64,000 nt of DNA, taken from an uncultured Chloroflexia bacterium (lineage in GTDB: Bacteria > Chloroflexota > Anaerolineae > Anaerolineales > UBA4823). Positions within the stretch are counted from its first letter, which is position 1. Each line of letters starts with the position of its first letter. The position numbers and the translations under genes are program-made. The DNA is taken from positions 292,392-356,391 of the forward strand of contig CAVPJC010000001.1 in NCBI GenBank assembly GCA_963705155.1, given 5' to 3'. Shown in pieces: positions 1 to 64,000 of this stretch. A model generated the notes under the pieces. The model did no database searches, had not been told where the DNA came from, and saw only the letters and a list, made by a program, of their open reading frames with translations.

Positions 1-615
1 CATGCCGCCCGTGACACGGGCGCGCCAGGCAATGCTGCCGCCCACCTTCAACCCGGGCTGTTCCGAGACCCCGCTGCGAGCAGCCCGCGCCCGCAGCAGC
101 CGCAGCACCTCATCAACCAGCACAAACAAATAGCGCCACATCAGCCCGATGACCGTCACCAGCAGGCGCGGCATGCGCACGGCGCGCATTGCCAGCAGCA
201 GGTCGGGGAAAGAAGTGCTGGCTGCCAGCACAATCGCCGCCTGCACAGATATCCACGATTTCAACGCCACACTGATAAAACGCACCATGCCCTCCTGGGA
301 GGCTGTCAGGATCCAGTCACCCAGAGGAAGCCGGAAGAGCGGGACGCCCGGCATGCTAAAGATCACCGGCAGAGCAGCCAGCACAAACGGCAGGGCCAGC
401 GCAGCACGCCGCAGCACATAACCCACCCCCAGGTCGGAGAGCAATTCCACAGAAAGCACCAGCGCAAAGAGCAGGATGTACACCGGCCATGCTCCTTCCG
501 GGGTCAACGCACAGGTAAAAATAAACGCCAGCGCCAGCACAAACTTGACCCGCGGATCCAGTGCATGGATGGGGCTGCTGCGCGGCTGGTAAGGGTCTAA
601 AAAATGAGCATGCAT
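1..615 (-). CDS. cbiQ: ECF/cobalt-type transporter transmembrane (T) component CbiQ, first ~205 codons; gene runs off the window start
   Basis: Hand translation of the minus strand from ATG 615-613 gives MHAHFLDPYQPRSSPIHALDPRVKFVLALAFIFTCALTPEG... This has the CbiQ/EcfT-type N-terminus (LDPRxK) and hydrophobic helices. The start overlaps the cbiM stop (TGATG). It is not in the ORF track because there is no stop in the window. Confidence 0.8.
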   Translation of the reverse strand, partial: MHAHFLDPYQPRSSPIHALDPRVKFVLALAFIFTCALTPEGAWPVYILLFALVLSVELLSDLGVGYVLRRAALALPFVLAALPVIFSMPGVPLFRLPLGDWILTASQEGMVRFISVALKSWISVQAAIVLAASTSFPDLLLAMRAVRMPRLLVTVIGLMWRYLFVLVDEVLRLLRARAARSGVSEQPGLKVGGSIAWRARVTGGM

Positions 616-1568
616 CAGCCTGCCTGTGTGCGGTTGCGGCGGGTAACAGCTACTGCCAGCGCTGCCCCAAAGACAATCAATACGCCCGCGATGCCAGCCA
701 GGATCGTCGCCAGGGCCTCATTGGAAACACCCGGCAGTACATAATCAGGAATGATATTGAAGAGCGGCCCGCGCGCTGCATCCAGAAAGCCCTTCTGCTC
801 GGCCACCCATTCCAGCCCGTCTGGATTCGATGAAGCCAGCGGCGACGCCACCGCCAGCCCCACTGCAATCAACAACCCCACCAGCCACACCGCCTTCCCG
901 GCAGGCTGGCGCTCGCCGCCGGCCTGCAGCAGGTCGCGGCGGGAGGCATACAGGAAAGCCAGCGCGCCGGTGGTTATCAGCCCTTCGCCAATGCCGATCA
1001 ACGCATGGATGCCGCCCATGGCCGGTATGGCCAGGTTGGCAGGCGAAGTGCCAGAAAGCGCCAGTTGCAGACCCACGCCCAGTGCGGCTATTTCAATGGA
1101 AAGCCAGGCAGCCGCAAAACCGCCCACGAACATGCCCCAGGGTTTATCTCCTGCCAATCGCCGCACAGTTTGGTAAACCATGTAGGAAACCGCCACACCC
1201 ACCACGCCCATATTGAAGATATTGGCGCCGAGGGCCAACAGACCGCCATCCTGAAAAACCAGCGCCTGGACACCCACCACACAGGTGAGCACCAGCACGG
1301 CTGCCCATGGGCCAAGCAAAATCGTTGCAATCGCCGCGCCCATCAAATGCCCCGATGTGCCGCCCGCAACCGTGAAGTTTAACATCTGCCCGGCAAAGAT
1401 GGCTGCCGCCAGGACCCCCATCATCGGCACCTGGCGCTCACCCAGGTCTTTCCCTGCCCGCCGCAGGGCATACGCCACCACGCCGATCGTAACTGCCCAC
1501 AAAACCAGTGAAACCAGAACTGACAAGAAACCATCTGGAATATGCATCTGAACCGGAGCCGCAAACAT
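615..1568 (-). CDS. cbiM: Cobalt/nickel ECF substrate-capture component CbiM with C-terminal PDGLE-type extension
   Basis: ORF 615..1586. It contains the MHIPDGFL motif (metal-binding N-terminus of CbiM/NikM), multiple TM helices, and a C-terminal SSNPDGLEW motif plus a terminal TM. AGGAGG lies 5 nt upstream of ATG 1568. The mature N-terminus may be the MHIPDG Met at 1547. Confidence 0.85.
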   Translation of the reverse strand: MFAAPVQMHIPDGFLSVLVSLVLWAVTIGVVAYALRRAGKDLGERQVPMMGVLAAAIFAGQMLNFTVAGGTSGHLMGAAIATILLGPWAAVLVLTCVVGVQALVFQDGGLLALGANIFNMGVVGVAVSYMVYQTVRRLAGDKPWGMFVGGFAAAWLSIEIAALGVGLQLALSGTSPANLAIPAMGGIHALIGIGEGLITTGALAFLYASRRDLLQAGGERQPAGKAVWLVGLLIAVGLAVASPLASSNPDGLEWVAEQKGFLDAARGPLFNIIPDYVLPGVSNEALATILAGIAGVLIVFGAALAVAVTRRNRTQAG

Positions 1569-1582
1569 AAATACCTCCTGTA

Positions 1583-2029
1583 TCAATTTCCGGGTTGTTT
1601 TCCACTACATTCAGCGCAGACACCGATAATGGAGAGATGTTTCAAATCAGCGCTGAATGCGTATTGTTTTTTCAAAGCTGTTTCCAGCGAAGCCAGCAAG
1701 GCATGATCGGCATTGAATACATCGCCGCACTGCCGGCACACCAGGTGAATATGCGGACCATGCTGGATGGTCGCATACACCACGCGGCCATCCCACAGAT
1801 CGGCGCGCGTTGCCAGGCCTTTCTCCACCAGCAAATCCAATGTGCGGTAGATCGTGGCCAGATTGACCGCGCTGGTGCGCGCTTTAACCAGATCGGAAAC
1901 TTCTTCGGCGGTAAGGTGCCCTTCGGCGTGGGCGATGGCCTCGATGATCATCTCCCTTTGAGGGGTCAGGCGGTAACCGAGCTGGCGTAGTGTTTGAATA
2001 AGCGTATGGCAGTGGGTCATTGCAATCAC
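1583..2029 (-). CDS. Fur-family metal-responsive transcriptional regulator
   Basis: The 148-aa ORF has a winged-helix N-terminus (ATIYRTLDLL), an HGPHIHLVCRQCG motif and a VCAEC second CxxC pair, which together mark the Fur fold and its structural Zn site. It lies directly upstream of cbiM in the same orientation. GTG 2029 or ATG 2020 could be the start. Confidence 0.85.
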   Translation of the reverse strand: MIAMTHCHTLIQTLRQLGYRLTPQREMIIEAIAHAEGHLTAEEVSDLVKARTSAVNLATIYRTLDLLVEKGLATRADLWDGRVVYATIQHGPHIHLVCRQCGDVFNADHALLASLETALKKQYAFSADLKHLSIIGVCAECSGKQPGN

Positions 2030-2033
2030 TCTC

Positions 2034-2053
2034 TATTGCGAATATTCGCAATA
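2034..2053. promoter_or_regulatory. Perfect 20-bp palindrome TATTGCGAATATTCGCAATA, candidate operator of the Fur-family regulator
   Basis: I checked the palindrome base by base. It sits 5-14 nt upstream of the regulator start codon. Confidence 0.5.
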
Positions 2054-2084
2054 GAATTATACCAGAAATTATCCGATTTGTAGC

Positions 2085-2123
2085 TTAAATTAAACGCCAG
2101 GGTGGTTCAAAACCGCCCTGGCG
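2085..2123 (-). terminator. Candidate intrinsic terminator downstream of trxA
   Basis: An 11-bp stem (CGCCAGGGTGG / CCGCCCTGGCG, one G-U pair) at 2095-2123 is followed on the minus strand by TTTAATTTAA. Confidence 0.45.
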
Positions 2124-2156
2124 CCAACAGCCTCGATGCGTAAAACGCTATCTGCT

Positions 2157-2480
2157 TTAGATGTACGGCCCAAATTTCGCCACCAGCCGGTCTTTGGGCT
2201 GGTACCCGCTCACCCGCTGGCTTACTTCTCCGTGCACGAACAACATTAGGGTAGGCACCCCCATTACCTGGTACTGCATTGCCAGGTCCGGGTTGTGGTC
2301 CACATCCAACTTAACCACTTTCACTTTACCAATCCAGTCAGCAGCAAGCTGCTTGACCACCGGGTCCAGCATCCTGCAGGGACCGCACCAGACTGCAGTG
2401 AAATCCACCAGCACAGGCTGTTGTGATTCCAGCACTTCACGCTGGAAGGTATCTTCGCTGACATAAACGGTTTCGGCCAT
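2157..2480 (-). CDS. trxA: Thioredoxin
   Basis: 107 aa with the WCGPC active site and a typical thioredoxin length and sequence (VLVDFTAVWCGPCRML...). Confidence 0.92.
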   Translation of the reverse strand: MAETVYVSEDTFQREVLESQQPVLVDFTAVWCGPCRMLDPVVKQLAADWIGKVKVVKLDVDHNPDLAMQYQVMGVPTLMLFVHGEVSQRVSGYQPKDRLVAKFGPYI

Positions 2481-2593
2481 GTGTTCTCCTGTAAAACACG
2501 CCTTTCGAGCAGCGCGGTAATCAAATCATCTGGTTTGATCTTCATGGTACCCAGTCTGGTTGGAAATGTCAAGATGACAACCGGCGATCCATC

Positions 2594-2622
2594 TTGACAG
2601 AACCCCTTTTTTGCAGATAATA
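2594..2622 (+). promoter_or_regulatory. Candidate sigma-70 promoter for the pheS leader
   Basis: TTGACA at 2594-2599, a 16-17 nt spacer, then GATAAT/ATAATA at 2616-2622. Confidence 0.35.
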
Positions 2623-2639
2623 AACGATACAACCTGATC

Positions 2640-2951
2640 ATGCAAATGCGATGATGGAGGAAAGTAAACTGGCGAAAGCCAACAGGGAGGCGGGCGCTGC
2701 AGAATGCAGCGCATCTGGGCAAAGACTGAGACCCCCGCCCGGTGGAACCCGGTTGAAGTTCCCTTCGGAGCAGCTCAAGTGAACGGGTAACAGGCGTTAC
2801 CAGCAGTAGTTTGAGCCGCAGCCTCAGCGTTAGAGGAGGAGAATTGAGCAAGTTTTCTCGATTTATCAAGCGAGCCGGCTGTGACCGGCTAACTCGGGTG
2901 GTACCGCGGGAAATTTCATCCCGTCCCAGGTGAGGGGCGGGTGTTTTTTTT
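2640..2951 (+). promoter_or_regulatory. T-box leader (tRNA-sensing riboswitch) controlling pheS-pheT
   Basis: The Stem I base resembles UGCGAUGAUGG...AAGUA (2645-2668), and a GGUGGAA distal-loop-like motif sits at 2741-2747. The canonical T-box sequence AACUCGGGUGGUACCGCGGG is at 2891-2910. A terminator hairpin and a U-run follow immediately. UUC triplets at 2759-2761 and 2764-2766 are candidate Phe specifiers, but I could not resolve which. Confidence 0.75.
2920..2951 (+). terminator. T-box attenuator/terminator hairpin
   Basis: CCCGTCCC (2920-2927) pairs with GGGGCGGG (2934-2941) and is followed by TGTTTTTTTT. The 5' arm can alternatively pair with the T-box GGGUGG segment to form the antiterminator. 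Confidence 0.75.
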
Positions 2952-2973
2952 AATGACAGATATAGGAGGATCT

Positions 2974-4034
2974 ATGTTAGATGATTTAAGCCAGATCGAA
3001 AAAGCCGCCCTGGCGGCACTGGGCAGTGTACAGGATGACGCCTCTCTGGAGGCCTGGCGTGTAGCCCACCTGGGCCGCAGTGCGCCAATCATGCAGGCTT
3101 TTGACCGGCTGGGACAACTCCCCAAAGAAGAGCGCCCTGCCATTGGGCGCCGCGCCAACGAGGTCAAGCGCGCCATCGAAGCCGCCCTGGCCGAACGCCT
3201 CGAAATCATGCGCCAGGCGACCCTGCAGCGCACCCTGCAAGCCGAGCGCCTGGATGTGACCCTGCCGGGCCGCCCCAGACCCTCGGTCGTTTGCATCCTG
3301 CCACCCGCACCCTGCGCGAGATTTGCCGCGTGTTCGGCGAGATGGGTTTCCAGGTCTACCGCTCGCCAGAGGTGGAAACCGACGAAATCAATTTCCAGCT
3401 GCTCAACTTCCCGGTGGGGCACCCGGCCCGTGAAATGCAGGATACCTATTTCGTGGAAAGCAGCCGGGCGCGCGGTGACAACCCCATTCTCATGCGCACA
3501 CACACCTCACCCGGGCAAATCCGCGCCATGCGCGAGTATTCGGCTGAAAACCCGGACAACCCACCGCCGGTGCGCCTCATCCTGCCGGGTATGTGCTTTC
3601 GCTACGAACAGATCACCATCCGCCACGAGATGCAGTTCAACCAGGTGGAAGTGTTGGCGGTGGGTGAAAAGATCACCTTTGGCGACCTCAAAGGCACCGT
3701 CAGCGAGTTTGCCCGCCGCATGTTCGGGCAAAATGTGCACACGCGCTTCCGCGCCTCATATTTCCCCTTCACCGAGCCCAGCGCCGAGGTGGATGTGGAG
3801 TGCTTCGTGTGCGGCGGCAGCGGCTGCGGCGTGTGCAAAGGCTCCGGCTGGCTCGAGATCATGGGCTGCGGTATGGTACACCCGGTGGTGCTGCAAAACG
3901 GCGGCTATGACCCTGCCCGCTACAGCGGTTTTGCCGCTGGCATGGGCCCGGAGCGCATCACCATGCTGCGCCACCGCATTGACGACATCCGCTCTTTCTG
4001 GGCGAATGATATGCGGTTTTTGGAACAGTTTTGA
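2974..4034 (+). CDS. pheS: Phenylalanine--tRNA ligase alpha subunit (frame broken once, near 3270)
   Basis: AGGAGGA lies 4 nt upstream of ATG 2974. The N-terminal part (MLDDLSQIEKAAL...LDVTLPGRP) is in frame 1. The rest (LGRLHPATRTLREI...FPFTEPSAEVDV...) is the 3291..4034 ORF frame. Adding one C to the CCCC run at about 3270 restores ...LPGRPQTLGRLHP... Confidence 0.9.
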
Positions 4035-4035
4035 A

Positions 4036-4065
4036 AGAGAATCGGGAATAGAAATTAGAGATTCG
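4036..4065 (+). repeat. Left arm of an imperfect inverted repeat flanking the four-helix-bundle gene
   Basis: AGAGAATCGGGAATAGAAATTAGAGATTCG matches the reverse complement of 4533-4562 at 23 of 30 positions (hand alignment). Confidence 0.6.
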
Positions 4066-4083
4066 TCGATAAAAAAGGCTATT

Positions 4084-4584
4084 ATGAGCATTAAAGGATT
4101 GGAAAAACTGGAAACCTGGCGGAAGGCAAAGGACTTCTCGATAAAAATTTATCGAGAAGTTGTCCCATTACTGCCGCCAGAAGAAAAATGGGGGCTGAGT
4201 CAGCAAATCCGCAGGTCAGCTGTGAGCATCCCGGCCAACATTGCTGAAGGGTACGGGCGTTTTTACTACCAGGACAATGTTCGCTTTTGCTACAATGCAC
4301 GCGGCTCACTCACAGAAACGCTCAGTCATATTTCCATTGCTTATGAGCTTGGCTTTCTTCCCGAAGCGCTTTTTACGGAATTTGAAACACAAGGCGATGA
4401 TCTGATGCGTCTGATCCATGGCTATATCGCCTATCTGAAGCGCAGCAAACAGGGAGAGTCAGACCCTGGAAACGCCCGCGCGGTTCACGATGTTGGGGAG
4501 CCTTACATCGCTGAAGAACTGGATGAAGAGCACGATTCTCTATTCTCTAATCGCGATTCTCGTTTTTCTCAGGAGATCGACTAA
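4084..4584 (+). CDS. Four-helix-bundle protein (23S rRNA intervening-sequence protein family)
   Basis: MSIKGLEKLETWRKAKDF...QIRRSAVSIPANIAEGYGRFYYQDN...ARGSLTETLSHISIA carries the family hallmark NIAEG..R...GS..E. The gene is visibly lower in GC than pheS and pheT. Its stop overlaps the pheT start (TAATG). Confidence 0.8.
   Translation: MSIKGLEKLETWRKAKDFSIKIYREVVPLLPPEEKWGLSQQIRRSAVSIPANIAEGYGRFYYQDNVRFCYNARGSLTETLSHISIAYELGFLPEALFTEFETQGDDLMRLIHGYIAYLKRSKQGESDPGNARAVHDVGEPYIAEELDEEHDSLFSNRDSRFSQEID
4533..4562 (+). repeat. Right arm of the inverted repeat flanking the four-helix-bundle gene
   Basis: CGATTCTCTATTCTCTAATCGCGATTCTCG contains two CGATTCTC copies, complementary to GAGAATCG/GAGATTCG in the left arm. 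Confidence 0.6.
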
Positions 4585-7189
4585 TGAAAATACCCCTTTC
4601 CTGGCTTAAAGATTTTGTTGATATCGACCTGCCCCTCGAAGACCTGGCCCACCAGCTCACCATGGCCGGGCTGGAGGTGGAGGAGATTCGATGCGTGGGC
4701 CTGCCGCTGCCGGGCGACAATGCAGATGGCAGTTCCGGCGGGCATGCCCGCCCCCAGACCAGGCTCTCCGGGCTGGAATGGGATCCTGCCAAGATCGTCA
4801 CGGCCTCGGTTTCGGAGGTCATGCCTCACCCCAACGCCGACCGGTTGGTTCTGTGCAAGCTCTACGATGGCGAAGGCGAGCACATCGTGCTCACCGGCGC
4901 CCCCAACCTTTACCCCTACAAGGGCCTGGGACGGCTGGATAAACCGCTCAAGGTGCCCTATGCCCGTGAAGGTGCCCGCATTTACGATGGTCACCAGCCC
5001 GGCCAGGTGCCCACGACCCTCAAGCGCACCAAAATCCGCGGGGTCGAATCCTATTCCATGATCTGCTCTGAAAAAGAGCTGGGCATATCTGAAGAACATG
5101 AAGGCGTCATCATTTTTGATGAGGATGCCCCGGTGGGCGTCCCGCTGGTGGAATACATTGGCGATGCCGTGCTGGATATTTCGATACTGCCCAACACCGC
5201 TCGCGCCGCCAGTGTGCTCGGTGTGGCCCGTGAAGTGGCTGCCATCACCGGTAAACCGCTCAAAATCCCGCCGGATTACTTCGATATGCACGCCGCCGGA
5301 GGGCAGGTGCAGGCCCGGATCGAAATTCGCAATCCGCAGCTCAACCCGCGCTTTGTCCTGGGTCTGATCCGGGATATTCACATCGGCCCCAGCCCGTATC
5401 AAATCCAGCGCCGATTGCGCCTGGCGGGCATGCGCCCGATCAACAACATCGTGGATGCCACCAACTATGCCATGCTGGAGCTGGGCGAACCACTGCATGC
5501 CTTCGATTACGATGTGCTGGTGCAGCGCGCCGCCGGGGCTGCACCCACCATCATCACCCGCACCGCCCACCCCGGCGAGCGCTTGACCACCCTGGATGGC
5601 GTGGAGCGCAGCCTGGATGAAACCACCGTGCTGGTGTGTGATACCGCCGGCCCGCTTTCCATTGCCGGCGTCATGGGCGGCGCTGAAACCGAGGTGAGCG
5701 CAAATACCCGCAGTGTGCTGCTGGAGGGCGCCTCCTGGAATTTCATCAATATTCGCAAGACGGCCCAGGCGCAGAACCTGCCCTCCGAGGCCAGCTACCG
5801 CTTCTCGCGCGGCGTCCATCCGGCTCAGGCAGAACGCGGCGTGCGCCGCGGCCTGGAACTGATGCGCCGGTGGTCAGGCGGTGAGGTGGCGCAGGGCCTG
5901 GTGGATAACTACCCCCTCCCGCCGCAGGATCCACAGGTACCAATTACTCCTGCTGAGGTAAAGCGCTTGCTGGGCATCACCCTGACGGCTGTAGAAATTG
6001 CCGCCCTGCTGCGCCGCCTTGAATTTACCGTTGAGCTGGATGGCGACACAGTGCGCGCAACCACGCCCGATCACCGGCTGGATATCGGCGTGGGCATTAC
6101 CGGCGCAGCCGACCTGGTGGAGGAGATCGCCCGCGTCTACGGATACGACAACATCCCCGCCTCCCGCCTGGCCGATGAACTCCCCCCGCAGCGCGGCAAC
6201 CCTTCGCTGGAAAGCGAAGACCGCATTCGCGACCTGCTGGTCTATCTGGGCTTCCAGGAAGTAATCAGCTACCGGCTGACCTCCCCCGAGCGGGAAGCGC
6301 GCCTGTTTCCATCCGCGGCTGTTCACGGACCTGGTGAGGCTGCTCAGGAAGATTTTGCCACCCGGGGCAGCCTTATGTGCGCCTGGCGAACCCCATCGCC
6401 AGCGACCGCGCTGTGCTGCGCCAGAGCCTGCTCTCCAGCGTGATGGAGGTGATGGAGCGCAACGCCCGCCTGCGCCAGCGCATGGCGCTCTTTGAAATCG
6501 GGCCTGTCTTCCAGCATACAGGTGAAGACGACCTGCCGCGCGAGCCGCAGCGCGTGGCTTTGCTGCTGGCAGGTCCACGCTCCGCCCCCGGCTGGCAGCC
6601 TGCCGATACGGCCCCAATGGATTTTTATGATCTGAAAGGTGTGCTTGAAGCGCTGCTGAACAGCCTGCACATCCCGGACATTCGATTCGAGCCGGGCGCT
6701 CACCCCTCCTACCACCCGGGCAAATGCGCCCGCATTCTCTCGGGCAGTCAGCTACTGGGCATCAGTGGCGAGCTGCACCCCCTGGCGCGCGCCGGTTACG
6801 ACCTGCCGGTTACTCTTGCTGCTACCCCGCTGCTGGCTGCCGAGCTGGATCTTGACGCGCTTCAAAGTCTCATCCTTATCCTGTATGATTCGCTCCCCGT
6901 GCCAGAATTCCCGCCCGTACTGGAAGATCTGGCCGTGGTGGTCGAAGAAGGCTTGCCTGCCGAGCGTGTCGAACAGGTCATCCGCGCCGCCGGCGGGAAG
7001 ACCGTCACCAGTATCCGCCTGTTCGATGTTTACCGCGGCGGACAGGTGGGCGCCGGCATGAAGAGCCTGGCTTACAGCCTCACCTACCAGGCTGCAGACC
7101 GCACCCTGACGGACAAAGAAGCCGCACAGGTGCGCCAGCGTGTCATCCGCCAGTTGGAGCAGGAGCTGGGAGCAAAATTGAGGGCCTGA
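4584..7189 (+). CDS. pheT: Phenylalanine--tRNA ligase beta subunit (two frame breaks near 6310-6370)
   Basis: MKIPLSWLKDFVDIDL... is the classic PheT N-terminus, followed by B3/4 and B5 regions. The C-terminal part continues as ORF 6377..7189 (YVRLANPIASDRAVLRQSLL...). The intermediate frame reads PRLFTDLVRLLRKILPPG, and removing one G from the GGGG run at about 6365 gives ...ILPPGQPYVRLANP. Confidence 0.9.
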
Positions 7190-7212
7190 AAAATAAAAAG
7201 TCCCCCACCTTT

Positions 7213-7240
7213 TTGAGAACCGGCGGGCTGAGGGTATAAT
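7213..7240 (+). promoter_or_regulatory. Candidate sigma-70 promoter
   Basis: TTGAGA at 7213-7218, a 16-nt spacer, TATAAT at 7235-7240, about 50 nt upstream of ATG 7292. Confidence 0.3.
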
Positions 7241-7291
7241 TCAGGCAGTTCGTATTCGGCTTTCAATTCTTATCATCGTCAGGAGGTTTGC

Positions 7292-7594
7292 ATGGACCGC
7301 AGAACAACCGGAATTGTCGCTACAATCGTCGCCGTCTTACTGTGTGGCTGCCCCGGGTTGGTCAGCCTGTGCTTTGGCGCCATGTTTGCCCTGGTGGGAG
7401 GCATCCCGGGCGCAGATATTGACGTGTTTGGAAGCAGCGACCCAGGCAACGCCGTGGGTCTGGGCATCGGGGGAATATGCCTGGGCATCATCTTCATCAT
7501 CATCCCCGTCGTGGTCGGCTTTCTGATGCTGCGCAACAAACCCGCAGCTATACCGCCCGCCGGACCCAGCGAACCACTGCCCCCGGCGATCTAA
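7292..7594 (+). CDS. Small hypothetical membrane protein (2 TM, Pro-rich tail)
   Basis: 100-aa ORF preceded by AGGAGG. It has two hydrophobic helices (IVATIVAVLLCGCPGLV; ICLGIIFIIIPVVVGFLML). I recognise no family. Confidence 0.55.
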   Translation: MDRRTTGIVATIVAVLLCGCPGLVSLCFGAMFALVGGIPGADIDVFGSSDPGNAVGLGIGGICLGIIFIIIPVVVGFLMLRNKPAAIPPAGPSEPLPPAI

Positions 7595-7617
7595 ACCCCC
7601 AACCGCGCTCGACAATT

Positions 7618-7660
7618 TTTCTGTATTCGCTCATAGCTTTATTTTGAGCGAATACAGAAA
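7618..7660. repeat. Perfect 16-bp-stem hairpin (TTTCTGTATTCGCTCA / TGAGCGAATACAGAAA, 11-nt loop)
   Basis: Pairing checked base by base. It lies 24 nt after the stop at 7594 and at the edge of a lower-GC gene. No clean U-tract follows on either strand. Confidence 0.6.
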
Positions 7661-7795
7661 TTCTGGAATAACCAACTGTTCACCCGGCGCTCCTATTTAA
7701 TCCCAATACTATTTATCTCTGGCGCCACCCTGTGGCTCAGATTAACCAACCTGGGTTACTCAGACCTGCAGGGAGACGAGATCAAAGCCCTGGCA

Positions 7796-9175
7796 TTGCT
7801 CAAACCCGGGCAAGATTTGCTGAGCTTTATTATTAAGCAGAGAAAGGGTCCCACTCAGTTCCTGGTCACTTACCTGGTCGGGCTCCTGCAGCCAGAATAT
7901 CAAAATAACTTCCTGACCCGGCTGCCTTTTGCCCTTGCCGGCATCCTGGCGGTCGGAGTTTTTTATCAGGTTATCCAGCTTCATTATGGTAAAAAAATTG
8001 GATTGTTTGCTGCCCTGTTTTTCAGCCTGAACGGTATCTTTATTGGATTATCAAGAATAGCGCAGTACCAATCGCTGGTTCTCCTGTTTTCTGTCTTGAC
8101 CTTATATTTCTTCAGTCTCGCAGCAAAAGAAAACCGCCTGAAAATTGGCGGTATCTATCTGGGAGTGTGCTGCTGGGCGGCCGCGCTGCTCACACACTAT
8201 GACGGCATCTTTATTGCTCCTTATGCAATTTATCTGCTCATCCGCTGGTACAAAGCCCCGTCGCACATCGCCTCTCGGGAAAAAGGCAAACACCTGGTTC
8301 TGGCTTCTGCCCTTTTTACGATCCTGCTGATCATCTTCTTCATTCCTTTCGGTCTTTCAGTATCCAACGCTACCCAGAGTTACTGGTTGGAACGATTGAT
8401 GGGCGAAGGCGCCGCCGATCAGCTCCCCAGTTCCATCATCACATTCACACTGTATAATCCCACAATTATCCTTTATATTGATCTGCTTCTGGTACTCTCT
8501 GCACTGGTGTACGCAAAATCACTGCTCCCGGTCATCTTGTGGGCAATTCTCCCCTGGAGTGTTTTGGAAATTCTGGTGTTTGACCCCGGGACTCACATCT
8601 ACAACTACCTGTTGCCGGCCTGTGTCATGCTGGCGTTTGGTTTGAAAACCCTTGAAACCGCGCTCAACACAATGATTAAAGGTCGGGCAAGGTTGGTTCT
8701 AACCACCGCACTGCCAGCCAGTTTATTTGTATTCCTGTTCATGGTTGCCCACCTGATTTTTATCGATCATACTCCCGAGTACCCCTGGAATAATCGCGGT
8801 ATCCTTGGCTGGGTGGTTGGCTTGCCAGATGAAAAATACCGGGTATGGCCGTATGGTTTTCCGTATAACCGACGATGGGATGAGATTGGCGATTTTGTAA
8901 AATTGGACCAGAACAGTACTTATTACAGCACCAACGAAAACAAGTCCATAGCCAGCTATCATATCCCCTATCCATTTGATATCGATAAAGCCGGATATTA
9001 CATTCATATCTACCACCCTCAGAGCCTGCATGACCGGATAGCCAGCGATAAAATCCGCTACTGGCTCAAAAATCATCCCCCGCTCAAAGTATTCAAAGTC
9101 AACAACCAGGTCGTCTCCGAAATTTACTTCATGCCCGCTGGTAGTTTTGAAGAGATCCGCCAGGCCGGGTATTGA
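7796..9175 (+). CDS. Polytopic membrane glycosyltransferase, GT39/ArnT/PMT-like (true start probably upstream)
   Basis: The protein has many TM helices. The frame is open back to 7637 and there encodes a TM1 plus a GDEIKA loop (the DE motif of GT-C enzymes), but no ATG/GTG/TTG occurs before TTG 7796. GC is about 45% versus about 62% in the flanks. Confidence 0.65.
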   Translation: MLKPGQDLLSFIIKQRKGPTQFLVTYLVGLLQPEYQNNFLTRLPFALAGILAVGVFYQVIQLHYGKKIGLFAALFFSLNGIFIGLSRIAQYQSLVLLFSVLTLYFFSLAAKENRLKIGGIYLGVCCWAAALLTHYDGIFIAPYAIYLLIRWYKAPSHIASREKGKHLVLASALFTILLIIFFIPFGLSVSNATQSYWLERLMGEGAADQLPSSIITFTLYNPTIILYIDLLLVLSALVYAKSLLPVILWAILPWSVLEILVFDPGTHIYNYLLPACVMLAFGLKTLETALNTMIKGRARLVLTTALPASLFVFLFMVAHLIFIDHTPEYPWNNRGILGWVVGLPDEKYRVWPYGFPYNRRWDEIGDFVKLDQNSTYYSTNENKSIASYHIPYPFDIDKAGYYIHIYHPQSLHDRIASDKIRYWLKNHPPLKVFKVNNQVVSEIYFMPAGSFEEIRQAGY

Positions 9176-9200
9176 GTCGCTGGATAAACCCTCCTAAATC

Positions 9201-11081
9201 TCACAGGCAGCCCTCCACAATTTCGGCTGCCAGGTCAAAGCGGCTGAACTGCGGCATAAGGTACACGCCGCTGGCCCAGGTGCGCATCTGCTCGATGAGA
9301 TCCAGGGCAATGCGCACACCTTCCTGTGGCGCCTTCTCACCGGCTGAACGCACACGGCGTTGAATTTCATCAGGGATGGAAACCCCGGGGACTTCGTTGT
9401 GCAAAAAGGCGGCATGCCGGGCGCTGTACAACGGCAGCACTCCCGCCAGCACAGGTATTTCCAGCAAGCCGTGCTGCATTTCATAGGCTTTGATGAAATC
9501 CGCTGCCTGCTCCGGCTGGTACACCGGCTGGGTCAGCAAAAAATCCGCCCCGGCTCTCAGTTTACGGCGCAAGTTCTTTATTTCCTGTTCGGGGTCCTGC
9601 GGGGCCAGATTCAGGGCGCAGCCCACAAAGAAGGAGGTCGGCTGGCCGATATCCACGCCGGCATGATCCAGACCGGCATTGAAATTTTGCTTGATCAGCT
9701 TGATCAAGCCGGACGGCACCAGGTCGTAATTATCCATAGCTTCGGGGTAATCACCGATGGCGGTCGGGTCGCCCATCACCACAAACACATTGCGAATGCC
9801 CAGAGCGTGGGCAGCCAGCAGGTCGCCCTGCACACGCAGAAGGTTGCGGCCGCGCGTGGGGAAGTGCAGGGTGGTTTCAATCTTAAATTCGCGCTGGATG
9901 ATGCTGCACACCGCCCACGGGCTCATACGCATGCGCGCCATGGGGCTGTCGGCAATGTTGATTACATCGGCTCCGGCTTCCGCCAGCAGGCTGGCGCCCG
10001 CGATGAGCTTGTGGGTCGAAAGGCCGCGCGGCGGGTCCATCTCCACCGAGACCACAAATTTTCCCGCAGACAGTTTTTGCGCCAGGCGGGAGGGATGCTC
10101 GGCCAGAGAAGGGCGCTCTTCCGCCTCCACCGGCAGCGCCGGCTCACCCATCGAGATGGTTTGACCGGCAGCGATTTTCTCCAAAGCCGCGCCCAATGCA
10201 GCAATATGGGCAGGCGTGGTGCCGCAGCAGCCGCCCACCAGGCTGGCGCCCGCTTCGTAAAAGGCCTGGGCGTATTCGCCAAAATAGTCCGGGTTGGCCG
10301 GGTACATGATGCGCCCGCCTACCTGTTCGGGCCAGCCGGCGTTGGGCATCACCGAAAAACGCATTCCGGGCGCAGCCAGGCGCATTTGCTTTAAGATGCG
10401 CCAGATCTGCGCCGGGCCTTCCGAGCAGTTCACACCGATCACATCTACAGCCAGACCGGCCAGCTCAAGGGCCACTTTTTCAGGGCTGTCGCCCAGCAGG
10501 GTGCGGTCGTCACGGGTGAAGGTCATCGAGGCCGCTACCGGCAGAGTGCACACCTGGCGGGCGGCAGCTACCGCCTCACGCACTTCATACAGGTCGCTGA
10601 AAGTCTCGATGAAAATCAGGTCGGCGCCGGCCTGTGCCAGAGCGCCGATTTGCTCTGCAAAAGCCTGGCGCGCTTGCTCGGGCTGCACCCTGCCGAAGGG
10701 CGCCAGGCGCACTCCCAGCGGACCCACATCGCCTGCCACCAGCACATCCCGGCCCGCCGCCAACCCCGCCTGCCGGACCAGCTCCACACCGGAGCGGTTG
10801 ATCTCCTTCAACCGGCGCTCCAACCCGTGAGCCGCCAGCTTGAATCGGTTGGCCCCAAAGGTGTTGGTCTGGATGATGCGCGCTCCGGCATCTATATACG
10901 CCCGGTGCACCTCGCTTACCAGTGCAGGGTTTTCCAGGTTGAGAGCGTCAAAACATGCCTCGAAACCCACCCCGCGGGCGTTCAGCATGGTACCCATGGC
11001 GCCGTCACCCAGCAGAGGGATCGAAGAAATGGATAGAAGTTCTAGAAATTTTGAAACCGGCTGCACATCACTCTCGATCAT
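9201..11081 (-). CDS. Bifunctional homocysteine S-methyltransferase / methylenetetrahydrofolate reductase (YitJ-like)
   Basis: The N-terminal domain is LLGDGAMGTML...TNTFGAN...GGCCGTTPAHI (Zn-dependent Hcy methyltransferase). The C-terminal MTHFR domain is VSVEMDPPRG...HFPTRGRN. GAGGAA lies upstream of ATG 11081. Confidence 0.85.
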   Translation of the reverse strand: MIESDVQPVSKFLELLSISSIPLLGDGAMGTMLNARGVGFEACFDALNLENPALVSEVHRAYIDAGARIIQTNTFGANRFKLAAHGLERRLKEINRSGVELVRQAGLAAGRDVLVAGDVGPLGVRLAPFGRVQPEQARQAFAEQIGALAQAGADLIFIETFSDLYEVREAVAAARQVCTLPVAASMTFTRDDRTLLGDSPEKVALELAGLAVDVIGVNCSEGPAQIWRILKQMRLAAPGMRFSVMPNAGWPEQVGGRIMYPANPDYFGEYAQAFYEAGASLVGGCCGTTPAHIAALGAALEKIAAGQTISMGEPALPVEAEERPSLAEHPSRLAQKLSAGKFVVSVEMDPPRGLSTHKLIAGASLLAEAGADVINIADSPMARMRMSPWAVCSIIQREFKIETTLHFPTRGRNLLRVQGDLLAAHALGIRNVFVVMGDPTAIGDYPEAMDNYDLVPSGLIKLIKQNFNAGLDHAGVDIGQPTSFFVGCALNLAPQDPEQEIKNLRRKLRAGADFLLTQPVYQPEQAADFIKAYEMQHGLLEIPVLAGVLPLYSARHAAFLHNEVPGVSIPDEIQRRVRSAGEKAPQEGVRIALDLIEQMRTWASGVYLMPQFSRFDLAAEIVEGCL

Positions 11082-11168
11082 CGGTAATGATTCCTCACGC
11101 TGTGGTTCTCCCGGCATGCAATCAGCCGGTCTCCCATTTTATCATCCTGTGACGCGCAGAGGGCGGAC

Positions 11169-11196
11169 TTGACTTTCAAACTGCCGGAACTATAAT
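11169..11196 (+). promoter_or_regulatory. Candidate sigma-70 promoter for the isochorismatase-family gene
   Basis: TTGACT at 11169-11174, a 16-nt spacer, TATAAT at 11191-11196, then AAGGAG and ATG 11221. Confidence 0.45.
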
Positions 11197-11220
11197 CAAA
11201 ACATAAAAAAGGAGCGGCCC

Positions 11221-11754
11221 ATGCTCAGCTTGCAAAATAACACCGCTCTGCTGGTCATCGATGTCCAACAGGGCTTGTTTAGAAAGAGCATTCCAATCTT
11301 TAGAGCCAATGAGCTCTTGGTAAAGATCAACACCCTGATTGACAGCGCCCACCAGGCCGGAGCTCCCGTGTTCTTTGTACAGCATTCCAACCAGAAAATC
11401 CTGGTGTACGGCTCAGATGACTGGCAATTGCACCCGCAGCTCCAGCCCGGCCCGCAAGATTGCACCATCCATAAGCAACATGGCAACGCCTTTGAAGAGA
11501 CCAACCTGCAGGAAGAATTGAAGGCAAGGTACATCGACACACTGGTGGTAACCGGGTTGGTCACGCACGGCTGCGTGAAGGCCACCTGTCTGGGAGGGAA
11601 AGAGCTGGGGTATCGCGTGATCCTGGTTGAAGATGGACACAGCAGCTACAGCAAAGACGCCGCCCGGCTGATCGAGGAGTGGAACCAAAAACTGGCTCAG
11701 GGGATTGTCGAGTTGAGATCGACTGCCGAGATAACTTTTGCGGTTGCAGCTTGA
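11221..11754 (+). CDS. Isochorismatase-family cysteine hydrolase
   Basis: ALLVIDVQQGLF..., LVVTGLVTHGCVKATC (catalytic Cys context), 177 aa. Confidence 0.85.
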   Translation: MLSLQNNTALLVIDVQQGLFRKSIPIFRANELLVKINTLIDSAHQAGAPVFFVQHSNQKILVYGSDDWQLHPQLQPGPQDCTIHKQHGNAFEETNLQEELKARYIDTLVVTGLVTHGCVKATCLGGKELGYRVILVEDGHSSYSKDAARLIEEWNQKLAQGIVELRSTAEITFAVAA

Positions 11755-11933
11755 GCCGCCGGAGCGTGCTGGCAAACGGATGGGCTCCAGGTGAATGGCT
11801 CGGGCCGTTGTCCGGTTGTTTTCCTTGTCCCGATGCCCACAAATATGATACCGTGATGTGTTGACGGTATAATATACCCACATTAAGCTTTCTCTTTAAC
11901 CATAGAAATTTATCTAACCGGTGCTGGTTACCT

Positions 11934-12920
11934 GTGGCTGCGATTGAACCGATCAGAAATTTTGAGCAGTTGAAAGTCCTGGCAGATCCGCGCCGGCTTT
12001 CCATTTTGCGCCGCCTGATGGCCGCCCCGGCTACCCTCACCCAACTTGGTCACGCCCTCGGCGAACATCCGGCCTGGATTCGCCACCACCTCAAACAACT
12101 GGAACGGGTGGGCCTGGTGGAAATGGTGGATGTGCAGGTCACCGGGGGTTTCGTTGAAAAATTTTACCGCGCCCGCGCCCGCGCTTTCATCTTCCAGGAA
12201 CTGATCCTGCCCGACAACCCATCTCGCGAGACCGTCTTGCTCTCCGGCAGCCACGACCTGGCCGTGGAGCTGCTCGCCCAGGCCCCAAAGGGCGATCTGG
12301 ATCTGCTCGTTATGCCGGTTGGCAGCCTCGATGGCCTGGTGGCTCTGCGCCAGGGCACCTGTCAGATTGCCGGCAGCCACCTGCTGGACCCCGTCAGCGG
12401 CGAATTCAACACCAGCTACGTGCGCCACCTGTTCCCCGACCGGGAGATGTCTATCATCACCCTGGCAGAGCGTGAGCAGGGCCTGTTGGTGCTGCCGGGC
12501 AACCCGCGCCAGATCCTGGGGATACAAGACCTGCCCAACGAGAACATTTCCCTGGTTAACCGCAACCGCGGCTCCGGCACGCGCCTGTGGTTGGATACAC
12601 ATTTCAAGCGCAGTGGTATCCAACCTGAACAGGTGCGCGGCTACCATTACCAGGTGCGCACCCATACCGATGTCGCCCTGGCTATCCGCCAGGGGCGCGC
12701 CGATGCCGGCCTCGGCATCCGTGCCGCTGCCCGCCAGTTTGGCCTGGATTTTATTCCCCTCTTCCAGGAGCGCTACGATCTGGTCCTGACCCGTGAGCAG
12801 TTGGATAACACGCGCATCCACCCGCTCTTCGAATACCTGGTGAGCAAAGAATTCCGCCGCAACGTGGAAGCACTCGGCGGGTACAACACAGCCCATACGG
12901 GTAACCGCACCGATCTCTAG
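11934..12920 (+). CDS. ArsR-type HTH fused to a periplasmic-binding-protein-like (molybdate/anion-binding type) domain
   Basis: The N-terminus is LADPRRLSILRRLMAAPATLTQLGHALGEHPAWIRHHLKQLERVGLV (an ArsR wHTH). The C-terminal ~230 aa are PBP-like (GSHDLAVELL...GSGTRLWLD...). Confidence 0.75.
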   Translation: MAAIEPIRNFEQLKVLADPRRLSILRRLMAAPATLTQLGHALGEHPAWIRHHLKQLERVGLVEMVDVQVTGGFVEKFYRARARAFIFQELILPDNPSRETVLLSGSHDLAVELLAQAPKGDLDLLVMPVGSLDGLVALRQGTCQIAGSHLLDPVSGEFNTSYVRHLFPDREMSIITLAEREQGLLVLPGNPRQILGIQDLPNENISLVNRNRGSGTRLWLDTHFKRSGIQPEQVRGYHYQVRTHTDVALAIRQGRADAGLGIRAAARQFGLDFIPLFQERYDLVLTREQLDNTRIHPLFEYLVSKEFRRNVEALGGYNTAHTGNRTDL

Positions 12921-13001
12921 CCTGCTCCTGTCACCGTCAATTTAATATCAAATCAAAAATTAAATATATTAAAATTTGGTTTCATTATTTTAATGATTTC
13001 C

Positions 13002-13029
13002 TTGACTTATTTGCATATTTTGCTATAAT
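13002..13029 (+). promoter_or_regulatory. Candidate sigma-70 promoter in an AT-rich spacer
   Basis: TTGACT at 13002-13007, a 16-nt spacer, TATAAT at 13024-13029. The surrounding 160 bp are strongly AT-rich. Confidence 0.45.
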
Positions 13030-13064
13030 AACATAAAGATCAGTCAGGTAAAGGAAGATTGCCG

Positions 13065-13451
13065 ATGAACAAACTACCAACAGCCTGCCCGCTGTGCGGC
13101 GGCGAGATCTCTGTTACCCGCATTCACTGTTTGGAATGCGATTCAACCATCGAAGGGCGCTTCACGGCCGGCTCTTTTGGTCAGCTCAGCCACGAGCAGC
13201 TTGATTTTATTGAAACGTTCATCCGCTGCGAAGGAAAAATCACGCGCATGGAAACTGAGCTGGGTCTTTCCTACCCCACCATCCGCAACCGCCTGCAAGA
13301 GGTGATCCGCGCCATGGGGTTTGAGCCGGGCGCCGGCGATGAACCCCCGGGTCTGAGCGGTGAAGGGCGTCAGAAGGTTTTGGAAGATCTGGATGCCGGG
13401 CGGATCTCGGTTGAAAAAGCCATGGGCATGCTGCAAGAGCGAGGAGGTTGA
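13065..13451 (+). CDS. DUF2089-type protein (zinc ribbon + HTH, C-terminal SHOCT-like helix pair)
   Basis: MNKLPTACPLCGGEISVTRIHCLECDSTIEG has two CxxC pairs. FIETFIRCEGKITRMETELGLSYPTIRNRL is the HTH. The tail is RQKVLEDLDAGRISVEKAMGMLQE. Confidence 0.8.
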   Translation: MNKLPTACPLCGGEISVTRIHCLECDSTIEGRFTAGSFGQLSHEQLDFIETFIRCEGKITRMETELGLSYPTIRNRLQEVIRAMGFEPGAGDEPPGLSGEGRQKVLEDLDAGRISVEKAMGMLQERGG

Positions 13452-13453
13452 AG

Positions 13454-14719
13454 ATGAGCCAAAAAATGGTTTCGACCGGCCCAACCCCACTTGTGGAAAT
13501 CGATGCTGTACAGGGTGATCTGCAGTTAAAAGGCTGGGAGCGCCAGGAAGTGCTGGTCAAAACAAGCCCCGGGGATGATCCGCTTGTGGAAATGCAGGCC
13601 GATGTGCTGCATATCACCTGTCATGGCGACTGCCTGGTGCGCGTCCCGGAAGAGGCCCGGGTGCAGGTGCACAGCGTCAACGGCAATGCACGTTTCAAGA
13701 TGCTTGAAGACGCCCTCAAAATCGACCTGGTTTCCGGCTCGTTGGAGCTGCGTGATGTAGGCGGCGCCCGGGTTGGCAAAGTCTATGGCGACCTGCTCGC
13801 CCGCCATATCGATGGCGACCTGCAGGTGGAACAGGTGAACGGCAACACCATTGCCAGAGATGTCCAGGGCGCCTGCAGCATTGCCCAGGTGGGAGGCAAT
13901 CTTAAATTGCGGGATGCCGAGGGCAGTGTGGATGTATCTGCCGGTGGCAACGCCAAGATCCAGCTCATGCTGCTCACCGGCGATCATTACGCCATCCATG
14001 CCGGCGGCAACATCTACTGCACCGTTCCCGAAGATGCCGGTCTGCAGGTCGATCTGCACAGCAGCGCCCACACCATCAAGGTGCATATGCCCGATGGCGC
14101 CAGCACGCGCTACGATCAAGACTGCCACCTGCCGCTGGGCAGTGGAGCGTCCATGAAGATCAGCGCCGGCGGGTCGATCCTGTTTGCCTGCCAGGAGATG
14201 GATTGGTCGGATATGGATGAGCTGCAAACCGAATTTGACGACGCCTTTACCGGTTTCACCGAGGAGTTCGGGCAGCATTTTGCCGGGCAGATCGAAGATC
14301 AGGTCCAAACGCAAATGAAGATTTTGGATGAGCAGATGGAGAACCTTTCCCACACCATCGCACAGGCAGGTCTTTCGGCTACAGATACCGAGCGCATTAT
14401 GGAGCGAGCGCGCGCCGCCAGCGAACGCGCCAGTGTCCAGGCCCAGGAAAAAATCCGCCGCGCCCAGGAAAAAATGGAACGCAAACTGGCAGCCGCCCAG
14501 CGCAAAGCCGAGCTGCGCAAAAACGCCCAGGAACGGCGCTCTCAGGAGCAGCGCCGGCGCTCGTGGAATTTCGAATGGTCCGCGCCACCGCCTACGCCGC
14601 CCAAACCCAATGCAGCCGTTGCCGATGAAGAACGCCTGGTGATCCTGCGGATGTTGGAGCAGAAAAAGATCACCCTTGAACAGGCGGAAAGCCTGCTCGC
14701 CGCCCTGGAAAACAGTTAG
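13454..14719 (+). CDS. DUF4097-like beta-helix protein with charged coiled-coil and C-terminal SHOCT-like module
   Basis: There are about 10 degenerate repeats of the VxGxhxhxx type (VNGNARFKM, VSGSLELRD, VGGNLKLRD, AGGNAKIQL...). These are followed by a KR/E-rich stretch, a Pro-rich linker and EERLVILRMLEQKKITLEQAESLLAALE. GAGGAGG lies 7 nt upstream of ATG 13454. Confidence 0.7.
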   Translation: MSQKMVSTGPTPLVEIDAVQGDLQLKGWERQEVLVKTSPGDDPLVEMQADVLHITCHGDCLVRVPEEARVQVHSVNGNARFKMLEDALKIDLVSGSLELRDVGGARVGKVYGDLLARHIDGDLQVEQVNGNTIARDVQGACSIAQVGGNLKLRDAEGSVDVSAGGNAKIQLMLLTGDHYAIHAGGNIYCTVPEDAGLQVDLHSSAHTIKVHMPDGASTRYDQDCHLPLGSGASMKISAGGSILFACQEMDWSDMDELQTEFDDAFTGFTEEFGQHFAGQIEDQVQTQMKILDEQMENLSHTIAQAGLSATDTERIMERARAASERASVQAQEKIRRAQEKMERKLAAAQRKAELRKNAQERRSQEQRRRSWNFEWSAPPPTPPKPNAAVADEERLVILRMLEQKKITLEQAESLLAALENS

Positions 14720-14737
14720 CCGCAAGGTGGATTAAAA

Positions 14738-15463
14738 ATGACCAGCGAAAATGAACGCCGGTTGATCCTGGAGATGATCCAAAGTGGCAAGATCAGCGCC
14801 GATGAAGGCCTGCGCCTGTTGAAAGCCGTGGAAGCCGACCTGCAGTCGCAGGATGAGCCTGCCCTTGGTGAAGGAGCTTATGACGAGCCAGCCGGTGTGC
14901 AAGACCTGGCGCAGCTCAGCCTCACCAGCGCGGCGGCGCAAGAACCTTCGAATGAGGCGGCCGGGGCAGCTCACGACCGCGCCGCTGAGCCCGACCGGCA
15001 AACCCCGGCCTCTTCCATGCCTGATATGGCCCATTGGCGGCGCATGTGGACCATCCCTCTATGGGTTGGGGTCGGCGTCACCGTATTTTCGTCTGTACTG
15101 ATGTACCTGGCTCAACGCGCCAATGGGATTGGTTTCCTTTTCTTTTGCACCTGGCTGCCCTTTTTGCTGGGCCTGACGATCATGATCCTGGCGTTTCAGA
15201 GCCGCTCTGCCCGCTGGCTGCATATCCGCATCCAGCAAAGGCAGGGCGAATGGCCTCAGAATATCGCCATCAGCTTTCCCATCCCCATCGGCCTGACCTC
15301 CTGGTTCCTGCGGAACTTCAAGCACAAGATCCGCGGGTTGGAGCACACTTCGGTGGATGAGCTGATTACAGCGCTTGGCAGCTCGACCGCCCCCGAAAAC
15401 CCGCTCTACGTGGAGGTGAACGAGGGTGAAGACGGCGAAAAGGTACAGATATACATTGGATAG
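14738..15463 (+). CDS. Membrane protein with N-terminal SHOCT-like module
   Basis: The N-terminus is ENERRLILEMIQSGKISADEGLRLLKAVE. An acidic/Ala-rich linker and 2-3 TM helices (IPLWVGVGVTVFSSVLMYL; FLFFCTWLPFLLGLTIMILAF) follow. Confidence 0.65.
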   Translation: MTSENERRLILEMIQSGKISADEGLRLLKAVEADLQSQDEPALGEGAYDEPAGVQDLAQLSLTSAAAQEPSNEAAGAAHDRAAEPDRQTPASSMPDMAHWRRMWTIPLWVGVGVTVFSSVLMYLAQRANGIGFLFFCTWLPFLLGLTIMILAFQSRSARWLHIRIQQRQGEWPQNIAISFPIPIGLTSWFLRNFKHKIRGLEHTSVDELITALGSSTAPENPLYVEVNEGEDGEKVQIYIG

Positions 15464-15499
15464 ACCCTGCGGGGAGGTACGTTAACCAGGAGCAACCTT

Positions 15500-15871
15500 A
15501 TGGCAACTACTGAAGAACGATTGAAAATCCTAAAAATGATTGATGAAGGCAAAATATCCGCCGAAGAAGGCGCCCGGCTGCTGGCGGCCCTATCGCAAGG
15601 CCAAAAGCCTGAGCGCAAGGCTGCCACGCGCGGCGTCGCAGGGGCGCGCTGGCTGCGTGTGCGCGTGACCGATGTGCTCACCGGCAAGCCCAAAGCAACG
15701 GTCAACCTACCCATGGGGCTGGTGGACGCCGGGCTCAACATCGCCGCCCAGTATGCCCCGGGGATTGCCTTTGATGAGCTGCTCCAGGCCATCAATGCCG
15801 GCGCTGAGGGCAAGATCATCGACGTGGTAGATGAAGAAGACGGCGAGCACGTAGAAATCTTTATCGAGTAG
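15500..15871 (+). CDS. Small soluble protein with N-terminal SHOCT-like module
   Basis: The N-terminus is TEERLKILKMIDEGKISAEEGARLLAALSQ. The C-terminal ~80 aa resemble the C-terminus of the preceding gene (...EDGEHVEIFIE versus ...EDGEKVQIYIG). Confidence 0.65.
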   Translation: MATTEERLKILKMIDEGKISAEEGARLLAALSQGQKPERKAATRGVAGARWLRVRVTDVLTGKPKATVNLPMGLVDAGLNIAAQYAPGIAFDELLQAINAGAEGKIIDVVDEEDGEHVEIFIE

Positions 15872-15875
15872 GTGC

Positions 15876-17249
15876 ATGGTGGAACAAAAAAAACAGCCCG
15901 CTGGTATGGTTGGTTTTACAGTTGTCTGGTTCGGACAAATCATTTCATTGGTCGGCACCAACATGTCGGGGTTTGCCCTCACCATCTGGGCCTACGAAAT
16001 CACCGGAAAAGCCACCGCACTGGCGTTGGTGGGTTTTTTCTTCGTCACCCCCATGCTGCTCTTCAGCCCGCTGGCCGGGGCGATTGTAGACCGCTCCAAT
16101 CGCAAGCTGATGATGATGCTCAGCGATCTGGCTTCCGGCCTGGCCACGGTGGGCATCCTCATTCTGTACCTGGCCGGCGATCTGCAAATCTGGCACCTGT
16201 ACATTGCCGCCGTGATCCAGGGCACCTTCCAAACCTTCCAGTGGCCGGCCTATTCTGCTGCCATCAGCACCATGCTGCCCAAAGAGCAGTACGGCCGCGC
16301 CAACGGTATGATGTCGCTGGCCGAATCCGGCTCGAATATCTTTGCCCCGTTGATGGCGGGTGCGCTGTTGGGCGTCATCGGCCTGGGCGGAATCCTGACC
16401 ATCGATATCATCACCTTCGTTTTTGCCATTGGGGCCTTATTGGTCGTGCACATTCCTCAACCGCGCCGCACCGAAGAAGGCCAGAAAGGCCAGGGCAGCA
16501 TCTGGAAAGAGGCCGCTTATGGCTTTCGCTATATCCTTGACCGACCCAGCCTCCTGGGGCTGCAGATCGTCTTCCTGCTGGGTAATTTCTTCGTTGGCAT
16601 CCCTTTTGCCATCCTGGCGCCCATGATCCTTGCCCGCACCGGCAACAATGAGCTGATCTTCGGCAGCGTTAGCTCTGCCGGCGCCGTCGGCGGCGTGGTG
16701 GGCGGGCTGGTGATGAGCGCCTGGGGCGGCCCCAAACGCCGTGTGCATGGCGTGCTGGCGGGTTGGGCCATCTCCAGCCTGTTTGGCCTTGTGTTCATGG
16801 GGCTGGGACGCGGCCTGGTGGTTTGGCTGGCAGCCAGTTTCTTCACAGCCTTCTTTGTCCCGATTATCAATGGCTCCAACCAGGCCATCTGGCAGGCCAA
16901 GGTCGCCCCCGATATTCAGGGACGCGTCTTTTCCATCCGCCGGCTGATTGCCTGGTTTGTCAACCCGCTTTCTATGCTCATCGCCGGCCCGCTGGCCGAC
17001 CTGGCCCTAGAACCTGCCATGCAGGAGGGCGGCAGCCTGGCAAGCAGCCTGGGCTGGCTGGTGGGAGTGGGCCCGGGAGCAGGTATGGCCCTGGTTTTCA
17101 TCTTCTGCGGCGCCATGGCCACCCTGGTGGGGATCGGCGGCTATGCCTTTCGCATGGTGCGCGATGTCGAAGTGCTCCTGCCTGATCACGACACGCTGGC
17201 AGACGCGCAGCCAGGCGTAGACGTAGAAACGAGCCCCGCCGTGGCGTAG
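15876..17249 (+). CDS. MFS transporter (EntS/macrolide-efflux-like)
   Basis: 457 aa with about 12 TM helices and the GAIVDRSNRKLMMM motif typical of the MFS_3 / enterobactin-exporter-like family. Confidence 0.85.
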   Translation: MVEQKKQPAGMVGFTVVWFGQIISLVGTNMSGFALTIWAYEITGKATALALVGFFFVTPMLLFSPLAGAIVDRSNRKLMMMLSDLASGLATVGILILYLAGDLQIWHLYIAAVIQGTFQTFQWPAYSAAISTMLPKEQYGRANGMMSLAESGSNIFAPLMAGALLGVIGLGGILTIDIITFVFAIGALLVVHIPQPRRTEEGQKGQGSIWKEAAYGFRYILDRPSLLGLQIVFLLGNFFVGIPFAILAPMILARTGNNELIFGSVSSAGAVGGVVGGLVMSAWGGPKRRVHGVLAGWAISSLFGLVFMGLGRGLVVWLAASFFTAFFVPIINGSNQAIWQAKVAPDIQGRVFSIRRLIAWFVNPLSMLIAGPLADLALEPAMQEGGSLASSLGWLVGVGPGAGMALVFIFCGAMATLVGIGGYAFRMVRDVEVLLPDHDTLADAQPGVDVETSPAVA

Positions 17250-17253
17250 CAGA

Positions 17254-17625
17254 TCACTCTCTTGGTTTGGGCTTGTTCGTGCGGTAACCGGCCCGCTTCC
17301 AGGCGCCCACGCCGCCCTGCAGGCTGTAAGCCTGGTAACCGCGGGCGCGCAGCCAGCGCACACCCGGCAGGCTGCGGTGTCCGCTGAGACACAATACCAC
17401 CACCGGACGGGAAGCATCCAGCTTCAGGCGTTCCATAGAAGCGGGCATACCGGTCAGCGGGGCATGCCTGGCCGAGCCAATGGTTCCCTGTTCATATTCA
17501 ACCCGGCTGCGCGCATCTGCAAGCTGCACTGGCTGGCCTGCCTTCAGCCAGTCCTGCAATTCTTTCGGGTTCACTTCGGGCACCCTGCCCACCGGCAGCC
17601 ACCAGAAATATGCTGCCAGCTTCAT
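17254..17625 (-). CDS. Rhodanese-domain sulfurtransferase
   Basis: It has the CLSGHRS active-site loop and is single-rhodanese length. Its start overlaps the OsmC stop. Confidence 0.85.
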   Translation of the reverse strand: MKLAAYFWWLPVGRVPEVNPKELQDWLKAGQPVQLADARSRVEYEQGTIGSARHAPLTGMPASMERLKLDASRPVVVLCLSGHRSLPGVRWLRARGYQAYSLQGGVGAWKRAGYRTNKPKPRE

Positions 17626-18101
17626 GAGGTTTTCCCGGGCGTGTACACACCGCTCTTCACCAGGGCAGCCGTGTCATCGGTTTCTTCATAAATGTGGTAT
17701 TTCAATTCGATTGGAAATACCTGGCCCAGCATCGCCTGCGCCGGGCAATAGCGCGTGGCCGAAAGCTCAATGGCGCGCAGAACCGCTGTTTCATCAAGGC
17801 CCTGACCGGTCAATGTGTATTCGATCACCGCGCTGGTAAAAACCCTGGGATGCTCCTGAGCCCGCACGGCATGCACTGCCACGTCAAACCGGGTGACCAC
17901 CTGGCGCTTCTTCTGCAAAATGGAGATCACATCCATCGCCGTGCAGCCCGCCAGCCCGGTGGCGATCAGCTCCATCGGGCGAAAACCATCTTCCGAGCCG
18001 CCTACAGCCGCCTCAGCCCCCAGGGGCACATTGAACCCGGTATCGGCCGAGCCATCAAAGCTCATGCCGCCCTTCCACTTTACGAGTGCATCCACAATCA
18101 T
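17622..18101 (-). CDS. OsmC-family peroxiredoxin-like protein
   Basis: 159 aa with GAEAAVGGSEDGFRPMELIATGLAGCTAMDV...SATRYCPAQAM, the two conserved OsmC cysteines. Confidence 0.85.
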   Translation of the reverse strand: MIVDALVKWKGGMSFDGSADTGFNVPLGAEAAVGGSEDGFRPMELIATGLAGCTAMDVISILQKKRQVVTRFDVAVHAVRAQEHPRVFTSAVIEYTLTGQGLDETAVLRAIELSATRYCPAQAMLGQVFPIELKYHIYEETDDTAALVKSGVYTPGKTS

Positions 18102-18685
18102 TCCTCCAGGAGCGGGGTGACGTACTTTTCCAACATCTCATCGTTGATCGCGCCCATCCAGGCCAGGCGCACGATGCCATCGCGATCTACAACATAGGAA
18201 GACGGCAGTGTATCCGTACGAAAAGCATCCAACGCCTTTTCGTCCGGGTCAGGCCACACCAGGAATGTGAGGCCATAATCGCGCGCAAAACGCGAAACAT
18301 CTCCGGGAGCGCTGCCTGCCTCAATGGCGATGATCGTAAAACGCTGCCTCTCATGCTTATCGAAATAGGCCTGCAGAGTGGGCATTTCTGCTTTGCAGGG
18401 CGGGCACCAGGTGGCCCAGTTGTTCACCAGCACCACCTGCCCACGGTGATCTGCCAGCGACACCGGGCTGCCGCCCAGGTCGGTCAGCTCGATCGGCGGA
18501 GCGGCGAAATTCACTTCGGCTGGTACTGTTACCGGCAGATCAGCCGGCGATTTTGCGCCAACCAGACCGGGCAGCAAGATGAATGCCGCAATCCCCAGAA
18601 CAACCAGCCCGCCTCCGATCAACGCCAGGGGCAGCACCTGAGAACGGCGGTTTACTCTGCGAGGGCGGGTTTTGGTTCTTTTCAT
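18098..18685 (-). CDS. TlpA/ResA-like membrane-anchored thiol:disulfide oxidoreductase
   Basis: An N-terminal TM anchor and VVLVNNWATWCPPCKAEMP (a WCxxC thioredoxin fold). Confidence 0.85.
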   Translation of the reverse strand: MKRTKTRPRRVNRRSQVLPLALIGGGLVVLGIAAFILLPGLVGAKSPADLPVTVPAEVNFAAPPIELTDLGGSPVSLADHRGQVVLVNNWATWCPPCKAEMPTLQAYFDKHERQRFTIIAIEAGSAPGDVSRFARDYGLTFLVWPDPDEKALDAFRTDTLPSSYVVDRDGIVRLAWMGAINDEMLEKYVTPLLEE

Positions 18686-18709
18686 CTCGTGAAGACACCT
18701 GTCTGGAGC

Positions 18710-19078
18710 CTAATGCTGGTGGATACGGCTCAGATCACTGGTGACACGCCCATCCATGAAAGCGCGCACAGCCGCCTCAATCTCACCACCGGTCATCACA
18801 ACATCCAACCCGGAGGAGCGCGCTTTCTGGTAAGCAGGTGTGCCCATGCCGCCGCACAGCAGCACTTTGCAATCGGCAATTGGGGCGAACATATCCTCAT
18901 GCCCGTGCGGCTGCCCGGATTGATGATCGGGATGCTGGCTGTGATGTGGTTTCAGGCGTTCTTCTTCAGCCAGGATGCGCCCGTTATCGATGGTAAATAC
19001 ACGGTAGGCGGGCGCCATACCAAAATGGCTGCTCAGGCTTTTCCCATCTTCTGTCACTGCGGCTATTTTATACGCCAT
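18710..19078 (-). CDS. NifB/NifX-family (dinitrogenase FeMo-cofactor-binding-like) small protein with a His-rich loop
   Basis: MAYKIAAVTEDGKSLSSHFGMAPAYRVF...CKVLLCGGMGTPAYQKARSSGLDVV, with an inserted HHSQHPDHQSGQPHGHED loop. Confidence 0.7.
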   Translation of the reverse strand: MAYKIAAVTEDGKSLSSHFGMAPAYRVFTIDNGRILAEEERLKPHHSQHPDHQSGQPHGHEDMFAPIADCKVLLCGGMGTPAYQKARSSGLDVVMTGGEIEAAVRAFMDGRVTSDLSRIHQH

Positions 19079-19102
19079 CAGAAGAGTCTCCGATCTTATC
19101 CA

Positions 19103-19792
19103 TCAGTTCTTCAGGGCGCGCCGGATTTCGGCAACCAGGTTGGCCTCAGGCACCGCGCCAACCACATTCCCGGCGCCATCATTAATGGTCGTCTGCGGCA
19201 CGCCGCTGACCGAATGCCGGTCTGAAAGCTCAGGGAACTCGATGGCTTCCACCATCTCGGCCTGCACAAAGGGACTTTCCATCGCCATCTGGTGAGCGAG
19301 CACCACGGCTCGCGGGCAGTAGGGTCAGGTTGGGGTGACGAATACTTGCAATAACACGGGCTCGCTTAAACCCTGGAGATACTGGCGGGTTTTTGCATCC
19401 AGTCCCGAATCGCGCCCGGAAACCAGCACCAGGTCATGGATCAGCGAGCTGAACTCATGACCGGAAGGAATGCCGGCCATGCGGATGCCGTAATCCAGCA
19501 CACCATCGCCATCTTGAGCTGCGATGACCAGGGTTGGGGCTTTATCCACATTGTACCGGGCGGCAGCCTCGGCATGCTCGTCAAGATCATATTTTTCCAG
19601 GCCGAGCTTATCCGAAATAGCCACCACCTCTTCCACCAGCTGGAGGGTATCGTCGCAGGTATCGCAGCCGTCCTTGCGCCCAAAATACAGCACCTGCACA
19701 GGCGCTACCAACTGCGCAAAAACCTCACCCACCTGCCGGACGATTTCATCATTCAGCAAACGTTCGTTCATATGGTGTAAATTTACTCCCAT
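19103..19792 (-). CDS. Two-domain glutaredoxin-like protein-disulfide oxidoreductase (PDO type) with an in-frame TGA at the first Cys of the second CxxC (candidate Sec)
   Basis: ORFs 19325..19792 and 19103..19306 are in the same frame, separated only by TGA 19325-19327. The first domain has the CDTC motif. The second motif reads VTPT-TGA-PYCPRAV, i.e. U/stop-PYC where PDO-type proteins have CPYC. Confidence 0.7.
19296..19313 (-). promoter_or_regulatory. Candidate bacterial SECIS hairpin
   Basis: On the mRNA, the stem GCGAGC-CGUGGU-GCUCGC begins 11 nt after the UGA. The stem is 6 bp and perfect, and the 6-nt loop contains GGU. Confidence 0.4.
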
Positions 19793-19822
19793 CGACCCAC
19801 ACGGGGTTGATTGATTGTCCTA

Positions 19823-20017
19823 TCAGGTAAAACAGCCGCAGGAAACCTGCCCGCAGTTCGGGCAGGCCAGGTTGAGCAAACCATCATAATCCAGTGTTTG
19901 CTCTTTACACCTGGGGCACAAATCGCCGGCCTTCGGCGCCTGCTCCCGGGGCTGCGTCACAAGCGGCTGCAAAGCTGCCGGGCTGCTCACCGGCTTCTGA
20001 ACCGTTTTTATCTCCAT
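19823..20017 (-). CDS. Small zinc-ribbon protein (hypothetical)
   Basis: 64 aa, MEIKTVQKP...CPRCKEQTLDYDGLLNLACPNCGQVSCGCFT, with two CxxC pairs. It lies between the anti-sigma and PDO genes on the same strand. Confidence 0.45.
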   Translation of the reverse strand: MEIKTVQKPVSSPAALQPLVTQPREQAPKAGDLCPRCKEQTLDYDGLLNLACPNCGQVSCGCFT

Positions 20018-20060
20018 GCTGATTGGTTGCCAGACCCACCCGAAAGATGCCAGCCCGCCT

Positions 20061-20303
20061 TTACAGGAAATTATCCAGGTCCAGGCGGCGAAACAGACGC
20101 TGGCGAACCTCCTCAGGCGCGGAAACCCTGGCAGCCAATTCATGATACAGGCTGATCGTTTTGTTAAGGGTATCCACCACCACGCGGCAGTTTTCACAGC
20201 CTGCCAGGTGACGCTCGATCTCTGCGCAGATTTCATCCTGCAGGACCCCATCCACATAATCCGAGAGCGAACCCAGCAAATAGCGGCAGTTTTCGTGCTC
20301 CAT
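20061..20303 (-). CDS. Soluble zinc-binding anti-sigma factor (ZAS, RsrA-like)
   Basis: 80 aa with no TM helix. It has Cys6 and the H32-x3-C36-x2-C39 (HLAGCENC) motif. Its start abuts the sigma-factor stop. Confidence 0.8.
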   Translation of the reverse strand: MEHENCRYLLGSLSDYVDGVLQDEICAEIERHLAGCENCRVVVDTLNKTISLYHELAARVSAPEEVRQRLFRRLDLDNFL

Positions 20304-20911
20304 TATGTACGCTTCCCTTCAATTAATCGATCGCCGAAGTAGCCCGATAGATCTTCGCGCAGGTGCAGACGGGCGCGTGACAGGCGGGTTTTCACGGCTG
20401 TCTCACTCAAATTGAGCACATCGGCAGTTTCCTGTGTTGAAAGACCCTGGATGTCTCGCAATACGAAGACAACCCTCAGGCTGTCTGGCAATTGCCCGAT
20501 CGCCTCATCCAGGTGACGCTGCGCTTCGGCAGAAATAAACTCGGATTCAGGCAGGCAGCACCAATCTGCAATTTGCACCGGTTCCTGTTCGCCGTCTTCG
20601 GTTTTTATCGGCTCGTCCACCGAGACCATGTTGGGCTTGCTGCGCCTCAGCGCCATCAGGGCTTCATTGGTGGCGATACGGTATAACCAGGTGGAGATGC
20701 TGGAACGCCCGTCAAAATCTTTGATGTGTTTGAACGCCTTGATAAAAGTTTCCTGCAGCACATCCTCGGCATCCTGCTGGTCATTGAGCATCTTGCTTGC
20801 CAGACGGTAGATGAGCTCATAATTGCTCTCCACCAGCCGGGCAAATTCAGCCCGGTCGCCCGAACGCAGGGCTTCCAGGGATAAGGTCTCGGTTTTCTTG
20901 CCGTTGCTCAT
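20303..20911 (-). CDS. ECF-family RNA polymerase sigma-70 factor
   Basis: Region 2 is YRLASKMLNDQQDAEDVLQETFIKAF...STWLYRIATNEAL. Region 4 is VFVLRDIQGLSTQETADVLNLSETAVKTRLSRAR. I prefer the ATG at 20911 with an upstream AAGGA over the ORF-track start at 20965. Confidence 0.85.
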   Translation of the reverse strand: MSNGKKTETLSLEALRSGDRAEFARLVESNYELIYRLASKMLNDQQDAEDVLQETFIKAFKHIKDFDGRSSISTWLYRIATNEALMALRRSKPNMVSVDEPIKTEDGEQEPVQIADWCCLPESEFISAEAQRHLDEAIGQLPDSLRVVFVLRDIQGLSTQETADVLNLSETAVKTRLSRARLHLREDLSGYFGDRLIEGKRT

Positions 20912-21035
20912 TAGATGCATCCTTGACGAAAAGGTTACCGGTTCTGGCCTCGAAGATTTTATCATATTGACGGAGATTACCGCCTATGCTATAGTCCTGA
21001 CCAGACGATTGGTCTATACTGCGCTGGAGGCAGCC

Positions 21036-21839
21036 TTGAGCTTTATCTCCCTGACAACAGATTTCGGCATCAAAGATGGTAATGTCGGCGTAATGAAGGG
21101 TGTGATTTGGAACATTTCACCTCACACCCAGATTGCCGACCTCAGCCACATGATCGGCCCCCAGAATATCCTGGAGGCCGCCCTGATCCTTGGGCGATCA
21201 GCGCCGTACTTCCCATCGGGAACCATCCATCTGGTAGTGGTCGATCCGGGGGTGGGCACCTCCCGCCGCCCCATCGCGGCGCGCCTGGGTTACCAGTTTT
21301 TCGTCGGCCCAGATAACGGCTCTTGCAGCTTGCTGCTCGAACGCGCCGAGCATGAAAAAGCCACGATCGAATTTGTCCACTTGAACCGGCCGCGTTATTG
21401 GCTGCACGATATCAGCCACGTATTCCACGGGCGCGATATCTTCTCACCGGTGGCTGCCCATCTGGCGAATGGGGTGCCGCTCGTCGAGGTGGGTACGCCG
21501 ATTAACGATCCCGTGCGCCTCAAGCTGCCCCGGCCGCAAGCCACCCCCACCGGCTGGAAAGGCGAGGTGCTGCACATCGATCATTTTGGCAATATTTCCA
21601 CCAATATCCTGCGCGAGCAGCTTGGCGCTCCGTCCAGCGTCAGCATCCGGCTGTGCGGCGCCGAAATTCAAGGGCTGATCAACACCTTCGGCGAACGGCA
21701 GCCGGGCGACCTGGTGGCGCTTTACGGCAGCACCGGCAATCTGATCGTCTCGGTCGTCAACGGGAGCGCCGCTCTGCGCCTGAACCCGGCCATCGGCGAC
21801 GATGTCCTCGTTACAACCCCTGCTGAAAATCAAGCCTGA
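21036..21839 (+). CDS. SAM hydrolase / SAM-dependent halogenase family protein (DUF62, SAM hydroxide adenosyltransferase-like)
   Basis: ISLTTDFGIKDGNVGVMKGVI...HLVVVDPGVGTSRR...FVGPDNG...HVFHGRDIFSP...IDHFGN are family hallmarks. GGAGG lies upstream of TTG 21036, in frame with ORF 20823..21839. Confidence 0.85.
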   Translation: MSFISLTTDFGIKDGNVGVMKGVIWNISPHTQIADLSHMIGPQNILEAALILGRSAPYFPSGTIHLVVVDPGVGTSRRPIAARLGYQFFVGPDNGSCSLLLERAEHEKATIEFVHLNRPRYWLHDISHVFHGRDIFSPVAAHLANGVPLVEVGTPINDPVRLKLPRPQATPTGWKGEVLHIDHFGNISTNILREQLGAPSSVSIRLCGAEIQGLINTFGERQPGDLVALYGSTGNLIVSVVNGSAALRLNPAIGDDVLVTTPAENQA

Positions 21840-21842
21840 CGG

Positions 21843-23471
21843 GTGCGTGTGGAAACTACGCTGGTTATTGAAAACCTATCCTTTCGTTATCGCGATCGCC
21901 AGGACCTGGCCATCAAGGACATTTCCCTCCAGGTCTCGCAGGGTCAACTGGTATTAATTGCCGGCGCCAGCGGCTGCGGCAAGACCACCCTCGTGCGCTG
22001 CATCAACGGGCTGATCCCGCGCAGCTATAAGGGCGAAATCCAGGGACGCATTCTGGTCAATGGGCAGCCCATCGAGAAAATGCTGCTCTCACGCATCTCT
22101 CAAATGGTGGGCACCGTCCTTCAGGATCCAGAGCGCCAGATCCTCGGAACCCGGGTGAGCAGCGAGGTGGCCTTTGGTTTGGAGAACCTGGGCCTGCCCC
22201 GTCCCGAGATACGCCAGCGCGTCCAGACCGCCATGGAATATCTCGGCATCAGCGCCCTCGCCGAACGGGAGACCTTCAACCTGTCCGGAGGAGAGAAACA
22301 GAAGGTGGCCCTGGCAGGCGTTTTGGCAATGCACCCAAACATCCTGCTGCTGGATGAGCCGCTCGCCAGCCTGGACCCTGCCAGCGCTCAGGAAACCCTG
22401 GCCCTTGTTCGCCGCCTGGCCGATGAAGGCATGACCATTTTGATGGTCGAGCACCGGGTGGAAGATGGTTTCAAAATCAGGCCCGACCTGGCAATCTTCA
22501 TGGCAGATGGCCAAATCCGTTACCAGGGGCCGGTATCGGGGTTTAACAATGTGGTGGATTACCGCGCTGTTAAAATGCCCGCCCAAATGGTAATGGAGCG
22601 CGCTGTGGTTGACCCGCCGCCTGCGGAAATTCGTTTCTTGCCGGCTGTCTCTGCCGCCCCAGGCTCTGATAAACCGCTGGTGCAGTTCGAGAATGTGCGC
22701 TTCGAGTATGAGCAGAACCGCGACGTGCTGCAGGATATCTCTCTCTCCATTCGCCGCGGCGATGTGATCGCCGTCCTGGGTCCCAACGGCGCAGGCAAGA
22801 CCACCCTTGTCAAGCACGCCATCGGCCTGCTGAAACCCAAATCAGGCCGGGTGCTGGTGGATGCAGAAGATACGCGCCAGATGAGTGTGGCCCAGATTGC
22901 AGGCACGTTGGGGTATGTCTTCCAAAGCCCCAGCCACATGCTTTTTGCCTCTACCGTTGAAGAGGAGCTGGCCTTTGGCCCCACCAACCTGCGCCACCAG
23001 CCCGAGGCAATCAAGAAGGAGGTGAAGGAAGCACTTGAGATCGTCAATCTTTCCGGAAAAGAAAAGGATCCCCCGCTGTCACTCTCGTTCGGACAGCAAA
23101 AGCGCGTCAGCATCGCTGCCATCCTTGCCATGCGCTCCCGGATACTGGTGATGGACGAGCCCACGGCTGGACAGGATTATAAAAACTACATGGAATTTAT
23201 GGATGCCATCCTCCAGCTGCCGTATTTTGAGGCCATTTTATTCATCACCCACGATGTCGACCTGGCAGTCATCTACGCCAACCGTGTTTTATTGGTAGCT
23301 CAGGGCAGGCTCGTGGATGATGGCCCACCCCAGGATGTGCTGCGTGATTACAATCGCCTGGCCGCCTGCCGGCTGGTGCCGACCTCGCTTTTGCAGGCCA
23401 ATTTTGACCGGCTGCCAGCCAGCGGACGTTTCTTACGTGCCGAGGCGTTGGCGCATGTTCGTTCTCTTTAA
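21843..23471 (+). CDS. ECF transporter ATPase, tandem EcfA-EcfA' fusion (two ABC domains)
   Basis: It has two Walker A sites (GASGCGKTT, GPNGAGKTT), two LSGGEKQ/LSFGQQK signatures and two Walker B sites (LLLDEP, LVMDEP). Confidence 0.9.
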   Translation: MRVETTLVIENLSFRYRDRQDLAIKDISLQVSQGQLVLIAGASGCGKTTLVRCINGLIPRSYKGEIQGRILVNGQPIEKMLLSRISQMVGTVLQDPERQILGTRVSSEVAFGLENLGLPRPEIRQRVQTAMEYLGISALAERETFNLSGGEKQKVALAGVLAMHPNILLLDEPLASLDPASAQETLALVRRLADEGMTILMVEHRVEDGFKIRPDLAIFMADGQIRYQGPVSGFNNVVDYRAVKMPAQMVMERAVVDPPPAEIRFLPAVSAAPGSDKPLVQFENVRFEYEQNRDVLQDISLSIRRGDVIAVLGPNGAGKTTLVKHAIGLLKPKSGRVLVDAEDTRQMSVAQIAGTLGYVFQSPSHMLFASTVEEELAFGPTNLRHQPEAIKKEVKEALEIVNLSGKEKDPPLSLSFGQQKRVSIAAILAMRSRILVMDEPTAGQDYKNYMEFMDAILQLPYFEAILFITHDVDLAVIYANRVLLVAQGRLVDDGPPQDVLRDYNRLAACRLVPTSLLQANFDRLPASGRFLRAEALAHVRSL

Positions 23472-23493
23472 GTTCATTTCATAGGAGCTAGCC

Positions 23494-24426
23494 ATGAAAC
23501 GCAACCTTCTCTCAGTGATTGTCGCATTGGTAGTTGTCTTCTTGATCCTGGTCTTGCTGGTTGTTGTGGGCGGCGCTATCAGCGAGCGTTTCCAGACCGG
23601 AGAAAACCCGCTTCTGCGCTTCGTTTTCGTCGCCATCGGATGTCTGATTGCCTTTTTCATCTATTATTTCACCAGTCAGAACCCCATCTGGGAGATCGGT
23701 ACACGCCAGGTGGTGTATATGGCTATTGGCGCAGCGCTGTATGCTGTATTTTCTTATATTTTTAACGGCACCGTTTTTGCGGTTCCCTCCGTCAGCCAGG
23801 TGGCCTTGCGTCCAGCCATCGCCATCCCCATGTTCTTCGGGTATGCCTTTGGGCCTGCGGTCGGTTTCTTCTCCGGAGCGGTGGGCAACATGTTCGGCGA
23901 CGCCCTGACAGGTTTTGGCCTTTCTCCGCAATGGAGTGTAGGCAATGGTTTGGTGGGCCTGATTGCCGGGATGGCAGGGCTTTACGCCGATAAGAAAAAG
24001 GGATTGAACACTGTATTGATTGCTGGCGCTGTCCTGACCGCCCTCTTCACGATCTTTTACCTGCTCAATCCGACCATTTCCAATATGACCTACTTTAATG
24101 AGGCGGAAAATGCCTTCGGCGACCAGCAGATCACCCTGCTTGCCGGCATCTCTATCGCCATTGGCTTCATCCTTGTGCTTGTGGTGCGTTTTGCTTTTGG
24201 ACAGAACCTGGATGTAGCTGCCGCCGTCACCTGGAGCATGCTGGGCAACATCCTGGGCATTGGGTTTGCCGCTGTTTCTGACATCTGGATCAACGGTTTC
24301 ACGCCGGCGGTTGCCATCGTGGGTGAATTCCTGCCTGCAGCCGGCCCGAACCTGATTTTTGCCGCCATTCTGGTTCCAATTCTGGTGGGGGCGTACGCCG
24401 CGGTGCAACGCCAGTCAGGGCGCTGA
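23494..24426 (+). CDS. ECF transporter substrate-specific (S) component, substrate unknown
   Basis: A 310-aa polytopic membrane protein lying between the ecfA fusion and ecfT. The Gly-rich helices (GPAVGFFSGAVGNMFGD) are typical of S components. Confidence 0.65.
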   Translation: MKRNLLSVIVALVVVFLILVLLVVVGGAISERFQTGENPLLRFVFVAIGCLIAFFIYYFTSQNPIWEIGTRQVVYMAIGAALYAVFSYIFNGTVFAVPSVSQVALRPAIAIPMFFGYAFGPAVGFFSGAVGNMFGDALTGFGLSPQWSVGNGLVGLIAGMAGLYADKKKGLNTVLIAGAVLTALFTIFYLLNPTISNMTYFNEAENAFGDQQITLLAGISIAIGFILVLVVRFAFGQNLDVAAAVTWSMLGNILGIGFAAVSDIWINGFTPAVAIVGEFLPAAGPNLIFAAILVPILVGAYAAVQRQSGR

Positions 24427-24522
24427 TTCACGCCTCATGCTGCGTGATCCGTTCTGGCTTGCAAGGCAGGCTACAGATCACGCAGCATGTCTCCTGCTTT
24501 GTAAAGATATCCATCATCTGCT

Positions 24523-25373
24523 ATGCTTGTCACCTGGCGCTATCGCGCAAGAAATTCTCAGATCCAAAAATTCGACCCCCGGGCGTGGTTCATTTTCTAC
24601 GCCTGCTTCCTGGCATCCGCGCTCTTTTTTTGGGATGTGCGCTTCCTGGTCTTTTTTCTTGTCATAGCACTGGTTGTGGTGTTCTCATCCAGGGTGACCT
24701 GGCATGAAATCGCGCCGCGCCTGGATGTTTATCAGCGGCTTTATCATTTTCTACACCACGATCATTTTTCTGACTGGCCGGGGCGGGGTTGAATTCTATA
24801 ACCAGGAAACCCTGATCCGGCGGCTGGATGCACCCTTCACCCTCTTTTGGCTGGCGGCCCGGCCTGGATATTACGGTGGAGCGCACTTTCTTTGCACTGG
24901 CGCAGCTTGTTCGGGTATTCAGCATCGCCAGCGTCACCATTCTGATTCCCTACACCGTTAATCCGGCCCAATACGGCATCACCTTCCGCGGACTGGGTCT
25001 ATCCGACAAGATTGCCTATGCCATGGATCTGACCATGCGCTTTGTCCCCACCTTCGGTCGGGATTTTCAGATGACCATGGATGCCCAACGCGCCCGGGGG
25101 TATGAACTGGAAAAGATACGCGGCGGCCTGGTTGCCCAGGTTCGCAAACTGGCTCCATTGATCGTGCCCGTCACCATCCATGCCATTATCGGCAGCGAGG
25201 ACATCATCGATGCGATGGATTTACGTGCCTTTGGTGTGGGGCCGCGCACCTGGCTGGAACAGCTTCACTACCGGCGGCGCGATTACGCCCTGATCACCTT
25301 CTCGGTCGTGTTACTGATCACTTCGCTCTTTCTTTCATTGCTGGGCTTCGGCCGTTTCTGGGCGCCGGTCTAA
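24523..25373 (+). CDS. ECF transporter transmembrane (T) component EcfT (two frame breaks, near 24700 and 24855)
   Basis: Three overlapping ORFs (24523.., 24704.., 24828..) together spell an EcfT: QKFDPRAW..., ...PFTLF|GWRPGLDITVERTFFAL..., ARGYELEK... (coupling-helix Ala-Arg-Gly motif). The second break is an extra T in a TTTT run. Confidence 0.75.
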
Positions 25374-25391
25374 TTCGTAAAGTAAAACTCT

Positions 25392-27815
25392 ATGGATGCC
25401 GCCCTGCAGAATGACACCCTTCGCCTGCTGGTTGACCCGCCCGCCGGCACCTGGAGTGTTTACAACTTGCAAGCCGGGGATCAGAGCGTCACTGGCGTAC
25501 ACACCTGGGCTGCCTGCCGCTCTCGTGGCGATCATCTGCGCTTGCCGGAAGTCGGCAGTCGACCTGTGGTTACGACGGGAGCTGCCTCGTCTCCACATGG
25601 GCTGCTTCACCTGCTAAACCTTGATTATCCGGCCCGCGAGCAGGGAATGAGGGTCGCATTGACCTTTGCCATACCCGAAAGCCACCCTCTGCTGTTGTGG
25701 AAACTGGAAATCGAAAACAGCTCCACCCGTTCCATCCAGCTGGAGCGAGTGGAAATGCTGTACGCCGTTCCACCCACAGGCGAGCTGCATCTGGGCCAGT
25801 CGGCCAGCCAGCCGGTGGGCCAGCCGGCCTTCTTCTCGAACGGGTGGCAATCCTGGTCTTATGCCGGGGTTTATGGAGCCGGCGATCGCTATCGGCGCAC
25901 CCGCCTGGGGCCTTTTCGGGAGCCCACCGACTTCAACGCCGGTACACCCCAGCCCTGGCGGCGAGATCATTTTGCCAGTGATATGTTTGGCGTGCTCGGC
26001 GACCGGCGCTCGCGGGCCGGCGTCCTGGCAGGCTTCCTCTCGCAGCGCCAGCAGTTTGGCTCGCTGGAAGCTCACCTCGCTCCGCTGCGGCTGCGCCTGT
26101 GGGCTAACGGCGATAGAGCCCGGCTCGATCCGGGAGCTGTCTGCACCACGGATTGGGCCTGCCTGAGTTTTTTGGATGTGGACGACCCCGACCCGCTCGG
26201 AGCCTACATCCAGGCTGTAGCCCGAGAGCATGATCTACACCAACTCCGCAGCACACCCATCCCCACCGGCTGGTGCTCCTGGTATCAATTTTCCACTAAA
26301 GACTATATCGGCGCCGTTTCCGCCCGGGATATCCAGGCCAACTTGCAGGCTTTGTCTGCCGCCCGGCCGGGCCTGCCGCTGCAGGTCTGCCAGATCGATG
26401 ATGGCTTTGAGCAGGTTCCCGGCGACTGGCAAACCTTCACCCCCGGTTTCCCCCTGGGCGTGGCTCCCCTGGCAGACGAAATTCACCGGGCAGGTTTTAC
26501 CCCGGGTATCTGGCTGGCTCCCTTCATTGTTGACCGCCGCTCAAACCTGGCAGCCGCCCACCCCGATTGGCTCCTGCGCGGCCCGACAAACCTGTACGCT
26601 AACGCCGGTTACCTGTGGAATGGTTTCGCCGCTGCCCTGGACCTGACAAACTCCGCTGCATTGGAATACGCTGCAGACACCGTCCACACCGCCGTGCACG
26701 CCTGGGGTTTTGACTACCTCAAGCTGGATTTTCTATACGCTGCCGCACTGCCAGGCCGCTACCGCGATGCCACCCGCACCCGGGCGCAGGTGCTGCATGC
26801 CGGTCTCACCGCCCTGCGCCGGGCTGCCGGTGAAAATGCCATCCTCCTGGGGTGCGCCTGCCCGCTGGGTTCCGCCATCGGATTGGTGGATGCGATGCGG
26901 ATTGGCGCCGATACCGGCTCGCGCTGGTCGCCTGCCTTCGCCGGCATTGAGAGCTCTTTCCGCCGCGAGCCAAACCTGCCCGCCGCTCGCAATGCCCTGC
27001 ACAACGCCATCAGTCGCGCCCCGCTGCACGGCCGCTGGTGGAACAATGACCCCGATTGTCTGCTCCTGCGCCCCACCACTCACCTGACACCCGACGAAGT
27101 CCTGACTGCCGCCAGCGTTATCGCCCTCACCGGCGGCTCCCTGCTGCTTTCCGACGATCTGACAGCCCTGCCGCCCGAAAGGCGCCGGATCGCCGAGGTG
27201 CTCCTGCCGCTCATCGGCAAAGCGCCCCGGGTGCTCGATTGGTTCGACGCCGCCCCATCTGCCCGCCTGCGTCTCGACCTGCAGGGCCCCGCCGGAAGCT
27301 GGAGCCTGCTTGCGCTGATCAACTGGGCCGACCATCCCGCCGACCTGTCCCTGCGTTTGGAAGACTTTCATTTTCACAGCGCTGACAGCCGCAGTGGAGA
27401 GTTTTACGCCCGCCGTTTCTGGCTCCCGCAGCACGCATTAACTGTCGAGCTCCTGCAGGCAAACACCCCCCTGATATTGAGGGACATTCCTGCGCATGGC
27501 GCAGTGGTCTTCGCTGTGCGCCCGGCGCTGCCAGGGGCGCCGCAATATCTGGGCAGCGACCTGCACATCTCGCAGGGATTGGAGGTTGCCAGTTGGAATG
27601 TAATTCAGAGTGGCAGCGACCCGGCCCAGTCACAGCTTCAGATCGAGCTTTCACGCCCCGGGCCTGCTCGTGGGCGCTTTTTCCTGGCGCTGCCGCGTCC
27701 ACCGCGGCAGGCCGCCCTGAACGGCAGCCCTCTGGCGTGGGAAACCTGCGGCCAGGACTGCTACGCTTTTCCGGTAGAATTCGAACAAACCGCCAGGATA
27801 CGCATCACGATTTGA
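25392..27815 (+). CDS. Glycoside hydrolase family 36-like (alpha-galactosidase family)
   Basis: 807 aa with GWCSWYQF, CQIDDGFE, FDYLKLDFLY and WNNDPD motifs, typical of the GH36/GH27 clan D catalytic core. Confidence 0.75.
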   Translation: MDAALQNDTLRLLVDPPAGTWSVYNLQAGDQSVTGVHTWAACRSRGDHLRLPEVGSRPVVTTGAASSPHGLLHLLNLDYPAREQGMRVALTFAIPESHPLLLWKLEIENSSTRSIQLERVEMLYAVPPTGELHLGQSASQPVGQPAFFSNGWQSWSYAGVYGAGDRYRRTRLGPFREPTDFNAGTPQPWRRDHFASDMFGVLGDRRSRAGVLAGFLSQRQQFGSLEAHLAPLRLRLWANGDRARLDPGAVCTTDWACLSFLDVDDPDPLGAYIQAVAREHDLHQLRSTPIPTGWCSWYQFSTKDYIGAVSARDIQANLQALSAARPGLPLQVCQIDDGFEQVPGDWQTFTPGFPLGVAPLADEIHRAGFTPGIWLAPFIVDRRSNLAAAHPDWLLRGPTNLYANAGYLWNGFAAALDLTNSAALEYAADTVHTAVHAWGFDYLKLDFLYAAALPGRYRDATRTRAQVLHAGLTALRRAAGENAILLGCACPLGSAIGLVDAMRIGADTGSRWSPAFAGIESSFRREPNLPAARNALHNAISRAPLHGRWWNNDPDCLLLRPTTHLTPDEVLTAASVIALTGGSLLLSDDLTALPPERRRIAEVLLPLIGKAPRVLDWFDAAPSARLRLDLQGPAGSWSLLALINWADHPADLSLRLEDFHFHSADSRSGEFYARRFWLPQHALTVELLQANTPLILRDIPAHGAVVFAVRPALPGAPQYLGSDLHISQGLEVASWNVIQSGSDPAQSQLQIELSRPGPARGRFFLALPRPPRQAALNGSPLAWETCGQDCYAFPVEFEQTARIRITI

Positions 27816-27877
27816 GGCATCTGCAGCCAGCACCTCGGCGTAGCCGCATCCAATTTTCGCAAGACAGCCAATCTACC

Positions 27878-29995
27878 ATGTCAACTTACCCAGCCTCCCT
27901 CACGCCCTTCTTTGCCCCCCGGGGGGTAGCCGTTATCGGCGCATCCTCCGATCCCGCCAAATTGGGTTACAGCCTGGCGCGCAACCTCGTCCAGAGCAGC
28001 TACCCGGGCGCGGTGTATCTGGTTAATCCCAGAGGCGGCAGCTTGCTCGGGCAGCCCACCTTCGCCTCGATCGCCGATGTGCCCGACCCGCTGGACCTGG
28101 CTGTCCTGCTCATCCCTGCCCCCGCCGCCCCTGCCATGCTGCGCCTCTGCGGCGAGCGCGGGCTGCGCGCTGTGATCCTCAGCTCCGGCGGTTTCCGTGA
28201 GACCGGACCTGAAGGCGCCGCACTGGAACAGGAATGCCTGGAGATCGCCGCCCGCTACAACATGCGCCTGCTGGGCCCCAACTGCATCGGTCTGCTGGAT
28301 ACCCACCTGCCGCTGGATACCACCTTCCTGCCGCCCCCCGGCCCGCTGCCCGGCGACGTGGCCTTCATCTCCCATTCCGGCGCCATCTGTGCCGCGGTGA
28401 CCGATTGGGCTCGCGGCCAGGGCTTCGGTTTTTCCCGTCTGGTCAGCCTGGGCAACCAGGCCGATGTGAGCGAGACCGATGTGCTCGCCCCGGTGGCCGA
28501 TGACCCGTTCACACGGGTGTTGACCCTCTACCTGGAAGGCGTCCGGGATGGACGCCGCTTTGTGGCGGAGGCCGGGCGCATCTCGCGCCAGAAACCCATC
28601 ATCGCCCTCAAGGTGGGGCGGTTTGCCAGCGGGCAGCGCGCCGTGGCTTCTCACACCGGCGCTTTGGCCGGGCAGGAGAACGCCTACGACGCAGCCTTTC
28701 GCCGCGCCGGCGTGATCCGGGCCAGCACCAGCCGAAGAGATGTTCGATTGGGCACGCGCCCTGGCCTGCTGCCCGCTGCCCGCCGGGCGCAGCATGGCCG
28801 TGCTGACCAACGCCGGCGGCCCGGGCGTCACAGCCGCTGATGCCCTGGAGGCCAACGGCCTGAAGCTGGCCGAGCTTGCCGCCGGCACCCGCCTCGCCCT
28901 GGGCGGCCTGCTGCCTCCCGCCGCCAGCCTGCACAACCCGGTGGATATGCTCGCCTCCGCCTCACCCGAACAGTACTCCGCCTGCCTGCGCCTGCTGCTG
29001 GAAGACCCGGCAGTGCACGGCGTCTCGTCATCCTGCCGCCGCCGCCCCTGTTTGCAGCCAGCGGCCATCGCCCAAGACCTCATTCCCGTCATTCAGGCTG
29101 CCGGCAAACCCGTCATCCTGGCCCTGATGGGCGACGGCCTGATCCTGGCAGCCGCCGATCTCTTCCGCGCTCGCCCGCATACCCGAGTACCGCTTTCCCG
29201 AGCGGGCGGCCTCTGCCCTGGCGGTGCTTGCCCGGCGCGCCGAATTCATCGCCCGCCCCCCGGCCCGCAATAGATCGCCTGCCAGTACCGGATGCCGGTC
29301 ACCTGCGAGACCTGCTGAAACCGCAGGCTTCTGAGACCCTGCCGCCTTCCGAAGTCTTTGCGCTGCTGCGCCTGTGCGGCATTGCCGCCCTGCCCGTCAG
29401 AGCTGGCGCGCTCTGCCAGAAGAAGCCGCCGGAATAGCCCGGGAATTGGGTTTCCCGGTGGCGCTCAAGGTGGCCTCGCCCGACATCTCCCACAAGTCCG
29501 ATGTGGGCGGCGTGCTGCTCAATCTGGAAGATACCCGTGCAGTTCTGCGAGGGTTTTCACACCGTTACCCAGAAAGCCAGCCTGGCCTGCCCGGCAGCCC
29601 GCATTGAAGGCGTGCACGTACAGCGCATGCTGACCGGCGGGCAGGAAGTGATCGTCGGCGCTGTGCAAGACCCGCAGTTTGGCCCGCTGGTGATGTTCGG
29701 CTCAGGCGGCATCGAGGTGGAGGGTTTGAACGATGTGGCCTTTGCCCTGGCGCCGCTCAGCCGTGAAGAAGCCGCCTGGATGCTGGATTCCACCTGGGCC
29801 GGGCGCAAACTGGACGGTTACCGCAACCTGCCGCCCGCCGACCGCGCCGCCGTGCTGCAAGCCATCCTGCGCCTGGGCCAGCTTGCCGCCGATTATCCCG
29901 ACCTGGCAGAGATCGAGATCAACCCGCTGCGAGTCTTGCCCGCAGGTCAGGGCGCTTTTGCCCTGGACGTGCGCGCCCGTGTGCGGGTCGTTTGA
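27878..29995 (+). pseudogene. ADP-forming acetyl/acyl-CoA synthetase (fused alpha+beta, CoA-binding + ATP-grasp), about 7 frame breaks as assembled
   Basis: The N-terminus is FFAPRGVAVIGASSDPAKLGY...LLGPNCIGL...SHSGA...ASHTGALAG. It continues in other frames as EEMFDWARALA...VLTNAGGPGV..., then GFPVALKVASPDISHKSDVGGVLLNL..., ending EIEINPLRV. The pieces are ORFs 27593.., 28740.., 29228.., 29374.. and 29501... Confidence 0.8.
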
Positions 29996-30091
29996 ACATA
30001 ATCGCCCGCAGGCTGGTAAATATGGATAGGTATCCTTCCGGGCGCCGGCAGGCAGGCAGATCCGATGAACGACAAAAAACTACCCTGACCC

Positions 30092-30880
30092 ATGAATAAC
30101 ACTTCCCGCCGCAGACTGGGCTTCTTACTGGGGGCCCTTGCAGGCCTGGCTTACAGCCTGGTCTCCTATTACGTCAACGTGCTCTACCTGCCCGGCCTGC
30201 CTTTGCAGGCTCCCTCCACCGGGCGCTTTATGGCGGTGATCCTCACCACGCTGGCGGCCGGCGGGTTGGGCTTGCTGGCCGCCTGGCCTGAAGACGCCCT
30301 GCCCGGCGTGCTTGCCAGTATCGTCCTGGGCACATTGGGTCTCTCACTCCTGACAGTGTGGAATGTGATCAGCAGCTCACAGAGCGCCTTTGGCACCCTG
30401 GTGATGCTCGTGATCACCTTCCTGCCGCGCACCTTTCTGCTTTTGCCCTTTGCCCTGCTGGTGCGCTGGTCGTTGAATTTATGGTCTGCTGAGCTGCAAA
30501 ATCCCAACTTTTCACCGGTCAAGCTGGGTTTGAACCTGCTGTTGATTGCCCTGCTGCTGGCCGCGCTGGGCTCCTTCTCACTGTACTCCACCTTCGGGCG
30601 CACCGCTCTCACCACCACCCACCTCCTGGTAGAACAGGGCATGCAGGCCGGCGCTCCAGAGGCGCTACCCTCCGAGTTAAAGCTGGTGGAGGGTTTTGTG
30701 CAGGGCGCCCGCGGCGCCTACACGCTCGAGCTCACCGATAACCCCGACGACCTGCCTATCCAGCGCGCCATGACAGGCTTCAACGAAGAAGTCTACGGTG
30801 TGTTTGTGCGCTTCGAAAATGGCTATCGGTTCGGCTGTGTCTTTACCCCCGGCGCTCGGGCCGAATGCAGGACCTATTAG
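30092..30880 (+). CDS. Hypothetical polytopic membrane protein
   Basis: 262 aa with 5-6 hydrophobic helices and a soluble C-terminal ~90 aa. I recognise no family. Confidence 0.5.
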   Translation: MNNTSRRRLGFLLGALAGLAYSLVSYYVNVLYLPGLPLQAPSTGRFMAVILTTLAAGGLGLLAAWPEDALPGVLASIVLGTLGLSLLTVWNVISSSQSAFGTLVMLVITFLPRTFLLLPFALLVRWSLNLWSAELQNPNFSPVKLGLNLLLIALLLAALGSFSLYSTFGRTALTTTHLLVEQGMQAGAPEALPSELKLVEGFVQGARGAYTLELTDNPDDLPIQRAMTGFNEEVYGVFVRFENGYRFGCVFTPGARAECRTY

Positions 30881-31989
30881 GCGTAAACCCCCTCCACCAA
30901 CCTCAACAGCGCAGCCAGCCCTTTCGCCAGCGGCGGGATCTGGACCGCCTCATTCAGCGTATGCGCGCCGCTGCCGGTGGTCAAACCCACGCACACCGCC
31001 GGCAGTCCCTGGCTGAGCGGCGCATTGGCATCGGTGGAGCCAATGTTTAATTTGGGCTGCACGCCGGCCAGTTCCAGGCTGTGGGCAGCCAGGCGCACCA
31101 GCGGATGATTGGCAGGGATCGCACCGGCGGGCCGCTGCCCAACCACCTCGATTGTCAGGCGCACCCCGGGGCGCTCGGCAGCCCGCGCCAATTTTTCAAC
31201 CTGCCCGCACAGCGCAGCCAGCGCCTGCGGATCTTCAGAACGCAGGTCCAGCAGCAGGCTGGCGCCTGCCGCAATCGTGTTCACCGAAGTTCCCCCGGAA
31301 ATGACGCCCACATTGAGCGTTGTGCGCGGTTTTTCGGGCAGCGGCAGCGCCGCCAACGCCGTCACCAGCGCCGCCAGCTCGTGGATCGCCGATGGGTTTC
31401 CATAATCCACCCACGAATGGCCCCCGCCGGTCTGCACGCCAATCTGGTAGCGGCGCACCCCCAGCCCGCGGTGGTACACCTGCCCCAGCGCCATCCCCTC
31501 CAGAATCACGTAGGCTTTTGCCTGTTTGCCAAAGCGCTCCACCACGGCCTGCATACCCCGCAGGTCGCCCAGGCCTTCCTCGCCCACGTTGGCGGCCAGC
31601 CAGATATCGCCCGGCAGTCGGGAAGGCTGCCCGGGCAGGTCGCGCAGCATCCAGAGCAGGCCAAACAACCCCGCCACACCCGTTGAGTTGTCGCCAATCC
31701 CCGGCCCGGCAATCTGATCGGCAGAGTACTGCAGGGTCAAATCCGTCTCCTGCGGAAACACCGTGTCCAGGTGGGCCGAGACGACCAGCGGCGGCGCCTC
31801 GCCGCTCCCGGGCAGGCGCCCGAAGGCATTGCCGGCGGCGTCCAGCGCCACATCGCACAACCCCTCGGCCCGGAACTGTTCCAAAACAAAAGCCGCCCGG
31901 GCTTGTTCGGCAAAGGTGGGTGCCGCCACCTGCTGGATGGCAGCCGCCATTTTGAGCACCCGCTGGATCAGATCCGGATCGATCCTCAT
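30877..31989 (-). CDS. M20-family metallopeptidase (ArgE/DapE/CPG2-like)
   Basis: MRIDPDLIQRVL...VVSAHLDTVFP...GIGDNSTG...EEGLGDLRG are the metal-ligand motifs of M20. ATG 31989 overlaps the upstream gene's stop (ATGA). Confidence 0.85.
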   Translation of the reverse strand: MRIDPDLIQRVLKMAAAIQQVAAPTFAEQARAAFVLEQFRAEGLCDVALDAAGNAFGRLPGSGEAPPLVVSAHLDTVFPQETDLTLQYSADQIAGPGIGDNSTGVAGLFGLLWMLRDLPGQPSRLPGDIWLAANVGEEGLGDLRGMQAVVERFGKQAKAYVILEGMALGQVYHRGLGVRRYQIGVQTGGGHSWVDYGNPSAIHELAALVTALAALPLPEKPRTTLNVGVISGGTSVNTIAAGASLLLDLRSEDPQALAALCGQVEKLARAAERPGVRLTIEVVGQRPAGAIPANHPLVRLAAHSLELAGVQPKLNIGSTDANAPLSQGLPAVCVGLTTGSGAHTLNEAVQIPPLAKGLAALLRLVEGVYA

Positions 31990-33005
31990 AGTTTCCTCAC
32001 CCCCTGGCGCAGCGCTTCCAACCGGGCTTCCGCCAGGCCCGGCAGCGCATCCAGTGCATAGAATGGTCCAACCCCCTCCACCACCAGCGAAGCCGAAATA
32101 TTGCCGAACAGCGCCGCCTGCAGAGCGTCGTAGGTGCGCCGGTAGCCTGCCAGGAAACCGCCGCAAAAGGCATCGCCGGCCCCGCTCGGGTCAACCAGCC
32201 GCGACGGGTAAGCCGGGATTTCCCAGCGGGTGCGCGCCGCCGCATCGTAGAGCAGCTGCCCGCCCTCGCCGCGCTTCATCACGATAATCTCGCAGCCATA
32301 AGCCGCCAGCGCCTCCGCCATCTCCCACAGGTCGCTGCTGCGCCCCTGGAACAGGGCGCAGATCTCCTCTTCAGAAGGCAAAAATGCCGTCAGCCCGGTC
32401 ACCAGGGCCGGCACCTGATCCCAGAAAGTGGGGTTCATATATCCCGGCGAGGGGTCCAGCGTGACCGTGGTGAACTGCGCCTGGCGCAGCACCGCCGGCA
32501 GCAGGCTGTGGGTTAGATAATCCACCGGGCACAGGTGCGCCGCGCTGGCGTCCAGAAAGTCGGGCGGGATATCCGCCTGGCGCAGCGAGATGGGCTGCAG
32601 GCGGGTTTTGCTGTCCGGGTTTCCCGCCGGGCTGCGGTAGCCCAGCAGCTCGCGTGGGAAAGGCAGCTCCAGGCGGGCAAAATGCGCCACGGGGTCATCC
32701 AGTAGGCGGTTGGTGCGGCTGGTGTATGCCGCAAAATAGCGCATGTCCACCGGCTGCGCCAGCATGCGGATGCCGCGCGTATCCAACCCCCTGCGGGCAA
32801 ATTCTTCCACCCAATCCGGTGGATAATCCTCGCCGGCGCGTGCCAGCACTGCCGGGGGCGGCTCCGGCTCCCACACCGCCAGCCCCACCGCCGCATACAA
32901 CACATTCCCCCCGGGGACATCCAGTAGCACCTGGTTGGAAGGCAGAATCAAGTATTCCCGCAGCAATTGCCCGGCAACCAGAAAACGCGGCGACTTGGGA
33001 TCCAT
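31986..33005 (-). CDS. PfkB-family carbohydrate kinase
   Basis: VDPSGAGDAFCGGFLAG is the PfkB signature 2, with an N-terminal GGNVLYAAVGL. I prefer the start at ATG 33005 (MDPKSPRF...). Confidence 0.8.
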   Translation of the reverse strand: MDPKSPRFLVAGQLLREYLILPSNQVLLDVPGGNVLYAAVGLAVWEPEPPPAVLARAGEDYPPDWVEEFARRGLDTRGIRMLAQPVDMRYFAAYTSRTNRLLDDPVAHFARLELPFPRELLGYRSPAGNPDSKTRLQPISLRQADIPPDFLDASAAHLCPVDYLTHSLLPAVLRQAQFTTVTLDPSPGYMNPTFWDQVPALVTGLTAFLPSEEEICALFQGRSSDLWEMAEALAAYGCEIIVMKRGEGGQLLYDAAARTRWEIPAYPSRLVDPSGAGDAFCGGFLAGYRRTYDALQAALFGNISASLVVEGVGPFYALDALPGLAEARLEALRQGVRKL

Positions 33006-33148
33006 ATTGAAATTATACGTTAAGTGCAGAGGAATGGGGATATTACCTTTTTCCAGGGGTGGCTGAACTCTCGGGCTAATAAATCTCATCGCAGGGGCAA
33101 CAGAGGGCTTATAGAGCTGGCGGCCGTAAAAAGCATTTGCTCGAATTC

Positions 33149-33162
33149 GTGACAAATGTCAC
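33149..33162. promoter_or_regulatory. Inverted repeat GTGACA-AA-TGTCAC followed by an A10 run, upstream of the Rhs gene
   Basis: Seen directly in the sequence. It lies about 110 nt upstream of ATG 33270 in the divergent 265-bp intergenic region. Confidence 0.3.
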
Positions 33163-33269
33163 AAAAAAAAAACATGACGAAGGGCACTATTTTCATGTCA
33201 GGAAAACCTCTATGCTGATCTTGTCAAGGTCGTCCTCGCTCATTGCGCTGCATGCTGGAGGGAAAACTC

Positions 33270-36200
33270 ATGCATCACACGCCCGCCCGCCGCCTGACCC
33301 ACCTGATCCTGATCCTCTCGATGCTCCTGCCCGGACTGGCGCCCACGCCCACCCGGGCAGCTTCTTTGTACCAGGCCGGCGACGGCACGCCCACGCCCAG
33401 CGCCACACCGGAGGCGACTGAAACGCCCATCCCTTCCGAGACGCCAATTCCGGAAGTTACAGCGGAAGTCATCTCATCTACTCTGGAGATTCCATCACCG
33501 ACTGCCACACTGACGCCGACGTTGGATGTGACACCCACTCCCACGGCGACCGTGACACCTACGTTGCCCGCGCCAACCCCTATCATAACGACTACGAGCG
33601 TCCCAACTCCTGTGGAGACTGCGCCCGGTGGAGAAATCCTCGTCGCCGATCCTATGAGCCTGACCCTTAGTGCGGATGCTTCCCGTATCACTCCGGGCGG
33701 GGTGCTCAATCTATCCTGGCAGATCGACGGTTGGGCAGACAGTTATAAAGATGTATCTCTGGTCATCCAACCCCCTGCCGGTTTCAGCACTCTGGATGGC
33801 ACGCAGGGTGTTCTCGATGGACAGATCGGTCCCATTAGCCTTGCAGTGCTCTCTGCCGCTGATACGCTTCACTGGCAGATCCCGGCTGACCTGCCTGGTC
33901 CTTACACCCTGACCGCCATACTGAGCCAGGGCGGGAAAGCCATCACGACGCGCACAATTACCCTGCAGGAGACCGGCCTGACCCGCCTGCCTGTCGAAGG
34001 CGGAGTAGCCTCAGGATTAGGTGACCGAGTACGCGTCATTTTTCCCGCCCAGGTGGATGTCCAGATGCTGGATGTTCGCATCCGCCGACCGGTAGCTGCC
34101 TCCATGCCGCCCTACTCTCCCACCGGCGACCCTTTTGAGATCATCGCGCAGGCCAACGGCGAAGCCGTAGAAGCTTTTGACCCACCTCTCACCATCGAAG
34201 CGGCATACACCGGCTTGCGTCCCGCCCAGATCGCCTATTACGACCCTCTCCGGCAAGCCTGGCTGCCTCTCGAAACCGAATGGGATCAGGATGCCGGGGT
34301 GCTGCGCGCCCGGAGCAGCCACCTGACCGTCTTCGACACACCGGTCGTAGACTGGGAGACGGCCCGCACCCCCTCGGTGAAAGACTTCCAGGTCTCCCAG
34401 CAAACCGGGGCAGCCACGTACTCCTTCCCCATCTGGACCCCACCCGGCCTGGCCGGTTTGCAGCCAACATTGGCCCTGTCATACAACAGCCAGACCGCCG
34501 ACAGCGCCACCGCCCCCTACACTCAGGCTTCCTGGGTGGGCATGGGCTGGTCGCTGGATACCGGCTACATCCAGCGCAGCCAACACGCACCCGATCATGA
34601 TACCTACTCGCTGCTGGCGGGTGGGGTCAGCTCGAGCCTGCTGAAGGATAATACCGGCAAATACCACCTGGCCGACGAGAACTACTGGAAAGTGGAGTAC
34701 GATGCGACCAACGACAAATGGACGGCCTGGGATAAAAACGGAACGATCTACCGTTTCGGCAAGAACGCCAACAACACCTACGACGCCCGCGCCCGTTTCC
34801 CGATCTGCAACTCCAACGGAACCATTTCCATGCGAACCTGGAACTGGCCGCTGGTGGAAGTGGAGAACATCTTCAGCCAGAAACTGAGCTACACCTACGA
34901 TTTGACCGACACCAAACGCACCGATTTGTGTGACGATACTCGCACCACGCATCTGGCCGTCTACCCGGAGTATATCACCTACCCCAACGGCAAGTACCGG
35001 GTCAAATTCAATCTGGAAGAGCGCTACGACCACCGCCTGGAGTGGGAAGACAATAACGCTCAGACCTACTTCATGCACAAGCGCCTGAACACGATCGAGA
35101 TCCAACACAATGCGAGCGGAACCTGGCAGAGCGTACGCAGCTATGACCTGACTTACAACGCCGTCATCTTCCCCGGCTGGACATGGGATTACACCTACAA
35201 CGCCCGCACGTTCTCCCTGTCTGGCATCCAGGAAACCGGTCTGAACTCCGCCGCGCTGCCTGCCACCACCTTCAGCTATGCAGACGATCTGCACCTGACC
35301 CTGGCGGGCAATGGCTACGGCGGGAGCGTGGACTTCAGCTATGATCCCGTTTCGTGGTACGATCTCAGCAATGCTGAAGACCACATCCGCAAATATCATT
35401 TCGATCCAGGATCGGATGACTGCGATTCTTGGGACGGCGCCCAGTCTTCGTGTGACGCCCAGGAAGTCCTGCACATCGATGGCGAGGCGGTCCACCTTTT
35501 GCAGCCATCCGCGTTTGGGCCGGGCACAGCCTACAAGGTATCCGCCCGCATCTACAACGAGATCCAGACGGCGCAGAACGCCTCCATCGGTTTGCGCCAT
35601 GCCGCCAGCAGCAACAGCTACATCAGCGCATTGATCCCGGCTTACACATGGAAGGAATTCGAGGGGGTGGTGATCCTGCCTGCCGCTACGCAGTATGGCC
35701 GTGATTGGGAGTTTCGCCCGTTGATGGTGATGGCCTGCCCCAACTGCAAGGTGGAAGACTTCGAGATCACCTGGCTGCCCAGCCGCTACCGGGTAACGGC
35801 GCGCACCACCCACGACAGCGTCACCGGCGCCAGCCAGGTCTACCGCTACGAATACGACGACCCCGCCACCAACGACGCCGAGCACTCGGCCGCCGTGGCG
35901 GGCGAAGACCCGGAGGATGACGACGACCTGTATGATGATCCATATACGCAATACCGCGGCAATGCCATGAGCCGCGAGATTGGCCCGCTGGGAACGGACG
36001 GCACGCAGCGTGTGACCACCACCTGGTATGCCCAGGACGACGCCCGCAAGGGCCAGGCGCTGGGCACGCTGGTGGGCACGCAGTCCTACACCCAGACCTT
36101 CGAAGCCGACCAGTGGAGCGCCTACGCCAGTGACTGGAGCTACTGGAGCTCGAGGCAGATCGCACCGGCCTTCGAGCGCAAGAGCGGGGATGGCGCCCTT

Positions 36201-39200
36201 GTGGTCACCGAAGACTACGGCGAATGGAACAACACCGTGCACCGCAACGAGCACGCCGTCTCGGACGGAGAAGCCATCCTGGTGCAGTTCCAGATCACAG
36301 GCACCACCCCCGGCCAGTCCGAAGCGGTGCTGGCGCTGGAAGTGGGCGATTGGGGAGCCAGCTACCTGCGCTGGGGGGTGCAAGCCAACCTGGGCAGTGC
36401 ATTGTACGCCAGCTACTGCCTGGGAACGAGCTGCTACCACAACACTCTGGCCGATTTGAATTACTTCAAGAAAGGGGCCTGGTACAGCCTGCTGCTGGCG
36501 GTGGATGATGACCAGAAGTTCTTGATGCGCGTCTGGCCGCGCAGCGACCCCTCGGACGCTCGCGAGTACACCTTGAGCCACCCCAGCCTGCCGGGTAAGG
36601 ACTGGCGCTTTGCGGCCTACGCCAACCGCGCCCGGCTGCACCTGGACGAATACAGCGAAGGCAGGCTGTATTCACTCTCCACCACCGGCTATGACAGCGG
36701 CCTCGTCGCTCCCCTGGACGCCGCCTTCAGTGGCTTCCGGGATCTGGCGATCAACTGGACGCGCCCGGTGACCGCTTCGCAGATGAGCTTCAACGGCGAT
36801 GGAACCTGGATCGGCACGCGTACCATTTCTCTGTATGACCCCACCTACCAGAACGGAATCCAGTACGGCAACCAGACGGGTGTCGTCGAAGCCAGGTGGA
36901 GCGGCAGCGCCTGGCTGGATTACCGGGCTGTGCGCACCTGGTACTACCCCTACACCCAGAACGGCAAACACCTGGTGGGACTGCCGGCGGCGGTCAACCG
37001 CTACAAATGCGAGGACGCCGCCTGCGACTACGCCGATAGCGATCTGACCGCCTCGCAGTGGAACCTGTACGACGGGCAGAGCGGGTACTGGATCAGCCCG
37101 AGCAGCGGCAGGCTGACCGCCCAGCGCACAATGACCTGTTTTGCCGACGCCAACAAGGTATGTTATGCGACCTACCAGGCCAACCCAAGCTACGCCCTGT
37201 TCAGCGACCGTCAGTTCGAGTACGACGACTGGGGCAACCCGGTCAAGGTGAAAACCTCGCCGGACTACGGCTGGTTCCTGATGAGCTCGCCCTGGACCAG
37301 CCAACTGGCGAACACCAACCTGCGCGAAACCAGCTCGTGTTACGGCACAGCCAACCAACCCAGCGGCTGCACGGATGACGGCTACCACACCTACCGGCTG
37401 TGGGAGAAGAGCCCGCTGACGGCCAGCACAAACCAGACAGTCTACTGGTCGTATTCCGGTGCGCTGTGGCCCGGATCGAGCTACACCGGCTACAGCCTGG
37501 GCGTGCCGGTCAGCGAGACCGACCCCAACAGTGTAACCACCTGGGCCGAGTACGACGGCCTGGGACGCATGACCAAGGTGATCAAGCCCGGCGACAGCAG
37601 CGCCTACCCGACGCTGCAGGCGGTGTATCACGACGACTGGCAGCCCTTCCTGGTGGATGTGCACCAGCGCCTCACCGCGGGTACCGGCGCCACCTACAGC
37701 CAGCGCAAGCTCTACAACGGCCTGGGGCAGGTCATCCAGGTGCAGACGCCAGCGCGCCGAAGTCTCCGACAATGCCTGTTCCACGGATGCCGATACCAAC
37801 CCGGATGTCTGCGATCTGATCGTGGATACGGCTTACGACGGCTACGGGCAGGTCAATGCACAGACCGTACCCTACGCCCTGGACGACTGGTATTCGGGCA
37901 TGCCGGGGTATCCCACCCCCTCCGCGGGCAGAATTTCATCGGCAGCCCGCGCAACTACACCGCCACGGTCTACGACGTTCTGGGCCGCACGAACAGCGTG
38001 ACCGCCCCGGACGGGACCGAGCACGCTGACCGGCTACCCGGATACTTCTGCGGGCTATGCGGCTTACAACGAAGTGCGCCTGCAGGACGCCCGCGGCAAC
38101 ACCACGCGTACCATTTCGGACGTGTGGGGCCATGCCTATCAGGTCATCCCGCTCAATGGGAATAACGACGGCAGCCCGATCAACCCCACCGTGGCCTACA
38201 CCTACGATGCGCTCGACCGGCTTCTGACCGCCGCCCGCGGCGGAGCCACCGTCAGCCTGAGCTACGATTACGCCGGGCGGATGACGCAGCAGATCGACCC
38301 CGATCTGGGCACATGGGTTTATACTTATAACGCCATGGGAAACCCGACCAGCCGGAAAGACGCCCGTTGCAATGGCAGCAGTTGCGTGACGATCAACTAT
38401 GCCTACGACCACGCCAGCCGCCTGACGCAGAAGGGCTACAGCATCCCCACCGGGTTGAATGTGGCGGCAACCCCCGCGGCGACCTACTTCTACGACGCCG
38501 GGGGAGCGGCAGCCTACGCCATTGGCAGGCGCACCAGCATGACGGATGGCAGCGGCTCGACGACCTGGACGTATGACAGCCGCGGGCGCATGACCCAGGA
38601 GAGCAAGGTCATCAGTGGATCAGGCACCTTTGTGACCCAGTACACCTACAACTCCGCCGACCTGCCGGTAACGATGCGCTACCCGGCGAATGCCAGCGGT
38701 GGATTGGGTGAGACCGTCACCACCACCTACCTGCCGCAGAGACTGGTCAACAGCGTGATCGGCGCCAACACCTACGTCAAATCCAGCACCTACGACGCCG
38801 CCGGGCGGGTGGACGTGCGCCTGCTGGGCGACAGCAGCGGCACGGCAGTGGTCAAGACCGATTTCGATTACTTCGCCTGGAGCGACGTCAACGGCAACGG
38901 GCGGCTCAAACGGATCAAGTCGGAAGATGTGTCACCGTTGACCACGCTGCAAGACTTGCGCTATTACAACACATCCACCGGGGCATCCTTCTATGACGCC
39001 GTGGGCAACCTGACGCGCATCGACGACTACAAGAGCGGCGCGCCGCAAGGGCAGTATTTTGGTTACGACAACCTGTACCGTATCACCAGCGCCTACGCTT
39101 CGGGCGGGACTGGTGGAAACGGCGATTACACCACCGAGAGCTACAATTATGACGCCACAACCGGCAACCTCACCAGCAAGAGCACGGTGGGCAGCTACAG

Positions 39201-39992
39201 TTACGGAACCCAGTCCAGCGGCTGCCTGGAAGGGGCGCTGGCGGCCCACCCGCATGCCGTGGTGACCACAGTGGGAACGACCACGACCACCTACTGCTAT
39301 GACAGGAACGGCAATATGACCCGCCGCGACCCGAGCGGCACGCCAGTATACAACTTCCAATACAACGCCGAGAACCAGATGACGGGGGTGAGCGGCACGG
39401 CCACGGCATCGTTCACATATGATGGCGACGGCAACCGGGTGAAGAGCACGGCAGGGGAGTGACCACCGCCCACGTGGGGGCGTATTTCGAATGGACCGGC
39501 AGCACGGTTACAATGAAGAAGTATTACAGCGCGGGCGGGGCGCGCGTGGCAGTGCGCACGGGGGGCAGCACGCTGGCCTTCATCCTGACCGACCACCTGG
39601 GGAGCACCAGCATCACCACGACCAGCGCCGGTGTGTTGAGCACCGACAACCGCTACAAGGCCTGGGGGGAGTCAAGATACGCCAGCGGGACGCTGCCGAC
39701 GAAGTTCACCTACACCGGGCAGTATTCGAATGTTGCCGAGTTTGGGCTGATGTTTTATGGGGCACGCTGGTACGACAGTTCGCTATCCAGGTTCGCGCAA
39801 GCCGATATCATCGTACCGCTGCAAAACCAGGGCGTGCAGGCGTGGGATCATTATGCGGCGATGAATAATAATCCGGTCAGGTACAACGATCCGAGCGGGC
39901 ATATGGCGGTTTGTCCGGATTGCGGGGGTGGAGGGAATATTTCTGATCAAGAAAAGCTGGAAAGATCCGCTATGCTCGTGCGGCACAAGTAA
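33270..39992 (+). CDS. Secreted giant Rhs/YD-repeat polymorphic toxin (SpvB/TcB-like N-region, YD shell, RHS core); at least 5 frame breaks as assembled
   Basis: GGAGGG precedes ATG 33270. The signal peptide is MHHTPARRLTHLILILSMLLPGLAPTPTRAAS, followed by a Thr/Pro-rich linker. The SpvB-type motif is [29 protein letters not shown]...GMGWSL. Dozens of YD repeats follow (YTYDALDRL, YDYAGRM, YTYNAMGNP...). The RHS core is FTYTGQYSNVAEFGLMFYGARWYDSSLSRFAQAD...NNPVRYNDPSGH. The pieces are ORFs 33243.., 37657.., 38074.. and 39459... Confidence 0.85.
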
Positions 39993-40048
39993 ATCCTCAA
40001 TCGTCTTTAATTAATACCGATGAAATTGCAGAAAAAGCTGGAACTGGT

Positions 40049-40447
40049 TTGGATATGACAAGTATAGCTCAAGGAGCTTTTGCATTAAAAGTTACGGATG
40101 CAATATTACCGGGTCCAGTTTTTGGTGTCATTATCAATTCAGGCATCCAAATACTACAAGACAGTGACCAAAATTTCAATCCGGATGAGGCCGTGTTACG
40201 GGTTGCTACCGCAGCTGCTGAAGGTGTTGCTTTGGATCTGGTGTCTACTTATTTTGGAGATGTTGGTGGTGCAGTTGGTATCGGTTTGGGGGCTGCTGTA
40301 GCACCAGGACCCGTTGCACCAATCATTGGGTTTGGGACTGGCTACTCAGTTGGTGCTGTGTCGAGTTATTTCAATACGAGAAACGTAATTGAAAATGTCA
40401 ACGAAACATATATTTTTCCAGCAATACATCAAATAACTGATAAGTAA
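40049..40447 (+). CDS. Gly/Ala-rich (glycine-zipper-like) protein; probably the frameshifted C-terminal toxin tip of the Rhs protein
   Basis: Its frame is open back to about 39943 and overlaps the Rhs frame across an A-run. It contains GDVGGAVGIGLGAAVAPGPVAPIIGFGTGYSVGAV. GC is low. Confidence 0.5.
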   Translation: MDMTSIAQGAFALKVTDAILPGPVFGVIINSGIQILQDSDQNFNPDEAVLRVATAAAEGVALDLVSTYFGDVGGAVGIGLGAAVAPGPVAPIIGFGTGYSVGAVSSYFNTRNVIENVNETYIFPAIHQITDK

Positions 40448-40514
40448 ATATTCAAGATAGTTTCGATTCCTATGCTCTGAGAATGCGATTTCAACAGGAA
40501 CGGAGATTGCACCA

Positions 40515-41195
40515 ATGGGTCATCTAATTATTTGCGCTCTAGCATCAGTTGCGCCTGGGTTGGGTTTCTGGTTACTTGGGGAGAGACGTCGGGGCACAAT
40601 CATCGCTAGTATTTTTGCTTTCTTTCTCTTTGGAAATTGGATTTTTGGCATTTTGGGATTTGGCTCAAGTACCAAAATATTACTTATTCTGCCTGTTGGT
40701 TTTTGGATTGTCCAACTATTGATTACTTTGGAAAGAATATATATGCGTTACCAACAAATAAAACATCCGGAAAAAGCAGCTGTTATTCCCAATAAAACCA
40801 ATATTGCAAATGACTTGACCAATTATCACCCATCCGTTCAGGCGGCATATCAAGTTGTTATAGCTCAACCAGGAATTGATCGTCAACTACTCCTAGCAGC
40901 AATATTTGGTATTCAAATATCTAGCCGAAAGGCATGGGTATATATTCCATACCGCATATTGTATTTGGGTCTGACACATGAATTTACAATAATAGTTGAA
41001 GCGGACAAACTTGGTACGCCGATGTTGATTGAACGCTTGGAAAACAGTAAAATTATAAATAAAAGTTATATCCAAGGTTCAATGAATGACCAATTAAAGC
41101 TTGAATTTAGAGATGGTGAAATTATCAACTTATTAGTAACAATACAACAACGTGCGGAGACCGCAGTGTTCGCATCTATGTTCATAGATGCATAA
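40515..41195 (+). CDS. Hypothetical membrane protein, candidate Rhs immunity protein
   Basis: 226 aa with 3 N-terminal TM helices and a soluble C-terminal domain. GC is very low (about 37%). It lies immediately downstream of the toxin tip. Confidence 0.45.
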   Translation: MGHLIICALASVAPGLGFWLLGERRRGTIIASIFAFFLFGNWIFGILGFGSSTKILLILPVGFWIVQLLITLERIYMRYQQIKHPEKAAVIPNKTNIANDLTNYHPSVQAAYQVVIAQPGIDRQLLLAAIFGIQISSRKAWVYIPYRILYLGLTHEFTIIVEADKLGTPMLIERLENSKIINKSYIQGSMNDQLKLEFRDGEIINLLVTIQQRAETAVFASMFIDA

Positions 41196-41201
41196 AAATT
41201 T

Positions 41202-41669
41202 ATGTCTATTCTCATCCTGTCCCGGCCAAACTTAACCAGTGCTCTGACCGTTACATCTGCTACTAATGGCAACTACAGCGAGAGCTACGATTACGACGCC
41301 GCCAGCGGCAACCCCTCCCAGAAAGCGGGTGGAAATTACACCTACGATATGGTCAAAAAACATGCCGTGCGCCGCGTAAACGCCAGCGGCGGCGCCTCCA
41401 AAACCATCCAGGTGCGGGCGTATTCCACGCCGTGCAGCGATGGCGTGCGCGCCACGATGGAGCTGCGCGTCAATGGCAGCCTGGTAACCACCTGGAGCAA
41501 CGTGGCTGTGGCCTGGACAACCCACAGCGCCAACACTCCCCTGTCGGGTAAAGACCAGATCGAAGTGGTGTTTACCAACGACTGCTACAACGGCGGTTAT
41601 GACCGCAACCAGTTTTCACACGAATGTCAGGCAGGGTATGGTTCCGGGGGATTGGAGAGCGGGTTGTGA
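41202..41669 (+). CDS. Orphan Rhs-repeat fragment joined to a carbohydrate-binding-module-like domain
   Basis: NGNYSESYDYDAASGNPSQKAGGNYTYDMVKKHAV parallels GNGDYTTESYNYDATTGNLTSKSTVGSYSYG...HPHAV of the main gene (about 39120-39260). Next comes IQVRAYS...MELRVNGSLVTTW...IEVVFTNDCYNGGYDRN (CBM-like). The 3' end is unclear. Confidence 0.45.
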   Translation: MSILILSRPNLTSALTVTSATNGNYSESYDYDAASGNPSQKAGGNYTYDMVKKHAVRRVNASGGASKTIQVRAYSTPCSDGVRATMELRVNGSLVTTWSNVAVAWTTHSANTPLSGKDQIEVVFTNDCYNGGYDRNQFSHECQAGYGSGGLESGL

Positions 41670-41806
41670 TTTGGCTCGGGAAACCGGTATGAAATATTTG
41701 TTGGGTTGGTGGGCAGGCTTTTCCTGCGTATGGCCGTCGTTTTTTGCCCACCAATCCAACCTACGACTATTGACTCTAGACTGATGATACGTTATCCTAT
41801 ACACAA

Positions 41807-43186
41807 ATGTATAGAATGAGTGAACTTAACCAATTGAACCGCAAGATATTTCACACCAACGACCTGGCTGTTTTGTGGAAGATAACCAATCGGCACAATC
41901 TGTATATGACCATCACCCGCTACATTGACAGGGGGGTGCTGTTTCCAATCTATAAAGGCATGTACGCTACGGTTTCCCCGGCCTCCCTGAACCCCCTGGA
42001 ACTGGGCCAGGCTGTTATTCACCGGTACACCTACCTGACGACCGAATCGGTCCTCGCGCAGGCGGGGATTATCTCTCAATTGGTCTACGATTATACTTTT
42101 GTCGCCGATCTGTCCAAGCGCGTCTCAGTCGGAACCTGGTCTTTTCGGTATCGCAAGCTCAAAGATATTTATCTCCATAATCCTGCTGGTATCGTCGATC
42201 ACAGTGGAGTTTTTATCGCTACTGCAGAACGAGCCGTGGCGGATTTGCTTTATTTCAACCCTAAATATCACTTTGATGTTCCGGAAAGCATCGATTTCGA
42301 AAAGGTCAAGTTAATCCAACAAGAAGTCGGATATCCTCCTGTTAAACTGTTTAATGTACAATGCCATGGTATAAGCCGTTTTTCGATGTTGGTAGGGAAC
42401 GCTGATCGCTTGACAACAACCCACAGAAAACAGCTCCTCCTGCAGCGCCTGGATGAGATCGGCGCCTCCCTGGCCCGCTCCTCCGGCGCCCTGGCCCTGA
42501 TCGGCCTGGGTTCGGTGGGCCTGGAACAGGAGCGCCTGGACGCATACTCCGATCTCGACTTCTTCGTCATCGTCGAGACCGGCTGCAAGGCCGCCTTCCT
42601 GGACGACCTGTCCTGGCTGAGCGCCATCCACCCGGTCGCCTACCGTTTCAAGAATACCGCCGATGGCTACAAGCTGCTCTTCGCCGACGATATCTTCTGC
42701 GAATTTGCCATTTTTGAGCCGCACGAGCTGCAGGCCGTGCCCTTTGCCGCAGGCCGCATCGTCTGGAAGGCGCCCGGCGTCAGCGATGACATCGGCATCC
42801 CCGCCCGGCCTCCCGGGGCGCAAGCACCCGCCGCGTTGGAATGGCTGCTGGGGGAAGCCCTCACCTGCCTGTACGTCGGTATGGGGCGTTACCGGCGCGG
42901 TGAAAAACTCTCGGCCCAGCGTTTCATCCAGCATTACGCCGTCGACCGCCTGCTGGAGTTATCCAGCCGGGTGGAAAGCGAAGCGCCCGCCTTGCGGGAC
43001 GCGTTTGCCCCGGAGCGGCGCTACGAGCAGCGCTTTCCGCAAACCGCCCGCCTGCTGCCGCAGTTCGTCCAGGGCTACGCCGCCATCCCCCAATCGGCCC
43101 TGGCGATCCTCGATTTCCTCGACCGGCACTTTGAGGTGGATGCCGCCCTCAAAACCAAAATCCGCCAACTGTGCCTGCCAGAGTAA
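41807..43186 (+). CDS. AbiEi-like antitoxin/wHTH domain fused in frame to a nucleotidyltransferase (ANT(6)/KNTase-like) domain
   Basis: The N-terminus is IFHTNDLAVLWKITNRHNLYMTITRYIDRGVLFPIYKGMYA (AbiEi-type). The C-terminal half is ALIGLGSVGLEQERLDAYSDLDFFVIVE (the GS..x..D.D NTase motif) plus a helical domain. There is no stop between the two halves. GC jumps at about 42380-42420. Confidence 0.6.
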   Translation: MYRMSELNQLNRKIFHTNDLAVLWKITNRHNLYMTITRYIDRGVLFPIYKGMYATVSPASLNPLELGQAVIHRYTYLTTESVLAQAGIISQLVYDYTFVADLSKRVSVGTWSFRYRKLKDIYLHNPAGIVDHSGVFIATAERAVADLLYFNPKYHFDVPESIDFEKVKLIQQEVGYPPVKLFNVQCHGISRFSMLVGNADRLTTTHRKQLLLQRLDEIGASLARSSGALALIGLGSVGLEQERLDAYSDLDFFVIVETGCKAAFLDDLSWLSAIHPVAYRFKNTADGYKLLFADDIFCEFAIFEPHELQAVPFAAGRIVWKAPGVSDDIGIPARPPGAQAPAALEWLLGEALTCLYVGMGRYRRGEKLSAQRFIQHYAVDRLLELSSRVESEAPALRDAFAPERRYEQRFPQTARLLPQFVQGYAAIPQSALAILDFLDRHFEVDAALKTKIRQLCLPE

Positions 43187-43229
43187 CGATTTCTGCTGCC
43201 CATGCGTGCGCCGCCAGGGGGCTCAGGGC

Positions 43230-45092
43230 TCAACCGCCACCAGCACCGCCCTGCACCACCCTGCGCCAGCGGTATGCGCCGTCCGCCTCGTCATAGCCCT
43301 GGCAGGTGATCAGCGTGACCCACGCCCGTTCCTCGTGCCGCAGCACCTTGAGCTGGTCGGGAGAGACCATGCTGTTCTCGCGCACCTCGTAGATATAGCG
43401 CTGCCCCCAGGCATGGATGATCACCCGGTCGCCCCATTGCAAAGTTTGCAGGTTGGCAAACGGCCCCGGGCTGCCATCCGCCAGGGTGGAATGCCCGGCC
43501 AGCCCGCTGTTTCCCTCCCAGGTGGGATAGGCGGTCCCTTCCAGGTATCCGGCTTCGCCCCCCAGCCAGCGCACATCCCAGCCGCTGCCGCTCTTTGGCA
43601 CCCCCAGGATGGCCATCTTTTGGCCCAGCGCAGGGATTTCCAGGCTCATTTCATCCTGCTGAGAATAGGCCAGGGCAGCGGGCTGCGCCGGCAGAGGGGT
43701 GTGCACATCGGGCGCAAAACCCGTGGCCGGCAGCTGCACCGCCCCCAGCAGGTTTAAAAACGCCTCACCGGCGCGTGTTTTGGCTTCGAGGTTGCGCCCG
43801 CTGGCCCCGGCGACAAACCAGTCGCGCGAAAGGGCCACCGACTTGCCAAACAGGTCATTCTCGCCTGCCGGGTCGGTGACGGCGCGGGTCTGCATGTTCC
43901 ACGCGCCTTTGCTCTTTTTGAAAATATACACCGCCCCGGCGCCATTGTTACCCGCCTGAACGGCCCCATCGGCCCCGACCACTACCGTGTCGCCGTAGAT
44001 ATCCACCGCCTGGCCGAGCCGCTCAAAAACCTGGGCGCCCTGCGCCGCCAGCATGGCTTCCTCCACCCATTCGTCCCCCCGGTCGCTGAATACGTAGGCT
44101 GCCCCCGCGCTGGTGACCTGCCCCCCGCCCAGGTCGGGATCGGCATGATACGCCCCCACCACGATCGTCTTTCCATGGATTGCCAGTGAATTGCCAAAAG
44201 CATCCCCGGCTCGACCGTTTTCCGCTTCCAGCCGGGCTTCGCTTTGCCATGTTTTTCCGCTGCGCCGGAACACCCACACCTTCCCCGGCCCGCTCTCGCC
44301 CGTCAGGTTGAACTGCGGCGCGCCCACGCCGATCAAATCGCCCTGTACCGCCACCGACGTGCCAAAATAATCGCCCAGCCACGGGTCAGGCGGCAGAAGT
44401 CGGGCCTGCTGGCTCCAGTTTTTTCCGCTGCTGCGGTAAAAAACATACGCTGCGCCCACGTCGATCAGGGTACCCATGTCCTTCGTCTCGGCTGCCACCA
44501 CCACCGTGGATTTGTCAACCGCCACCCCTGAGCCAAATGAGTCGTCTTCTGCCGGGTCGGCGGCAGTGAGAATGGCCTGCTGCACCCACTTCCCGCTGCT
44601 GCGGGCGAAAACGTAGGCCGCGCCGGCGTCATCCAACCACCCGTCCTCCTGATCCTCATCCGCCAGGTCGACGCCGGTGGCGCCCACCACGATGGTATTG
44701 CCGCTGATTCCCACGGATACGCCAAAGGTATCGCCTGCCGCGGCGTCATCAGCCGTCAACCTGGCTTCCAGAACCCAGGTATTGCTGCTGCGCACATAAA
44801 CATAGGCTGCCCCGGCATTGCTCACCGCTCCCCCGCCCAGGTCGGGATCGGCGTTGCGCGCCCCGATGACCGCCGTGTTGCCGTCGATCGCCACCGCGCT
44901 GCCGAACTCATCCAGGCTTTTTCCGTCGGGCGCAGCCAGCGACCACTGCTGCACGACCCCCAGGGTTGGGACCGCGCTGCCCGACGCCTGCCAGCCAGAG
45001 GCCAGCCCCGCCTGCGCCGCAGGCAGCAGCGCCAGCAGCAGCAAAACAGATATGGATAGGTATCGTTTAACCAGATTCAGGGTTGCAGCCAT
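43230..45092 (-). CDS. Secreted seven-bladed FG-GAP-like beta-propeller fused to a C-terminal sortase domain
   Basis: GGAGGTG precedes ATG 45092, and a signal peptide follows. Seven repeats of the form FG.SVA..G.T.VVGA ... GAAYVF are present. LPATG is at 43719-43733. The sortase motifs are LEIPALG, GNSGLAGHS, TLITC (Cys codon 43302-43304) and YRWRRVV. Confidence 0.8.
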   Translation of the reverse strand: MAATLNLVKRYLSISVLLLLALLPAAQAGLASGWQASGSAVPTLGVVQQWSLAAPDGKSLDEFGSAVAIDGNTAVIGARNADPDLGGGAVSNAGAAYVYVRSSNTWVLEARLTADDAAAGDTFGVSVGISGNTIVVGATGVDLADEDQEDGWLDDAGAAYVFARSSGKWVQQAILTAADPAEDDSFGSGVAVDKSTVVVAAETKDMGTLIDVGAAYVFYRSSGKNWSQQARLLPPDPWLGDYFGTSVAVQGDLIGVGAPQFNLTGESGPGKVWVFRRSGKTWQSEARLEAENGRAGDAFGNSLAIHGKTIVVGAYHADPDLGGGQVTSAGAAYVFSDRGDEWVEEAMLAAQGAQVFERLGQAVDIYGDTVVVGADGAVQAGNNGAGAVYIFKKSKGAWNMQTRAVTDPAGENDLFGKSVALSRDWFVAGASGRNLEAKTRAGEAFLNLLGAVQLPATGFAPDVHTPLPAQPAALAYSQQDEMSLEIPALGQKMAILGVPKSGSGWDVRWLGGEAGYLEGTAYPTWEGNSGLAGHSTLADGSPGPFANLQTLQWGDRVIIHAWGQRYIYEVRENSMVSPDQLKVLRHEERAWVTLITCQGYDEADGAYRWRRVVQGGAGGG

Positions 45093-45112
45093 TTTACTCA
45101 CCTCCACCTAGC

Positions 45113-46049
45113 TCACCGGGTTGCCAGCGCCAGAAAAACATCTTCCAGCGTGGGTTCCACCTGTTCAACACGTACAGCCTGCAGGCCCGCCTCGTTCAGG
45201 CGATCCTCCAAAACCTTTGCGGTTACATCTGCCGGAGCGATGGCCCGCAGATGGTCACCGGTCAGTCCGGCGCGGAAAACACACGGACAACTTTCCAGAG
45301 CGTTCAAGGCTACCAACAGCGGCGGTTCCTGCTCATGATCCGCCTCGCCAACAAACACATCCCATGCCAGGCCCGGCAGCGCCGTTTCCTTCAAAGCCGA
45401 GGGTGTATCCATCGCCAGCAGCCGGCCATCGCGCATGATGCCCACCCGCCCGCAGTATTCGGCCTCATCCATGTAATGCGTGGTCACCAGGGCTGTCACG
45501 CCCTGCCCCACCAGCGTCATAGATCAGATCCCAGAAGGCCCGCCGCGCCGTCGGGTCGACGCCGCTGGTGGGCTCATCCAGAAACAGCAGGCGCGGCCGG
45601 TGCACAATCGCCGTCCCCAGCGCCAGTCGCTGCCGCCAGCCTGCCGACAGGCTGCCCACCAGCTCCTTTTGCAGGGCGTTTAGACCCACCAGGTCCAGCA
45701 CCTCGTCCAGCCGCTGGCGGCGTGTCTCACCGTAAACACCGGCATAGAACGCCAGGTTTTCTCCCACGGTCAGATCATGGTACAGGGCGAACTTCTGCGA
45801 CATGTACCCCACCTGGGTGCGGATGCGCTCCGCATCCCGCACCACATCGTACCCCAGCACGCTCGCCTGCCCTGCGGTGGGGCGCAGCAGCCCCAGCAGC
45901 ATGCGGATGGTGGTGGTCTTGCCCGAGCCGTTCGGCCCCAGGTAACCCACCACCTCGCCCTGCCCCATCTGAAACGTGACGTGATCCACGGCGACGAATT
46001 CACCGAAGTTTCGCGTCAGGTCCTTGGTGATGATGACATCTTCAGGCAT
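45113..46049 (-). CDS. ABC transporter ATP-binding protein (one frame break near 45510)
   Basis: MPEDVIITKDLTRNFG..., GPNGSGKTT, LSAGWRQRL and LLFLDEP, then ...VTALVTTHYMDEAEYC in ORF 45113..45520. Confidence 0.8.
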
Positions 46050-47012
46050 TGTTGTTTTCCAGCAAATCGATAAAAACATCTTCCAGCTGGGCCGGAACCA
46101 GGCGCAGTTGGATGATTTCGCCGCCCGCCTCGGGGATGCGCTGGCTCCAGCCGCTCCATCACCGCCTGGGCGCAGCCTGTGCGCACATGCAAATGGATCC
46201 GGTCGCCAAACATGTGCGCATCCTGCACATCTTCATCCTGGCTGGGCCAGGCCGGCGCAGCAGCGCCAGCGGGCTGGCCGCGCAGCTCCAGGATGCGCCC
46301 ATCCAGGCGGTGTCCGCAGACCCGACGGCGTGCCTTCCACCAGCAGCCTGCCGTTCTGCATGAACCCCACCCGCCGGCAGCGGGCCGCTTCGTCCATATA
46401 GGGGGTGCTCACCAGCACCGCCACGCTCTCTTCGCCTTTCCGGCGCCGCCAGGCGGATGATGAGCTGCCAGAAATCCTGGCGTGTCACCGGATCCACGCC
46501 GGTGGTGGGCTCGTCCAGCAGCAGCACGCGCGGGCGGTGCACCAGCGCGGCCGCCAGGCCCAGCTTTTGCTTCATCCCGCCGGAGAGCTTCCCCGCCCGG
46601 CGGTCGATAAAGGCGTCCAGCCCCACAAAGCGCAGGATCTCCATGCAGCGCGGCCGCCACTCGGCGGCGGGCAAGGCCGCGCACCTCGGCAAAGAAGCGG
46701 ATATTCTCCATGACGGTCAGGTCCTCGTACAATGAAAAGCGCTGCGGCAGGTAGCCAATCTGAGCGCGGGCCTGCTCGGTCTGGCGCAGTACATCGTACC
46801 CGCCGATCTCAATCTGCCGGAGCCGGCCGCCGTGCCGGCCGGTCGGGCCGCAGCGCGCCGCACAGCAGCCGCAGGGTGGTGGTCTTGCCGGCGCCATCCG
46901 GCCCGACCAGGCCGTAAATTTCGCCGGACGCCACCTGCAGGCTCAGATCCACCACAGCCTGTGTGGCGCCAAAGGATTTATTCAGTGAAACAGCGTTGAT
47001 CAGGCTGTTCAT
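46042..47012 (-). pseudogene. ABC transporter ATP-binding protein, 5 or more frame breaks as assembled
   Basis: The pieces sit in 5 frames: [15 protein letters not shown]...GPDGAGKTT; [20 protein letters not shown]; [33 protein letters not shown]; [14 protein letters not shown]; and [14 protein letters not shown]. The reconstructed stop is at 46042-46044, overlapping the next start. Confidence 0.75.
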
Positions 47013-47019
47013 AAGCGGG

Positions 47020-48374
47020 TTATTTGAAAATCACATCCACCGGCATGCCCGGTTTCAACTTGCCTTCCGGGTTTGTAATTGCCAGTTGGATGGCATATAC
47101 GGTGGTGCGCCGGCCTTCCTCCGTTTGCACATTGCGCGGTGTGAACTCCGCCTGGTCGGCGATACGCGCCACCACAGCTGAGAATATCTCGCCTGGGAAC
47201 AAATCGATCTCTCACCTCCACCGCCTGGCCCAGGCTGACCTCACCGTAGCGGTCTTCGGGCACGTAAACCGTGATGGTCAGGTCATCCAGGCGCGCCAGC
47301 GTGAGCAGCGGCGCCCCGGCACAGCCACCTCTCCTGGCTCCACAGAGCGGGTGAGCACCACCCCCTCCACCGGGGCCTTGATCGTCAGCTTGCCGATCTG
47401 TGTCTCGATCACCTGCAGCGGCAGAACGGGCTACCTCCACCTGCGCCTGGGCGGCTGCCAGCTGCTCCGGGCCTGGCTCGGCCTGTGCTGCCGCCAGGCT
47501 GGCTTCGGCTATCTATCAGGCGCGCCTGCGCCAGGGCCAGCGCATCCGGGTCGATGCCCGTCCTGCAGCTCTGCGTAGCTGCCGCTGCGAATCTGCCAGC
47601 CTGCGCCTCCGCCAGGGCCACATCGGCGTTTAGCCAGGGACAGCTCATACTTGTTGGCTGTGCCCAACCAGGTTGTTATATCGTTCCACCACGGCATCGT
47701 ACTGCTTTTGCGCTGCCGGCTAGCTTGCGCCTGCAGAACGGCGCGGGTCAGGTTGCTTTGATCTTTGTTTTCATATGGGCTCAAAATCTTCCTGCGCCTT
47801 TTCCAGCTTATCCTGGGCAATCACCACCGAGGCCCAGGCCGCATCGATATCCGCCGGGTTGGCCTGGGTACTGACATTATCCAGGTACTGCTGCGATTTA
47901 TCGCGGGCTTTGTCAATCGAGGCGATCGTTTGCTAGGGTCTGGGCTTCAGCCAGACCTGGGCTGATCGTACAGCGCCTGCAGGGCCTGCTGTGCATTGGT
48001 CAGCTCCATCTCGGCAGAAGCCATCGCCAGGGCGCGCTGCTCGTCGGAAAGCCCTTTGGCAGCCAGCTCGTAGTTGGCCTGCGCCTGGCGCCAGAGCAGC
48101 CTGGGCCTGGGCCAGCTGCGCCTGCAGCAAGGCGCCATCGAAACGCACCAGCACATCACCGGCCTGCACTGCATCGCCTTCTTGAGCCAGCACTTCGAGC
48201 ACATGCCCCGCCAGCTCGGGGGCTACCAACACCTGGATGGCTTCGATGGTGCCCGAAGCTGCAAGTTCACCAGACACGGCATCCGTGCGGTTGTTGTTCA
48301 GATACCACCAGCCGGCCGCAGCCAGGGCAATCAGTAAAATGACGGGTGCAATTCTTCGTCGGGTTGGGATGCAT
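47020..48374 (-). pseudogene. HlyD-family periplasmic adaptor (membrane-fusion) protein, multiple frame breaks as assembled
   Basis: GGAGGA precedes ATG 48374. By hand translation, a TM anchor (RRIAPVILLIALAAAGWWYL) sits in a shifted frame. Other pieces are GTIEAIQVLVAPELAGHVLEVLAQEGDAVQAGDVLVRFD and the C-terminus FTPRNVQTEEGRRTTVYAIQLAI...GMPVDVIF. Confidence 0.75.
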
Positions 48375-48426
48375 AAACTTCCTCCGTTCTACATCGTCAA
48401 TGGTGAGCGGGTTGTCGCAGCCTGTC

Positions 48427-49562
48427 TCAATCCAGGCGCTTTCGGAAACGCAGCGACGCCAGGGTCATGATACTCAGGCCAAATATCGCCAGGGCAATAA
48501 TCTCATTGCGCAGTGCGGCCGATGCCAACGCCTTTCAGCATCAGCGTGCGGATGATCACCAGGTAGTAGCGCAGCGGCATCAGATACGAAATCCACTGCA
48601 GCAATTTGGGCATGGCTTCGATGGGAAAGAAGAAACCGGACAGGAACATGCTGGGCAGCAGAGTCATCCACACCGTCAGCATGGCTTCCTGCTGGGTGTT
48701 GGCGATGGTGGAGGCCAGCAGACCGATGCCCAGGCTGGAGAGCAGGAACAGACCCGATAGCGCCAGGATCAGCCACAAATCGCTGCGGATGGGCACCTTG
48801 AACCACCAGGAACCCACCGCCAGCACCTCCAGCGTGTTCAAGAAGGCCAGGATCACGTAAGGCAGCAATTTTCCAACCACCAATTCCCAGGGGCGGATCG
48901 GTGTGACGATCAACTGCTCGATCGTGCCACGCTCCGCTCGCGCACAATCGCCGTGGCGGTCAGGATGGAAGTGAGGGCAAACAGGATCATGCCGATCACA
49001 CCCGGGATCATGAAATAGGCGCTCACCAGGTCGGGGTTGTACCACACCTGGGTGCGCACCTCGACGGGGGGCTGCACCGCCGTGGTTTGGCCGCGCCGCG
49101 GCCATGCGCTCCACCAGGATGCGTGTGGCATGCTGCTGGCCGATAAACTGCGCCGCCGAAAGCGCTGTGGATGCCACGGTGGGATCGCTGCCATCCAGCA
49201 CAAAAGCCACCTGGGCCACCTCACCGGCCTGCAGGCGGCTGCCGTAATCCGGCGGGATGATCATCCCGGCGCGTGCTTTGCCGCTATCGATCAGGTCGCG
49301 CAGCTCATCCTCGGAATCCACATCGTAGGCGATGCTGAAGTAGTCGGCGGCGCGGTAGGCATCCAGCAAAGCGCGCGCTTCCGGGCTGCGGTCCTGGTTA
49401 TAGACTGCCAGGGGCACGTTGCGCACATCGTTGGTGGCAGCAGTACCCCAGCAGCACCAGCTGCATCACCGGGATCACCAGCACCAGGATCAGCGTGCGC
49501 GGATCGCGCAGGATCTGGATGAATTCTTTGCGTACCAGTGAAACCAGACGGGAATTGATCAT
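48427..49562 (-). pseudogene. ABC-2-type efflux permease, multiple frame breaks as assembled
   Basis: MINSRLVSLVRKEFIQILRDPRTLILVLVIPVMQLVLLGY (hand translation from ATG 49562), then ATNDVRNVPLAVYNQD..., then the ABC-2 membrane domain ...IANTQQEAMLTVWMTLLPSMFLSGFFFPIEAMPKLLQWISYLMPLRYY. The start overlaps the tetR stop (ATGA). Confidence 0.75.
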
Positions 49563-50183
49563 GTTACCTCCGGCGCGGCAGACCCATTTTTTATAATACC
49601 GTACAGATAAATATCCACAAACGTATCCAGAGCCCGGTCGTGCATCTCTCGGGGGAACTGGTTTCCCACCAGCAGCTCGGTCATCACATAGGAAAAGAAT
49701 AAACCCACAAAAGTGCGCACCAGCATCATGGCCGGGATCGGGCGCAGTTCGTCCCTGGAGTCGACAAACCGCTGCACAAAGTCTAAAATCTGGGGGAAAA
49801 CGATCTGGAATAGAGCCGGGACATGCTGCCCATTAAACTCAACCACCTCAATAAACATCAGGTTGAGCAGATCGGTGCGCTTCCCCAGGCCTTCCACCAA
49901 CCGCCGGGCGGCGTCACGCACGAACTCATCCATGCTGCCGCCCTCAGCCGCGTTAATCAGCGGCAGCACCTCAAGATAGGGGTGCCGTTCCAATAATACG
50001 GTTTTGAAGATCTTCGTCTTTGCCAGAAAAATGGTTATAAATACTGCCCAGGGCAATGCCGGTCTCCTGGGCAATCTGGCGCATGGAGGTGCCGTGATAG
50101 CCTTTCAGCATAAACAGGTTATACGCCGCCTGGAGGATCTCCGTGCGGGTGCGCTCACCGCGTGTGATCGTTTCTTCAGACAT
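49559..50183 (-). CDS. TetR/AcrR-family transcriptional regulator (one frame break near 50012)
   Basis: The N-terminal HTH is RTRTEILQAAYNLFMLKGYHGTSMRQIAQETGIALGSIYNHF (ORF 49971..50183). The ligand domain is ORF 49559..50074. Removing one A at about 50012 gives ...GKDEIFKTVLLERHPY. Confidence 0.8.
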
Positions 50184-50201
50184 CCGCTGCCTCCTACCCT
50201 A

Positions 50202-50215
50202 AACGAACGTTCGTT
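50202..50215. promoter_or_regulatory. Perfect 14-bp palindrome AACGAACGTTCGTT, candidate TetR operator
   Basis: It lies 19 nt upstream of the tetR start codon. Confidence 0.45.
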
Positions 50216-50280
50216 CATATTCTATATCAGATAAATACCCGTGTCAACTATCGTTTTTGCACACCCGGGTGTGTCTATAA

Positions 50281-50323
50281 CAAAAAAGACCGGGGAATTT
50301 GCGGATAAACGCAAATTCCCCGG
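50281..50323 (-). terminator. Intrinsic terminator downstream of the pterin dehydratase gene
   Basis: A perfect 14-bp stem, CCGGGGAATTTGCG / CGCAAATTCCCCGG, is followed on the minus strand by TCTTTTTTG. Confidence 0.65.
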
Positions 50324-50350
50324 TCGGGAAATTCGTTCAAACTCGCCCTC

Positions 50351-50689
50351 CTACAACGCATCCGTCCTGGCTGCCAGGATGAAATCGTTGCGGTGCAGCC
50401 CGTTGATCTTATGCGTCCACCAACTCACCGTCACCTGCCCCCACTCGGTGAGCAGCGCCGGGTGATGGTCCTCGGCCTCAGCCAGCCGCCCCACCTGGTT
50501 GGAAAATTCCATTGCCTGGGCGAAGTTTTTGAACTTAAAAACACGCTGCAGGCGTTTTACGCCGGCAACATCAATCACCTGCCATTCTGGCACATGACTG
50601 TGCAGAGCATGAATTTCGCCATCCGTCATGGCTGGTCCTGCATTCCGGCAGGGCACACAGCTTTCGTCTCGCAGCCCGCCGGCTGCCAT
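50351..50689 (-). CDS. Pterin-4-alpha-carbinolamine dehydratase
   Basis: EWQVIDVAGVKRLQRVFKFKNFAQAMEFSNQVGRLAEAEDHHPALLTEWGQVTVSWWTH is the PCD/DCoH signature (E.E.HHP). I prefer the start at ATG 50689. Confidence 0.85.
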   Translation of the reverse strand: MAAGGLRDESCVPCRNAGPAMTDGEIHALHSHVPEWQVIDVAGVKRLQRVFKFKNFAQAMEFSNQVGRLAEAEDHHPALLTEWGQVTVSWWTHKINGLHRNDFILAARTDAL

Positions 50690-50714
50690 TACCCGGGAAA
50701 CATTCGTCACAGAA

Positions 50715-50942
50715 TTACCTCTCGTCTCCCAGTAGAGCCACCTGGCGCAGCAGGCCAAAAACCAGCAGCCCCATACGCACCCCTTCTCCTGCTGAAACGG
50801 CCAGAGGTTTTTCTTCGCGCACCGCTCTCTGGATCAGCAGATAGGCCGCCCCGGCGCCTACCACAGCGCCCAGAACGGTGCCGACCAGCAGCGCCTTCGT
50901 TTTCCAGTTCTCTACAGCCTGTTCTTCAATGATTTCAGTCAT
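50715..50942 (-). CDS. Small hypothetical membrane protein
   Basis: 75 aa with two hydrophobic segments. I recognise no family. Confidence 0.4.
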   Translation of the reverse strand: MTEIIEEQAVENWKTKALLVGTVLGAVVGAGAAYLLIQRAVREEKPLAVSAGEGVRMGLLVFGLLRQVALLGDER

Positions 50943-50953
50943 TTTCCTTCCCT

Positions 50954-51421
50954 CTACCTGTTCTCCACGTCTGCCCGGCGCCCACGCTGAAGCGCGCGCA
51001 GCAGGGCCTGCACGGCAGCCTGAGATTGCCGGGTACGCAGCACCGGCTCAACAGCTTTGTCGTTCAGCGTTAATAAACGGAATTTGATCAGCAAAAATAT
51101 ATCCTGGACCTGCAGGAACCATCCCGGCAGCCTGCCCAGCAGCCAGGTCACTCCATAAATTATCCCCAACAGCAGCACCAGAAATACCAGCGAAAAGAAC
51201 ATCGCCGGTACGATCAACCAGACCGTTGAAATATCCGCCCAACCGGGTAAATCGCCCGCTCCGCTGGCTCCGGCCCACACTACCCCACCCGCTGCTGCCA
51301 GGATCACCAGGCCCCCCACCACCAGCGGGGCTGTGATCTGCCAGAAGACTTCCCTGCGGTGAGCGAGGTGGGTCAGCGGGTTGCGCCTCATCTGATTGGG
51401 TGTTCTAAATTCACTTGCCAT
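50954..51421 (-). CDS. Hypothetical membrane protein
   Basis: 155 aa with 3 TM helices. I recognise no family. Confidence 0.45.
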   Translation of the reverse strand: MASEFRTPNQMRRNPLTHLAHRREVFWQITAPLVVGGLVILAAAGGVVWAGASGAGDLPGWADISTVWLIVPAMFFSLVFLVLLLGIIYGVTWLLGRLPGWFLQVQDIFLLIKFRLLTLNDKAVEPVLRTRQSQAAVQALLRALQRGRRADVENR

Positions 51422-51515
51422 GCAGATATTTTAACATACTTGCACGATTTATTCTCCGTTGACCTTCCTGACCTGCCATGCTAAAATCGCAAGCGTTTCA
51501 CCTATCAAGGGAGCG

Positions 51516-52421
51516 ATGACCATGAACGACCACCTCGTTCGAGTACTGCTGGTTGAAGATAACAGCGATTACGCCTGGATGCTGCGGCTGGTTCTCACCC
51601 AGATCTACCCCGACCAGTTTGAGCTGACTCAGGTAGATACCCTTGCCGATGCTATGACACACCTGGATGGGACACCATGTGATGTCATCCTGCTGGATCT
51701 ATCCCTGCCCGACAGCACAGGGTACGAAACCTTCCTGCAGACGCGCCACCGCGCCCCCGATGTGCCCATCGTTGTGATGACCGCCATGGATGATAAGGAG
51801 CTTGCCCTCCAATCCGTGCGCGAGGGCGCCCAGGATTTCCTGGTGAAAGGCGATATGGATATCATCCAGCTGGTGCGCTCCATCCAGTATGCTGTGGAAC
51901 GCTACCGCAACCTGGCTGACCTGAAGCGCCAGTCGCTCATCGACGATCTCACCGGGCTGCTCAACCGGCGCGGTTTCCTCTCCCTCGGAGCGCAGCACAT
52001 CAAGATTGCCGAGCGCTCCCATCGCAACATGCTGCTCTTCTATGCCGATTTGGACGGGCTCAAACAAATTAACGACCGCCTTGGACACCAGGTTGGTGAT
52101 GAGGCCCTGAAGAGCATTGCTGCCATCCTGCGGGAGACTTTCCGGTCATCAGACCTGATTGCCCGGCTTGGCGGGGATGAGTTTACCGTGCTCGCCATCG
52201 ATGCCCCCGACAGCACTACCGGCGCCATCCTGGGACGCCTGCAGCAAAAAATTAGCCAGCACAACCGGCAGTCATCCACTTACCAGCTCTCGCTCAGCGT
52301 GGGCACCGCCCGCTTTGATCCTCAGCAGACCCCCGATATTAACACCCTTATGTCTCTCGCCGATAAAGCCCTGTACGAATCCAAAGACAGCAAGAGCAGT
52401 ATCGCATCCAAAGCGGTATGA
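51516..52421 (+). CDS. Response-regulator receiver + GGDEF diguanylate cyclase
   Basis: AAGGGAG precedes ATG 51516. The REC domain is VLLVEDN...ILLDLSLPD. The GGDEF domain is DDLTGLLNRRGF...RLGGDEFTVLA. Confidence 0.9.
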   Translation: MTMNDHLVRVLLVEDNSDYAWMLRLVLTQIYPDQFELTQVDTLADAMTHLDGTPCDVILLDLSLPDSTGYETFLQTRHRAPDVPIVVMTAMDDKELALQSVREGAQDFLVKGDMDIIQLVRSIQYAVERYRNLADLKRQSLIDDLTGLLNRRGFLSLGAQHIKIAERSHRNMLLFYADLDGLKQINDRLGHQVGDEALKSIAAILRETFRSSDLIARLGGDEFTVLAIDAPDSTTGAILGRLQQKISQHNRQSSTYQLSLSVGTARFDPQQTPDINTLMSLADKALYESKDSKSSIASKAV

Positions 52422-52999
52422 AAACCATCTGCGTCTTTTGTGGATCGTCCGATAAAATACATCCCCACTACCTGGCAGCCGCCAGCCAGATGGGGGCTGC
52501 CATCGCGGCCCGCGGTATGCGCCTGGTGTATGGGGCCGGCAGCACCGGGCTGATGGGCGCGGTCGCCGATGGCGCACTGCAGGCGGGCGGCGAAGTGATC
52601 GGCGTCATTCCGGAATACTTCAATACCCCGCGGCTGGCGCACAACGGCCTCACCCGCCTCGAAGTGGTGGATACCCTTCACCAACGCAAAGCGCGCATGG
52701 TGGAGCTTGCCGATGCTTTTATCGCCTTGCCCGGGGGTTACGGGACGCTGGAAGAGCTGTTTGAAGTGCTCACCTGGGCCCAGATCGGCCTGCACAGCAA
52801 GCCGGTGGGGCTGCTCAATACTCGCGGCTATTATGACCGCCTGCTGAGCCTGGTGGAGCACGCCCGAGACGAAGGTTTCATTTATGCCGAACACCGCGCC
52901 CTCTTCACCTGTTCGGCAGCGCCCGATGAGTTGTTGACCGCTCTGGAAAACCACCGCTCCCCTGGCGGTCTGGAGCGTTGGCTGACCCACGAAGGTTAA
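52418..52999 (+). CDS. LOG-family (TIGR00730) nucleotide phosphoribohydrolase
   Basis: VYGAGSTGLMGAVADG and ALPGGYGTLEELFE motifs. The start overlaps the upstream stop. Confidence 0.9.
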   Translation: MKTICVFCGSSDKIHPHYLAAASQMGAAIAARGMRLVYGAGSTGLMGAVADGALQAGGEVIGVIPEYFNTPRLAHNGLTRLEVVDTLHQRKARMVELADAFIALPGGYGTLEELFEVLTWAQIGLHSKPVGLLNTRGYYDRLLSLVEHARDEGFIYAEHRALFTCSAAPDELLTALENHRSPGGLERWLTHEG

Positions 53000-53973
53000 C
53001 CAGCCGCTCGCTGCGCTGCCAGCGCCACCCAATCCCCGCTCTGGCGCTGTTCCACCACCGGCAAAGCGTGCCGCTCCAGGGCCTCAACCACCGCCCCACC
53101 CTGCTCCGCCAGAATGCCCGAGAGCACCAGTATGCCGCCCGGTACAGCCAGCTCTCCCAGCCCATCGTCCAACAGGCGGATGATGACTGGCGCCAGGATG
53201 TTGGCAACCACCAGCGGCGCCTGGCGCAGCCCAAAATTACCGGCGCGCACCTCAGCCACGCTGCCCAGCCCCACCTCCAGCCGCTCACTCACCTCATTCA
53301 ACAGGCCGTTTTCCAGTGAGGCGGTGATCGATTCGGGGTCAATATCTACCCCCAGCGCCCGGCTCGCCCCCAGTTTCAACGCAGCCACTGCCAGGATCCC
53401 GGATCCGCAGCCGACATCAATCATGGACGGCGCAGATCCACCGTCCGGCTGCGACGCCTCATCCATTTCCTGGTATCGGCCGGCAACGTCCAGGTAGGTC
53501 TCAATCATCTCCAGGCACAATTGCGTGGTGGGATGTGTGCCCGTGCCAAACGCCATGCCGGGGTCCATGCGGATGGCAATCCGTCCCGGGTCAGGCGTCT
53601 CCAGCCAGGCCGGCACCACCATCAGCCTGCGCCCAATGGCAATGGGTTTGTAGTGTTCTTTCCAGGCCTCAGCCCAATCCTGTTCCTGCAGTGTGCGATA
53701 CTGCGCTGCCGGCAGCGGGCGAATACGTCCCAGGTACCAGAGCGCTTCTTCGATGCGCTGGCGGGTCTCCTCCACCTGGCTGTCCACCGGTAGATAACCG
53801 CACACCCGCAGCGGCCCCACCGGGTGGCCCTCGCTGTCATCGGCGTTGGCGGTCACCGCGGTCAATTCGATCACCACGCCGTTGCTCACGTAGCGGGCCA
53901 GCACTTCAGCGATCGCTTCCGCCAGCTCCCCATCCACAACCAGTGATATTTCAAGCCAGGTAGTGTCTTTCAT
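52996..53973 (-). CDS. prmA: Ribosomal protein L11 methyltransferase
   Basis: FGTGTHPTTQLCLE, the IDVGCGSGILA SAM motif, and its position downstream of dnaJ. Confidence 0.9.
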   Translation of the reverse strand: MKDTTWLEISLVVDGELAEAIAEVLARYVSNGVVIELTAVTANADDSEGHPVGPLRVCGYLPVDSQVEETRQRIEEALWYLGRIRPLPAAQYRTLQEQDWAEAWKEHYKPIAIGRRLMVVPAWLETPDPGRIAIRMDPGMAFGTGTHPTTQLCLEMIETYLDVAGRYQEMDEASQPDGGSAPSMIDVGCGSGILAVAALKLGASRALGVDIDPESITASLENGLLNEVSERLEVGLGSVAEVRAGNFGLRQAPLVVANILAPVIIRLLDDGLGELAVPGGILVLSGILAEQGGAVVEALERHALPVVEQRQSGDWVALAAQRAAG

Positions 53974-53992
53974 TCAGATTATCCCTGTGGGA

Positions 53993-55120
53993 TCAACCTC
54001 CCAGGGTCTCTTTGAGCCAATCCAAAAAGCTGCGCTCCTGGGGGCGCACTTCACTGCCCAGGCTCTTGGCAAGCTGCTCGAACAACTGGCGCTGTTCATT
54101 GGTCAAACGGGCGGGGATTTCAACATTCACCACCACCAGCTGGTCGCCGCGGCCGCTGCTGCGCAGGTAAGGAATGCCCTTGCTGCGCAGGCGCAGCACT
54201 TTACCCGGCTGTGTGCCTGCAGGGATCTTGAGCCGCGCCGGGCCGTCCACCGTGGGGACCTCCACCTCGGCGCCCAGCACGGCCTGAGCGATATTGATAT
54301 CCAGGTCCAACACGATATCATTTTCACGCCGCCGGAAGAACTGGTGCGCCTTGACATTGATGGTGATATACAGGTTGCCGTTTGGGCCGCCGTTGGCGCC
54401 GGGCTGGCCTTCGCCTGCCAGGCGGATTTGCGTGCCCGTATCGACGCCGCCAGGGATATTGACCATCTTTTTGCGCGTCCGGCGCTCAAAGCCACGCCCC
54501 TGGCAGGTGTGGCAGGGTGTGGCGATCGTCTCACCCACACCGTTGCAGGTGGGGCAGGTAGCCACCTGCACCATGGAGCCCAGGATGGTCTGCCGCACCT
54601 GGCGCACTTCGCCCGTACCGTTGCAGCTGTTGCAGCGCACAGGCGAGGTGCCTGGCTCCGCGCCAGAGCCGGAACACGTCGTGCATTGCTCATCGCGCAC
54701 GATCTCGATTTCTTTCTCAACACCAAACACCAATTCTTCAAAGGTCAGTTCCAAGCGGTAAGGCAGGTCGGCCCCCCGTCGCGGCGCATTGCGCGTCCGC
54801 CGTGAGGTGCGCCCAAAATTGCCAAAGCCAAAGAGATCGCCAAAGATATCGGCAAAATCGGTGAAATCTACGGAAACATCCGGCCCGCCGCCTGGCCCAC
54901 GCACGCCGGCATGCCCGAACCGGTCGTAAGCCGCGCGCTTATCGCTATCCGACAACACGGCATAGGCTTCGTTGATTTCCTTAAAACGCTCCTCGGCGTC
55001 CTTTTCCTTGTTCACATCCGGGTGATACTGCCGGGCCAGGCGCCGGAAAGCGGCCTTCAAATCGTCATTGGAGGCATTTTTGGGAACACCCAGGACTTCG
55101 TAATAATCGCGTTGCGCCAT
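53993..55120 (-). CDS. dnaJ: Molecular chaperone DnaJ
   Basis: The J-domain is DYYEVLGV...YHPD, followed by a G/F region and four CxxCxGxG zinc-finger repeats. Confidence 0.95.
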   Translation of the reverse strand: MAQRDYYEVLGVPKNASNDDLKAAFRRLARQYHPDVNKEKDAEERFKEINEAYAVLSDSDKRAAYDRFGHAGVRGPGGGPDVSVDFTDFADIFGDLFGFGNFGRTSRRTRNAPRRGADLPYRLELTFEELVFGVEKEIEIVRDEQCTTCSGSGAEPGTSPVRCNSCNGTGEVRQVRQTILGSMVQVATCPTCNGVGETIATPCHTCQGRGFERRTRKKMVNIPGGVDTGTQIRLAGEGQPGANGGPNGNLYITINVKAHQFFRRRENDIVLDLDINIAQAVLGAEVEVPTVDGPARLKIPAGTQPGKVLRLRSKGIPYLRSSGRGDQLVVVNVEIPARLTNEQRQLFEQLAKSLGSEVRPQERSFLDWLKETLGG

Positions 55121-55142
55121 AATCTCGCCTGAAGGTTAAACA

Positions 55143-55178
55143 GTTGAAGGTTGAAAGTCATCGCTTCCAACCTTCAAC
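55143..55178. repeat. 11-bp-stem hairpin in the dnaK-dnaJ spacer
   Basis: GTTGAAGGTTG / CAACCTTCAAC, checked by hand. The motif GAAGGTT occurs 2x in direct orientation at 55131-55153. Confidence 0.5.
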
Positions 55179-55193
55179 CATCAACCGCTAATT

Positions 55194-57127
55194 TTAGATG
55201 TTGCGAAATTCTCCGTCCACCACATCTTCACCTTCGGGACCAGCCCCAGGGCCGCCCGCCGGGCCGCCGGTCTGACCGCCGCTGCCGCCCGCGGCATCAG
55301 GGCCGGGAGTGCCTTGCTGCTGGTATGCGGCTGCACCCACCTGCTGCACCACCTGGTTCAGCGCCTCGGTTTCGCGGCGGATGCTCTCAACATCCTCGCT
55401 GTTCAAGACACCCCGCACCTTGCCCGCATGTTCTTCCACTTTGCTTTTCAGGTCTGCCGGAACTTTATCACCCAGGTCGCGCAGCACCTTTTCGCTGGTG
55501 TAGACAGCATTGTCGGCGCCGTTGCGGGCTTCAATCAGCTCTTTGCGCTTGCGGTCGTCATCTGCATGCGCTTCGGCTTCTTTGCGCATCCGTTCCACCT
55601 CGGAATCGGACAGGCCCGAAGAAGCCGTGATGGTGATGTGCTGGCTGCGGTTCGTGGCTTTATCCAGGGCGGTCACTTTCAGGATGCCGTTGGCGTCGAT
55701 ATCGAAGGTCACCTCAATTTGCGGGATGCCGCGCATCGCCGGGGGAATGCCATCCAGGATAAAGCGGCCCAACGACTTGTTGTCGGCTGCCATCGGGCGT
55801 TCGCCCTGCAGCACGTGGATCTCCACCTGGGGTTGGCTGTCGGATGCCGTCGAGAAGATCTGGCTCTTGCGGGTGGGAATGGTGGTGTTGCGCTCAATCA
55901 TCGAGCTGGCAACGCCGCCCAGGGTCTCAACTGAAAGAGACAGCGGGGTCACATCCAGCAGCAAGATGTCCTTTACCTCGCCGCCCAGCACACCTGCCTG
56001 GATCGCCGCGCCCACCGCCACGACCTCATCGGGGTTCACGCCTTTGTGGGGCTCTTTATTGAACAACTTGCGCACCGCCTCCTGAACCGCCGGCATGCGC
56101 GTCATTCCACCCACCAGCACCACCTCATCGATCTTGGAAGCCTCCAGACCGGCGTCTTTCAACGCCTGGCGCACCGGGCTCAAGGATCGCTCGATCAGGT
56201 CGGTGGTCAACTGCTCCAGCCGGGCACGCGTCAGGGTCATCACCAGGTGCTTGGGGCCGCTGGCATCCGCTGTGATGTAGGGCAGGTTGATCTCGGTTTG
56301 CATCATGGTGGAAAGCTCGATCTTGGCCTTCTCGCCGGCCTCTTTCAAACGCTGCAGCGCCTGGCGGTCGTTGCGCAGGTCGATGCCATTCTCGCGTTTG
56401 AATTCGTCGGCAATAAAGTCGATAATGCGTTGGTCAAAGTCATCGCCGCCCAGGAAGGTATCGCCGCTGGTGGAGCGCACCTGGAAGACACCATCGCCCA
56501 CATCCAGGATGGAGATATCAAAGGTGCCGCCGCCCAGATCGTAAACCGCGATGACCTCGTCTTTCTTCTTGTCCAGCCCGTACGCCAGGGATGATGCAGT
56601 CGGCTCATTGATGATGCGCAGCACTTCCAGCCCAGCAATCTTGCCGGCGTCTTTGGTGGCGTTGCGCTGAGCATCATTGAAATACGCCGGCACAGTGATG
56701 ACCGCCTGGGTCACCGTTTCGCCCAGGTAGGCCTCAGCGTCTGCCTTGAGCTTGCCCAGGATCATGGCTGAAACTTCCGGAGGGGAGTATTCCTTGCCAT
56801 CCAGGATCACCCGCATATCGCCATTGGGCGCCTGGGCCACTTTGTAGGGTACGCGCGTCAGAGCTTTTTGCACTTCAGCATCATTGAATTTGCGCCCCAT
56901 AAAACGTTTAATCGAAGAAACAGTGTTTTCCGGGTTTACAACACTCTGGTTACGGGCGACGCGGCCGATCAGGCGCTCGCGGTTCTTATTCACCGCCACC
57001 ACCGACGGCACCAGGCGTTCGCCCTCCGCCGATGAGATGACGACCGGCTCGCCGCCTTCCATTACAGCCACCACCGAGTTTGTGGTTCCCAGGTCGAATT
57101 CCTATAATTTTTGCCATTTATTGCCTC
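55194..57127 (-). CDS. dnaK: Molecular chaperone DnaK (frame break in codon ~8, near 57105)
   Basis: ORF 55194..57074 is a full Hsp70 body. Upstream, ATG 57127 gives MAKIIGI, then the frame slips. Removing one T from GGAATTCGAC gives [22 protein letters not shown]. Confidence 0.95.
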
Positions 57128-57176
57128 CGTGATTGTCTTTATCCGCAGGTTGAATTGGATAAACGATTGATAAGTT

Positions 57177-57731
57177 CTACTTTGCCACACGCACTTGCGC
57201 AGGGCGGAGCACACGCTCGCCCAGCATGTACCCTTGCTTCACCATTTCGATGATCTCACCGCTCTCATGCTCCGGGCTGTCTTCATGCGAAATTGCTTCA
57301 TGCAGCGTGGGATCAAAATACTGCCCGTCTGCAGACATGGTGGTTACACCGGCTAAATCGAGGATATTGGAAAATTTGCGGTAAATCAACTCCACGCCTC
57401 CGGCCCAGGCGGCGCCATCGCCTTCCTGTGGGCGGTTCTTCAGGGCTCGGTCGAGATCATCCAGCACATCCAGAAAGCGCTTGATCACACTGGCGCTGGC
57501 GTTCTGGTGGGCCTGCGCCTGCTCGCGTTCAACACGTTTCTTATAATTGGCAAAATCCGCCCTGGATCGCTGCCACCCGTCCAGGTATTCGTCGGCTTTA
57601 GATTTCCATTCAATCACTTCGTTTTTCAATGCCTCTAGCTCCACATTCAACGCATCTTCAACTGGCTCAGCGCTTTCCTGTGCAGCGATTTCTTGATTTT
57701 CTTCGGGTGTGATGTGCTCATCTGCCATCAT
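57177..57731 (-). CDS. grpE: Nucleotide exchange factor GrpE
   Basis: RSRADFANYKKR..., DPTLHEAI... and the position between hrcA and dnaK. Confidence 0.9.
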   Translation of the reverse strand: MMADEHITPEENQEIAAQESAEPVEDALNVELEALKNEVIEWKSKADEYLDGWQRSRADFANYKKRVEREQAQAHQNASASVIKRFLDVLDDLDRALKNRPQEGDGAAWAGGVELIYRKFSNILDLAGVTTMSADGQYFDPTLHEAISHEDSPEHESGEIIEMVKQGYMLGERVLRPAQVRVAK

Positions 57732-57747
57732 CCTGTGCACAACTCCT

Positions 57748-58782
57748 TTACTCGGTATGTAAATCCACAACCATCTCACTCAGCAGGCCAGCCACATAAC
57801 GCACCGTGGAAATGGTCTGCCCGTAGGCCATCCGGATGGGCCCTAAAACGCCCAGCGTGCCCGTCGCCAGCCCCGGCACACCGTAGCGAGCCAGGACCAT
57901 CGAGCAGTCGCGCAGCTCTTCCCATGTACCTTCGCCCCCGATCAACACCTGGACACCTCCCACACCGCCGGTCAGCACCGTGCGCGTGAGCAGGTCTTCC
58001 AGCAGCGAGCGCTCTTCCAGAATGCGCAGGGCTTTGCGCGCCACTTCCACCTCGGCGAACTCCGGCTCGTTGAGCACCTGGGAGATGCCATCACGGTACA
58101 CTTCGCCGCCCAGAATAGCCTGAGAACGGCGCATATCGTCAGTGATCAGCTTGAGCACATCCTGCTCCAGCACATCCACCTGGCTCATCTGTGCGGCAAT
58201 GCCTTCCACCGTCTGCCCCTGGCAAACCGCATTCAAATGGAGCGCCGCGGCGCTCAAACGCTCCTGATCTACCGGTTCGGCCAGGCTCAACATTTGCTGG
58301 CGCACATCGCCGCCGGCCAGCACCAGCACCATCAGCACCTGGCGTCCCAGGGTGTTGATCAGCTCAAGGTGCTTGAAGCGCGGCTGTTCTGCATGCGGAG
58401 CGGTGACCAGCGCCGCAGCCTGCGAGTGCTGCGCCAGCACCGAGGCCGCCAGCCGCATCCAACGGTCAACGTCCGTGCCTGCCTGGTAAAATTGGTGGGC
58501 GATGGTGTGCTTGGTGGTTGCCGGCAGGTCGGTATGACCCATCAACTGGCGCACAAAATAGCGATAGCCCTCTTCGGTCGGCTCGCGGCCCGCCGAAGTG
58601 TGCGGCTGTCGCAGGTAGCCCATATCGGTCAGCGCCACCATATCATTGCGAATCGTGGCTGAGCTGTAATCCAGGTGGTAATGCTGCACCAGGTGCGAAG
58701 AACCCACCGGTTGGGCCGATTCAATATAATCGCGAATGACCAGCGCCAGGATCAGTCTTTGCCGTTCAGATAAATTCATCAT
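57748..58782 (-). CDS. hrcA: Heat-inducible transcription repressor HrcA
   Basis: MNLSERQRLILALVIRDYIESAQPVGS...SSATIRNDM is the classic HrcA N-terminus. A CIRCE element lies upstream. Confidence 0.92.
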   Translation of the reverse strand: MMNLSERQRLILALVIRDYIESAQPVGSSHLVQHYHLDYSSATIRNDMVALTDMGYLRQPHTSAGREPTEEGYRYFVRQLMGHTDLPATTKHTIAHQFYQAGTDVDRWMRLAASVLAQHSQAAALVTAPHAEQPRFKHLELINTLGRQVLMVLVLAGGDVRQQMLSLAEPVDQERLSAAALHLNAVCQGQTVEGIAAQMSQVDVLEQDVLKLITDDMRRSQAILGGEVYRDGISQVLNEPEFAEVEVARKALRILEERSLLEDLLTRTVLTGGVGGVQVLIGGEGTWEELRDCSMVLARYGVPGLATGTLGVLGPIRMAYGQTISTVRYVAGLLSEMVVDLHTE

Positions 58783-58796
58783 TCACCGTTTCTGTT

Positions 58797-58823
58797 TTAG
58801 CACTCGCGTACCTAGAGTGCTAA
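58797..58823. promoter_or_regulatory. CIRCE operator (HrcA binding site)
   Basis: TTAGCACTC-GCGTACCTA-GAGTGCTAA is an exact match to the consensus TTAGCACTC-N9-GAGTGCTAA. Confidence 0.92.
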
Positions 58824-58836
58824 AACAACGTGTATG

Positions 58837-58865
58837 ATGATACCATGACGAAAAAAGAACGTCAA
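58837..58865 (-). promoter_or_regulatory. Candidate sigma-70 promoter of the hrcA operon
   Basis: On the minus strand: TTGACG (58865-58860), a 17-nt spacer, TATCAT (58842-58837), with CIRCE immediately downstream. Confidence 0.55.
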
Positions 58866-58956
58866 GAATACACCCTTTTACAGGCTGAATTTCTGATACA
58901 GGATTAACAATTGCAACAATTGGGCCACAAGGCGGCCTGCAGGCATCCGCCGGCGG

Positions 58957-59709
58957 TCACCCGTGGGCGTACTTTCTCAACTGCATCAATGCCTGGTTGA
59001 AATCCTCGGGATAAGGGGCTGTGAAGGTCAATACCTCGCCGCTTACCGGATGAGCGATGCTCAACGACCAGGCATGCAGCCCGGGCCGTGTCAGTAAAGC
59101 GTCTTCCCCCTGCTGGCCGCCCTGAAAGCCCGGCTTGGAATGGGAGAGGTGCAGCCCCTCCCCACCGCCGTACAACGCATCTCCAACCAGCGGACAGCCA
59201 ACTGCCGCCAGGTGGGCGCGGATCTGGTGTGTACGACCGGTATGGGGTTCAGCCTGCAGCAGAGCGTAGCCGCCAAAACGCTCCAGCACCCGCACATAGG
59301 TCTCCGCCGGCTTGCCGCCGCCTCCATCCACCACGGTGCGGTGACGCCGGTCGCCGTTGGCGCGCAGCCGCAGGTGAATGGTCTTCTCATCCCATTCAGG
59401 GGCGTTTCCGGTGATGGCGTGGTAAATTTTTGACACCGCCCGGGTTTCAAACTGCGTGTTCAGCCAACGGTGAGCGTCTGCTGAACGCGCCAGAAGCAGT
59501 ACACCGCTGGTTTCCTTATCCAGGCGGTGCACTATCCACAATCTCCCAAAAGCTGGCTCCAGCAGGCTGCGGACATACGGCAAGTCAGGATTGTACCCAT
59601 CTGGCAGCGTGGCCAGCCCGGCTGGCTTGTTGATCACCAGCAGGCTATCATCGGAGTACAGATGCATAGATTGGATCTGCAAGCTTTGATCTTTCATGGG
59701 GCTGGTCAT
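58957..59709 (-). CDS. RluA-family pseudouridine synthase
   Basis: It has the HRLDKETSGVLLLA catalytic motif and TGRTHQIRAHL. Confidence 0.85.
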   Translation of the reverse strand: MTSPMKDQSLQIQSMHLYSDDSLLVINKPAGLATLPDGYNPDLPYVRSLLEPAFGRLWIVHRLDKETSGVLLLARSADAHRWLNTQFETRAVSKIYHAITGNAPEWDEKTIHLRLRANGDRRHRTVVDGGGGKPAETYVRVLERFGGYALLQAEPHTGRTHQIRAHLAAVGCPLVGDALYGGGEGLHLSHSKPGFQGGQQGEDALLTRPGLHAWSLSIAHPVSGEVLTFTAPYPEDFNQALMQLRKYAHG

Positions 59710-59748
59710 TGCATTGTTTTACGCCGCCGCTCCGGCATCCACCACGCC

Positions 59749-61137
59749 TTACAGCACGATCAGCCGGTTAGCCCGGTCCACGGTGCCGCTCAGGTCATAG
59801 GTCATGGCGCCGGTGATCCGCACGGGCACCAACTCACCCGGCGGGACCTCCCCTTCCACAATCACAACACCATCGATTTCGGGGGCATCTCGGAAGCTGC
59901 GCCCCAGCGATATGGGGCTGCCAGAGCCCTGGCTGGCGCCATCTTCTTCCAGCACGCCCTGGCCTTCCACCAGCACATCCAGGGTTTTGCCCACCCAGGC
60001 CTGGTTTCGCTCCAGCGAAATTCCCTGCTGGATCTGCATCAGGCGTTCCCAACGCTCCTGCTTTACCTCGGCAGGAACGGGATCGCCCAGCGGCTCACTG
60101 GTCGTACCGGGTTCAAACGAAAACTGGAAAGCGCCAACCCGGTCAAAACGGATCTCCTGCACAAAATCGAGCAGACTCTGGAACTCGTCCTCGGTTTCAC
60201 CAGGATAGCCGACAATAAAGGTCGTGCGCAGCGCCAGGTTGGGGATGGCGGAGCGCATTTTAGCGAGAGTGGCATGCACCCAATCGATGTTGGCGGGCCG
60301 GCGCATGCGCCGCAAGGTCAGGGGATGGGCATGCTGCAGGGGCATGTCCAGATACGGAAGTATTTTGGGGTTGGAGGCCATCACATCCACCAGGTGATCG
60401 GTGACATAACCAGGATAGGCGTACATGATGCGGATCCAATCCACCCCGGGGACGGCCGGGACGAGCTGCTCCAGCAGGTGCGCCAGGCCATCTTTTATGC
60501 CCAGGTCATGGCCGTAATCGGTGGTGTCCTGCGCAATCAAAATCAGCTCGCGCACACCCAGGTCTTGCAGGGTTTGCGCCTCAGCCAGGATGGTGTGGAG
60601 CGGGCGGCTGACAGCGGTGCCTTTGATCAGGGGAATGGCGCAAAAAGCACACGGCCGGCGGCAGCCATCGGCGATCTTGAGGTAGGCGCTGGCGCCCTGG
60701 ATGGCGGCCCGCAGCGCCCCACCTTCATCGATCCCCACGGTGGGGGCGTCCGGCAGGTGGTAGACCGGTTCAGGATGCTTTCCGCCGCGCAGCCTTCCGA
60801 CGACATCCACAATATCCATCCAGCGGCGCGTACCCAGGATGCCATCGATGCCAGGCACCTGGCGGGCCACTTCGCTCCCGTAGCGCTGCGTCAGGCAGCC
60901 CGCCGCGATGAGCACCTGACCCTTGCGCTTACCCCCGGCCAGCTCGCCCAGCACACGCAGCGATTCTTCTTTTGCCGGGCCGATAAAACCACAGGTGTTA
61001 ACGATCAGCACCTCAGCCCGCCGCGGGTTTTCCACGGCGTGGTAACCAGAACCGGCCAGAAGCTGGGCCATCAATTCGGAATCAACCGTATTTTTTGCAC
61101 AACCTAAAGATACCAGGTGAAAAGTCTTTGATTTCAT
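59749..61137 (-). CDS. rimO: Ribosomal protein S12 methylthiotransferase RimO (radical SAM)
   Basis: The N-terminus is VSLGCAKNTVDSELMAQLL. The radical-SAM cluster is CRRPCAFCAIP. A C-terminal TRAM domain is present. I prefer the start at ATG 61137. Confidence 0.85.
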   Translation of the reverse strand: MKSKTFHLVSLGCAKNTVDSELMAQLLAGSGYHAVENPRRAEVLIVNTCGFIGPAKEESLRVLGELAGGKRKGQVLIAAGCLTQRYGSEVARQVPGIDGILGTRRWMDIVDVVGRLRGGKHPEPVYHLPDAPTVGIDEGGALRAAIQGASAYLKIADGCRRPCAFCAIPLIKGTAVSRPLHTILAEAQTLQDLGVRELILIAQDTTDYGHDLGIKDGLAHLLEQLVPAVPGVDWIRIMYAYPGYVTDHLVDVMASNPKILPYLDMPLQHAHPLTLRRMRRPANIDWVHATLAKMRSAIPNLALRTTFIVGYPGETEDEFQSLLDFVQEIRFDRVGAFQFSFEPGTTSEPLGDPVPAEVKQERWERLMQIQQGISLERNQAWVGKTLDVLVEGQGVLEEDGASQGSGSPISLGRSFRDAPEIDGVVIVEGEVPPGELVPVRITGAMTYDLSGTVDRANRLIVL

Positions 61138-61151
61138 ATGGATAACAACCA

Positions 61152-62144
61152 TTAAGGAACAGATGCGCCCGGCGCAGTGCTGCTGGGCCGCGGCGAGGGC
61201 GCCGGTGTAAAGGTCAATGTAGGAGTGGGCTGCAGTACCCCTTCCAGAGAATAAATCCGGTTCACCACCTGCCCGGAAAAGCCCAGCGGCCCCAGATCCT
61301 GCTGGTTGAAGAAGATTTGCAAACCGGCCCCGTTGCCGGTCAGAATCTCGACCGTTTCATCCCCCACGTATTGGTAAGCCGTACCTGGCTGCACGCGACC
61401 CTCGAACTCGATCTCACCATCCACCGTAACGCGCATCCAGGCGCGCTGGCGGATGGTGATATAAACCTGCACCTGGCTGCTGCTGCCGGGCGGGGCGGTA
61501 ACCTGAAGCGCGCCTTCCGGTAAAATGGGCGTGGCGGGGATCACAGCCGGAGCGGTGGGACTGGGAGGTCGCGGCGTGGCTGTGGGTGTTTCGGTTGGGT
61601 CTGCCAGCAGCACGCTGGCTATCGAGGGCGCGGTGGGTGATGGCTGCTCCTGGGTCTGCATGGCAAAAATGCGGATGGCAGCCCAGATGACAAACGCTGT
61701 CAGAAAAATCACAGAAAAAAGCACAACCAGCATCTCACCGCTGAAAATGCGGTCCAAAGGGGCGGGCAGGCGCGGCCCTGGCGCCGGGGTGCGCTCAGGC
61801 GCCGGCGGGCGAGCCGCCTGGCGCACTGCCAGCTGCGCCTGCAGGGCCTCGGCAAAACGCAGCAGCAGAGGTTCGGGGTCCATTCCCAGGAAGGCGGCGT
61901 AATTGCTGAGCATGCCCCGTCCCTGCACCGGGGAGGGCAGGTTTTCCAGATCGCCAAATTCAAGCGCCTTGAGGTAATGCCGGCGCAGGTGCGTATGGCG
62001 CTCAACATCATCCAGCGAGAGGCCAAGTAGCTGGCGCTGCCGCTGCAGGCGCGCACCGATTTCGTCAAAAATCTCGGCCGCCGAGCCAGTTTGCAGACCG
62101 TTGGAGGCCACCGGGCTGGCCGCCGGTTCTGCCGGCGCGGGCAC
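61152..62144 (-). CDS. RodZ-like protein (XRE-type HTH, TM anchor, DUF4115-like C-terminal domain)
   Basis: LLGLSLDDVERHTHLRRHYLKALEFGDLENLPSPVQGRGMLSNYAAFLG, a TM helix (MLVVLFSVIFLTAFVIWAAI), a Pro/Thr linker, and a C-terminal beta domain ...WMRVTVDGEIEFEGRV. Confidence 0.7.
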   Translation of the reverse strand: MPAPAEPAASPVASNGLQTGSAAEIFDEIGARLQRQRQLLGLSLDDVERHTHLRRHYLKALEFGDLENLPSPVQGRGMLSNYAAFLGMDPEPLLLRFAEALQAQLAVRQAARPPAPERTPAPGPRLPAPLDRIFSGEMLVVLFSVIFLTAFVIWAAIRIFAMQTQEQPSPTAPSIASVLLADPTETPTATPRPPSPTAPAVIPATPILPEGALQVTAPPGSSSQVQVYITIRQRAWMRVTVDGEIEFEGRVQPGTAYQYVGDETVEILTGNGAGLQIFFNQQDLGPLGFSGQVVNRIYSLEGVLQPTPTLTFTPAPSPRPSSTAPGASVP

Positions 62145-62385
62145 GCGCCTCCTCCGGGTTTTGCAGATCAGCCAGAAGAGCGCTGCTTTTCAGCCCCAGG
62201 TAACCGGCATAGATGCGCACAAAGCCGCGGGCCTGGGCCTGGGAAGGTATCGCGGCAAAGTCGCCGTCTTCCAGCGACTTCAGATAGTGCACGCGCACAT
62301 GCGTTGCCTGGGCTACCTGCTCCAGGGTTAGAGATTGCGCCTGGCGGGCCTGGCGCAACTGCTGGCCAATCTCAACATTCATCAA
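62065..62385 (-). CDS. Second RodZ-type HTH module (separate ORF, or N-terminal part of the downstream gene)
   Basis: LRQARQAQSLTLEQVAQATHVRVHYLKSLEDGDFAAIPSQAQARGFVRIYAGYLG has the same module type as the next gene. The two ORFs overlap by 80 nt in different frames. Confidence 0.6.
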   Translation of the reverse strand: MMNVEIGQQLRQARQAQSLTLEQVAQATHVRVHYLKSLEDGDFAAIPSQAQARGFVRIYAGYLGLKSSALLADLQNPEEARARAGRTGGQPGGLQRSANWLGGRDF

Positions 62386-62410
62386 AACTCAAAGCTCTCA
62401 AGCGGCTGCC

Positions 62411-62452
62411 GAACAAAAGGCGGGGTTCCCTGGGTGTCCGGGTAACCCCGCC
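62411..62452 (-). terminator. Candidate intrinsic terminator downstream of rplI
   Basis: The stem GGCGGGGTT / AACCCCGCC (62419-62452) is followed on the minus strand by TTTTGTTC. Confidence 0.5.
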
Positions 62453-62509
62453 CCTTTTTCTGGCGGTGAGTACAGATATGGGCAGGCGAACCCTGCTGTG
62501 GCGGCCTGA

Positions 62510-63037
62510 TTATTCGGCGGCCGGGCTTGCGGCTTCAACTGTCTCAGGAGCAGCCTCAGGAGCAGCCTCAACCTCAACCAGGTTTACCGACTCGCCTTCA
62601 CGGTACACGATCACATTCACTTCGGGGATCAAGTCCAGGGTGAGGCGGATGCGCACTCTGTGCTCGCCCAGGGTGCGGATGGGTTGGGCATCCACCTGGC
62701 GGCGGTCGATGGTTACGCCAAACTTCTGCTGGATGGCGTCTGTAATCATCTGCGCGGTGATCGAGCCGTACAGCTTGCCGGTTTCGCCAGCTTTGGCGGG
62801 GAAGGCAATCACTCGCTTGGCCAGCTTGTCGGCCACGCCGCTCATCTCTTTGTTCAATTGCGACCGGCTCTCAGAAGCCTGAGAGCGGATATGCTCCACC
62901 CGCTTGAGCGCCCCGGGGGTCGCCAGTACGGCAAACCCCTGCGGAAGCAGGTAGTTGCGGCCGTAACCATCGGCAACGCGTTTCACGTCGCCGGCACGGC
63001 CCAGTTTGTACACGTCTTGCAAAAGTAAAACCCGCAT
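62510..63037 (-). CDS. rplI: 50S ribosomal protein L9 (with acidic Ala/Pro/Glu C-terminal tail)
   Basis: MRVLLLQDVYKLGRAGDVKRVADGYGRNYLLPQGFAV is the canonical L9 N-terminus. Confidence 0.92.
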   Translation of the reverse strand: MRVLLLQDVYKLGRAGDVKRVADGYGRNYLLPQGFAVLATPGALKRVEHIRSQASESRSQLNKEMSGVADKLAKRVIAFPAKAGETGKLYGSITAQMITDAIQQKFGVTIDRRQVDAQPIRTLGEHRVRIRLTLDLIPEVNVIVYREGESVNLVEVEAAPEAAPETVEAASPAAE

Positions 63038-63161
63038 TTCTCTAGCCCTTTCGACTAAAAGTGTAAGATCTGCACGAAGCAGACCCGGGCGAAGGGTACA
63101 ACGCTCCGGGCAGGGGGATTTTACCAGAAGGATGGGGTCCAGTCAACCAGGGATGGGGATC

Positions 63162-63953
63162 ATGTATAATCCAGGCATGCCATCGCGGGAGCGCTCTTTT
63201 CGGGTCGAAGCCGTGGTGCTGCGCCACAATAACTGGGGCGAGGCCGACCGCATGCTGGGGCTTTTTACCGCGAGATGGGCAAGATCCGCGCCCTGGCCAA
63301 AGGCGTCCGGCGGCTGCGCTCGCGCAAGGCAGGCCACCTGGAGCCGTTCACCCGCGTCAGCTTGCAGCTGGCGCACGGGCCGCGATATTTTAATCGTCAC
63401 CCAGGCCGAGACGGTCAACCCGTTCCTGCCGTTGCGTGAAGACCTGGCCCTGGTCGGGTGCGCTTCGTACGTCATCGAGCTGTTGGACCGCTTCACCTAC
63501 GAAGAAGGCGAAAATCCTTCCCTCTACCGCCTGCTGGTCGATACCCTGGCCCGCCTTGCAGAGGCGCAGCCGCCCGATCGGGTGCTGCGCTACTATGAAA
63601 TCCGCCTGCTGGATTTGCTGGGGTTTCGCCCCCAGCTGCTCACCTGCGCCCGCTGCGGCAAAGACATTCAGCCGGAAGACCAGTATTTTTCAGCCGAGCA
63701 CGGCGGCGTGCTGTGCCCGGCTTGCGGCAGGGGCATACCCGGTGTGCGCCCGGTGAGCATGCAAGCCCTGAAATTCCTGCGCCACTACCAGCGCAGCAGC
63801 TACAACGAATCCGCCCGCGCTCAGATCCCGGCGCCCATCTACCAGGAAATGGAAGCGCTGATGCAGTATTACCTCACCTACATCCTGGAGCGCGGCCTGA
63901 ATACCCCTGCCTTCATGCGCAGGATAAAACGTGACAGGGAAATGCAAGGTTGA
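63162..63953 (+). CDS. recO: DNA repair protein RecO (two compensating frame breaks, near 63262 and 63385)
   Basis: VEAVVLRHNNWGEADRMLGLFT..., then the true sequence EMGKIRALAKGVRRLRSRKAGHLEPFTRVSLQLAHG is in another frame, then DILIVTQAE... There is a zinc-finger CARCG...CPAC. ATG 63162 or 63177 could be the start. Confidence 0.85.
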   Translation: MYNPGMPSRERSFRVEAVVLRHNNWGEADRMLGLFTARWARSAPWPKASGGCARARQATWSRSPASACSWRTGRDILIVTQAETVNPFLPLREDLALVGCASYVIELLDRFTYEEGENPSLYRLLVDTLARLAEAQPPDRVLRYYEIRLLDLLGFRPQLLTCARCGKDIQPEDQYFSAEHGGVLCPACGRGIPGVRPVSMQALKFLRHYQRSSYNESARAQIPAPIYQEMEALMQYYLTYILERGLNTPAFMRRIKRDREMQG

Positions 63954-64000
63954 GGGCGGGCTTCAGGCGTTTTCCAGCAGCTTTCGCACCGTTTGGCTGA

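Follow-up and report, generated by a model that had tools for sequence, protein, structure and literature searches.

Sortases and the gene in question

What does a sortase do when it forms the C-terminus of a secreted protein that carries a sortase motif of its own? The question is raised by one gene in the 64,000-nucleotide stretch of DNA analysed here (the window), in which an earlier note, made from the sequence alone, had read a signal peptide, seven FG-GAP repeats, an LPATG motif and a sortase domain in a single polypeptide. Sortases are known from textbooks as trans-acting, membrane-anchored, multi-turnover enzymes, and they also serve as major protein-ligation tools. In classical LPXTG sorting, a separate membrane sortase acts on a substrate in which LPXTG is followed by a hydrophobic helix and a basic tail.

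A secreted propeller is joined to its own sortase

The gene encodes a secreted integrin-like propeller joined via a conserved LPATG to its own sortase (Table 1), and both the sequence and the Pfam search that the earlier note had recommended bear out the fusion that it described. Pfam places seven FG-GAP_2 stretches on the protein (E 3.3e-82), and its Sortase profile (PF04203) scores 70.4 bits at residues 489-619 (E 1.5e-19), above the cut-off of 26.6. The propeller region, residues 48-457, has pLDDT values mostly >90 and about 28 strands in the full-length AF2 model, and in a Foldseek comparison with solved structures integrin alpha propellers fill the top 50 places (E about 1e-15 to 4e-18), so that a closed seven-bladed propeller of the FG-GAP_2/integrin-alpha type is predicted.

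The codons of LPATG (ctg ccg gcc acg ggt, 43733-43719) lie exactly where they had first been placed, and every one of the sortase motifs listed at that time (LEIPALG, GLAGHS, TLITC and RWRRV) was found again. Between G463 and L489 there are 25 residues. The LPXTG pentapeptide is the one element of the tripartite sorting signal that is present; as had been remarked from the sequence, neither a hydrophobic, membrane-spanning helix nor a basic tail lies downstream of LPATG, and the C-terminus is the sortase barrel.

Residues are numbered throughout from the GTG start at 45107 of the mechanical open reading frame (43230..45107, minus strand, 625 amino acids), unless ATG is named. The ATG at 45092 is the likelier start and gives 620 amino acids, the same as the protein on record; the original gene coordinates, 43230-45092, agree with this choice. 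Two other details change with it: the catalytic cysteine given as C602 is the right residue in GTG numbering but becomes Cys597 when counted from the likelier ATG, and the gap of 5 nt to the upstream gene holds for the GTG start but is 20 nt with ATG. Aligned orthologues have comparable basic-hydrophobic N-termini in the signal peptide region, mostly with A-x-A-like ends. A promoter and terminator scan returned no signal bearing on the gene above shuffled expectation.

Table 1. Features of the propeller-sortase gene, in window positions (residues in GTG-start numbering)
Feature	Position	Strand	Basis or remark
Whole gene: signal peptide, FG-GAP_2 propeller, LPATG, linker, sortase	43230..45092	-	ORF reading, Pfam
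Shine-Dalgarno-like GGAGGT	45100..45105	-	read from sequence; 8 nt upstream of ATG 45092
Sec-type signal peptide, residues 6-33	45009..45092	-	putative cleavage between ...LLPAAQA and G
Seven-bladed FG-GAP_2 beta-propeller (passenger), residues ~48-457	43737..44966	-	Pfam, AF2, Foldseek
LPATG, residues 459-463, predicted sortase recognition motif	43719..43733	-	conservation; predicted scissile bond T462/G463
Fixed-length conserved linker, residues 464-487	43647..43718	-	conservation; predicted packing on sortase barrel
Sortase catalytic domain, residues 488-625, and stop codon	43230..43646	-	Pfam PF04203; solved sortases, Z 15-17.6
Catalytic His539 (cat)	43491..43493	-	invariant in 40 orthologues and 148 modules
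Catalytic Cys602 (tgc) in TLITC; Cys597 from ATG	43302..43304	-	invariant in 40 orthologues and 148 modules
Catalytic Arg615 (cgc)	43263..43265	-	invariant in 40 orthologues and 148 modules
Probable +1 G indel in G run 43249-43251	43223..43251	-	alternative frame matches family C-terminal consensus

The last 9 codons look frameshifted, probably by one extra G in the run at 43249-43251. The present frame ends in ...VVQGGAGGG and a stop, 10 residues beyond Arg615; the family ending is ...VVxAVLVxV, and the alternative frame after the G run reads AVLVAVEP with its stop at 43223-43225. The final barrel strand is out of frame in the window's copy; unless the extra G is a sequencing error, this copy may be impaired.

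The motif, linker and sortase recur as a C-terminal module

Judging from the alignments, the last ~170 residues are a C-terminal module made up of [L/I/V/A]PxTGF(A)P, a linker of fixed length and the sortase. A search with residues 450-625 matched 4473 cluster representatives (protein clusters at 50% identity), 1317 of them with E<1e-30. In the best 150 of these 4473 matches, the module is always at the extreme C-terminus, in proteins of 225-4130 amino acids, and the similarity begins at the Leu of LPxTG. All 150 contain [LIVA]PxTGF, in 142 of them at a distance of 167-202 residues (median 171) from the C-terminal end, and the last 200 residues are free of membrane-like segments in every one, which extends the absence of a sorting-signal tail to the relatives. 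The N-terminus is signal-peptide-like in 66 of 100 representatives with a Met start. In some relatives, tandem LPxTG copies stand immediately ahead of the module.

Conservation was read from 40 FG-GAP-sortase orthologues (43-68% identity) and from 148 modules with unrelated passengers. Every orthologue has L459, P460, G463, F464 and P466, and at least 90% have T462; in the 148 modules, the P, G and F of the motif are invariant, T is present in 95%, and x varies freely (A, E, D, G, N, S, Q and others all occur), with conserved F464 and P466 following. Information content in the 148 modules is just 0.4-0.8 bits at residues 452-458 and 3.05, 4.32, 1.15, 3.96 and 4.32 bits across L-P-x-T-G. The spacing from G463 to P492 is 27-28 residues in 141 of the 148, and several linker columns are highly conserved; the conserved linker residues are F464, P466, T470, L472, Q475, P476 and Y481. 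At the level of sequence, this is the conservation pattern of a sortase motif, beyond chance. The earlier note had held that lack of conservation of LPATG in orthologues would count against its proposal, and the motif is conserved in the 40 orthologues and in the 148 modules too.

Ten full-length matches that were scanned for domains carry different, adhesin-type passengers (FG-GAP, cadherin, Chlam_PMP, DUF11, CARDB, Calx-beta, DUF5122 propeller, MBG and Big_3_5), which are the usual cargo of sortases. Because the module follows many unrelated passengers, the propeller is better seen as cargo than as an accessory of the enzyme, and the alternative raised at the outset, a propeller that recruits substrates or binds the wall, is disfavoured.

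The FG-GAP_2 and Sortase architecture itself occurs in about 100 independent clusters from many samples (45-71% identity), and in one stop-free open frame in three species-representative genomes of the same family. In the sampled genomes the module is all but confined to the order to which the window belongs (Anaerolineales in the named records); the cultured carriers are two species with four module genes each, Levilinea saccharolytica KIBI-1 and Ornatilinea apprima P3M-1, in which homologues of 650-674 aa have an intact 3' end. Among relatives, seven loci have small ORFs whose match begins near residue 446-466; no passenger-less module was seen in the three of these that were read (L116, L118 and L121), which belong to a second sortase type without LPxTG. 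A Protein Atlas look-up gave generic 'sortase domain-containing' clusters alone (scores 0.85), and no description of a natural substrate-sortase fusion was found in the full-text literature, most subscription journals lying outside the search. The gene belongs to a large family of Anaerolineales surface proteins, apparently undescribed, which share this C-terminal module and whose size the earlier note had not recognised.

Structure and class of the sortase

Profile, catalytic triad and predicted fold all place the module in the Sortase superfamily (PF04203). The module model (AF2, 148 sequences, pLDDT 91.4) has the eight-stranded beta-barrel sortase fold, and matches sortases of classes A, C, D, E and F with Z 15-17; its best structural matches are class C sortases (Z 16-17.6; for 3tbe_C, Z 17.6 and rmsd 2.6 A over 141 residues). 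The general model TIGR01076 (sortase_fam) scores 39.5 on the whole protein and 42.9 on the module against a cut-off of 39.35. The class C model NF033745 gives 47.8 bits on the whole protein and 51.6 on the module, below its cut-off of 160, and the other class-specific NCBIfam models likewise stay below theirs (score/cut-off: class E 46.8/160, class D 37/165, SrtD 38.2/140, class F 28.3/166, GN 30.5/158); no class A or B NCBIfam model was among the listed matches. Two hallmarks of class C are absent, namely the D-P-(F/W/Y) lid anchor, with the L-P-x of LPxTG at the apparent lid position, and the C-terminal transmembrane anchor.

In class C sortases, a segment of the same chain, N-terminal to strand 1, lies in the groove as a lid and has a Pro where LPXTG has its own; the lids are D84-P85-F86 in 4G1H and D90-P91-Y92 in 4G1J, and they overlap the LPA of SrtA-bound LPAT* (PMC3493515). 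Alignments that reach back to residues 8-13 of our model are obtained only with class C sortases that bear a lid and with B. anthracis SrtA; those with other sortase classes begin at model residues 30-40. The alignments start at 12<->81 for 4g1h and at 8<->83 for 4g1j_B (model residue first), and, given ungapped first aligned residues, L459-P460-A461 appears to fall on the D-P-F/Y lid.

The earlier note would have taken a motif that was buried, or far from the active site in models, as evidence against its proposal. The deep-alignment model instead orders the motif on the sortase barrel (pLDDT 88-95 for motif and linker), with L-P-A apparently at the lid. In the full-length model (AF2, 40 sequences), residues 458-485 are disordered with pLDDT <50, and docking of the motif therefore appears with the deep alignment only; the docked motif could be the predictor's learned memory of lid-bearing sortase structures. 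A two-chain prediction of linker against barrel gave 0.81, 0.35 and 0.29 in its runs (median 0.35; best control 0.00), with at least 80% of contacts agreeing and a partner pLDDT of at least 51. In calibration, 58 of 80 solved complexes came up to the same mark, as did 2 of 110 mismatched pairs; just 7 of the 80 came up to it with a score of 0.60 or under, and so did both mismatched pairs. This prediction, which lends weak support to docking of the linker on the barrel, used our own alignment, and like complexes have been solved, so a pass may reflect memory.

Genomic context and other sortases

The gene neighbours in the window, and at the related locus L004, are TetR and ABC efflux genes; at a further locus, L005, they are unrelated. 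The order TetR-ABC2-HlyD-ABC-ABC-sortase is found again in L004, and neither in L005 nor within the ~1.5-kb flanks of L007-L009, and we therefore rejected a functional link to the upstream efflux operon and regard the adjacency as incidental. The upstream genes that the earlier note had described as an efflux operon are interrupted by about nine or more frameshifts, and the linkage is not conserved.

No further copies of LP.TGF.P occur in the window's genome. A conventional sortase with a transmembrane anchor (305 aa, contig C4) is encoded there, and similar ones occur in most relatives. The genome scan for LPXTG substrates that had been proposed turned up only two convincing classical ones, a 185-aa protein on contig C20 and a fusion on contig C19, and the sole clean classical substrate found also reads LPSTGF. 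The fusion on C19 (L002) belongs to a second kind of fusion, passenger-LPGTG-TM-basic-TM-sortase in one ORF, which is present in 8 other genera (L018-L025). Because this second fusion, with intact classical topology, shares the same genomes, substrate-sortase fusion is recurrent in the lineage.

Proposed mechanism and alternatives

We lean, modestly, towards the reading that the protein is a self-sorting surface protein, in which the module cleaves its own chain between LPAT and G and moves the passenger to an amine acceptor. The Sec signal peptide would export the protein, and outside the membrane the ~170-residue module would fold with its own LPATG-GFxP segment in the substrate groove, held there by the conserved linker of fixed length. 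Cys602 would attack the Thr462-Gly463 bond, in the same chain or in a neighbouring identical chain and presumably in cis rather than in trans, giving a propeller-LPAT-thioacyl-enzyme. An amine acceptor, most likely one of the envelope (a stem peptide or a peptidoglycan precursor, for example), would then resolve the thioester; the integrin-like propeller would become covalently attached, and the sortase domain, with GFAP... as its new start, would be released after one turnover. The module would in this way stand in for the hydrophobic helix and basic tail of the classical signal and for the separate membrane-bound sortase. The core of this scheme, self-processing by an enzyme that has the motif it recognises at the junction of its domains, was the main proposal of the earlier note, and conservation and the module model both speak for it. 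Against it, no membrane anchor remains after signal-peptide cleavage, so that it is not evident how the protein would reach lipid II, and an enzyme made in equal number with its substrate and used once is expensive.

The position of the motif at the class C lid, on the ungapped reading, also allows LPxTG to be an uncleaved, class C-like pseudo-substrate lid on an auto-inhibited sortase that acts in trans, with the N-terminal part tethering or targeting the enzyme; the lid is a known regulatory pseudo-substrate (PMC3493515), and class C sortases are the nearest solved structures. We hold this to be improbable, as class C lids keep D-P-aromatic alone, whereas here all of L-P-x-T-G is kept, including the scissile T-G, with x free; the N-terminal parts, like cargo, are adhesin-like arrays that vary greatly and reach about 4000 amino acids, and the window's genome has very few free LPXTG substrates. 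Processing in trans, whether by the housekeeping membrane sortase (the 305-aa protein on C4) or mutually between copies, which in this second case would give covalent pilus-like polymers that are not wall-linked, likewise seems unlikely. Such a conventional sortase is indeed present in the window's genome and in most relatives, the sole clean classical substrate itself reads LPSTGF, the closest structures are pilin polymerases, and passengers with DUF11, Big and Cna-like domains resemble pilins. However, a precursor without transmembrane segment and basic tail would not be retained at the membrane for the housekeeping enzyme, recognition in trans needs neither a fixed linker length nor conserved linker residues, and the fused domain keeps its catalytic triad without exception; in addition, no Lys is invariant or conserved in at least 90% of the 40 FG-GAP orthologues, and hence no pilin-type acceptor is evident.

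Sortases without an available nucleophile hydrolyse the acyl intermediate, and the fused sortase could accordingly be a removable pro-domain or maturation device that cuts itself off and releases a soluble propeller to the medium, which would suit a protein with no membrane anchor once the signal peptide is removed. This we find quite improbable: a stop codon after the passenger would suffice for release, with no need of an enzyme, and that many cargoes have kept a transpeptidase of 170 residues, its triad invariant, points to a ligation product. That the fusion is an artefact, with substrate and sortase genes joined by an indel in an error-prone assembly, might be suspected from the frameshifts in the neighbouring operon and the one near the gene end, but its probability is negligible; it is refuted by the about 100 independent clusters and the single frame in three genomes of the same family, and the 25-residue junction is too short for a transmembrane segment, a tail or a second start.

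If the self-sorting reading is true, bacteria would possess a new way of sorting surface proteins, in which the substrate has the enzyme as its C-terminal 'tail', on a scale of more than a thousand clusters with cargo of up to about 4000 residues, and with a logic comparable to that of autotransporters or Hedgehog autoprocessing. It would explain envelope decoration in filamentous Anaerolineales, which is poorly understood, would provide a natural counterpart to the class C idea of the lid as pseudo-substrate, and could be a source of compact self-ligating tags for protein engineering. The chances seem to us evenly balanced that LPxTGFxP-linker-sortase amounts to a new sortase class, a portable, self-contained single-turnover 'auto-sortase' that cuts its own chain and ligates its own passenger to the envelope. 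Were that so, surface anchoring would proceed without dependence on a membrane sortase, and the pseudo-substrate lid of class C and a true cis-substrate would be two states of one evolutionary theme.

Comparison with known systems

Class C sortases (GBS PI-1 SrtC1/SrtC2; 4G1J, 4G1H) have the beta-barrel and the His-Cys-Arg triad in common with the module. Their lid is D-P-(F/Y/W) and is uncleaved, whereas the module carries the full L-P-x-T-G-F-x-P; they possess a C-terminal transmembrane anchor, N-terminal helices, separate pilin substrates and pilus operons, whereas the module has no transmembrane segment and forms the C-terminus of its presumed substrate. With classical LPXTG sorting the module shares the pentapeptide, its conservation pattern, adhesin-type cargo and export by a signal peptide; it differs in that the enzyme replaces the helix and basic tail, in that there is one chain and enzyme and substrate are stoichiometric, and in the conserved F-A-P after the Gly.

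Sortase and LPXTG on a single polypeptide are also found in engineered His-SrtA-LPETG-target fusions (Mao's method, BISOP), for which self-cleavage between T and G has been demonstrated (PMC2901362). These fusions are artificial, with the order enzyme-motif-cargo and the cargo as the Gly-side product; in the module the arrangement is the opposite, the cargo being on the acyl side, where it would be the ligated part. The passenger-LPGTG-TM-basic-TM-sortase fusions come closer, as they join substrate and sortase in one ORF, in the same lineage and with similar DUF11-type cargo. They retain the full classical signal, with the motif LPGTGG, and the sortase's own membrane anchor, and their sortase, 30-39% identical to the module, would remain in the membrane after cleavage and be capable of turnover. 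In Hedgehog/Hint proteins, a thioester forms at the junction, the N-terminal domain is passed to a nucleophile and the C-terminal domain is discarded. The logic is the same as that proposed for the module, with an unrelated fold and chemistry (N-to-S acyl shift, cholesterol acceptor), and the likeness is one of analogy only.

A C-terminal sortase module with diverse passengers

In the minus-strand gene under study, Pfam search detects FG-GAP_2 seven times (E 3.3e-82) and, further on, a single sortase domain (residues 489-619, E 1.5e-19); LPATG lies between the two, and each of LEIPALG, GLAGHS, TLITC and RWRRV is present. The N-terminus (MAATLNLVKRYLSISVLLLLALLPAAQA, then G) reads as a typical Sec signal peptide, and similar ones appear on the aligned orthologues. 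These features of the protein, with the position of LPATG, had been proposed in an earlier note on this DNA and were confirmed by Pfam and sequence. That no hydrophobic helix or charged tail follows LPATG is likewise borne out, as neither a hydrophobic segment nor a basic tail occurs C-terminal of the motif in the protein; of the tripartite sorting signal, only the first element (LPXTG) is therefore present. By profile, catalytic triad and fold, the C-terminal domain is a sortase on all tests.

With residues 450-625 as query, a search of 1.84 billion cluster representatives yielded 4473 matches, including 1317 at E<1e-30. In each of the best 150 of these 4473, the matched stretch is the very C-terminal part of a protein of 225-4130 aa and the alignment starts at query position ~9-10, the Leu of LPATG. 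The motif [L/I/V/A]-P-x-T-G-F is present in 150/150 of these best matches, the strict form ..x[TSA]G[FYW..].P fits 142/150 at 167-202 residues from the C-terminus (median 171), and a TM-like segment in the final 200 residues was found in 0/150. A 148-row alignment of the module shows a sharp conservation boundary at L459: information content is 0.4-0.8 bits at each of residues 452-458, then 3.05 bits at L459, 4.32 at P460, 1.15 at x461, 3.96 at T462, 4.32 at G463, 4.32 at F464, 3.47 at A465 and 4.0 at P466. A variable third position is what typifies the pentapeptides that sortases recognize. Nor is the linker a floppy spacer: the G463-P492 spacing is 27-28 residues in 141/148 modules, and T470, L472, P473, Q475, P476 and Y481 are strongly conserved.

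The propeller as such is incidental to the module. Ten full-length members carried, N-terminal of it, FG-GAP_2, cadherin, Chlam_PMP repeats, DUF11/DUF7933/DUF7507/CARDB, Calx-beta, a DUF5122 propeller, FG-GAP_3, or MBG plus Big_3_5, and a signal-peptide-like N-terminus was seen in 66/100 Met-start module representatives. Such a set of passengers is the usual one on sortase-anchored adhesins. In some module-bearing proteins of one relative's genome (G057; loci L027, L031 and L032), two or three LPxTG copies stand in tandem a few residues apart directly before the module, as in FTLPSTGDDFTLPQTGFAPD; at L031 two such genes lie side by side.

Conservation of the fusion and extent of the gene

A whole-protein search recovered ~100 clusters with the same FG-GAP_2 plus sortase architecture (45-71% identity, from many metagenomes), whose annotations go no further than "hypothetical" or "LPXTG-site transpeptidase (sortase) family protein". 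When 40 such orthologues (43-68% identity to the query) are aligned, L459, P460, G463, F464, P466, H539, C602 and R615 are invariant and T462 is conserved in at least 90%. Non-conservation of the motif in orthologues, which the earlier note had named as grounds for abandoning self-processing, thus fails as an objection. Among species-representative genomes, three from the same family carry the fusion gene as one open frame; judged from these sequences, the fusion is real and conserved.

The gene most likely begins at the ATG, because of the GGAGG preceding it and the 620-aa form on record (P0002), in agreement with the coordinates proposed earlier (Table). Counted from this ATG, 20 nt separate the gene from the stop codon upstream, where the earlier note gave 5 nt. 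Residue numbers follow the 625-aa GTG-start form, as did the note's C602. The window copy ends ...RRVVQGGAGGG-stop, versus ...R-x-V-V-R-A-V-L-V-x-V in the 40-orthologue and 148-module alignments, and its final nine codons probably lie in the wrong frame. The adjacent efflux operon carries at least one frameshift in each gene, ~nine or more in 5 kb, so the assembly seems prone to indels, unless the operon itself is in decay; this neighborhood is incidental to the sortase gene.

Table. Features of the window around the propeller-sortase gene
Feature	Position	Strand	Observation
ORF, 1640 aa	33243-38165	+	mechanically listed; upstream of the studied region
Low-GC region	40001-42000		GC 0.447 vs ~0.60 elsewhere in window; may be acquired DNA
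CBM60-like ORF	41202-41669		within low-GC region
ORF, 459 aa	41807-43186		behind low-GC region; no Pfam match
Probable extra G, single	43249-43251 (GGG run; feature 43223-43251)	minus	with one G dropped, the frame reads AVLVAVEP-stop, which restores the family C-terminal strand
Likely gene	43230-45092	minus	ATG at 45092
ORF, 625 aa	43230-45107	minus	from GTG; read from window sequence
LPATG	43733-43719	minus	residues 459-463
Shine-Dalgarno-like GGAGG	8 nt 5' of ATG at 45092	minus	
TetR, ABC-2 permease, HlyD/YknX-like, two ABC ATPase genes	45113-50183	minus	syntenic with locus L004 of a 60%-identical relative

Distribution and other sortases in the same genomes

Species-representative genomes contained 426 stretches encoding the module; named records were Anaerolineales, Anaerolineaceae, Anaerolinea, Levilinea, Leptolinea, Bellilinea and Ornatilinea, and one MAG labeled Dehalococcoidia. 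Of 200 genomes sampled evenly across the phylum, 13 had the module at E<=1e-35, all in the window's own order (12/13 in family f15, 1/5 in family f16); at this threshold none of the ~180 genomes sampled from other orders had it. Copy number ranges from one in the window's own genome to four in each of cultured Levilinea saccharolytica KIBI-1 and Ornatilinea apprima P3M-1 (frames of 650-3616 aa) and at least 11 ORFs of 579-2649 aa in G057. Another relative's genome has at least seven sortase-domain matches in ~17 kb (G048:C134:11000-27600; frames of 330-2230 aa), which looks like a sortase island.

The window's own genome holds three sortase domains, none reaching class-specific NCBIfam cut-offs: the studied gene, an ordinary TM-anchored enzyme of 305 aa (L001, contig C4), and a second fusion on contig C19 (L002, 676-1866). 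This last is a single ORF encoding a DUF11-like passenger, LPGTG, a hydrophobic helix, RARR, a second helix, a linker and a sortase, the topology expected if a classical type II sortase were placed behind a classical substrate. Eight other genera (L018-L025) have this layout too, again in one frame without stops, which makes at least nine genera of the same family in all. Substrates have thus repeatedly been fused to sortases at the translational level in this lineage, and the studied type looks, from its sequence, like a form in which both membrane segments were given up. The search for LPXTG-tailed substrates suggested earlier gave one clean free-standing signal in the own genome, such substrates being otherwise scarce: a 185-aa protein on contig C20 (L115, 2404-2961) with a TM helix at its N-terminus, a Thr/Pro-rich stretch and an LPSTGF-TM-RRLRTAN tail, which shares Phe after Gly with the module motif.

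Predicted position of the motif on the sortase

The full-length AF2 model (40 sequences) was confident for the propeller (pLDDT mostly >90; best matches, integrin alpha propellers) and left residues 458-485 disordered (pLDDT <50). With the 148-row alignment, however, the 181-residue module reached pLDDT 91.4 and its motif and linker 88-95, so both are predicted to be ordered on the barrel; the modeling proposed earlier thus places the motif there only with the deeper alignment. The closest solved structures to the module model are sortases (Foldseek E ~1e-11; VIA Z up to 17.6). For structures of classes A, D, E and F the alignment does not begin before residue ~30-40, whereas for lid-bearing class C sortases and B. 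anthracis SrtA it begins at residue 8-13: 4g1h (model 12..180, chain 81..236), 4g1j_B (model 8..181, chain 83..244), 3o0p (model from 11, chain from 80) and 2w1j_A (model from 13, chain from 56).

The class C lids, D84-P85-F86 in 4G1H and D90-P91-Y92 in 4G1J, overlap the LPA of LPAT* bound to S. aureus SrtA, Pro on Pro, and have been termed pseudo-substrates (PMC3493515). If the first aligned residues of 4g1h and 4g1j_B are ungapped, the alignment ranges would place L459-P460-A461 (module residues 15-17) on the lid D-P-F/Y, and the motif would then occupy the substrate groove, oriented like a bound substrate. This docking may echo lid structures learned by the predictor. A two-chain prediction of linker against barrel passed with a median score of 0.35 (runs 0.81, 0.35 and 0.29; best control 0.00), on a mark that 58/80 solved complexes and 2/110 mismatched pairs pass, but only 7 of those 80 and both mismatches at scores <=0.60. 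The runs agreed in at least 80% of contacts and partner pLDDT was at least 51 (our own alignments). The pass lends weak support to docking, and may reflect memorization by the predictor because like complexes are already solved.

Possible mechanism and relation to known sortases

We lean toward self-cleavage in cis between Thr and Gly of LPATG, with transfer of the passenger to an amine acceptor. After export and removal of the signal peptide, the protein would fold with the motif in the groove, Cys602 would attack the T462-G463 bond, the propeller would be carried as a thioacyl intermediate, and an amine would resolve it, with release of the GFAP...-sortase fragment. Of this, the sequences show the architecture, the pattern of conservation, the catalytic triad, the range of passengers and the distribution; docking, cleavage, action in cis and the acceptor are inferred. 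Engineered SrtA-LPETG-target fusions, with sortase and motif in one chain, do self-cleave (PMC2901362).

The lid-like placement would also suit a motif that is never cleaved and acts as a regulatory lid, which we regard as improbable. We would give similarly little weight to processing in trans, by a housekeeping sortase or between copies, from which polymers could result; the ordinary 305-aa enzyme is encoded in the genome, but for this passenger pilin-like self-polymerization is countered by the FG-GAP orthologues, in which no Lys reaches even 90% conservation, let alone invariance. Release of the passenger by hydrolysis, which would share the cleavage step, seems less probable still.

No natural substrate-sortase fusion of this kind was found described in the full-text literature, within incomplete coverage, and the module fusion is apparently a not yet characterized variant of sortase-mediated sorting. 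It differs from class C sortases, failing the class HMM cut-off and lacking both the DP-aromatic lid and the C-terminal TM, and it fails the class-specific models of the other classes. By analogy, it would work much as sortase-mediated sorting does, except that a single chain is both enzyme and substrate, with the enzyme part presumably standing in for the retention signal.
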